This document shows, piece by piece, positions 1 through 64,000 of a stretch of DNA of 64,000 nt. The position numbers and the translations under genes were made by a program. The DNA is taken from the NCBI RefSeq assembly GCF_035084215.1, contig NC_090362.1, positions 5,580,001-5,644,000 on the forward strand, written 5' to 3'. Under the pieces are notes generated by a model. The model saw only the letters and a program-made list of their open reading frames with translations, made no database searches and had not been told where the DNA came from. The stretch comes from Heptranchias perlo. Its lineage: Eukaryota. Numbering within the stretch: the stretch's first letter is position 1; each line of letters starts with the position of its first letter.

Positions 1-1743
1 GCTAGATGATGAACCCAGCAGTTCTGGATGGACTAAGAAAAAATAACAGCTTTTAAAGTAGATAAACACAAGGTTATGTATACTGGAACAAGAAACATTA
101 AACAAAGATGGAAATGGATATGGCAATTATTAAAAATCCATTGAAAGTATTCAGTCAACGTTATCAACATTGTTAATTAATCAGATCCTGAGATAAATTT
201 CAAGAACATTTGGTTATAAGTCTTGATTAGATCACTGCCAAAGCTTAATTTTGTGTGAAGCTTTGGGCATATTAATGAATTAGAAACAGTCACAAGAATA
301 ATGAAGATGATTCCAAGGACTTAAGAGTTCTAAATTATGAAAAATTCCTTAGTTATTTTCACTGGAGAAAACATGATATGATTTAGGCTTTTAAAAAAAA
401 TGTGAAATGAATATTCTAGATGCAAGCAGGTTTTTGAGGATATGAGCAAAGAACTTGAGAACACAGGAACAAAATGAAAAAGCCTCAAGCTAGATTTAAG
501 ATTAGAAGGCAATCCCCTGCCGCCCCACCCCTGAAATTCAGTACTGGAAAAATAGAATCGACTCTCAGCTGAATAGGTTCGAAGGGCTGAATGGCCTGCT
601 CCTGTTCCTAAATCAGTTGCTGCCGTTTTGATTAATATAGTTAAAGAACTGAAATAATATCCATATAGCAATGGGCTTTAGAAGCTTAATATGTGCTGAC
701 AGAGATGATTGAATGCAGTGTAGAATATGATGGTTACTGTGTTGCTGTGACCATGAAAATATTATGTCAAAACAATGCATCAAAGACATATAGGATCCAA
801 GGTAATATGGTTATTTTGGAGTTTTAATTGACTTACCTTGGGAAGGAAAGTGAGAAATTACGCAGTACCTTTCCTGCTAAGATGACTAAAGGAGATACAA
901 GACAAATTCGCTGATCCTGCTATCTCAGCGGCAAACACTGTGTTAATTTTGCTCAGAGTAGCCATAGGGACAGCTAGTGTGGAAATAGAAAAAAATCACA
1001 TTGCTGCTGTTTGGGGGGCTCTTTTCTAATGTAACAGTCAAGGCATAGTGTTACGGCAGAGTGGGAGAAACCTTTACTGTATCTCATCATGCTATACTGA
1101 GTTTGGAACGTTCAATGCTGAAATGAATGCCAAAAGTAGTGAAGAAGCATTTTAAGAAAAATTTAGAAAACAAAGGAATTTGGAAGTTGAAATAATTTTA
1201 TTCTAGGCACACATAGTTTTGTTTCCTGAGGGTGCAACCCCATCTTTTTAAGGCATTTTAATGTCCCTGCACAACATCAGAAGCCACAAGAATAAGGTTG
1301 GCATCCCACTCAAAGACCTCTGTCAGTCCAATTCTAAAAATACTCATTAGGAGATGCAAAAGAGTGGTCCAGTGATACCTCTGATACTGTCAATCTCGTT
1401 TTGGTGAAGTGCACAGCTGAAGTCTTCTTGTGGCCTGTGAGGGCATCAACACTCAACCACTTCATTCAGCAGTACGGGAGGACTCCAAGTTACTGTTTGA
1501 TAGCACTTAGCTACTGTAAACGATGAATTAATTTTTGTACTAAGACTGCTGTAGTAAAATGACAAAGAATCTGTTTAATTTTTCCATTACAAGGAAATGA
1601 GATAAAATGATTTACTGCACATTATAGCTTAAAAATCTTTGTTTTTTCTGGTATTGAAATAAATGTTTGTAATACAAAGTACTGGCTTCATATAAATTTG
1701 ATTTACTACAGTTTTAAATTACTGTTAACACTCCATTTTGCAG

Positions 1744-2273
1744 ACATTACTTTGCTGGACAAAAATGAGGTGATTCAGTATACAGGAGAATATGCTGAAA
1801 TTGAGCCAATATATATCGATCTGAACACAAACAGGCCAGAAAACATGTACATACCTGTACATCCTCAACAAAGCCAATCACCAGCTCCTAACAACAATCC
1901 AGTTCGAAGTCAGGGGGAAAATAAGCCACAGAAACCCCCAAAACCAAACGCAGAAATGGACTTCACTCGACCTGTTGTGCCACCCAATCCAAGAACGCTC
2001 ATCAGATCAAGTGATATACAAACATGCGAAGCAAAACACATTGCCTCTATGAGTGAGGTTCCAAAGGACTTACAGCATTTGAGTGTGGGTGAGGTCTGCG
2101 ACTGTTTGAATTTGCTCAACATGGGAAAGTACATTGAGACCTTTCATTCACAGCAGGTTGATGGGCAGTTGCTTTTTGATCTGGACAGAGACATGATGAA
2201 GAACACATTTGGGATGAACAACTTCCACATCATCAAAATGATGCGTTTCCGTGGAGGATGGAGACCAATGTAA
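1744..2273 (+). CDS. Terminal coding exon of a GAREM-like adaptor protein (Tyr motifs, proline-rich SH3-ligand segment, C-terminal SAM domain ending GWRP)
   Basis: Acceptor ccattttgcag at 1733-1743; open frame to TAA 2271-2273. C-terminus VPKDLQHLSVGEVCDCLNLLNMGKYIETFHSQQVDGQLLFDLD...FHIIKMMRFRGGWRPM follows the SAM pattern of GAREM proteins (PxDL..LS..EV...L.....F....IDG.LL..L....GWRP). AATAAA at 2540-2545. Upstream exons were not identified in the window. Confidence 0.75.
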
Positions 2274-3704
2274 CTGAATATATTGCATTCTTGTAAATAA
2301 CATCACAATGAAGTACACTCTGAAACCACTGTGCACTCACTATGTTCATAATCAGATAATTTAAAATGTTAGTATTATATGATTTTACAGCCTGGACATT
2401 TGGTGGACAAACAGCAAATATTTGTAATAGTGTGAGAATCTATAAAATGATTATGGCAATTTTGAAAATGCCAGCAATATCAATACTGTCAATCTACTAA
2501 GTATCCATATCTCAGCTCAAATGTTAATTTGAAAATTTTAATAAAAGAAAACCTGTTACACATTCAATTATTATTACATGATTTTCATATCTACAATATG
2601 CTAAAAATGGACTTTACCAGGAAAACAGAGGCAAGTATGATTGAAACTATTATCTGTTCTTGGGCAGAGAAGGCATCGTCTACTTTGTATTTTGCATTGT
2701 TTTTACATATGATTTTTATATCATAACAATTAATGTTCCAAAACAGACCACTAAATATGAAATTAATTTCAAAACATATTAAAAAATTGGTAGGTGATGT
2801 GAGGGGTAATTTTATGAATTTGTGCTCCTGGCATGGAGCTTTGCTCACTTATTGGGAATAATTTTAACAGATGGAACATTGTGGGAACACCTAAATTCCT
2901 GATATGTACTCCTGGCAGACAAAACTCCAAGCCTGAAGCACAAATTCATAAACTTATCCCCATGGGAGTCAGTGCATTGGTGCTCCAACTTGCTGTACTG
3001 CTGTGAAGTGGTGGGATGTGGCTGTTAACCCTCACTCATGAGGTGTGAAGCAGAGACCTCATTACTCAACAAAAGAAAAACCAGAGGGTGAGTCACTCCC
3101 AATCACTTCAAACAGCTGGTTTCAAAGCCCCATGTTGGAGATATAGAAACACATCAATACACAGAAGTTACAACACAGAAAATGGCCATTCAGCCCAATC
3201 AGTCCCTGTCGACATTTACTTTCCGAGCAAATAGTCCCAATCACCATACCTGCCCTGATCCCATATCTCTTCATTCCCTTTTCCTTCATCCACCTATCCA
3301 ATCTAATCTTGAATGTTGACATAGTTTCTAACTTAATCACTAACTCTGGCAGTGAATTCCACCTAAGAGCAATTTGCCTACTATCTCAGCCACACTTCAT
3401 GTGTGGCTCAGAAAGATCAGACAAGGCTTTGGCGATGCTAATGGCGGAGTAGCTCAAATCATCCAGCAATCAGCGCAGAATCGTAACTCATGGCGTATCT
3501 CTTTTACTCCATAAGTTGCTGGATTTTTTTTACGAATTAATAATGGCGAGTGCCATTAATGCGTCATTCTAATGAAGCGACTTCCCTGCAATTTCCGGCC
3601 CAATGTCTGACTTACATATTACATAAAACTGCTTCTGAAACCAAAATAAGATGTCGAAAACTAAAGTCCTTTCAGAATATTTTAACAGTCTTTGAAGATC
3701 GCTG

Positions 3705-3908
3705 GAAATATATCGACGTTCCTTCATCGTCACTGGGTCAAAATCCTGGAACTCCCTTCCTAACAGCACTGTGGGAGAACCTTCACCACATGGACTGCAG
3801 TGGTTCAAGAAGGCGGCTCACCACCACCTTCTCAAGGGCAATTAGGGATGGGCAATAAATGCCGGCCTTGCCAGCGACGCCCACATCCCATGAACGAATA
3901 AAAAAAAA
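3705..3908 (+). mobile_element. 3' end of a non-LTR retrotransposon (LINE) with A-tail
   Basis: Near-identical to 53900-54100 and, inverted, ~50255-50420; ends ...cccacatcccatgaacgaataaaaaaaa. Confidence 0.7.
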
Positions 3909-4476
3909 TGGACATGCTTCTGCTAATGGAGCCCTGTCTCACCGCTGTTTTGTGAACAAGTGTTTGAAGCATAAGAACTGAAGAACAGGAAAAGCCAGCT
4001 ATACATATATTATCCAAACTGGCTTACAAGCATTCCAAATTAAAGGAGTTCTTACCATGGCCCAGGCTGTAAATTTATTATAAATGAATTTTTCTTTTCA
4101 GGTGTGTGAATTGCAGTCTTCCACCTTTACTGCTTTTAATGTTTGCTTTTGGCACTTCACTTGCTTATCAAAAAAATGCAGAAAATGCTGGAAACACTTA
4201 GCTGGTCAGGCAGTATGCGAAGAGAGGGAAACAGAGTTAATAGGCATGATTTTAACATGGCGGCAGAGGGTCAGCTGGAGGGTGAATAGTTGCCTGGGAA
4301 ACCCGGAAAAAAATTTGCGCATCGGTTTGAGCAATCATGACTGAATTGAAAGCGCTTAATTTTACTTCTGGGTTTCATGTCTCCAAGCTGCGCACCCTCA
4401 TGATGTGCTGTGAATTGGAATACTTAAAGGGCGAGTGCAAACATGAATTTTGAAGGAGAAAGGAGGAGCATCGAAA

Positions 4477-6270
4477 ATGCAGCATTATAGAGCCAAGCCA
4501 GCATCCCATTTCAGCAACGCTTCCCTTGAATTGCTACTGGCTGGTGTCAGAAGTAGGAGGGAAATCTTCTAACCAGTTGACAAGAGGAAGCGATCTGCTT
4601 CTGCCCCTAAGAAGGCATGGTTGAGGTGGCAGAGGAGATCAGTAACAGGAGCACAGTCCCCAGGTCATGGGTGCAACGCAGAAAGCAATTTAATGACCAG
4701 ATCAGGAAAAGTGAGTAAATTTGTTGATTCACCCACATCTTGTGAAAAGACCACCTCCCCCACTCTCACACTGTGTTGGCAAGCCTACTCCATCACATCA
4801 CTCCTGATACCCACTTATATCTCATCAACAACTTACCTTCACTTTCTGTGCACTTCCTCACCTCCCCATTTGTGAACTCACCACTCACCCCAATCCTGGT
4901 GCAATGTGATGAATCTGTCTGATAGTCACTCTCTGATGCATCTGTTTCATTGACAGCCTCACCCAAAGCAATGCATCCATCAGGTAAACACGTCACCTTC
5001 AGTCACTCACAGGTCTGTTCTTTCTCCCCTTGTAGGAGAAGGGAGCGCGAAATGCAAGGGAGAGGAGTAGAATTGGAGGGGGGGGGGGGGGGGGGGAGTC
5101 ACCACATATAGTATTATTGACAAATGCAGAGGAGGAGGCCATGGACATCAGTCGAACGGTTGCATGCCTGGACGTCAGAGTTGGAGAGACTGGCAACCCG
5201 CAGATGGCTGGTGACAGAACTTTAACATCCTTTACATAAATGATGAATTGATGTTATCAATGATTGAACTATTCTATACCTCAGTATGGTCACTGGAAAG
5301 ATTGTCGCTTCTCCGATGTCTTCCAGGACCTTCATGGATTGATGAAGAGGCAGCCGCTATGGAAGAAGGCAATTTCTCAGAGGAGCTCAATTCTTCTGAG
5401 GGCGCACCGTCACATGACATCCATCCATGCACCAGTGCAGATACTGGCACTAGGGGTCCTCTTAGGCAGATAGTTGGGTTGCCACCTGGTGATTCAACAC
5501 TCACAAGCGTACACGAGCAGACACTGGTGGAGAGTCCACATCGGGGGGGCGCACTCCTCTCCAAGCTCTGCTCAGCTGGACACAGATGCTGAATCCTGGA
5601 GAACATCATTGAGATTGAGAATGATAGAGGTACAGCTCCACCATTGCGAAGTAATGGAGAACAGGTCACGCACAGTCTCCACTATAGTGAAGAGGATGGA
5701 GGAGTCCAACTCCATCGCTAGTGGTGGTGTAGGTAAGTGCGGGAATGCCTTCAATGGAGAGAATGGCAGCCTCCATTAAGCTTCAAGCACGGCTTTCAAA
5801 TGAGTCCATGCAGGCCATAACAACCACTGTGCGGACTCTGGATACCAACATGTCTGCCGTCTTAAACAGGCAGACAGATACTTCAGCCGTGGCCTTAGAA
5901 CGCGGCACATCTGCTCACCAGCCTGCTGGCCAGCAGAGTGACGGGAGTGATATTGCCCTGGCCCGGGAGAGGGATGACGACGAAAGGGAACATGGAAGTG
6001 GGGACTCCACTGAAAGCGCTCTCACCTCTCACCCGTTGCCCCCCACTTCAATCAGTACCCGCAAGGCTGCCTCCTCTCCCGATGGCCGAGTCTGCCCCTG
6101 CACAGTCTTTGGCGAGGCCCTCAAGGGCTCCAAAACCCACAGGTCGTAGGCAGAGAGCATCTCATCAGTCAGGACATGAATCTGAGAAACCTGCCACTAT
6201 CTCTACTGAAGCCATAGGGGATGCACCACGTAGAAGCACTGGAAGAGGAAGGCTAAGGTTTTGTAATTCA
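4477..6270 (+). pseudogene. Harbinger Myb/SANT-like (trihelix) DNA-binding protein gene, spliced and disrupted
   Basis: ATG 4477 MQHYRAKPASHFSNASLELLLAGVRSRREIF* (in-frame stop), then frameshifted AW.EVAEEI...WVQRRKQFND..RSGK with donor gtgagt at 4711 and acceptor tgtag at 5035. Downstream acidic, coiled-coil and Pro-rich ORF pieces (5248-6333). Confidence 0.7.
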
Positions 6271-6563
6271 CCAAGGGTATGCACAAGGGTGTTTGATGGT
6301 ATGTCACGTTGTTTATTTATATTTATTTTTTAATCATGCCACATCACCGCTGCCATGATTGCTCATTCTTGAGTACCTTTTGTGAAATCACCCTTTCATG
6401 CGCTTCATCATGAATGCCAAGACATGATGCCACCCATTAGGTGCGTGTGCATATGCTTGGTTGAAAGACTGTTTTGTGCAAATAGAGGGGAGGTGGGGGG
6501 GGGGGGGGGGGGGTGCTGCTGGTGGTGGTGGTTGTTTCAGGTGGCCTGAGTAGTTCACATTCT

Positions 6564-7600
6564 TCAATTTACAGATCTCAATATGAGAACTTTGTTCGAG
6601 ATGAGTGAATCCCTGGCATCACGGGCAGCGATGTGCGCCGCTGCTCTGGCGATGGGTTCCCCGTCTTCATTTTCCTCCTCCTTGTCCTCCTCATTTTCAG
6701 TGTTGCCGGCAGATGAGGATGCTTCATGAGCGCATTCAAGCTCCTCCACCTGTAATCCTCTCTGCTCTGTGCAGGACGCAACACACTATTATTCTGCACA
6801 CCCTCGCTGGCAAGTACTGAAGGGCTCCCCCAGATCTATCCAGGCACATGAAGCGCATCTTCAGCATTCCTATGGCTTGTTCAATGACAGACCTGGTGGT
6901 CATATGGCTCTGGTTGTACCGTTGCTGTGCCTCGTTGGTGAGGTCCCTCACAGGTGTAATGTGCCACATCTGCAGGGGGTATCCCTTGTCTCCAAGCAGC
7001 CAGCCCATAAGTCTGTCTTGTGTGTGGAAGAGGTCTGGGATGTTGCACTCGTGCAAAATGAAGGAATCATGGCAGTTGCCAGAGAATCTGGCACACACCT
7101 GCAGAAACCTCTGGTGGTCACAAACCAGCTGGGCATTGATGGAGTAATATCCCTTTCGGTTTATGAACAGTCCTGGCTCATGTGGAAGCCTTTGGATTGC
7201 TACATGTGTGCAATCAATTGCGCCTGTACCGGTGGGAAGCCAGCCACAGAGTTGAAACCCTCTCAGTCTGGCTGATGTCGTCGCAGGGAAAGTTGGAGTA
7301 ATCGGATGCTCTGGCAAACAAGCCATCCGTCACCTATCATATACACTTACGTGCAGACGACTGGGAGACCCTGGAGATGTCACAGGTGACGCCTTGGAAG
7401 GATCCGGAGGCGAAAAAATTGAGGGCAGTGGTAATTTTACCTGCGATGGGCAATGCATGGCCACCAGGCCCAGCTGGGAGCAGCTCTTCATGAAGGACCG
7501 TGCAGATGTCTGCAACCACTTGACGACTCAATCTCAGCCTGCGTAGGCACTGCTCCTCAAAGAGGTCGAGGAAGCTCAGCTTCTGTCTGTAGACCCTCTC
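6564..7600 (-). pseudogene. Harbinger (HARBI1-like) DDE transposase, frameshifted
   Basis: Motifs GAIDCTHVAI, NRKGYYSINAQLVCD, HDSFIL, GWLLGDKGYPL, VIEQAIGMLKMRFMCLD in ORF 6736-7326; N-terminal HTH piece ALNFFASGSFQ...ISRVSQSS in ORF 7337-7531; acidic tail ending ARDARDSLI. Confidence 0.9.
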
Positions 7601-8327
7601 AGATGGGTAATGCCTCCTGCGACCTTAGCCCCTCCATCGGTCCCCTTTCTGCTCTTCTTCAGGTCCTTATTGCACACCTCTGTCTTGTGCACCTGCAGAT
7701 CCCAGAACTGCACTCCGTGCCTGCCATGGATGGTGATGCGTCTCCTCCTCAGATGTACTGTGAAATAGATCCATTGCGCCCCCCCCCATCCTGATCTTGT
7801 CAGTTCGAGGGGGTCCAAAACATAGGTAAATTTGTCTGAACACAAGAATTCTCAGTGTCAACAAAGAAATCTCAGTCTGAACACAAGGAACTCCCAACCA
7901 AAGGTTTGTCTGAGAGAATTGAGTGCCCGGCTGCGAAACCTCACCTTTTATTGAGATGTGTCATTCACCGGTTTAAACAGCCAAGTGAGCTTCGGCTACA
8001 ACTCGCCTCCGTTTCTATGGCATGTTTCAGAAGCCACGGAAGACACATTCAGTAGAAGTTAAATTCGATTCTGTTGCAGAATCCACAAAAATTTAATCAC
8101 CGTAAGCGTTTGAACTGCCTAAATTATCCCTTTAAATATTGGCCCACCGGCTTTAAGTGCTGGCAGTACTTCTGGATTTCTGTTACGCGCGCGCAAAATA
8201 ACACGCCTGTATCAAGCCCAGAAGTGGGCGTGTTGGAGATAGGATGCAGTCCCGCTCCGAAAATGTACTACTTTCACTGTCCATCCACCCCCAACCCATC
8301 CTGGTTTTGGGGGTTAAAATTACCCCC

Positions 8328-8465
8328 AATGTTTCAGGTCGATGACCTTTCATCAGAACTCATCGACATGAAGCATTAACTCCGTTTCTCTCTCCGTAGA
8401 TGCTGCCTGACCTGCTGAGTTTTTCTCGTATTTTCTGTTTTTATTTCAGACTTCCAGCATCCGCT
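8328..8465. mobile_element. Penelope-like retroelement end with hammerhead motif (inverted arrangement; other arm at ~4175-4241)
   Basis: Minus strand reads gagttCTGATGAaaggtcatcgacctGAAAcatt; it is followed on + by a second partial copy in opposite orientation (tcatcgacatgaagcattaactccgtttctctctccgtagatgctgcctgacctgctgag). Confidence 0.65.
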
Positions 8466-11400
8466 GTATGTTGCTTATGCTTATCAAATAGTTTGATCCC
8501 AAGATCAACCTTTTGCGACCATTAAGTATCTGCACGCTTCTCATGCATCCAACATTTCAAAGCCAGGAGTGAACTTCTGATGCAATTAAAATGGAATGAC
8601 TTCCCTCCAGAAACTGCATAAGTTAGATAGTCCCCGCATTAATATCTCTAGATAGTATATTTATATTGCTTTAACTCACTTCTCCCCCCCCCACCCCACC
8701 CACAAAGACAAAATAATTCCTTTCAGAAAGCAGCTAACAGTTTTAGTTTAAATTCACATATCTAAAATTTCATATTAAAGAAGATCGATATTTTTACAGT
8801 TTGAAGCAAGATAGAACTCTGCTTTCAAAACAGGCTTCTCTTGTGGGATAGTGAGATTTTGAAGCTTGATAAAAGCTAAAATAAATATTTGTCCCATATG
8901 AAGGCAGTTACCTTATACGCACGCATCTCTTGAATTTTGATCTGCTGAACCAGAAATACAGCTTGTCTCAATGGGAGTGTTCCGTGCATATGGGCAAAGC
9001 TGCACTATTCCATTCGTGCATTTGTGTCAGCTATACAGCCCTGAAATATCAACTGTACCATTAACAGAATATCAGCCCCCATCCCTTCAATGAGTCAATA
9101 CCTTTACTAGGAAGAGAGGAAAGAATAAAATCGGTGGGAAAAAACAGGATGAAAGCTGTTCTTTTTCCGTACATCTTCCCTAATTTGTAGAAAGGCTGTC
9201 TGATTGTTTTGTGTCTTGTACTCTATGTAATGACACCCCTCCCCTCCATCAACAGAGAAGAAGGGAGCACATTTTCAGCAGCAGGGAGAGAGAAATTAAA
9301 AGTCCACAGCAAACATCAGAAATTAAAATTGTTCTGAGAAAAAAAGGATAAATTAAAAAGACGACATGATTTTTTTTTTCACTGTCCTGTTGCTTTAAAA
9401 AAGTCTGTGAAATTGTTCATTTTTTGGAACTGCAGTTTGCAGCTGGCTCTGCCCCTTTCCATCCTGCAGTGCAAGCCTTAGTTTTGTTAAGATTAAGAAT
9501 GTTAGAAAGATTTCAATCTTTGTTTTTCCTGCAAAAGCTAATTTTTCCTCAGTTATTTTCAATAGATTTATAACGAGACATGCCGAAGAACAAGAGAATG
9601 ACGACTTGTAACCTACTGGGTATATGGAAGCACATGCTGTCCTATATATGTATACTGGGATTTTTTGTTTTTGGGATATTGAGGTCCTCAGTTTTTGGGT
9701 CTGAACTGAACTGGAGTAATTGAGGGTAACTAACCTGAGTTCACAGACTGAGTGTCAGTTCAAATTATGAAATTATGACTGCTGGTCTTTTATTGTGGCC
9801 ACTTTAGAAGACTGGTTATGTAAATTATGTAAACAGTCTTTAGTTCGCGACATGGGATTGTCACACAGCAATTAGCACTTTTGATTTCATTACCCATAAC
9901 AGGGAATCAATAATTTAAAGTGGTTAAGGAGTTAATGTCGAGCGTAATTAAGGTAACTGGAGTGGTTATGCTGAGCATCGGAGAATGTAAATACTGTTGA
10001 TATCTAAGAAAACTACTTCAGTACAAGACATTCATTTTGACTAATGTAGTGCCTCCAAAATCTTGGGCGATTTAAGGTGGTCCTGCTTTGACTCAGCACT
10101 TGTGTACACTACTTATCATTTTAAATGAGATGAACAAATTATAATTCTGTCTTCCTCAACAGGATTGTGTTACATAGTAAGTAGTTACAATGGTAATAAT
10201 GTAATCAATCAACTAACTGCTTCTGCTTGTTTTATCAGAACATAGGAAATAGGAGCAGGAATAGGCCGAATGGCCCTCCGAGCCTTCTCCGCCATTCAGT
10301 CAGATCATGGTTGATCTTCCACCTCAACTCCACTTTCCTGCCTTATCCCCAATCAGATTTTCAATCCCTAAGGATATACATTTCCGAATTTTGGAAATCT
10401 TCCACTTGTATATTTAAACAGCATACTGGTGGTATGGTCACTTAAGGTAGCAATGGTAAAGAATGGGAAAACTTTTGTGCCTTCACGGATAATGTTTGAA
10501 AATTGGCCCTATACATTTTTAAATCAAAGAGGAATAGCCTAGACCCATTTAAGCTGAAATTTATTTGATAGAATTTATTTGTATTTGATTGGGCAAATCA
10601 TATTTATGACTTTAATTATATCATGATCTTTGTGCAACTTTTATTTCACATTAAATTGATTGCAGCAAGTTTTATAAGTCCACAGGATACAGTGTACCAT
10701 TGTTAAATACACAAAGAGTTAAAAAATAGTAAATGGGAAGTTTGGAGAATTACGAAGTCACAGGATGATGTCTTGTTTTAAATCAATTCGAACTCTTTCA
10801 AATCACTGCTTCTTTAAATTTGCATACCGCAAGACTGAATCTGCTGTGGGTGTGGCTGACTCCAACTATCAAGGTTTTTTTCAAGACGTAATTAACCCCT
10901 TACTTCTATTCTCCCAAGTCATTAAGGTTGAATATTTACTAATCAAAATTTTTCTAAGTTGCAATGCTGAATGTAAATACATCATGCTGTATTAGAGTTT
11001 TTTCTAAGTTTCAGCACTCAAGCTGAGTGCCGCAAGTTTTGTTTTATGCTAATGATTTACTTGTTTTCAGCAGACATCAGAAGAAAATCATCAAATGTTA
11101 CAGCACGGTGGAGTAAGGCTTAGACTCTCAAAGGCTCAGTTTTAACCCATTCAGTGTCTTTTCTCAGCTTCCAAGACAAAGGTGCTCGGGGCGGGGGGGG
11201 GGGGGGGGGGGAGACATGGGAGTTACCTCCGAAAGTAATTGCAAGCAATCCTGTCTACTGTAAAACCATCAAGCTTTTCTGCTCAGTTTCCTCAAACTTT
11301 TCTGCTCAGTTTCCTCAAGAATTTTGAAGAAAAAATCATGGCTACATCTCTGCTTACTCAGAAACAACCTGAATTGCCAGATGTCCTCTCCGTGTCTCCT

Positions 11401-11575
11401 TGGCTTCATTCATTGGAAAGCTTGTTTCCAATATCTTTACTAGTCAGTGAGGCTCAGGTCTCTGTCCAGCAGCCACCTTCTCAAAACCCTATCTCTACAG
11501 GGGAGTCTATTACTCCATCTACTACTATCTGCTGGACCCTATGAATTAGGTTCTAATGTACCAGAGAGATAAGAC

Positions 11576-12490
11576 CATAGGAATTACTAGACGAAAAAAG
11601 ACTAAGGTCCATCTAGTTTGTCGTCTACCATCCTGGTAGTTGCATGGTACAATGATAATGGAGTTCTTGACTAATCATACCAAATAAATCTCTAGCTAGC
11701 GCCTTAGGCCGTTTTACTACGTTAAAGGCTCTATATAAATGCAAGTTGATGTTGTTGTTATCAATTAGTCTACAATCGACCTAGGTACGAGGCGAGGAAA
11801 ATTCCAGCGGCATAGAGCTTTTGGAACCATAGGTACAAAGTCACCTGTTCCTTCCAAGCATGCTACACTTAACACATGTCATTTCAGATTATTCATATAC
11901 TGTATCCCAAAGCAATATTTTCTGAAAGAAATCTACCTCATTTGCATTTGAATGAATCAATACTAACTGCTTCCACCATCTCCCTAGGAAGCCTATTCCA
12001 TAGATTGACCACTCGCTCACTGAAATAATGTTTCCACAGATTAGGTTTGCATTTACCCTCTTTCAAGCACAGGTCTTGTCCTCTGGTTCCACTGTTCTAG
12101 ACAAGGTGAAATAGCTTGTCATGGTCGACATTACCTAGTCCCTTCAGAATTCTATAAACAGCAATCATATCACCTCTCAAACTTCTCTTTTCCAGTGAAA
12201 ACATGGCCAATTTACATAATCGCTGCTCATAATCCAATCCCTCTATCCCCTCAATCATTCTGGTTGCTCTCTTCAGTATCCTTTCCATAGCAGCAATATC
12301 ATTGTACTGTGGTGATAAGAACTGTACACAGTATTCTAAGTGTGGTTGCACTAATGATTTATAAAGTGGCAGGATTACCTCACTATTTTGGCTCAATATT
12401 GACCTTTTAATACATCTGATTTGCTTTACTCACTGCCACTGAGCATTGCTGCAATAGATTCAATTTATTGTCTATCAGGACGCTTAGATC
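11576..12490 (-). mobile_element. CR1-clade LINE 3' fragment
   Basis: ORF 12097-12396 LYKSLVQPHLEYCVQF...LEKRSLRGDMIAVYRILKG is the CR1 ORF2 C-terminal signature. Confidence 0.9.
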
Positions 12491-12534
12491 CATGTACAAT
12501 CTTTCCTTCCCTTCCTGGATTTTTTGTCTCCATG

Positions 12535-13830
12535 TGAAGCATGTCCCCATCCCCAATAAGCAATATGTAGATGAGGAAGAGGGGGCCAAGGATAGATCTC
12601 TGGAGGACTCTGTAGGTAATGGTGCAAGGCAGGAAGAGAAGCCACTGCTGCAGATGCTCTGGCTATTATTGGATAGTTAAGAGTAGAACCCAAGAGAGTG
12701 CAATCCCACCAAGCTGGACAATGGAGGAAAGGCATCGAAGGAGGATGGTGTTCGACCCTGTCAAAGGATGCAGAGAGATCGAGGAGGATGAGACTCAGAG
12801 TAAAAAAAGTTTGTGACTTTGATTAGGACCAAAGTTCCTCTGTTGGGGAAGCCCAGAACAAGGGGGCATAATCTTAAAAGTTAGAGCTAGGCCGTTCAGG
12901 GGTGTCAGGGAGCACTTCTTCGCACAAAAGTTGGTGGAAATCTGGAACTCACTCCCCCAAAAAGGCTAGGTCAATTAAAAGTTTAAAAGCTACGATTGAT
13001 AGATTTTTGTTAGGTAAGGGTAATAAGGGATATGGAAGCAAGATGGGTAAATGGAGTTACGATACCAATCAACCATGATTTAACTGAACGGCTGAATGGC
13101 CTACTCCTGTTCCTATGACCATTTTGTCGTGCTGTGGTAGGACTGGAAACCTGATTAGAGAAATTCAAATAGGGAGTTGCATAAAAGATGGGCATGGATT
13201 TGGGAGGCAACAATACATTCAAGGTCTTTGGACAGGAAAGGGAGGTTGGAAATGGAGCAGCAGTTTGCAAGGATGAGATCGAGAGTGGGTATTTGCAGAG
13301 AGGATGATAATAGCGGATTTGAAATGGAGGGGGAAAGTACCTGAGGAGAGGGGACCGTTTATAATGTTAGCAAGCATGGGGGCCAGGAAGTTTAGTGGGA
13401 ATGGGGTCAAGAAAGCAGGAGGTGGTCTCATGGACAAGATGAGCTCAGAGAGGGCATGAGGGGAATTAGGAGAGAAATTAAAGACATGGAATCAGGGCTA
13501 GGGCAGAGTATAGCTTGGGGGAGAATCTTGGTGGACAAGAGGAAGGAGGTGGAAGCAGAAGAAGCTGGACAGATGATCTCAATCTTAGTGATGTCAATGA
13601 GCTCCTCGCACTTGTGGGGACACTCACAGGAGGGGGCACAAGAGAAGGGTTTAAAGAGGTGGTTGGTAGTGGAGATAAAAAGCTTGGGGTTATCTTTGTT
13701 CTCCAGGATCCCGCACTAAGGCAGTTTTATTGTAGGAGGTGAAGGTGGAGGAGGAAGGGGAGAAGGGTTTAAGGAGATGGTTGGTAGTGGAGAAATGAAG
13801 TCTGGGGTTATCTTTGTTCTCCAGAATGAT
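12535..13830 (-). mobile_element. Degenerate L2-like LINE ORF2 fragments with a nested CR1 3' piece (~12830-13115, +)
   Basis: Minus-strand ORFs with LANIINGPLSSGTFPLHFKSAII, a LINE RT-upstream motif; CR1 tail gaatggcctactcctgttcctatg near 13095. Confidence 0.6.
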
Positions 13831-14353
13831 CCTGGATTAGTGGACAGTTTTGGCAGAGGAGAGTGACGCCCGATTCTGCTTGACGTGATCTGATGAATAA
13901 TGGCTAGACCAGTTATGTGCCTCACATGCTCTATTCTGTGCTCCTTGAACTTGAAAGAACGAAGATAGCAGGGGACATACAAGGGCTCTAAACCAGGGTG
14001 GGAGAAAGCAGATGTTTTGCTGAGCAGAAGGGCATCAAAAGTCCAAACAATAATGGACTGAGCTGTGAAAGTCAATCTCCAAACTACAACTAAAAATCTC
14101 AGAATACATTTTAATAAAAATGGAATTTGACTTATTCAGTCACTATAAATCAGTAGCTCTAATAATATCCCCTACATGGCATAAACAACCCCCAACATTA
14201 TAAAAAAAGTAAATCCTCTGACTCACCATAAGCAATGTCATGGGAGATCCACTAGTGTGTGTAGATGTGATGTGCAGTCATACACATATATATTCATATT
14301 TTATTAAAAATCTGAATGAGTGCGGAGCCTGGTCTAATTATTCCTCCACCCTA

Positions 14354-14612
14354 AGAACATAAGAAATAGGAGCAGGAGTAGGCCTCAGGGCCTCATGAGC
14401 CAGCTCCGCCATTCAATCAGATCATGGCTGATCTTTGACCTCAATTCCACTTTCCTGTCCGATCCCAATATCCCTTTATTCCCCTAGAGTCCAGAAATCT
14501 GTCTATCTCAGCCTTAAATATATTCAACAACTGAGCATCCACAGTCCTCTGGGGTAGGGAATGCCAAAGATTCACAACCCTCTGTGTAAAGAAATTCCTC
14601 CTCATCTCAGCC
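14354..14612 (-). mobile_element. CR1 LINE 3' end
   Basis: EMRRNFFTQRVVNLWHSLPQ...FKAEIDRFL; tail aagaacataagaaataggagcaggagtaggcc. Confidence 0.85.
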
Positions 14613-14698
14613 CTGTAACCCTGTTTCATGTGACAACTACATTCGGTCTTGACTCCCAGTGTACAACGCCACGAGAGATCAACCAGTAATATGATTAA

Positions 14699-14850
14699 GA
14701 GGGTCATTTAAATTTTTGCCGACAGCGTAAAACGGGCAATATCCCTTCGGCCGCCCGTTATACACCATCGTTGGAAAGGAAAATCGGCCAAGGCGTATAA
14801 CGGCCGATATCGGCTGTTTTACACCATTGCCAAAAGTTAAAATTATTCCC
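14699..14850. mobile_element. Palindromic MITE with Harbinger/Tourist-type ends
   Basis: Imperfect inverted arms (gagggtcatttaaatttttgcc... / ...gccaaaagttaaaattattccc) flanked by TAA at 14696-14698 and 14851-14853. Confidence 0.7.
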
Positions 14851-14980
14851 TAAAAGTCTTGCAGATAGACTGCCTGTATCGCGTTTACCTCCTGTCACAC
14901 TTTGGCCTATCAATAGAAAACTGCACGGACTGGAAATCTGAAACAAAAACAGAAACTGCTGGAAGCACACATTAACTCCA

Positions 14981-15405
14981 GGTAATAGTTGTGGTTCAGT
15001 GAGTAACACTCTTACCTCTAAGTCAGAAGGTTGTGGGTTCAAGTCCCACACCAGAGACTTGAGCCCATAGTCTAAGCTGACACTGCAGTACTGAGGGAGT
15101 GCTGCACTGTTGGAGGTGCAGTCTTTTGGATGAGATGTCAAAGTGAGGCCCCACTTGCCCTCTCAGGTGGATGTAAAAGTTCCCATGGCACTATTTGAAG
15201 AAGAGCAGGTGTGTTTGACCTGGGCCAATGTTTATCCATCAGCCAACATCACTAAAACAGATGATCTGGTCATTGTCACACTGCAGTTTGTGGGATATTA
15301 CCAAGTGCAAATTAGCTGCTACAGTTCCCTACATTACAATACGTCAAAAGTAAAGCACTTTGGGACGCCCTGAGATGGTGAAAGATGCTGTTTATGCAAG
15401 AAACA
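14981..15405 (+). mobile_element. tRNA-headed Deu-domain SINE (SacSINE1/AmnSINE1-like) with L2-type tail
   Basis: A box tggttcagtgag, B box ggttcaagtcc, central gtgctgcactgttggaggtgcagtcttttggatgagatg; tail aaagcactttgggacgccctgag. Confidence 0.8.
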
Positions 15406-15544
15406 ACTTGCACAAATGGAAGTTCTTTCTTTCCATCGGGATGCTTTGACCCACCTTCCTCTCACATAATTCGGATCTGAAACATCAGTGCCAGTTTTTT
15501 AAAAAAAAAACTATGACTAAATTACATTCTTTTCCTTCCTTGAG

Positions 15545-15868
15545 CCGAAATTTCGCGCCGTCCTGCTCCTGCCTTCAACACGACAGCCGTTAAGCAGAGT
15601 GAGCGCCAAAACGGCGCGCAGGCGCAGCGCACCCGCGAACTTTCCAGAAATATCCCCACGGCAACCGCCGCGCGGGCCGCGTCACGGGAGGGGGCGGGGC
15701 GGTTGCGTGCGCCGATCCAGAACCTTCTGCGAGCCGGCGGATAATTCCCGGGGCGGTTGTGCGCGGTCGGTCGGTCGGTCGGTCGGTTTGGCTCTTTTGA
15801 CTGCGGCCTTGTGGCGACGATCAGCTCGTCGTCATAATAAATCACCGGTGTGATTTTAAAACATAACG
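15545..15868 (+). promoter_or_regulatory. DNAJA4 CpG-island promoter with heat-shock elements and probable non-coding exon 1
   Basis: High CpG density. HSEs cGAAc-tTTCc-aGAAa (15636-15650) and gATCc-aGAAc-cTTCt (15714-15728); GC boxes ~15690-15702; NRF1-like GCGCAGGCGCA 15616-15626; E2F-like TTTCGCGCC 15551-15559; donor acg|gtaggt at 15869. Confidence 0.8.
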
Positions 15869-16142
15869 GTAGGTGTTATTACTTGCACCGGGGCTGCAGG
15901 GAGGTAACTTTCATCATAATGGGGATGACATTGCTGATTATGAATAATATTAGCCTCTAGGGTTATTGGTCTAACTTGTGCCTCTCTGAGGAGTTCTGGC
16001 TGGAGATCAGACATCTAATTTCCGCCGTGGAGTAAGAAATTGTCAGTAATGTCACATTTTTAATAAGTTTTTTATTTGCATTTTGTTATACTTTTATTAA
16101 AGTTACACTTTTTTAAAAAAAAATTCAATTTGTAGGGCAACG

Positions 16143-19100
16143 ATGGTGAAAGAAACCGCTTATTATGACATTCTGGGTGTTAAACCCAACGCTTCTTCGG
16201 AGGAGATCAAGAAGGCGTATCGGAAACTCGCCCTGAAATATCACCCCGACAAGAACCCGGAAGAGGGCGAAAGGGTAAGAGAGAGACAGGTGGTCGTGCA
16301 TTTGCTGCATGGAACTTTCCAGAACATTCTCGGGCCTTCCTCGGGTTACATGGAGAGCGAGTTAACGACAGAACATGAAATCAACAACCCTTTCAAACTT
16401 CCTCCTCCTAAATGTTATTGAATCTGCTCCCACCACCCTTTCAGGCAGTGCATTCCAGATCATAACAACTCGCTGCCTGAAGAAAATTCCCCTCATCTCC
16501 CCTCTCCTTTTGACAATTACTGTAAATCTGGTTACTGATCTTCTGTCACTGTATTCAATTTCTCCTTATTTACTCTATCAAGACCCTTTATGATTTTGAA
16601 CACCCCTATTAAATCTCCCCTTAACCTTCTCTGCTCTAAGGAGAACAACAGCAGCTTCTCCAGTCTCTCCACATAACTGAAGTCCCTCATCCCTGGTACC
16701 ATTCTAGTAAATCTCTTTTGCACCCTCTCTAAGACCTTGCTTGACATCCTTCCTAAAGTTTGGTGCCCAGAATTGGACACAAATTCCACCGTGTCTCCAT
16801 GTAATTGAATTTGACATTCCTGGTACCATTCTAGTAAATCTCTGTGTCCTCGCTAAGGCCTTGACATTCTTCCTAAAGTGTGGTGTGCAGATCTTGTGTT
16901 TAATAACTGTATTAAAGAACTACTTTAAAGAGCAATGTCTTGGTTAAATAGGTTGTAAAATAGTCCTCATTAAGTTTTTTTCCCCCAGATTGGCCCTTTG
17001 AAAGAAGTAATTGCACTAAATTTTCTTTAGCTCTGATCCTAAAGGCTCCTTTTGGTTATTGCCGAGTTAATTTTTTGCAAGTCGTTTAAAATAATTAGCA
17101 TTTTATTCTTAAAGATGGTCATTTTATGAATGAGTTACTTTACTTAGGCAAATCAGTTTAACAGTCTTCCAAAAGATTTTTCTTCACAAATAATAGGTCA
17201 AAGGAACAGCTACTCCATAGGAGAAAAAACCCTAACTTAAAAGCTTTCTCAGTTCTATGTTCAATTACTGTTGTGATGTTAGAAATATTTACACTTGCAG
17301 TAGATAAATTCAAATTTTTTTTGTTCCTTTCTAGTTACTTTTTTTTCTTGCTTTTTTTTAATAGTTCAAGCTTATATCACAAGCCTATGAGGTTTTGTCA
17401 GACTCTAAGAAGCGAGACCTGTATGACCAAGGTGGCGAACAAAGCATTAAAGAAGGAGGAATAGGGGGTGGTGGTTTCTCCTCGCCCATGGACATCTTCG
17501 ACATGTTCTTTGGTGGTGGTGGCAGAATGCAAAGGGAGAAAAGAGGTACATGAAGTAATTTCCCTAGTTCAATAGAGGTTTTAGGGGGGGCAATTCCACA
17601 AAAATATGAAAAATATGCATTATTTTAGTAGAAAGACAAATGGTTGGTAAGCTACCTCTTTCTTTCTTGTAAGATGAACTTGAGTGTTCATACACACTCT
17701 AGATTTAAAAATAGAAAGACTTGCATTTATATAGCGCCTTTCATGATATCAGGACATCCCACAGTGCTTTACAGCCAATTAACTATTTTTGAAGTGTAGT
17801 GACTGTTGTAATGTAGGAAACGTGGCAGCCAATTCATGCACATCAAGGTTCCACAAACAGCAATGAGGTAATGACCAGATCCTTTTTTTTATTAATGTTG
17901 ATTGAGGGATAAACATTGGCCAGGACACCAGGAGAAGTCCCTTGCTCTTCAAAATGGTGCCATGGGTTCGTTACGACCACCCGAGAGGACAGACAGGACC
18001 TTGATTTAATGTCTCGTCCAAAAGACGGCACCTCCAACAGTGCAGCACTCCCTCTACTGCACTGAAGTGCCAGCCTGGATTATATGCTCAAGTCTCTGGA
18101 GTGGGACTTGAACCCACGACTGTCTGACTTAGGGGCAAGAGTGCCACCCACTGAGCCACAGCTGACAATAATGATGGTAAGATACAAGATTGTGCCTGTA
18201 GTTTCCACATATGGTAATTAGTCTGGAAATACCATTGAAGGGGGATGCTGGTGAAGGACAGGTAATCTCCCAGAAGGAATGAGGGGAAACGTGGAGAGAA
18301 GGTCAACTTGCTGCTCTCACATCTAGCCAAATGTTGATAGACTAGCTTGGAAGCGAGGTGCTAGCACTTGACTTGGGCAATGTGTGGTGTATGGAAATAC
18401 CATTTTTTGTTGTGGAAATATTATGGATATTTATCATTTACAGAAGGAACGTGCATTCAAAGGATAGCTTCTGACTTTGGTGGCAGTGTATTGATTGGGA
18501 TTTATCGAGCCCCAGTTTCTTTAGTCTCCCCTCCTTACAAAAATTTCTCATCCCTGTCTCACCTTAGTGAATTTCTTCTGCAACCTCTCCACAGCCTTGA
18601 CTCCTTCCTGAAGTAAAGCACCTAAAGCTGGCCACAGTGTTCTAATTGTGGCCTAACCATTGATTCATTTAGGTTTAGTTTTGATTTTGTACTCTGTGCC
18701 CCTGTTTATAAAAGCTGGACGATTTTTTGTTTACAACTTGACCTCCCACTTTTAAAGATTTGTGTATCTGAACCCCTAAATCTCTCTGCTCCTCTACTCC
18801 TCTTAAAGTTTTACCATGTGCATGTCTGCTCCTTATCCTTCCAAAACGTACTGCCTCCCATTTCTCCATATTAAATTTCATCTGGCAACTACCCGCCCAA
18901 TCTACTAATCTGTCTTTGAACTCCTGAGGTCACTTATAGCCCTCTTCAGTTGAATACATTGCCTATTTTTGTCACCTGCAAATTTTGAATTGTGCCCTCT
19001 ATACCGAAAGGAACCACCCATCTTCTTGCACTGGTCAGAGCACAAATTGGCTGATTGGAGTTAATCTGTTATTTACTCCTGATATGTAGTTTTCTGCTCT

Positions 19101-22100
19101 TCTCACTTTTAATTCAACAGGCACAAGCATTTTTTTTGAAGTAAACCGCACCAACACGTGGAATGGAGTGCCATTGCGGCCTATTAAATGCTGTTATTCC
19201 AGTAGACACTGGGCATGTCTCAGCCTTTTATTTTTCAAGATGCATTTATACTGTTTCTAATACTTGCCTGCTGACTGGCATACAAAAAATCTGGCCAACC
19301 TAATGTGTTGAATTTATCAAGTTCCTTTACTTGGTGCATGTAAAGCATCCATCAACAGCTGTACTAGTGTGGAGAGCACTAATGTAATATAGACCTTCAG
19401 TTTGGTCTTTAAGGAGATGCTGTGCTGACTCCGTATCTGTTCATGTAGACACGTGTATGATGAGCTCACTTTGACGTGTAGTCATCGTTTCTAAGTATTA
19501 AGCACAGCGTTGGCGAGAATACTTCCCAGATAGCTGAACTCAAGTCACAACAATCAGCTCTGTGCTGCCAATGAGTGCTAAGGATGAAGTGCTGGCTGAT
19601 AAGTCACTTTTTTTAGTTGAGGCTGATCAGCTGACGTTCTGCAGCGAAATGTGCAGGAGCAAACCAGCATTCCTACTGCAAGACCCCTTGTGACATTGTG
19701 GAGCAGATCTTATTGAGTTTAGAAGACATGTTTTAACATATTTTCTTTGTCTTGGTCATTTAAACAAAAACATTTTTCTCAACTTGTCTTGTTAAAATTG
19801 GCTAGTGCATTTGAAACAGGAATTGATTAATAGATCAAAGAGGTGCCATGGACAGTCAGCATCAAAGCATCCAAAGATTAATATTCAGGCACCTTGGTCT
19901 GGTCCAGTTTCCATTTTAGTTTAGTACAGTCAACGCAACTTGAGTTACTTTTCTATTGAATACAAGGAGGGTTAGTTAAAATCAAGTTAATCCATATTGT
20001 TTCATCATTTCTGTTCACTTATCCATTTACTGTTCAATAAATCTGTTTGGCAGTTTATAGCTTATGGCACAATTTAGCAAAGTGATTATTCTACCACCTT
20101 CCAATAAGTCAAAATACAATAATGAAGGTTTTCTATTGGACAATTGGGCAGGTAACTGCAGGTTATAGGGAGTGAGGGTTCTCCTATGGTAGTGATTTGA
20201 AATATTGAACCTAAAAGAAATAATCTAGAATAAAACCTAAAAACATAATTGGCCTCATCCATGATGTTCAACACTTCAATAACTTGTCAACGTTCTCTTG
20301 CCACCATTGCAAGGTAAGTGCTTTGTTGTAATACGGCTGTTGCATAGAAGAGCAGTTTGTGTTTTGGGTAACATACCACTTTTAAAGAATCCCACTGACT
20401 TAACACTTGGACCCTGTTATACGGTTTGTGTGACTGCTCTGCATGCACAATAAGTTTGTTGTACCCAATGACACAAGTCGAAATAGTGATCATATCCATC
20501 GAGTGCTTGTCAGCTAATCAACTGTTGGAGGTTCTCAGCTTTTTGTTTTCCAAATTGAGTTTGCCAAGATAGCCTTATTGATTGATAAAACCAATTGTCT
20601 CTCATGCTGGTTAAAACAGTATTTTTAAAGAACTTCCATTGAGAGTAGTAGTTTTTTTCCGGAATGATAGTCTAATGCACAATTATAGGGTAATATTGGA
20701 AGTCTTTCAACCAATTTCAACCAGACATTGAGACTTCAAGATTTTCCTGTGATGTGTCAGAATGGTGAGTGATAGCTTTGAATGAATTAGGCAGTGATCC
20801 ACCAAGCAATCAGTACTAATGGGTGCTGTGGTGATTGAGACATTTCAGAAATATCACTGGAACCAAAAAAAAGTCTTTTTTAAAAAAGAAACCCAAATGT
20901 ATCTGGCTGGCAAAAGATGATGTTGACTTATTGCGTGTACTTGGAAAGTAGCAAGGGGCATCCAGATAGCTTCTTGACCATTTCTGTTATGCTTCCTCTT
21001 GTGTTTCTTACCAGTCCCACAATGCAATAAAGGAGATGGCTCATTAACCCATTGATTTTTCATATTCTCGGTTAACTTCCTTGAACTCAGTATAGACAAC
21101 TGTCTAGTAGTATATCTACAAATAACAACTCATTAACTTTTCTCAGTGTTAGAATAATCCCATAGTTAAATTTGATGCTAAAGAAAATAAAAATCAGCTG
21201 TAAGATAATCTTTAGATATATAAGTTGAAATCAGCATTTGGAAGTATATTTTCACATGTCCTTACTACATTGCCTGTTTATGTCTAGGCAAGGATGTTGT
21301 GCACCAGTTAGCTGTTTCACTTGAAGATATTTACAATGGAGCCACAAGGAAGTTGGCATTGAAGAAAAATGTAATTTGTGACAAATGTGAAGGTGGGTTT
21401 GCAAATTTCATTAAAGAGACAAAGTTAGGCTAAAGCTATAGCATGAAATAATACATGCCAACCTAGAAAAACCATGAATACATCTACGCATAGCATGATA
21501 GATGGTGTAGAAGGGTGGTTTGACTGTTGAATGAATTCTTGGGCAGCTGAAGCTCTACAGTTGGGATGGGCTTCATCTAACCAGAACTGCTACCAAAGTC
21601 TTTGCAGAGAGGGTTAAAAGGGAAAGAAGAGGGATTTAAACTACAGATCATGGGGTAGGGGAGCAAACTTTACAGCACTTGCGGAAGAGATTGAAATAAA
21701 TATAGTGAAGGGCAGAACAATCTAATAGCAAGCTCAGGTGCGGGTGAAGAGGAGGTTATGGAGAAACATACCTTAGCAGAAAGGAGAGTATAGTGAAGGA
21801 GAGAATGAGAAAAAGCTAGAGGGGGGGGAAAAGGGTGCCAGAGTATGAATAGGCTGGGTTGCACTGTTTGTTTATATGCAGATGTCAGAGCATTAGAAAT
21901 AATCAAGGAACTAGATTGGGGGGAGCATAATGTGGGCTTGAAGGAAATTTGGCTTCAGTCGGGACACAATATTTTGTCTTTAAAAATTTTTCGGGTGCAA
22001 TATCAAAGGGTGGCCTTAATTAATTGGGTTACGATCAGACAAAACAGTTTTTTTATTGATGGTGGTGTTCAGTTGAGAGTCTGTCTTGGTTGAGCCAAAT

Positions 22101-25100
22101 AATGAATCTGTCACCGTATTGAGAGTGCCTAATAGGCAGCCAGATAGTGGGAAAGAAATAGATGATGGGATTTGGCAGTTTAGAGGGGTACCCAGTATTA
22201 ATCGAGTTATAATAACAAGGAACTTCAGCCATGGAATTAACACAACAAAGATTCGCTATATTGATATCAGCAATGAAAGGTTAGCTATTAAAAAATTGGT
22301 GCTTTTTTCAAAGGGGATTCAATAGATGTTTTCAAAATTCTGAAAGAGAGTAAGCAATGAAAGATTGTTGGCATGATTGGTGAATTGGGAAAGAGGGGCC
22401 ATAGCCTGAGGATTGTAAGAATAAGCGGGTGAGGGGAATTTAGAATTCTGTTTAGAGGATTATTAGAACATGGGATTAAAGTAGATAGCTCCAGTTCAAA
22501 GGCACTGTGCTCCCTCCGAACCAAGTGTACACATATTATATCCCCTGCTTCCCAATTCGGAGGTAACACCCCGCAGTTCATGTTCTCGTCTGCCTCAATT
22601 CAACCTGACACTCATCTCTCCTTGACCCACCTAGTTCAGGATGGCACTATTCATCCAGTTGCCCAGTCAAGCTAGCACCCTTCTCCCTGTCTCCTATCCT
22701 CACATTCCGCTTGTCTCTTTTCATCCTCCCCCCCCCCCCCCCCCCCCGCCCGCCCACACAGTTCATGCCAGTGCACTCCTTCCTTTCCCCTCCCCCTCCC
22801 CCTCCAATCCTGGGATTCTCCTCACTCTTTCCTACCTCCTGTTGCTGCTGCTCTAAAGCGAATCAGTGCCACTGCATGCTGAGTGGGAATTCCTAATCTT
22901 GCTTAAAGCAGAAGTACGAACCAAGAGGTATACTGATTTTTGGCTGTGAAACTGCCCTGGAAACACTAACGGTTAGCATGTGTGAAATGATACTGGGTAT
23001 GTTGTAGCTTACCAATACTGTAACCATCAAGAGGGCTGAAGTAATTTTGTGGAGGCATTGGACTACAAACAATGGGGTGAACTGCCAATAAATCTTCACT
23101 AAATAGAGTAGCTAGTAAGCAATAACAGATGTACATTTTTTAAAACTTTATGGCATGAAGTGCAAACTATTTGATTATTACAGTGTTCTGTATGGCAAAA
23201 AGAGGAAAAAAGTTTTAATTCCATTTTTTTCACCTTTTTAAAAAAAACAGGCCGTGGAGGCAAGAAAGGAGCTGTGGAAAAATGTCCAAACTGCAAAGGC
23301 AGAGGGATTGAAATCCATGTCCAACAAATTGGACCTGGAATGGTGCAGCAGATTCAGACTATGTGCTCAGAATGCCATGGGCAGGGTGAGCAGATTAATC
23401 CAAAAGACCGATGCAAGAATTGTAATGGACGCAAAATTGTGAAGGAGAGAAAAATACTAGAAGTTTACATAGACAAAGGTAAATTAAGATGAGAAAGGAT
23501 GCTGGGATGCATCTTAGAGCTGCTCTGTATAATGGTTTTATTAATGACTCCTGAAATGAGTTACTCTGAAATTACTTTATTTAAGGAATGCAAGATGGTC
23601 AGAAGATAACTTTCCGTGGAGAGGGGGATCAGGAGCCTGGATTAGAACCTGGTGATGTCATCATTGTGCTTGATCAGAAGGACCATGACTTATTCCGAAG
23701 GCATGAAAATGACTTGGTGTTGAAAATGGAAATCCTGCTAGTGGAAGCTTTGTGTGGTTTCAAGAGAACAATAGGAACACTTGACAAAAGGACACTTCTG
23801 ATTACTTCAAAACCAGGTTAACTTCAAAGAAAATACTATTTTTTTTAGTACTATATGAAAGTTCTAAAGCAGTAATGTTCTAATATTACTGAAAGCTCCA
23901 TTTCACCTTTTTTCAGAATTGATTGAAACAATTATACTATTTGCTATTCTGTTGGTTCTGTATTGCACAGCACTTTAAAATTTACTTTAGAATGTTCCAA
24001 TGCAGAAACAGACCATTTAAATTTGTGCCAGAGTTTTTTTTCTCACAAACTGCCTAGTCTAATTCCACTTTTCTGTTTGCTTCCCATACTCTTTTTAATA
24101 ATCTTCTTTTCCATGCAACTAGGCAAGTCCCCTTTAAAAGAATTCTGCATTCTAACTACCTTCTGTGCAAAACTGTCCCTTTTAATTCTTTTTGTGATTC
24201 CTCTTGTTACTGTCTCACTGATCATTGGAATCAATCTCGTCACCACTTGCCTATCATATTCCTTCATAATTTTGAAAGTCTCTTAACCTTCTCAGATTTA
24301 GTTGGGGGGAAGGTGCTAACTGTTCAAATCTCCTGACTCTAATCCCTCATCCCTAGTAACAGCCTAAGGAGCTTTTCCATTGCTTTTATATCTGAATATT
24401 CAAAACTGTACACAATACTCCATCTTTTGCTTAACAAAGCTCTTGTACAAGTTCAACATTACACTCCTTGCTTTTGTATCCTGTTGCTAGGTACAAAAAC
24501 TAGAATTTTGTTTGCGTTGCTATGGTTTCATCTGCTGCCATTAATATTTAATGACCTGTGTACTGTGCATACCAAGGTCCCTGTGCTCCTTTATGCCATT
24601 TAAAGGTTGCATCCCTTCCCTATTGCTTCCAAAATGTATTACTTGACATTTTTCTACAGTGAACTGCATCTGCCACCTATCCTAACTGATTTTGCAGTCT
24701 TTCACAATCCGTTCACAAATTTGCCATATCCCCCGTTTGGTGTCATCAGAAAGTTTTGGTATTGTCTCAGTTCAGATCATTCTGGTCATTTTTGGAGTAT
24801 TTTATTTTTAATTAAGCAATTTAAATAACACAGCAAAGTGGGAATTTGAAGTAAGAGGAGCCGCCTGTAGAGTAAATTAGGACAGCTGCAACACAGGTCT
24901 CTGGAGCACCACTCCTTTCCAGTTTGAGAAATTTGATTTTTAGCTGCCTCTCTATTCATGGCCACATTCCCTGTAATTTCATGTACCATCATTTTTGCCA
25001 TAATGGTACCTTTATAAAATGCTTTTTAAAATTCATATAAACCACATTGCCTGCATTTCCTTTATCATATTTTTTCAAAGAATTCTATGAGGTTGGTCAA

Positions 25101-46564: not shown

Positions 46565-47180
46565 TCACTCAGGGATACCGGGGCTAAAAGAGTTAAATTA
46601 TGAGGACAGGTTGCACAGAGTTTAAGGGAGTTAAAGGATATGGGGACCGGGCAGGAAAGTGGAGTTGAGGTCGAAGATCAGCCATTATCTTATTGAATGG
46701 CAAAGCAGGCTCGAGGGGCCGTATGGCCTACTCCTGCTCCTATTTCTTATGTTCTTATGTAGACTAGGCTTGCATTCCCTTGAATATAGACAATTAAGGG
46801 GTGATCTAATTGAGGTGTTCAAGATGATTAAAGGAGTCAATAGGGTAGATAGAGAGAAACTATTTCCTTTGGTGGGAGAGTAGAGAACGATGGGGCATAA
46901 CCTTAAAATTAGAGCCAGGCCGTTCAGGGGTGATGTCAGGAAGCACTTCTTCACACAAAGGGGAGTGGAAATCTGGAACTCTCTCCCCCCAAAAAGCTGT
47001 TGAGGCTGGGGGTCAATTGAAAATTTCAAAACTGAGATTGATAGATTTTGGTTAGGCAAGGGTATTAAGGGTTACAGAACCAAGGTGGGTAAATGAAGCT
47101 AAGATACAGATCAGCCATGATCTAATTGAATGGCGGAACAGGCTCGAGGGGCTGAATGACCTCCTGTTCCTACGCTTCTA
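46565..47180 (+). mobile_element. CR1 LINE 3' end with a second CR1 tail nested inside
   Basis: RLGLHSLEYRQLRGDLIEVFKMIKG; two separate ggctcgagggg...gaatgg tails. Confidence 0.85.
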
Positions 47181-47407
47181 AAATTGGAGGCAGAAGCCCA
47201 AGGCCTACGATGTTCCTGAGTTGCTCCACATCATCACATGCCTCAATTTGGGTGGTGAGCATAAAGGGAGCGGGAGTCGGGTCACACACAGTGTTCTAGG
47301 CTCATTGGGTCCTCAAGTTCCATGGGGTGTCTGCTCCATATTGTGGCTTGAACAGCATTGGCCCTCCCAGTGTGCTGTGCACTCTTTGGTACTGGCGCTG
47401 AAGAGGA

Positions 47408-47570
47408 GGCTGTTAAAGGTATAACCTACACTCTTGTTAAAGGTATAACCTACAATCCTGTTAAAGGCATAACCTACACTTCTGTTAATCTACACTTCTG
47501 TTAAAGACATAACCTACACTTCTGTTAATCTACACTTCTGTTAAGGATATAAAATACACACCTTTAAAGA
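47408..47570 (+). repeat. Minisatellite, ~23-bp unit CTGTTAAAGGYATAACCTACACT
   Basis: Several tandem copies; related units resume at 48275-48332. Confidence 0.8.
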
Positions 47571-47574
47571 CTTA

Positions 47575-48274
47575 GGCCTGGAGTTTTTGCGCCCAGATCT
47601 GGACACAAACTAATTACGTGGCTTAAAAAAATCACGGTATTTTGGGCGTAAGTGAGTTACACGTGTAACTACATTACACCCAAGTCTCCTCGATCTTTTA
47701 TGGTTGTCTATCTATCCCTCCGTCTGAACGAATCTCGGCCCACAAAACTGTCCACGCTCCCAACCCTCAAATGAGAGTATCCTCCAATTGCGTTTGTTCG
47801 GAGGGTCTCTTCACATTGCGACCAGATTTTCAGGTGCAGCAGGAAAGAAAATCATTCTTATGATGATTTATAGCAATTTTATGTGCCCTTTTTAAAAATT
47901 TATCCTCACTGTATTTTCCGTTTCTTTTAATGCACTTTTATGGCATTAATATAAGTCATATTAAAATTGAAAAGCTTCCCCGATTGCAGGTCCTTAAACA
48001 TGCTGTGCCTGATGCGTACGAATGATGGTTAAATGAGTTGAAACTTAAAATTTTCATACTTAAAGAATAAATACATAGTGTGGGTTTGGGGCTTTCCTTG
48101 GGACCCGATTGCTTATGCTGATTTGTGGTGATTTACACCCATTTTAAGATCGGCTGTATTCGAAAGAGACTGGGAGGATACTTGGGTGTAACTTGACATC
48201 GGCAAAATGAACGAATATTGGGCGCATTTTCAGGTCTAACTTCCGGATTATGCCCATGGAAGGAACATCAGGCC
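47575..48274. mobile_element. Non-autonomous TIR element inserted in the minisatellite
   Basis: Ends ggcctggagtttt / ggaacatcaggcc form imperfect TIRs; minisatellite units on both sides. Confidence 0.5.
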
Positions 48275-50940
48275 ATCACCTGCACTCCCGCTAAAGGCAT
48301 CACCTGCACTCCTGTTCAATGCATAACCTACGTTACACAATAAAGGATGGGATATCTATTCAGAAGGAATATATATACGTATTTTTTTTACCAAATAAAA
48401 CTAATTTGGGGGAAACCTATGTTATATTTTCAATAATGTGGTAGATTAGTGGTGTATAAACAACAGACATCAGAATCACATGGTGCTGACTCTAGTAAAA
48501 GATTACGGGGTGCTAAATGAAACCAATTTGATGTGACCATGAACAGACTTATAGGTTGAAAGATGCGTAACTTTCAAAAGGGAATTGGATAAATACTTGA
48601 AGGGAAAATATTTACAGGGCTGTGGGGAAAGAGCTGGGGAATGGGACTAATTGGATAGCTCTTTCAAAGAGCCGGCACAGGCACGATGGGCTGAATGGCC
48701 TCCTCCTGTGCTGTACCTACGATGATAAGTGTGAGTTACAGTAGAGAGTGGCAAATGTTACAACAACCTTCATAGAGCGACAGTACCAGGAAAGAAAAGC
48801 TTTAGATATCGGTGGTATCATTTAGTTCTCAATGGTAGAGAACAACTCATTGATTGTTAGCCAACTTATCCTGTTAGTCATGTACCTTAAATTAACTCCT
48901 GGGCGGGAGCAGCTGTGCACATTATTTTCTACAGTGCTATACTCTCGCTGTCTATATTTATAGTGACATCCTTAGTTAACTATTAATGTGTTAACGTCAT
49001 CACTGAGTGGAAATCATTCTGTCTAGAGCTCAGAAGCTGAAGAAACCAGGGACCCATCAGTGCAAGGTTCCTGCACTGAACCAAGTTGAGTACAACACAT
49101 GACCCAATTTTCTCAAAACGGAAGTCGCCTCTAAGGTACTTAATGATGGAATAGGAAATCTCGTGAACTGCCAGGAGGGATTTCAAAGCGCAGTCGTGTC
49201 ACTCTCAATCTGGGAGCAAGCTGTGCACATATGGGCTTCTAAAGAAAGAGAAATCCTCATCATTAACACACAAACCTGGGGTAAAGTGATCAATCTAAAG
49301 CTGACAAATACAGGATCCCTTGATGTTTAAGGCATCAGTAATGAATTAATACTTCAAGCAAGAGATATGGTCCAGATTTTCCTCTTCACTGTCCAGACCT
49401 AAGAGCTCGTCACAAATACCATGGTGTGTTGCCAATGATTTTCCTTCCGTTTAAAATAAACGGTGGCTTTGCGGCCTAATTTGAGAAAGGCCCAACCTCC
49501 AGACACTGAAGAGGGAACTCTGAGCCTGTTCTCTTATTTGACGGAGCCAGATGTGCATTATCTAGACTAACGTCATCTGGTGAGAAATGGAAACCTGAAG
49601 AAATCTACATGACCCCAAAGCTTAAGTAATCCACATCTCCGGAACTAAACAAGGATCAGCATCACCTTCAAGGTCCCCGGATTCCCAACCTCTCTTCCCA
49701 TTACAGTTTCCAGCTGTTTCCGAGATGAGTCAAATGTTCTGGCCTCCATCGCTCTTCCTGCAGCATGTTCCAGCTGTTGACCACCCTCTGTGGGAAGAAA
49801 TACCTCCTGGCATCTGTCCTAAATCTGCTCTTCACCTGTGACCACTCGTCCTGTCTATCTGAAAGTATTGTTGCATGCCATCTTTCTCTATCCCATTAAG
49901 TGTCCCATATACCTTTGTAAGGTCCCCTCAGAGATGTTTAACTCACTTTAGGGCTGGATAGCCTCCTTTACTGGTGCATCAACACACCGCAGCCTGAAAA
50001 CTCCTGTTAATGGTATTAACGAGTGAGCACTTGACGTGTTGATAAGACATTCCTAAGCCCTCCCCCACATCCACCATCGTGAGGACAGTGGACGTGAGAA
50101 TCGGAGATGTGAGCACAGATCGTGGCCATGGCCCAGCACCCTACTCTCTCCCAATCACCCCTGGCAGTGCTCACTAGCGTCCCAGTTCAGCGCAGTTTCA
50201 CTCTGCCATACCTGACCAGTATTTTGCTTATTATTTGTTCCTGGCTGGCAAGGAGGGCATTTATTGCCCATCCTTAGTTGCCCTGAGAAGGTGGTGGTGG
50301 GCCTCCTTCTTGAACCACTGCAGCCCGTGTGCTTATGATGCTCCTGTGATGATGTTAGGGAGGGAGTTCCAGAATATTGACCCAGCAACAATGAAGGCAA
50401 GGTAATATCTTTCCAAGTCAGGATGCTCGGTGCCGTACAGGCGGTGGTGTTCCCAGTACGTTGCTGCTCCTGTCCTTCCTGGTGGTGGAGGTCGGAGGGG
50501 AGGGAGGTGCTGTTTAAGTAAGAAACTAATCGCCATAAAGTGGCTCTTTTTACATTGAAAACACCTCACCCATTTTAAAAGGAATATTACATGGTGATCA
50601 GAGAGTTACTCTAAAAAAATATATTCATGGTCATAATAATATGCAGCTTCTAAAGGAGAGAGCATTCCACCCATTCTAGTTGGAGAATAGTGACTGTCGG
50701 CAATGAGGTGTTAAAGGGAGTAGGGAGTAAGAGTTCTTCATTCCCTCATCAGCAAAATTTTGCACACAACTCATTAAATCACCCATTTTAAAATAAACAG
50801 ACAGGGAAAAATCCTGTAATTCATCACAAACTTGTTGTTCTACGGGTCAAATCAAGTGGTCCAATGTATCATTGGAAAAGAGATCCTGCAACACACAGGA
50901 ACATGACAAATAATAGACATCCGTGGGAATGGGCTCCTAC

Positions 50941-51030
50941 AGGGTTCTGATGGAAGGTCATCGAACTGAAACGTTAACTCTGCTTCTCTCGCCACAGATG
51001 CTGCCTGACCTGCTGAATGTTTTCCAGCAT
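50941..51030 (+). mobile_element. Penelope-like end with degenerate hammerhead motif (50941-50981)
   Basis: AGGGTT-CTGATGG-A-AGGTC-ATC-GAACT-GAAA-CG-TT-AACTCT; same family as 4175-4241/8328-8465. Confidence 0.65.
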
Positions 51031-52169
51031 ATATTTCCAGTTTTTAAAATTTCCTGCAAGTATCGTCTATGGAGCAGAACGGCCGAGCCTCGTCTTTAGT
51101 TCAGTGTTGGCGTGATATTTCTGCAGCGTAAAATGTTTCACTATGAGTTATGTCATTACACGTCTGGGCTGATTTTCCTCTTCATGAGCCTGGGCAGAAA
51201 TGATAGTCCGGGAGGAAGAATCACAAGGTCCATATTGGAGCCCACCATTTCAATTCCCAGATGGACGATCGGATGGTCTCTGTTGCCACCAGTGAGCCTC
51301 CCGCCCGATTGTCCTCTACGCCCACCTCCTTGGACAATCTCATGCCCAGGCCTGTAATCTGCTGTCTGTTGGCTTCTGTAAACGAATGAGGACAAAGTTC
51401 ACCAAACCCATCTCTGTGATGACAGAACTGGTTTTTAAAGATAATTTTGGACAAAAATACTCTGGTCTTTATTATAAATAATAACACATATTAATAATTT
51501 AATTTAGGAAGTACTTCAATCAGGGAAACTCGAGAGAAACTGTGTGAACTTTTCTCTCAGTTTAAATGGATATTTCTGCTAAGATCAACACACAATGAAC
51601 ACAGATCCTCCATGTTGTTTCTCTCTTTTCCACTTTGAGTTTACTTGAGACAATTAGCAGCCCACGTTGATGTGATTTTACTTCATTCCCCGAACGCACA
51701 AAGTTAGCGCTAGAACTTATTTATACTCAACCTGGGAGTAATTCCTGGCGACTAATGTCTTTTGCTCTCAAGCAGGTCAGAAGACGTGCGATTTATTGCT
51801 TTCACCGAGGGGGCTGTGCTTTGTATTAAAATCCAGCCTGCTCTTCAATCAATAAATGCAAAGCGCCACCTCCAGCCTTATTATTTGCAGCTTAAGTAAA
51901 TTTGTTAAGGGGCAGCCCAGGCCCCTAAGCCCCATCTGTACGGCTCTGACTCTCTTTTGTTGTAAAATAATTTACAGCAGCTCTGGTAGATTGATGAGTT
52001 TGATCAAGTGCCCTGATCCTGCCTGGGGGAGAAGGCAAGTCAGGAAGCTCGATCAATAATCACACTGATCCACATCCAGCCCATCGTTTACAGCCTGTGA
52101 TTTTATCCTACACTCAAAACTTATTATTGCACTCGTTTAAAAACATTGCGTCCTTTTCTTAACATGTCC

Positions 52170-52365
52170 TTTAGGGAAGGAAACCTGCCGTTCTTACCCG
52201 GTCTGGGCCTATACGTGACTCCAGTCCAACTTTTAACCACCCTCTGAAGTGGCCCAGCAAGCCACTCAGTTCAAGAACCGCAATCACCTTCTCAGGGCAA
52301 CCGGGGATGGGCAATAAATGCCGGCCTTGCCAGTGACGCCAACATCCCGAGAGTGAACGAAAGAA
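52170..52365 (+). mobile_element. SINE body with LINE-derived tail
   Basis: Shares the 3' tail (ggatgggcaataaatgccggccttgccag) with 3705-3908 but has a different body. Confidence 0.6.
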
Positions 52366-52779
52366 AAGAATTTGAACCAAAGCAGGACTGATACGTGCAA
52401 TCAGCTCCCATATTGTCTGGTGGTGATTACAGGTTGGCAGTAAAGGTGCTGCAACTGGTTCCAATTCTAAATAGAGGAAAAAGACAGCAGTCCATGGACA
52501 CCTCGGTCTGTAATACTCTCCAATGTCGCCCCACTACATCACTGGAGCTTTGAATATGAGCATTAATCGTTATCATGAGTAAAAAGGGGCCCGGAATAAT
52601 CAAAAGTTGCAGACATCTTCTTTCCACACATTTTAAGGAGACGTGGGGTTACTTTTCCCCCCTCCCCCCCCCCCCCCAGGTGTAAAGCTGGCGTTTCAGA
52701 TCGACCGCCCGTTAGAGAAAACCGGGTTTTAATTTCCACTGAAATCAGTAGAAATGTAAATCGGGTTTCTATAATTTGA

Positions 52780-53575
52780 TGTCCATACTTAAGAAAAGAC
52801 ATACTTGCTCTCAAGGCAGTACAAAGAAGGTTCACTCGGCTAATCCCGGGGATGAGGGGGTGGACATATGAGGAGAGGTTGAGTAGATTGGGACTCTACT
52901 CATTGGAGTTCAGAAGAATGAGAGGCGATCTTATTGAAACATATAAGATTGTGAAGGGGCTTGATCGGGTGGATGCAGTAAGGATGTTCCCAAGGATGGG
53001 TGAAACTAGAACTAGGGGTCATAATCTTAGAATAAGGGGCTGCTCTTTCAAAACTGAGATGAGGAGAAACTTCTTCACTCAGAGGGTAGTAGGTCTGTGG
53101 AATTTGCTGCCCCAGGAAGCTGTGGAAGCTACATCATTAAATAAATTTAAAACAGAAATAGACAATTTCCTAGAAGTAAAGGGAATTAGGGGTTATGGGG
53201 AGCGGGCAGGAAATTGGACATGAAGCTGAGTTCGGATCGGTCAAGGCCCTGTGGGTGGCGGATCGGGCCCAGGGGCTGAGTGGCCGGGTCCTGCTCCTAC
53301 TTCTTGTGTTCTTTAGATTTGAGGTTAGGATCAGATCAGCCATGATCTTATTGAATGGCGGAGCAGGCTCGAGGGGACGATTGGCCTACTCCTGCTCCTA
53401 TTTCTTATGTTCTTATGTTCTTAACGTGCAGCCGATCCACAACGCCAGTATTAAAGGGTATCAAGGGATATGGATCAAAGGCAGGTAGATGGAGCTGAGG
53501 TACACATCAGCCATGATCTAATTGAATGACGAAACAGGCTCGAGGGGCTGAATGGCCTCCTCCTGTTCCTATGTT
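52780..53575 (+). mobile_element. CR1 LINE 3' end with reiterated tails
   Basis: ORF 52852-53223 carries the CR1 ORF2 C-terminus; (ttcttatg)n tail ~53400-53420; a further tail to ~53575. Confidence 0.9.
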
Positions 53576-53899
53576 CCACAGCAGAGCCCAATCCAGTTGC
53601 ACCCAACATCTGCACTTGTGTACTTGCCTGGCTGATGTTTTTTCCCTCTGTTTGGAATTGGAACTGGTTGCAACATCTTTACTGCCAACCTGACGGAGAC
53701 AATCTCACTCAGCACAGACTCAGACCCCACTGACCTGTGCGATTTAGTAACAGACTGGGCAGGGCAGCTATTAAACCAACAGAGGAGGCACATGGTGTTT
53801 CTCTGGCCTTTCTGAGGGACCTTCTCGGCAGACACAGTTAGGCAGGATGCAGTCTGTTTCAAGGGTTTGCTGTATCTTAAAGTTCACCCCATCCTTGGA

Positions 53900-54100
53900 A
53901 ATATATCGCCGTTCCTTCATTGTCGCTGGGTCAAAATCCTGGCACTCCCTTCCTAACAGCACTGTGGGAGAACCTTCACCACACGGACTGCAGCGGTTCA
54001 AGAAGGCGGCTCACCACCACCTTCTCAAGGGCAATTAGGGATGGGCAATAAATGCAGGGCCTCGCCAGCGACGCCCACATCCCATGAACGAATGAAAAAA
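53900..54100 (+). mobile_element. LINE 3' end (same family as 3705-3908)
   Basis: Near-identical sequence with A-rich tail. Confidence 0.75.
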
Positions 54101-55554
54101 GAATCCACTGGTCCACTTATGGCTGCCTTTTAGAGGTGTAATCAGCTCGAAACCAAATCTTTGAGATGACCTAATTTCCTTAAGACTTCAAGCTTGGCTG
54201 GTAGCTTTCTGCAGTGTGTTCTACAAACTCGATTCAGTTGTAATTGTGTGAACTGCTAGTTGTACAATGCCTTTAACATAAAACGCCTTCCTGAGGTGCT
54301 TCATAGAGGTGACACCAATCAGGAAGTGGGAAAAGGGTTAGGGGAATGAATGGGTGGTCAAAGAGGTAGGTTTTGAGGAGGCTTTTGGAAGAGTAGGCCT
54401 GAGAAAGATGGCAAGGTGGAACACAGGAACAGGAGGAGGCCATTCAGCCCCTTGAGCATGTTCTGCCATTCAATTAGATCATGACTGGATCAACTCCATT
54501 TACCTGCCTTTGCTCCATATCCCTTGATACTGTTATGTAATAAAAATCTATCGATCTCAGTCTTGAAAATATCTTTTAACCCGTATCCACAGACTTTTGG
54601 GGAAGAGAATTCCAGGTTAAGGGAGAGAGTTCCGGAACATGGGGTTAAGATGGCTGGACCTCGAAACATAGAAACGCAGAAAATAGGAGCAGGAGTAGGC
54701 CACTCGGCCCTTCGAGCCTGCTCCACCATTCAATATGATCATGGCTGATCCTCTATCTCAATACCATATTCCCGCTCTCTCCCCATACCCCTTTGATGCC
54801 TTTTGTGTCTGTGAAACCGGCAGTGGACTGGTGCAAAGGCGGTCAGAGTTTGGAGAGCAGAGTGTGAGCACGGGCACACCAGGCCGGAGGAGATTGCAGA
54901 GGCAGGATGGTCAAGAGGCCACAGGAAGATCCGTAAATGAGTGAGAAGGAGGAAAATTGCAGAGGAGCGCTGAGTGAGGGAGCTGTGTGTCCCCCCAATC
55001 TGGGAGTGAAGGGAGGGCGGGGCACATAGTAGATCAGAGACAGATGATGGTGAAGAGTTGGGAAGCAGGTTGGCAAGGGACGCAATGGAGGGATTTGACA
55101 ATAAGGACCTAGTTGAGAGGGGGGAGGTTTCATTTTAACTTTTGCCCATAATGTAAGATGGGCGATATCAGATTGGCCCCCCGTTATACCACCTCACCTG
55201 ATTTTCCTTACAATTGAAAGGAAAACCAAAAGAGGGGAGTGACGGGCGACCTATCCAATATCACCCGTCTTAGTTCCATACATTACAAAACAAAGCGCCG
55301 CTGTCGCTTTAAATGTAAGGTCGCAGTTGGGTGGGTTCGGACTCTGGGAGCACGCAATGTGATTCAGAGCTGAGATCTTACACGTAACGAGCAGCAGAGT
55401 CTGAGAGGCAGCAGCTGGGAGGCTGTGTGTCTGAGGGCAGCCAGTGAACAGGGACTCCTTCACTCCGCAGAGAATCTCTCTCTCTCCCCCCCACCCCCTC
55501 CCCACCACCACCTTCAGCAGCAGCACCTTGGATCAGTGAGAAAACTCGCACAAA

Positions 55555-56150
55555 ATGCCCAACTTTGCCGGCACTTGGAAGATGAGGAGCAGTGAGAATT
55601 TTGACGAGCTGTTAAAAGTACTGGGTAAGACTGTGTTCTGTTTTTACCATGTCCTGTTCCATGTTTATTGTTGCCTTTCTGCTGAGCTGAACAGCACAGA
55701 TGCAGGGAGCTGGCAGTTGTCATCAGGCTGAATCTTGGCATCCAGTCTGTGCTGCGAGCTGGTTATTGTTGGTACCTAATTATGTTCAGTTCTTGGTGGC
55801 TCCCCCACCCCTTTGGACATTTTGTGCGAGCCTGAAGACAACTGCCAGCTCCCTGCATCTGTGACATCCCAGTGTAAGTCATTCCCAGTGTGTTTCTTGA
55901 AATTCTTGCTCTCTGCCCGTGATCTGACTCACTCACTCACTCTCTGAATGTCTCTCTGTCCTCCCGTCCAGGGGTCAACGCAATGCTGAGGAAAGTGGCG
56001 GTGGCTGCAGCATCTAAACCCCTGGTGGAGATCAGGCAGGACGGCAACCAATTTTACATCAAGACGGCCACCACAGTGAGGACCACCGAGATCAACTTTA
56101 AGATAGGAGAGGAGTTCGAAGAGGAGACGGTGGACGGGAGAAAATGCAAG
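55555..56150 (+). CDS. CRABP1: Cellular retinoic acid-binding protein 1, coding exons 1-2 (remaining exons not found in the window)
   Basis: Exon 55555-55624 [23 protein letters not shown](G), donor gtaaga; exon 55972-56150 [59 protein letters not shown], donor gtgaca; synteny with WDR61. Confidence 0.95.
55695..55863. repeat. 35-bp inverted repeat in CRABP1 intron 1
   Basis: 55695-55729 versus reverse complement of 55829-55863: 34/35 identical, 99-nt spacer. Confidence 0.9.
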
Positions 56151-56929
56151 GTGACAAGAGAATTTACAGCCTGCCAGGAATTCAAAGCGGGGTGGTTTTT
56201 TAAATAATAATTCATTTTAAAAAATGAAAGATGCAATAATTTGAATTAAACCACATAAATAAGACAGCAAAGTGGGAATTTACAGCTGATAGTTGAATTA
56301 TCAGATAATTTGACTTTGAATTAAGGGGATTAGACTATATATTGAAGTGGGTTAGTCGTTTCTTGGACAAAAGAAAACAGGATTTTCAGAATAAAATAAC
56401 AGGCAGTGAGGAGGATGCGGGGGTATTGTTAACACAGTAAAGAAGGAAAGAAAAGGGAGATATCAGATAGTAAGGGATGAGGAGACAAGCTACAGTGAGA
56501 CACAGAATGCATCACTTAACAGATCACAAATAGACTGGGTGGCTCCCTGTGGTGACTGTAATAGTGAAGAGTGAGGAATTCATTATTAGCTGGCACATTA
56601 CTCGGCCGTTTACTTTAAATTAAGTGAATGATGCTGAATACAGCTCACTTCCCAGTAACGTCGGAGCAGCTCCTGACCTAACAGCGTTTAAATATTCGAG
56701 CTGATCTCCTGTGGCTCAGGGGAAAATGGGGAAAAGCAATGTTTCTCTCTCTCCTGCCATTTCATTCTTTATCTCTCCTGCGCTCTGTACGGCTGTCACA
56801 CACTTGGTCGCTTGTAGTTGAGGTGTTGACGCTGTTTCAGTCGCAGAGGGTGGATGAAGCTAACATTATAAAGTACTGGTTGATGATTTGAATGAACAAC
56901 ACTGGTTTGATAGAAAGAGAGAGAGAGAG

Positions 56930-57326
56930 AAAGAAAGGCTTGCATTTGTATAGCACCTTGCACGTCCCAAAGTGCTTCACAGGCAATGAAGTACTTTTGC
57001 AATGTAGTCACTGTTATAATGTAGAAAGCGGGCAGCCTATTTACGCACAGCAAGATCCCACAAACAGCAATGAGATAATGACCAGATAATCTGTTTTAGG
57101 TATTTGAGGGATAAATATTGGCCAGGACACGGGGGAGAGTTCTCTGCTCATCTTCAAAGAGTGCCGTGGGATCTTTTACATCTACCTGAGAGGGCAGACG
57201 GGGCCTCGGTTTAATGTTTCATCCAAAAGACGGCACCTCCGACAGTGCAGCACTCCCTCAGTACTGCACTGAGAGTGTCAGCCTAGATTATGGGCTCAAC
57301 TCCCTAGAATGGGACCTGAACCCACA
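56930..57326 (-). mobile_element. Deu-domain SINE (tRNA head truncated)
   Basis: Homologous to 17713-18165. Confidence 0.8.
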
Positions 57327-57894
57327 ACAGAGGCGACACTTCAGCTTTGGGTTGTATCATTTGGCGGGAGAGGAGGCGGGGGGGGAAGCATTCAGTTGTG
57401 TTGGGAAGATTTTGCGCACAGCAGTTGGTGAGGGGGGTGGGGAGCAGGTGGGAGTGTGCTGGCTGGGGGGAGAAGCATAGGCTATAGTCAAACCCCTTGT
57501 GTCAGGTCGGGTGTCTCAGGCTGAGGTCACTGGATGACAGGAATAGTGTTAACAGAAACAATGAGACGTCTTTACCAGAGAGCTGAGACCAATGCAGTGA
57601 CGCTACCAGAACCAATAAGAAAGGGTTTTCATGATCACACGACTAATCAGATTGCACAAAATGGACAGACAGACACAGACGGACATCAAATAGACACATT
57701 TTTTTAGAAATGTAGATTAATGAGGATGGACAATGATGGAGGAGCAAGGCTGAGAATATTACTTCTAACAGGTTTACTGAGAGAAAGGAGAACACAAGTT
57801 TCAATTAAATCTTTCTTTGCTTTAACAGTGGAAAGTGTTCAACTTCAACCTGCCAATCCTTGATTTCAATATCACCAAATATTTCTGTGAAATG

Positions 57895-58225
57895 TTTCTT
57901 TCAAAAAATATACTTTATTCATAAAATTTGCAACAATACATATAATACAGTTCTCATATCCCATTTCAAATGTACACAATACAGATTATACATTTTGCAA
58001 GATACATAAGGTACAATTCAAATATAATTCCAACAATACAGATGCACATCGTACATAATTACAGTTCATGACACTCTAAGGTGCCTCCTTGCAATACAAT
58101 CAATACAGCTTATTGATTACAGGTACGTTACAGGTTCATTACATAAATTTGTATTTTACATTCTGCCCGAGGGGGTTTTTCCCTGATTGCAACCCCTCGG
58201 TATACTATGGCAGGAAGGCTCTAAA
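57895..58225 (-). mobile_element. 5'-truncated non-LTR retrotransposon 3' UTR (possibly L1/Tx1-like) with 10-bp TSD
   Basis: ctgtgaaatg at 57885-57894 and 58226-58235; minus strand ends AATAAAgtatattttttgaaagaaa. Confidence 0.7.
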
Positions 58226-58391
58226 CTGTGAAATGCCACTTTCATCGATGTACGGTAACAGATAGACTGTTGAAGATATAGAGTACAGCTCCACTCACAG
58301 ACTGTGGCGACTCACCCTCTTAACACTTGTTGCGACTTTACTAAAGAACTTGAGATAAGACAAGGGCGGCAGTGATTGTTTTTTGGTGCTT

Positions 58392-59295
58392 AGAATCATA
58401 GAATCATACAGTGCAGAAGGAGGCCATTTGGCCCTTCGTGCCTGTGCTGGCTCTTTGGAAGAGCTATCCAATTAGTCCCACTCCTCTGCTCTTTCTCCAT
58501 AGCCCTGCAAATGTTTCCATTTCAATTATTTATCCAATTCCCTTTTGAAAGTTATTATTGAATCTGCAGTAACAATCGTGACAAACAATTTTTTAGGGGG
58601 GGGTTCTTTGTGAATTCCAGATCATCACAACTCGCTGCGTAAAAAAAATTCTCCTCATCTGCCCCCTGGCTTTTTTACTAATTATCTTAAATCTGTGTCC
58701 TCTGGTTACCGACCCTTCTGCCACTGGAAACAGTTTCTCCTTATTTACTATATCAAAACCCTTCATTATTTTGATCATCTCTATTAAATCTCCCCGTAAC
58801 CTTCTCTGCTCTAAAGAGAACAATCCCAGCTTCTCCAATCTTTCCACATAACTGAAGTCCCTCAACCCTGGTACCATTCTCGTAAATCTCTTCTGCACCC
58901 TCTCCAAGCCCATGACATCTTTCCTAAAGTGTGGTGCCCAGAATTGAACACAATACTATAGCTGAGGTCTAACCAGTGTTTTATAAAGGTTTTCCGTAAC
59001 TTCCTTGCTTTTGTACTCTATGCCTCTATTTATAAAGCCCAGGATCCCATATGCTTTTTAACAGCATTCTCAACTTGTCCTGCCACCTTCAAAGATTTGT
59101 GTATATGAGCCCCCAGGTCTCTCTGCTCCTGCACCCCCTTTAAAATTGTACCATTAGTTTATATTGCCTCTCCTCATTTTTCCTTCCAAACTGTATCACT
59201 TCACACTTCTCTGCATTAAATTTCATCTGCCGTGTGTCTGCCCATTTCACTAGTCTGTCTGTGTCCCCCTGAAGTCTGTTACTATCCTCCTCGCT
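58392..59295 (-). mobile_element. CR1 LINE 3' fragment
   Basis: ORF 58593-58913 carries the CR1 signature; tail tagaatcatagaatcatacag. Confidence 0.9.
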
Positions 59296-60161
59296 GTTAT
59301 GCTTATCTATATTAATTTCTCACCCGCTGACTCCTTGTTCCTCCCCCTCCTCAAGGAGTTGGTAGTGAGCATGTTCATATCAGTGTCAAAACCCTGAATT
59401 ATTGCTCACATTGGGAGTCTTTGACTCCAATTTGCTTGGATGAAGTTTTCACACCCGTCTTAACGATAATGAAAGATTGTTACATGCAATTATTTTTCAA
59501 GTGGTGAAATATTTGCTGTACAAATGGCTCCTGCTAAATCTGGGCTGGATGCTAATAACAGTAAGGATTTCATTCTGCTTTCAACCAACTCACGACTTTA
59601 ATAAGCGAGTGTAATGGCCGTGTTTCTGGGAGCTTTCAAACTTATAAAAGGTACAGCCGACCTTCCCACGGCAGGCTCAGCACTGCTGATACCGTGCCTG
59701 GGGAATATTGGGAGGAAACGCTCAGCTGTACAAAGCAAGCTCTGGGAAAGAAACAAGTCACAAATCTCAGGCTCCCAAGAGAGTAGGCCTCTGGGGGGCA
59801 AAACTTAATGAATGGATTTCCAACAGAACATACGCACTTTTATGGGTGAGTATTTTTTGTGAATTATTTAAATTTTGTGTGTTTTTATTTGGCAGTTGTA
59901 CATAATTGGCCGGCTGAGGAATAGCCAATCCACACAAAGAACCCCCCCCCAAAAAATTGTTTGTCACTATTTGTTTTGTGGTGGTTGCCGGCTCTGGATT
60001 GATAGCTGTGGAAAAAGAAATTGAGGGCCTCAATTGGTTGACGTTATTTGATTTGCTAGTTTCTCATTGGCATGGGAAGATTTTCCTTCCAGTTGAGTCA
60101 CAATCAGATAGTTCCACAAATCAGCAAGGTTAACGATACAGGCAGTGGCTATTTAGGTACT

Positions 60162-60547
60162 TAGAATAGAATCATACTGCACAGAAAGAGGCCATTCAGC
60201 CCATCGTGCCTGTGCCGGCTCTTTGAAAGAGCAATCCAATTAGTCCCAATTTCCCCTGCTCTATCCCTGTAGTCCTTCAAATTTTTCCCCTTCAAGTATT
60301 TATCCAATTCCCTTTGGAAAGTTACTATTGCATCTACTTCTACCGTTCAGGCAGTGCATTCCAGATCATAACAACTCGTTGCGTAAGAAACATTCTCATC
60401 TCCCCCCTGGCTGTTTTGCCAATTATCTTAAATCTGTGTCCTCTGGTTACCGACCCTCCTGCCACTGGAAACAGTTTCTCCTTATTTACTCTCTCGAAAC
60501 CCATCTTAATTTTGAACACCTCTATTAAATCTCCCCTTAACCTTCTA
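60162..60547 (-). mobile_element. CR1 LINE 3' end
   Basis: [13 protein letters not shown]...[11 protein letters not shown]. Confidence 0.85.
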
Positions 60548-61000
60548 TCAATATTAACTCCTGCTGCAATAAAAATTTCTGGGCGCTGCAACTCGCTTTG
60601 GAAATATAGCTCAACCTTACTGCACTTCATATAATGCGGCACATGTGACATTTTAACGTCTTGGGGTCCATCAAGTCTATCTGAATTGGACAATTTTTTT
60701 TGAAGTTTTTTTAAACAGAAGGAAGCTGACTTTGTAGAAGAATTCCTCACTCTGAAATGACAGCTATTAAAGCTGATTTTGTGAAAGAAAGTGCATGGGG
60801 CCGTACCTCAGAAACCCTGCTGGCCACTGCACAAGCCGAGGACTGAAGTTTGGATGGGACCTCCCACCAGTGACGTTACTTCGGCTGTGTGCCACCCCTC
60901 GAGTGTGGCACCTTGGGTGTGACGAATGCCTTGGATGTGACATCCTATGAATGCATTTTGTACACAAGGCTATTAATTATAATAGTTCACTAAGCATTTA

Positions 61001-61437
61001 GTGCGTAATTTTGACTTTGTGCAATGGTGTAAAACGGGTGATAGTGAATTGGCAGCCCGTTTTACATCAATCCCCATTTTTATTTCCATTAATGACAAAA
61101 GACCCCGGGGGCGGAGGGGGGGGGGGGAGGTGAGGAGAAATTTTTTTACGCAGTGAGTTGTTATGATCTGGAATGCACTGCCTGAAAGGGTGGTGGAAGC
61201 AGATTTAACAGTAACTTTCAAAAGGGAATTGATCATGTACTTGAAAAGGAAAAAATTTACAGGGCTATAGGGAAAGAGCAGGGGAGTGGGACTAATTGGA
61301 TAGCTCTTTCAAAGAGCCGGCACAGGCAAGATGGGCCGAATGGCCTCCTTCTGTGCTGTATGATTCTAAGATGTAAAATGAGCTTCAAATTCGCTATCTC
61401 CCGTCTTACGCTATCGCACAAAGTCAAAATGACCCCC
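61001..61437. mobile_element. Harbinger-type palindromic MITE with a CR1 3' fragment (~61125-61368) inserted centrally
   Basis: Arms gtgcgtaattttgactttgtgc... and ...gcacaaagtcaaaatgaccccc; TTA on both sides (60998-61000, 61438-61440). Confidence 0.75.
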
Positions 61438-61784
61438 TTAGATCAGTACTGATTCCCAGCTTCATGAATGTGATGAATGGAATTAAATGTTAAATTCTGT
61501 CTGTTTTTCCTTTTGATATTTTGTTATCTCCCCGGTGAATCTGTTCTATACAGGCTTTCAGCTTATCGGCACCAGGGGTAAATCGCGTTCCCACCATGAA
61601 GCTTCACTCACCAGCAGTATACGTGGAGAATTTGGACACATGCTGCCCACAGTTTTTCACCATCGCCCCTCAGGAATCTTTATCGGGAATTTGGATGTGA
61701 TTATCAGGAATTGAAGTGTGCACTCTCAAAGATTGTCTGTGAATCGTGGAGAGCGCATGCCCGGATTTCTGATATGCGGGTCCT

Positions 61785-62125
61785 AATTCCCGATAAACAC
61801 ATCAGAAATCCTGATCAGAGAGTCAGAATTCATGATAGCAGAGTCACAATTTATGATAGCAGAATCCGAATTCATGATAGCAGAGTCAGAATTCATGATA
61901 GCAGAATCAGAATTCATGAGAGCAGAGTCTGAATTTCTGATATATGAGTCAGAATTCCTGATAAGCACACCAGAATTCCTGATATATGCAACCAAATTCT
62001 TGATGTGTGGCAGAATTCCCGATAAGAGCAATAAAATTCCTGATTTTCACACCAGAATTCATGATATATGTACACAAACTCCAGATATCCACACCAGAAT
62101 TCTTGATTAGCCTGTCAGAATTCCA
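61785..62125 (+). repeat. 21-bp minisatellite (GAATTCATGATAGCAGAGTCA core, degenerate flanks)
   Basis: Direct reading; produces 7-aa periodic ORFs in several frames. Confidence 0.9.
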
Positions 62126-62232
62126 TGTGTGCTCCTCCAATAGGCCAGCTCTGTCCTGTTAAGCATTAAACACTTAGAGTACTCTGATTAACTTTAATAA
62201 TCTTTTGTTGTCTTCAGTATTATAGTTTAGCA

Positions 62233-62948
62233 TAGCTGGAGTTTCCCCTAGGGGGCACAATCAGTAAAATGCGCCCGAATGCGCTGGACACTGCATCGGT
62301 TTTGCCGCGATGAAGCTACGCCCGAGTTTCCGCTCAAACTCATTAGCATAAGCCTGAACGTAACATCTCCCAGCGATTAGTGACTGGAACATGGCCAATG
62401 GGGCTTCAAGATTATTAAATTAAACTGAAAATGTGTTCAAGTAATTCCTGCAGCTGAACAAACAGGGCAATCAGTGGTTTCAATTGACTGCTGGTTACAG
62501 GTCTTATGCACCAAGGGGAAAATCAACTGACTGAATTTAAACTCCTTTAAACTGAATTTAAAGTAATTTAAAGTATGAAACAGACCTAAGTGAGGCTACA
62601 ATTGACTGGTGTTCACTGCAGCTGCAGGTCATTAATGCTGGATTAATATGACCAAAAGTGCCCGTGCTCCCGAGACTCTGGGCACAATGTGATGAACACC
62701 ACCCCCCCAAAGGGCCCAAATTCGCCATTCCTCCCTGGGGGGGCATGGCCAGTTTTGTGGACGGAGATTTCTTCGGGCGAATTGACTTTTGAACCAGTGT
62801 CAAAGATCGTGAAAACTCGAACGTAAAGTGGTTATGGACGTAACCTTTTATACCATAATATGTAAATATATTAAATTCCACGATCCTCTGCGCTATTTCA
62901 GGCGACTGCGCTGATATCTGGGCGGTAAACATGCGTAAACTCCGGGCC
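62233..62948. mobile_element. Putative non-autonomous TIR element
   Basis: Ends tagctggagttt / aaactccgggcc resemble the ggcctggagttt end at 47575; CpG-rich subterminal regions. Confidence 0.4.
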
Positions 62949-63509
62949 TGAGTATTGGTGAATGTCCCCATAGCCTCAAGTCCGACACTGTGGAGCAGTT
63001 GAATTAACCTCGATGAATACAACTATAACCCCAAGATCCTGTAGCAAGTTCATCACTGCAATTAGCTACATTAATTGGGCTCCTTCATACCGCTGGACTA
63101 AGTAATTCTCCAAGGCAGTTGGTCTGATTGTGCCATTAGTCGACACTTTAAATAAAATAAAAGACAGATTCAAATCAAATAATGGATGTCCTTCTTGGCT
63201 CAGTTGGTACCACTCTCACCATCATAGTCCGAACCACTTGCTGGGAATAATTATGCAAACAAGCTTGCATCAGAGAATCTAGTGTTAAAAGCACTCGCCC
63301 TCTCTGGCAGGATTAGCACTGGTTCTAAATCATTCAGACATGACTTAAACCTGACGATCACAATCAACCCCACCTCTTTATCAAGTCTGCTGCAAAATAT
63401 AAATTGATACCCGATCATCTAGGCCCATTACAATTTATTGAGGGGGGGCTATTGCACCACCCCATGCCTCCCTGTCCAGCTCAGTGATTTTGCATTTGTG
63501 TAATTATTT

Positions 63510-63875
63510 TATATAATTGTTCTTGGGATGTGAGTAACGCTACAAGGCAGTGTTTATTGGCCACCTCTAGTTGACCTGAGGGCATTAAAGGGGAACCAGG
63601 TAGTATGCGACATGTAGGTCAGGCTGGGTTAGGTCTCTTCCCCGAAGGGCATCAGAGAACCAGGTGGATTTTTACAATAATCCAGCAGTCTTCATTGTCT
63701 TTCTCTGATGCCAGGCCACAAATTACCAGATTATCAAATTTAATTTCACAATTTGCCACGGTGGGATTCGAACTCATGGCTTCTGAGTTGCTGGGTTGGT
63801 GGAACAGGCTCGAGGGGGTGAATGGCCTACTCCTAGCTCCTATGTTCGTCCAGGTCCATAACCACTAGACTACTG
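63510..63875 (-). mobile_element. tRNA-derived SINE, degenerate
   Basis: B box gagttcgaatcccac on the minus strand (~63761-63775); tail related to 52170-52365. Confidence 0.55.
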
Positions 63876-64000
63876 TGCCCTCATATTGATTTTTATTTCA
63901 AAGTTATTGCAATCAAATCACTTGTTTATATTTTAGCACCTGAAAATATATCTAACGAGTGAGAAACAAAACACTGGAGACCCTTGTATAGAATTGGTTT

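Follow-up and report, generated by a model that had tools for sequence, protein, structure and literature searches.

The window analyzed here, a 64,000-nucleotide stretch of Heptranchias perlo DNA (contig NC_090362.1, positions 5,580,001 to 5,644,000), contains a Harbinger transposon lying at the predicted cleavage site of a hammerhead ribozyme motif within a Penelope-like repeat. It is one of hundreds of independent insertions at the same site, and we consider it probable that an ordinary target preference is what brought them there. Extended target preferences of Harbinger elements are already known, spanning 9 bp in plant elements and 15 bp in those of vertebrates (PMC2836001). The listings and abstract openings covered by our literature search contained no report of the hot spot at the hammerhead site. 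The features of the locus are as follows.

4170 to 4241, minus strand: left host piece, which on the ribozyme strand follows the cleavage site and consists of the stem I 3′ strand and the sequence after it
4234 to 4238, minus strand: stem I 3′ strand, across the insertion from the core
4239 to 4241, plus strand: left copy of the AAT target-site duplication
4242 to 8327, no strand assigned: Harbinger DNA transposon, decayed but full-length, 4,086 bp, its closest relatives about 76 to 86% identical
4242 to 4256, plus strand: left terminal inverted repeat (TIR), matching the right TIR at 11 of 15 bases
4477 to 4715, plus strand: first coding part of a Myb/SANT-like gene, frameshifted, with the domain seen in relatives and not in the window copy
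6564 to 7660, minus strand: transposase gene, broken by frameshifts and stops, outer limits approximate
8313 to 8327, minus strand: right TIR, with 11 of 15 bases in common with the left TIR
8328 to 8330, plus strand: right copy of the AAT duplication, ribozyme-strand positions 16.2, 16.1, and 17
8331 to 8361, minus strand: minimal hammerhead core (stem I 5′ strand, CUGAUGA, unpaired A, 5-bp stem II, GAAA, and C)
8332 to 8335, minus strand: GAAA box, with the C at 8331 next and then the duplicated triplet
8350 to 8356, minus strand: CUGAUGA box, followed by one unpaired A and a 5-bp stem II with a 3-nt loop
8357 to 8361, minus strand: stem I 5′ strand, part of the rebuilt hammerhead
8362 to 8480, plus strand: second host arm, inverted and truncated, from inside stem II to the end that the family members share

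The inserted element has the traits of a PIF/Harbinger transposon, in agreement with the first-pass annotation. The domain DDE_Tnp_4 (PF13359), found inside 6739-7329 (E = 7.2e-28), marks a Harbinger-type DDE transposase, and to this are added a Myb gene (in relatives), a 3-bp duplication, short TIRs, and an extended palindromic target preference. A Pfam search of three frameshifted gene pieces of the window Harbinger, read through stops, gave no match, and intact relatives were therefore used; all four that were tested carry PF13873 (Myb/SANT-like; E = 8e-11 to 1e-6), in segments homologous to the window copy at 77 to 82% DNA identity. The 15-mer of the right TIR has 4,800 exact copies in the genome, compared to 128 for a control. 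Harbinger3_DR and PIF/mPing likewise have a transposase plus a Myb-like gene, a 3-bp duplication, short TIRs, many short nonautonomous relatives, and an extended palindromic target preference (PMC3016246, PMC2836001). A contig from a sequencing run that may derive from the source sample crosses the left junction without any difference, so this junction is no assembly artefact. The sequencing run of a second organism gave coverage in the window at 3904-4045 only.

The evidence supports the assignment of the host to the 3′ pseudo-LTR of an EN+ Penelope-like element, the origin suggested at first reading, together with its two inverted arms (4170-4241 versus 8375-8446, 76%). In longer copies of the host, the motif is preceded on its own strand by sequence coding for reverse transcriptase and GIY-YIG. 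At one locus (L344), similarity to residues 427-845 of P0011 (E = 9e-61) lies on the same strand as the motif and stops about 450 bp upstream of it; P0011 carries RVT_1 and GIY-YIG, the reverse transcriptase preceding the endonuclease domain as in an EN+ Penelope-like element. Four decayed Penelope pieces searched alone against Pfam gave no match. The host is also 5′ truncated with an adjacent inverted copy, and in EN+ Penelope-like elements, too, the second copy is inverted and 5′ truncated (PMC8557442). Penelope-like 3′ stumps carrying the motif number in the tens of thousands, frequently with an inverted second arm, and the target itself is represented by 11,087 exact 18-mers in the genome. 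An ungapped and hence uninformative scan of 272 kb from loci retrieved for unrelated purposes turned up no incidental host copy.

Deleting 4242-8327 and one AAT rebuilds a hammerhead on the minus strand, and the coordinates first proposed for this operation hold. The rebuilt 41-mer differs from 28 of 29 unselected repeat copies at 2 to 8 positions, and from the remaining one at 13. In a separate set of 29 relatives, picked for likeness to the right flank, the alignment spanning the junction is by our by-eye reading gapless in 24, and the exceptions are 5 single-arm copies. Such copies have a stem I of 4 bp, the fifth pair in the window being supplied by the arm junction. The CUGANGA and GAAA boxes are both exact in 23 of the 29 unselected copies (also read by eye), and with stem II and an unpaired base after position 9 they define a minimal hammerhead, whose positions we number according to the published model (PMC4209133). 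Most copies have CG and then UU, i.e., a palindromic 15.2-16.2 followed by a U-H cleavage site; in the window copy, an A at 16.2 has cost the motif its dimer palindrome. The layout is that of the minimal hammerheads of EN+ Penelope-like pseudo-LTRs, with type I topology, both core boxes, an unpaired base before stem II, a 4-bp stem I, a palindromic 15.2-16.2, and helix III absent (PMC4209133). It departs from the usual form in having U at position 17, a stem II of 5 bp, and A-U rather than G-C at 10.1-11.1 throughout this hammerhead family, a pair that is reported to be strongly conserved among minimal hammerheads, though not without exception (PMC4209133).

The duplicated triplet had been thought to cover loop III and the UH cleavage site. 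Its position at the cleavage site stands, but a minimal hammerhead is without loop III, and the triplet corresponds to 16.2, 16.1, and 17. By this ribozyme-strand numbering, the insertion starts directly after the predicted scissile nucleotide. The insertion takes stem I away, and any cleavage in that copy would be abolished. The motif had also been counted as a second hammerhead family; the window yielded no other family, the one further find being another copy of the host repeat near 50944-51046, and no family reached threshold in an Rfam search of the interrupted window.

Among 31 positions, a position-free junction search found 22 of the 23 right junctions at a single one; the remaining insertion carries a short deletion on its right side but meets the site at its left junction. 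The left junctions agree, with 89 of the 100 listed (of 212 found) on the site base as read by eye, and 27 of 30 fetched ones at the site within 1 base. The two copies of the target duplication differ in sequence by no more than 1 base in 12 of 13 pairs. With 4 repeat entries of the same loci excluded, we distinguished 29 complete inserted elements, 115 to 4,086 bp in length, which fall into 11 loose clusters of Harbinger-type elements; the insertions vary in family, length, and orientation, and their flanks outside the repeat are unrelated. Unlike what is described for Harbinger3_DR and PIF/mPing, the hot spot is common to many families. A rough estimate for the genome is 870 interrupted loci, and the enrichment at the site is about 780-fold over uniform (336 to 1,534), higher if only the older host subtype was available. 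Since independent insertions struck the same base repeatedly, chance, one of the two options originally offered, is excluded. Our own chance reading, prompted by the first two samples of unselected ends, of which none out of 58 lay in the repeat, was overturned by the junction searches.

Harbinger ends taken without selection prefer a degenerate 13-bp palindrome, GASAY-HWD-RTSTC, a loose consensus of about 0.2 to 0.7 bit per position after decay. The same matrix was obtained from 29 right and 29 left ends, and a weaker one from 30 mixed-family ends. An alignment of flanks had been suggested as a check on target choice, and it shows that unselected ends do share sequence beyond the target-site duplication, but none of 88 lies in the ribozyme repeat. 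Selectivity thus stands as a sequence preference; the idea that this single Harbinger family prefers this ribozyme repeat is not supported, because many families strike, none of the unselected ends lies there, and other half-site DNA has a similar per-site rate. The matrix ranks the ribozyme site first of 121 repeat offsets, with 65 to 86% of local insertions predicted there; its second-ranked offset (+19) falls inside the anchor of our right-junction search. The two half-sites are the conserved core end GAAAC and the stem I strand, and the 3-bp center between them is the cleavage triplet. The description of the site as near-palindromic is apt insofar as each half fits the degenerate consensus at 4 of 5 positions, although the halves are reverse complements of each other at only 2 of 5. 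The target consensus of zebrafish Harbinger3_DR, AAACACCWGGTCTTT, agrees with ours at 4 of 5 covered positions on each side of the center (PMC3016246). Compared to Harbinger3_DR and PIF/mPing, the consensus here is looser, and within one abundant repeat it fits the ribozyme cleavage site best. We infer that a transposase/Myb complex would read the DNA sequence and make a staggered cut across the triplet, with no RNA involved; the coincidence with the RNA cleavage site would then be a geometric by-product of DNA read-out.

Junctions sharing an exact 10-nt right flank provide a control. There were 30, with ≤1 mismatch allowed in the TIR; the repeat holds 23 of them (22 if that of the window is set aside; 5 were moved there by eye), and 7 are outside. 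The rate per available site in the repeat, relative to non-ribozyme DNA with the same right half, has a ratio of 1.0 to 1.8 (interval, 0.4 to 5.0), a figure that rests on the 7 nonhost events and on either a host fraction of 19/30 (from the start of one contig) or a reversed-pattern control. The left half-site alone should add 7- to 13-fold, and the observed per-site ratio is lower. Two unrelated repeats also received register-exact repeated insertions, at 4 loci each. The matrix predicts an enrichment of only about 100-fold (bootstrap, 37 to 243; decay corrected, 36 to 309), below that observed, and it penalizes the commonest target triplet, which ends in C. This mismatch is probably due to CpG decay at the edge of the duplication, which would hide the preference, as AAC/AAT pairs suggest, an incomplete account. 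By hand arithmetic, non-ribozyme half-sites are also under-predicted, by 3- to 4-fold. A loose preference acting on a very abundant repeat can thus give the appearance of site-specific targeting, with hundreds of independent insertions on one base.

A bolder version, which we regard as unlikely, is that the invariant end of the hammerhead core, GAAA-C together with the cleavage triplet, serves as a ready-made Harbinger half-site. Harbinger bursts would then be precise killers of Penelope ribozymes across animal genomes, with the preference tuned to or kept by this abundant motif. If such tuning were true, it would be a new kind of conflict between transposons, one class disarming another at the scissile bond.

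It is quite unlikely that Harbingers were selected to recognize ribozyme DNA as an abundant, harmless target, in the manner of Dada elements and small RNA genes. Nearly all insertions within the repeat are on one base, the excess over the matrix is 3- to 8-fold, and the target is both abundant and conserved, as are those of Dada (PMC3706591); the same place is struck in a small number of sister and other hammerhead motifs (4 of the 100 listed left junctions, read by eye). Dada families, found at U6, U1, and tRNA genes, resemble the present case as DNA transposons at one exact position of a multicopy structured-RNA sequence; they are described as target specific and make 6- to 7-bp duplications (PMC3706591), compared to 3 bp here. 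Unlike Dada, most of whose copies would lie in the target, the elements here place at most a percent or two of their insertions in the repeat, and that target is a motif of another transposon. Only 11 of the 4,800 exact TIR ends adjoin the site with ≤1 flank mismatch, the near-equal rate in non-ribozyme DNA and the similar consensus of the zebrafish element argue the same way, and the window Harbinger contains no guide-like copy of the target (best match, 9/13). Targeting dedicated to ribozymes is not supported, none of the 88 unselected ends lying in the repeat.

That ribozyme stumps in transcripts are mildly harmful, so that insertions breaking them are preferentially kept, would fit the separation of stem I from the core and an enrichment above the prediction of the matrix. 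We find this very unlikely: insertions elsewhere in the core or in stem II, which would be disruptive too, are nearly absent, the rate is similar at non-ribozyme half-sites, and cleavage by minimal hammerheads is undetectable for single motifs and slight for dimers (PMC4209133). Equally improbable is attraction of the transposase by DNA structure or nicking, whether a cruciform of the inverted arms, bendability, or a Penelope endonuclease nick. The window host does have inverted arms, two short perfect palindromes overlap the site, and the matrix under-predicts, but two-arm hosts show no excess at junctions (5/23, versus 6/29 unselected), single- and two-arm hosts being struck alike, and the duplications are ordinary 3-bp ones with ends intact. 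A single chance insertion copied afterwards as a composite, by retrotransposition or duplication, is scarcely credible; one junction pair (L141/L142) is a local duplication, the only one among 23 junction loci, and the variety of the inserted elements and their unrelated outer flanks refute the idea for the rest.

For Harbinger markers, identical insertion points are thus no proof of shared ancestry. The interrupted copies are natural, identically placed breaks of a ribozyme with an open role in Penelope elements (PMC8557442, PMC11167929); they could show whether loss of the ribozyme is neutral, and they could date Harbinger and Penelope families against each other. Nearly all of them belong to one loop-II subtype, which suggests that the Harbinger burst may have preceded most of the spread of a younger host subtype. 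The T-type loop accounts for 59% of copies genome-wide (8,715/14,787); a share of 24% (7/29) in our first sample proved unrepresentative, and the subtype argument was redone with the genome-wide value.

By its sequence, the element at window positions 4242-8327 is a full-length, decayed Harbinger. It has AAT on either side, and its termini match at 11/15 bases. The minus strand encodes a broken DDE_Tnp_4 transposase (E 7.2e-28); the plus strand holds a frameshifted gene, and the intact forms of that gene in 4/4 relatives tested match Myb_DNA-bind_5. These features bear out the Harbinger identity proposed in the first-pass annotation. Its closest copies are about 76-86% identical, and a contig from a sequencing run covers the left junction with zero differences. 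The right end of another Harbinger of the same family (75% identity) lies on the minus strand at window 30266-30370.

Excising the element rebuilds, as had been claimed, a hammerhead-like motif on the minus strand; stems I and II fold, and the sequence matches a repeat family. In the 3.25-Gb genome containing the window, probably that of a cartilaginous fish to judge by the repeat, the 18-mer spanning the insertion site has 11,087 exact copies, and arithmetic from motif counts gives roughly 41,000-49,000 host arms (single copies of the repeat). Longer host copies extend into coding sequence resembling proteins with RVT_1 and GIY-YIG domains, present ≤1.5 kb away in 8/30 anchor loci (with L219, which has one match per strand, counted once); at locus L344 the protein similarity lies upstream on the motif's own strand and stops about 450 bp short of it. 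Such coding sequence identifies the host as a Penelope-like element, of which the repeat is the 3' pseudo-LTR. The window holds a second copy:

window 50944-51046, motif on the plus strand: single-arm, uninterrupted Penelope repeat with G at position 9 of the first core box

Introns have been described in Penelope pseudo-LTRs, and two pyrimidine tracts downstream of the cleavage site, each ending in AG (window 8380-8450, plus strand, and 4175-4235, minus strand), resemble splice acceptors. A second arm that is inverted and truncated, as here, is described in PMC8557442. The window's exact inverted-arm junction (window 8355-8365) is common to four other copies, L064, L065, L072 and L076, all chosen by likeness to the window, which suggests that a template switch recurred at this point or that these copies form a small hairpin subfamily.

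The layout of the host motif fits a minimal hammerhead, with cleavage only predicted. Like the minimal hammerhead described in PMC4209133, it has the two boxes, a base left unpaired after position 9, a stem I of few pairs and a palindrome at 15.2-16.2; unlike it, the motif has A-U at 10.1-11.1. The same paper reports no cleavage by single minimal motifs and low-level cleavage by dimers. The duplicated triplet had been placed over loop III and the cleavage site. It occupies hammerhead positions 16.2-16.1-17 and does cover the predicted cleavage site, so that on the ribozyme strand the insertion begins directly after the predicted scissile nucleotide; loop III is absent from the motif.

When Harbinger ends were picked regardless of flank, none fell inside the host repeat (0/29 right, 0/29 left and 0/30 mixed-family), and chance was at first indicated; junction searches showed the opposite. 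A genome search for right junctions (terminal repeat, free gap of 0-30 bases, host anchor) gave 23 matches, with 0 in the control. One gap length is shared by 21/23; of the other two, one has a C run that has expanded but sits at the same site, and the last has a short deletion, yet its left junction falls at the site. Two of the 23 arose by local duplication, so that the independent loci number 22, the window's included. The left-junction search with a generic terminal pattern gave 212 matches (control, 0), and among the 100 listed, read by eye, 89 are at the site and 2 are ambiguous; 5 fall in other parts of the repeat and 4 beyond it. Fetched left junctions lie ≤1 base from the site in 27/30 cases. 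A search that fixed the position, requiring a terminal repeat after an intact core, found 141 matches; the 100 listed, read by eye, comprise 93 of this host family, 3 sister variants, 1 other hammerhead and 3 unrelated sequences. Chance, one of the two explanations first offered, does not account for the 22 right loci and the 89 listed left matches at one site.

Exact junctions besides the window's number 8, compared to 0.010 expected, an enrichment of about 780-fold (336-1,534). The distinct complete inserted elements examined (n=29) span 115-4,086 bp, form 11 loose clusters and occur in both orientations. Two match lists covering one and the same range keep 95 and 63 rows once 5 and 3 are dropped, and have 14 in common; from this overlap we roughly estimate insertions at the site at 870 loci genome-wide, with 144 loci directly seen in that range.

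Flanks of other copies do share sequence beyond the 3-bp duplication: the unselected ends have in common a degenerate palindrome, GASAY-HWD-RTSTC, recovered separately from right and left ends. The ribozyme site, GAGTT-AAC-GTTTC, matches it at 4/5 positions in each half. The stem I strand forms one half; the other is the core GAAAC in reverse complement. Scored with a position matrix built from the unselected ends, the insertion site ranks first among 121 positions of the repeat and, when the whole window is scored, falls within the top 0.13%. As a sharper test, a half-site control, we fetched all 62 junctions ≤1 mismatch from the window's right junction; the exact 10-nt flank occurs in 30/62. 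The repeat holds 23 of these 30, of which 18 were assigned by script and 5 by eye, and the remaining 7 lie elsewhere. This 10-mer has 47,126 genomic copies, 63-76% of them within the repeat, and the insertion rate per site for repeat versus non-repeat copies has a ratio of 1.0-1.8 (interval 0.4-5.0), or ~1.7-3 on the assumption that the older subtype alone was there to be hit. According to the matrix, the left half-site alone should add 7-13-fold; both ratios are lower, and thus the ribozyme is hit no more than its sequence warrants. The proposed preference for the ribozyme repeat is therefore supported as a sequence preference and not as a ribozyme-specific one. Two-arm hosts are not over-represented (5/23 at junctions versus 6/29 unselected), and two unrelated repeats have 4 register-exact insertions each:

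L099, L285, L287, L302: same-position Harbinger-type right junctions, 4 insertions, in a repeat that by its look we take to be a CR1/L2-type retrotransposon
L110, L111, L117, L278 and probably L282: same-position right junctions in a third repeat, four or five insertions

The matrix predicts about 100-fold enrichment at the site (37-243; up to 309 with decay correction), and the observed value is 3-8 times higher. C at the third duplication base is penalised by the matrix, yet is present in the target; CpG decay likely hides this base, because the two copies of a duplication often differ, one reading AAC and the other AAT. Non-ribozyme half-sites are likewise under-predicted, 3-4-fold by hand arithmetic. 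The half-site control has only 7 non-host events, and one of its denominators was taken from the opening 4 Mb of a single contig. Structure, selection or tuning may add a modest effect at the ribozyme site. Several of the 100 listed left-junction matches have AAA as the left duplication rather than AAC or AAT, more than expected from transitions alone.

Extended target preference is a known trait of the PIF/Harbinger superfamily (PMC2836001, available text), to which the element belongs and whose target read-out this resembles; the zebrafish Harbinger consensus, as given in the accessible part of PMC3016246, agrees with GASAY-HWD-RTSTC, on either side of the centre, at 4/5 of the innermost flank positions. 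The likeness to Dada, as far as the available text of PMC3706591 describes it, is only in the outcome at one site, and unlike Dada, most copies here do not lie in the target. The literature searched at the level of listings, outside subscription journals and Repbase notes, showed no account of Penelope hammerheads as hot spots for Harbinger insertion. The hot spot is real and striking, most likely has an ordinary cause and is new as far as that literature goes.

The loop II marker, 12 bases past the duplication and outside the 13-bp site, is T in 23/23 right-junction hosts versus 59% genome-wide (P about 1e-5, 22 independent loci), and A in 5 of ~93 family hosts among the core-junction matches listed, read by eye. 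Within-subtype divergence is 0.16 for T-type (n=7 copies) versus 0.08 for A-type (n=22 copies). Most simply, this suggests that the Harbingers were for the most part active before the A-type subfamily spread.

Two two-arm hosts, at L279:400-500 and G000:C1:60182423-60184176, apparently carry Harbinger-type insertions in both arms, at equivalent sites. At G000:C5:121192882-121192925, a hammerhead motif of another kind, whose stem II has the usual G-C closing pair, also has a terminal repeat directly after its cleavage triplet.
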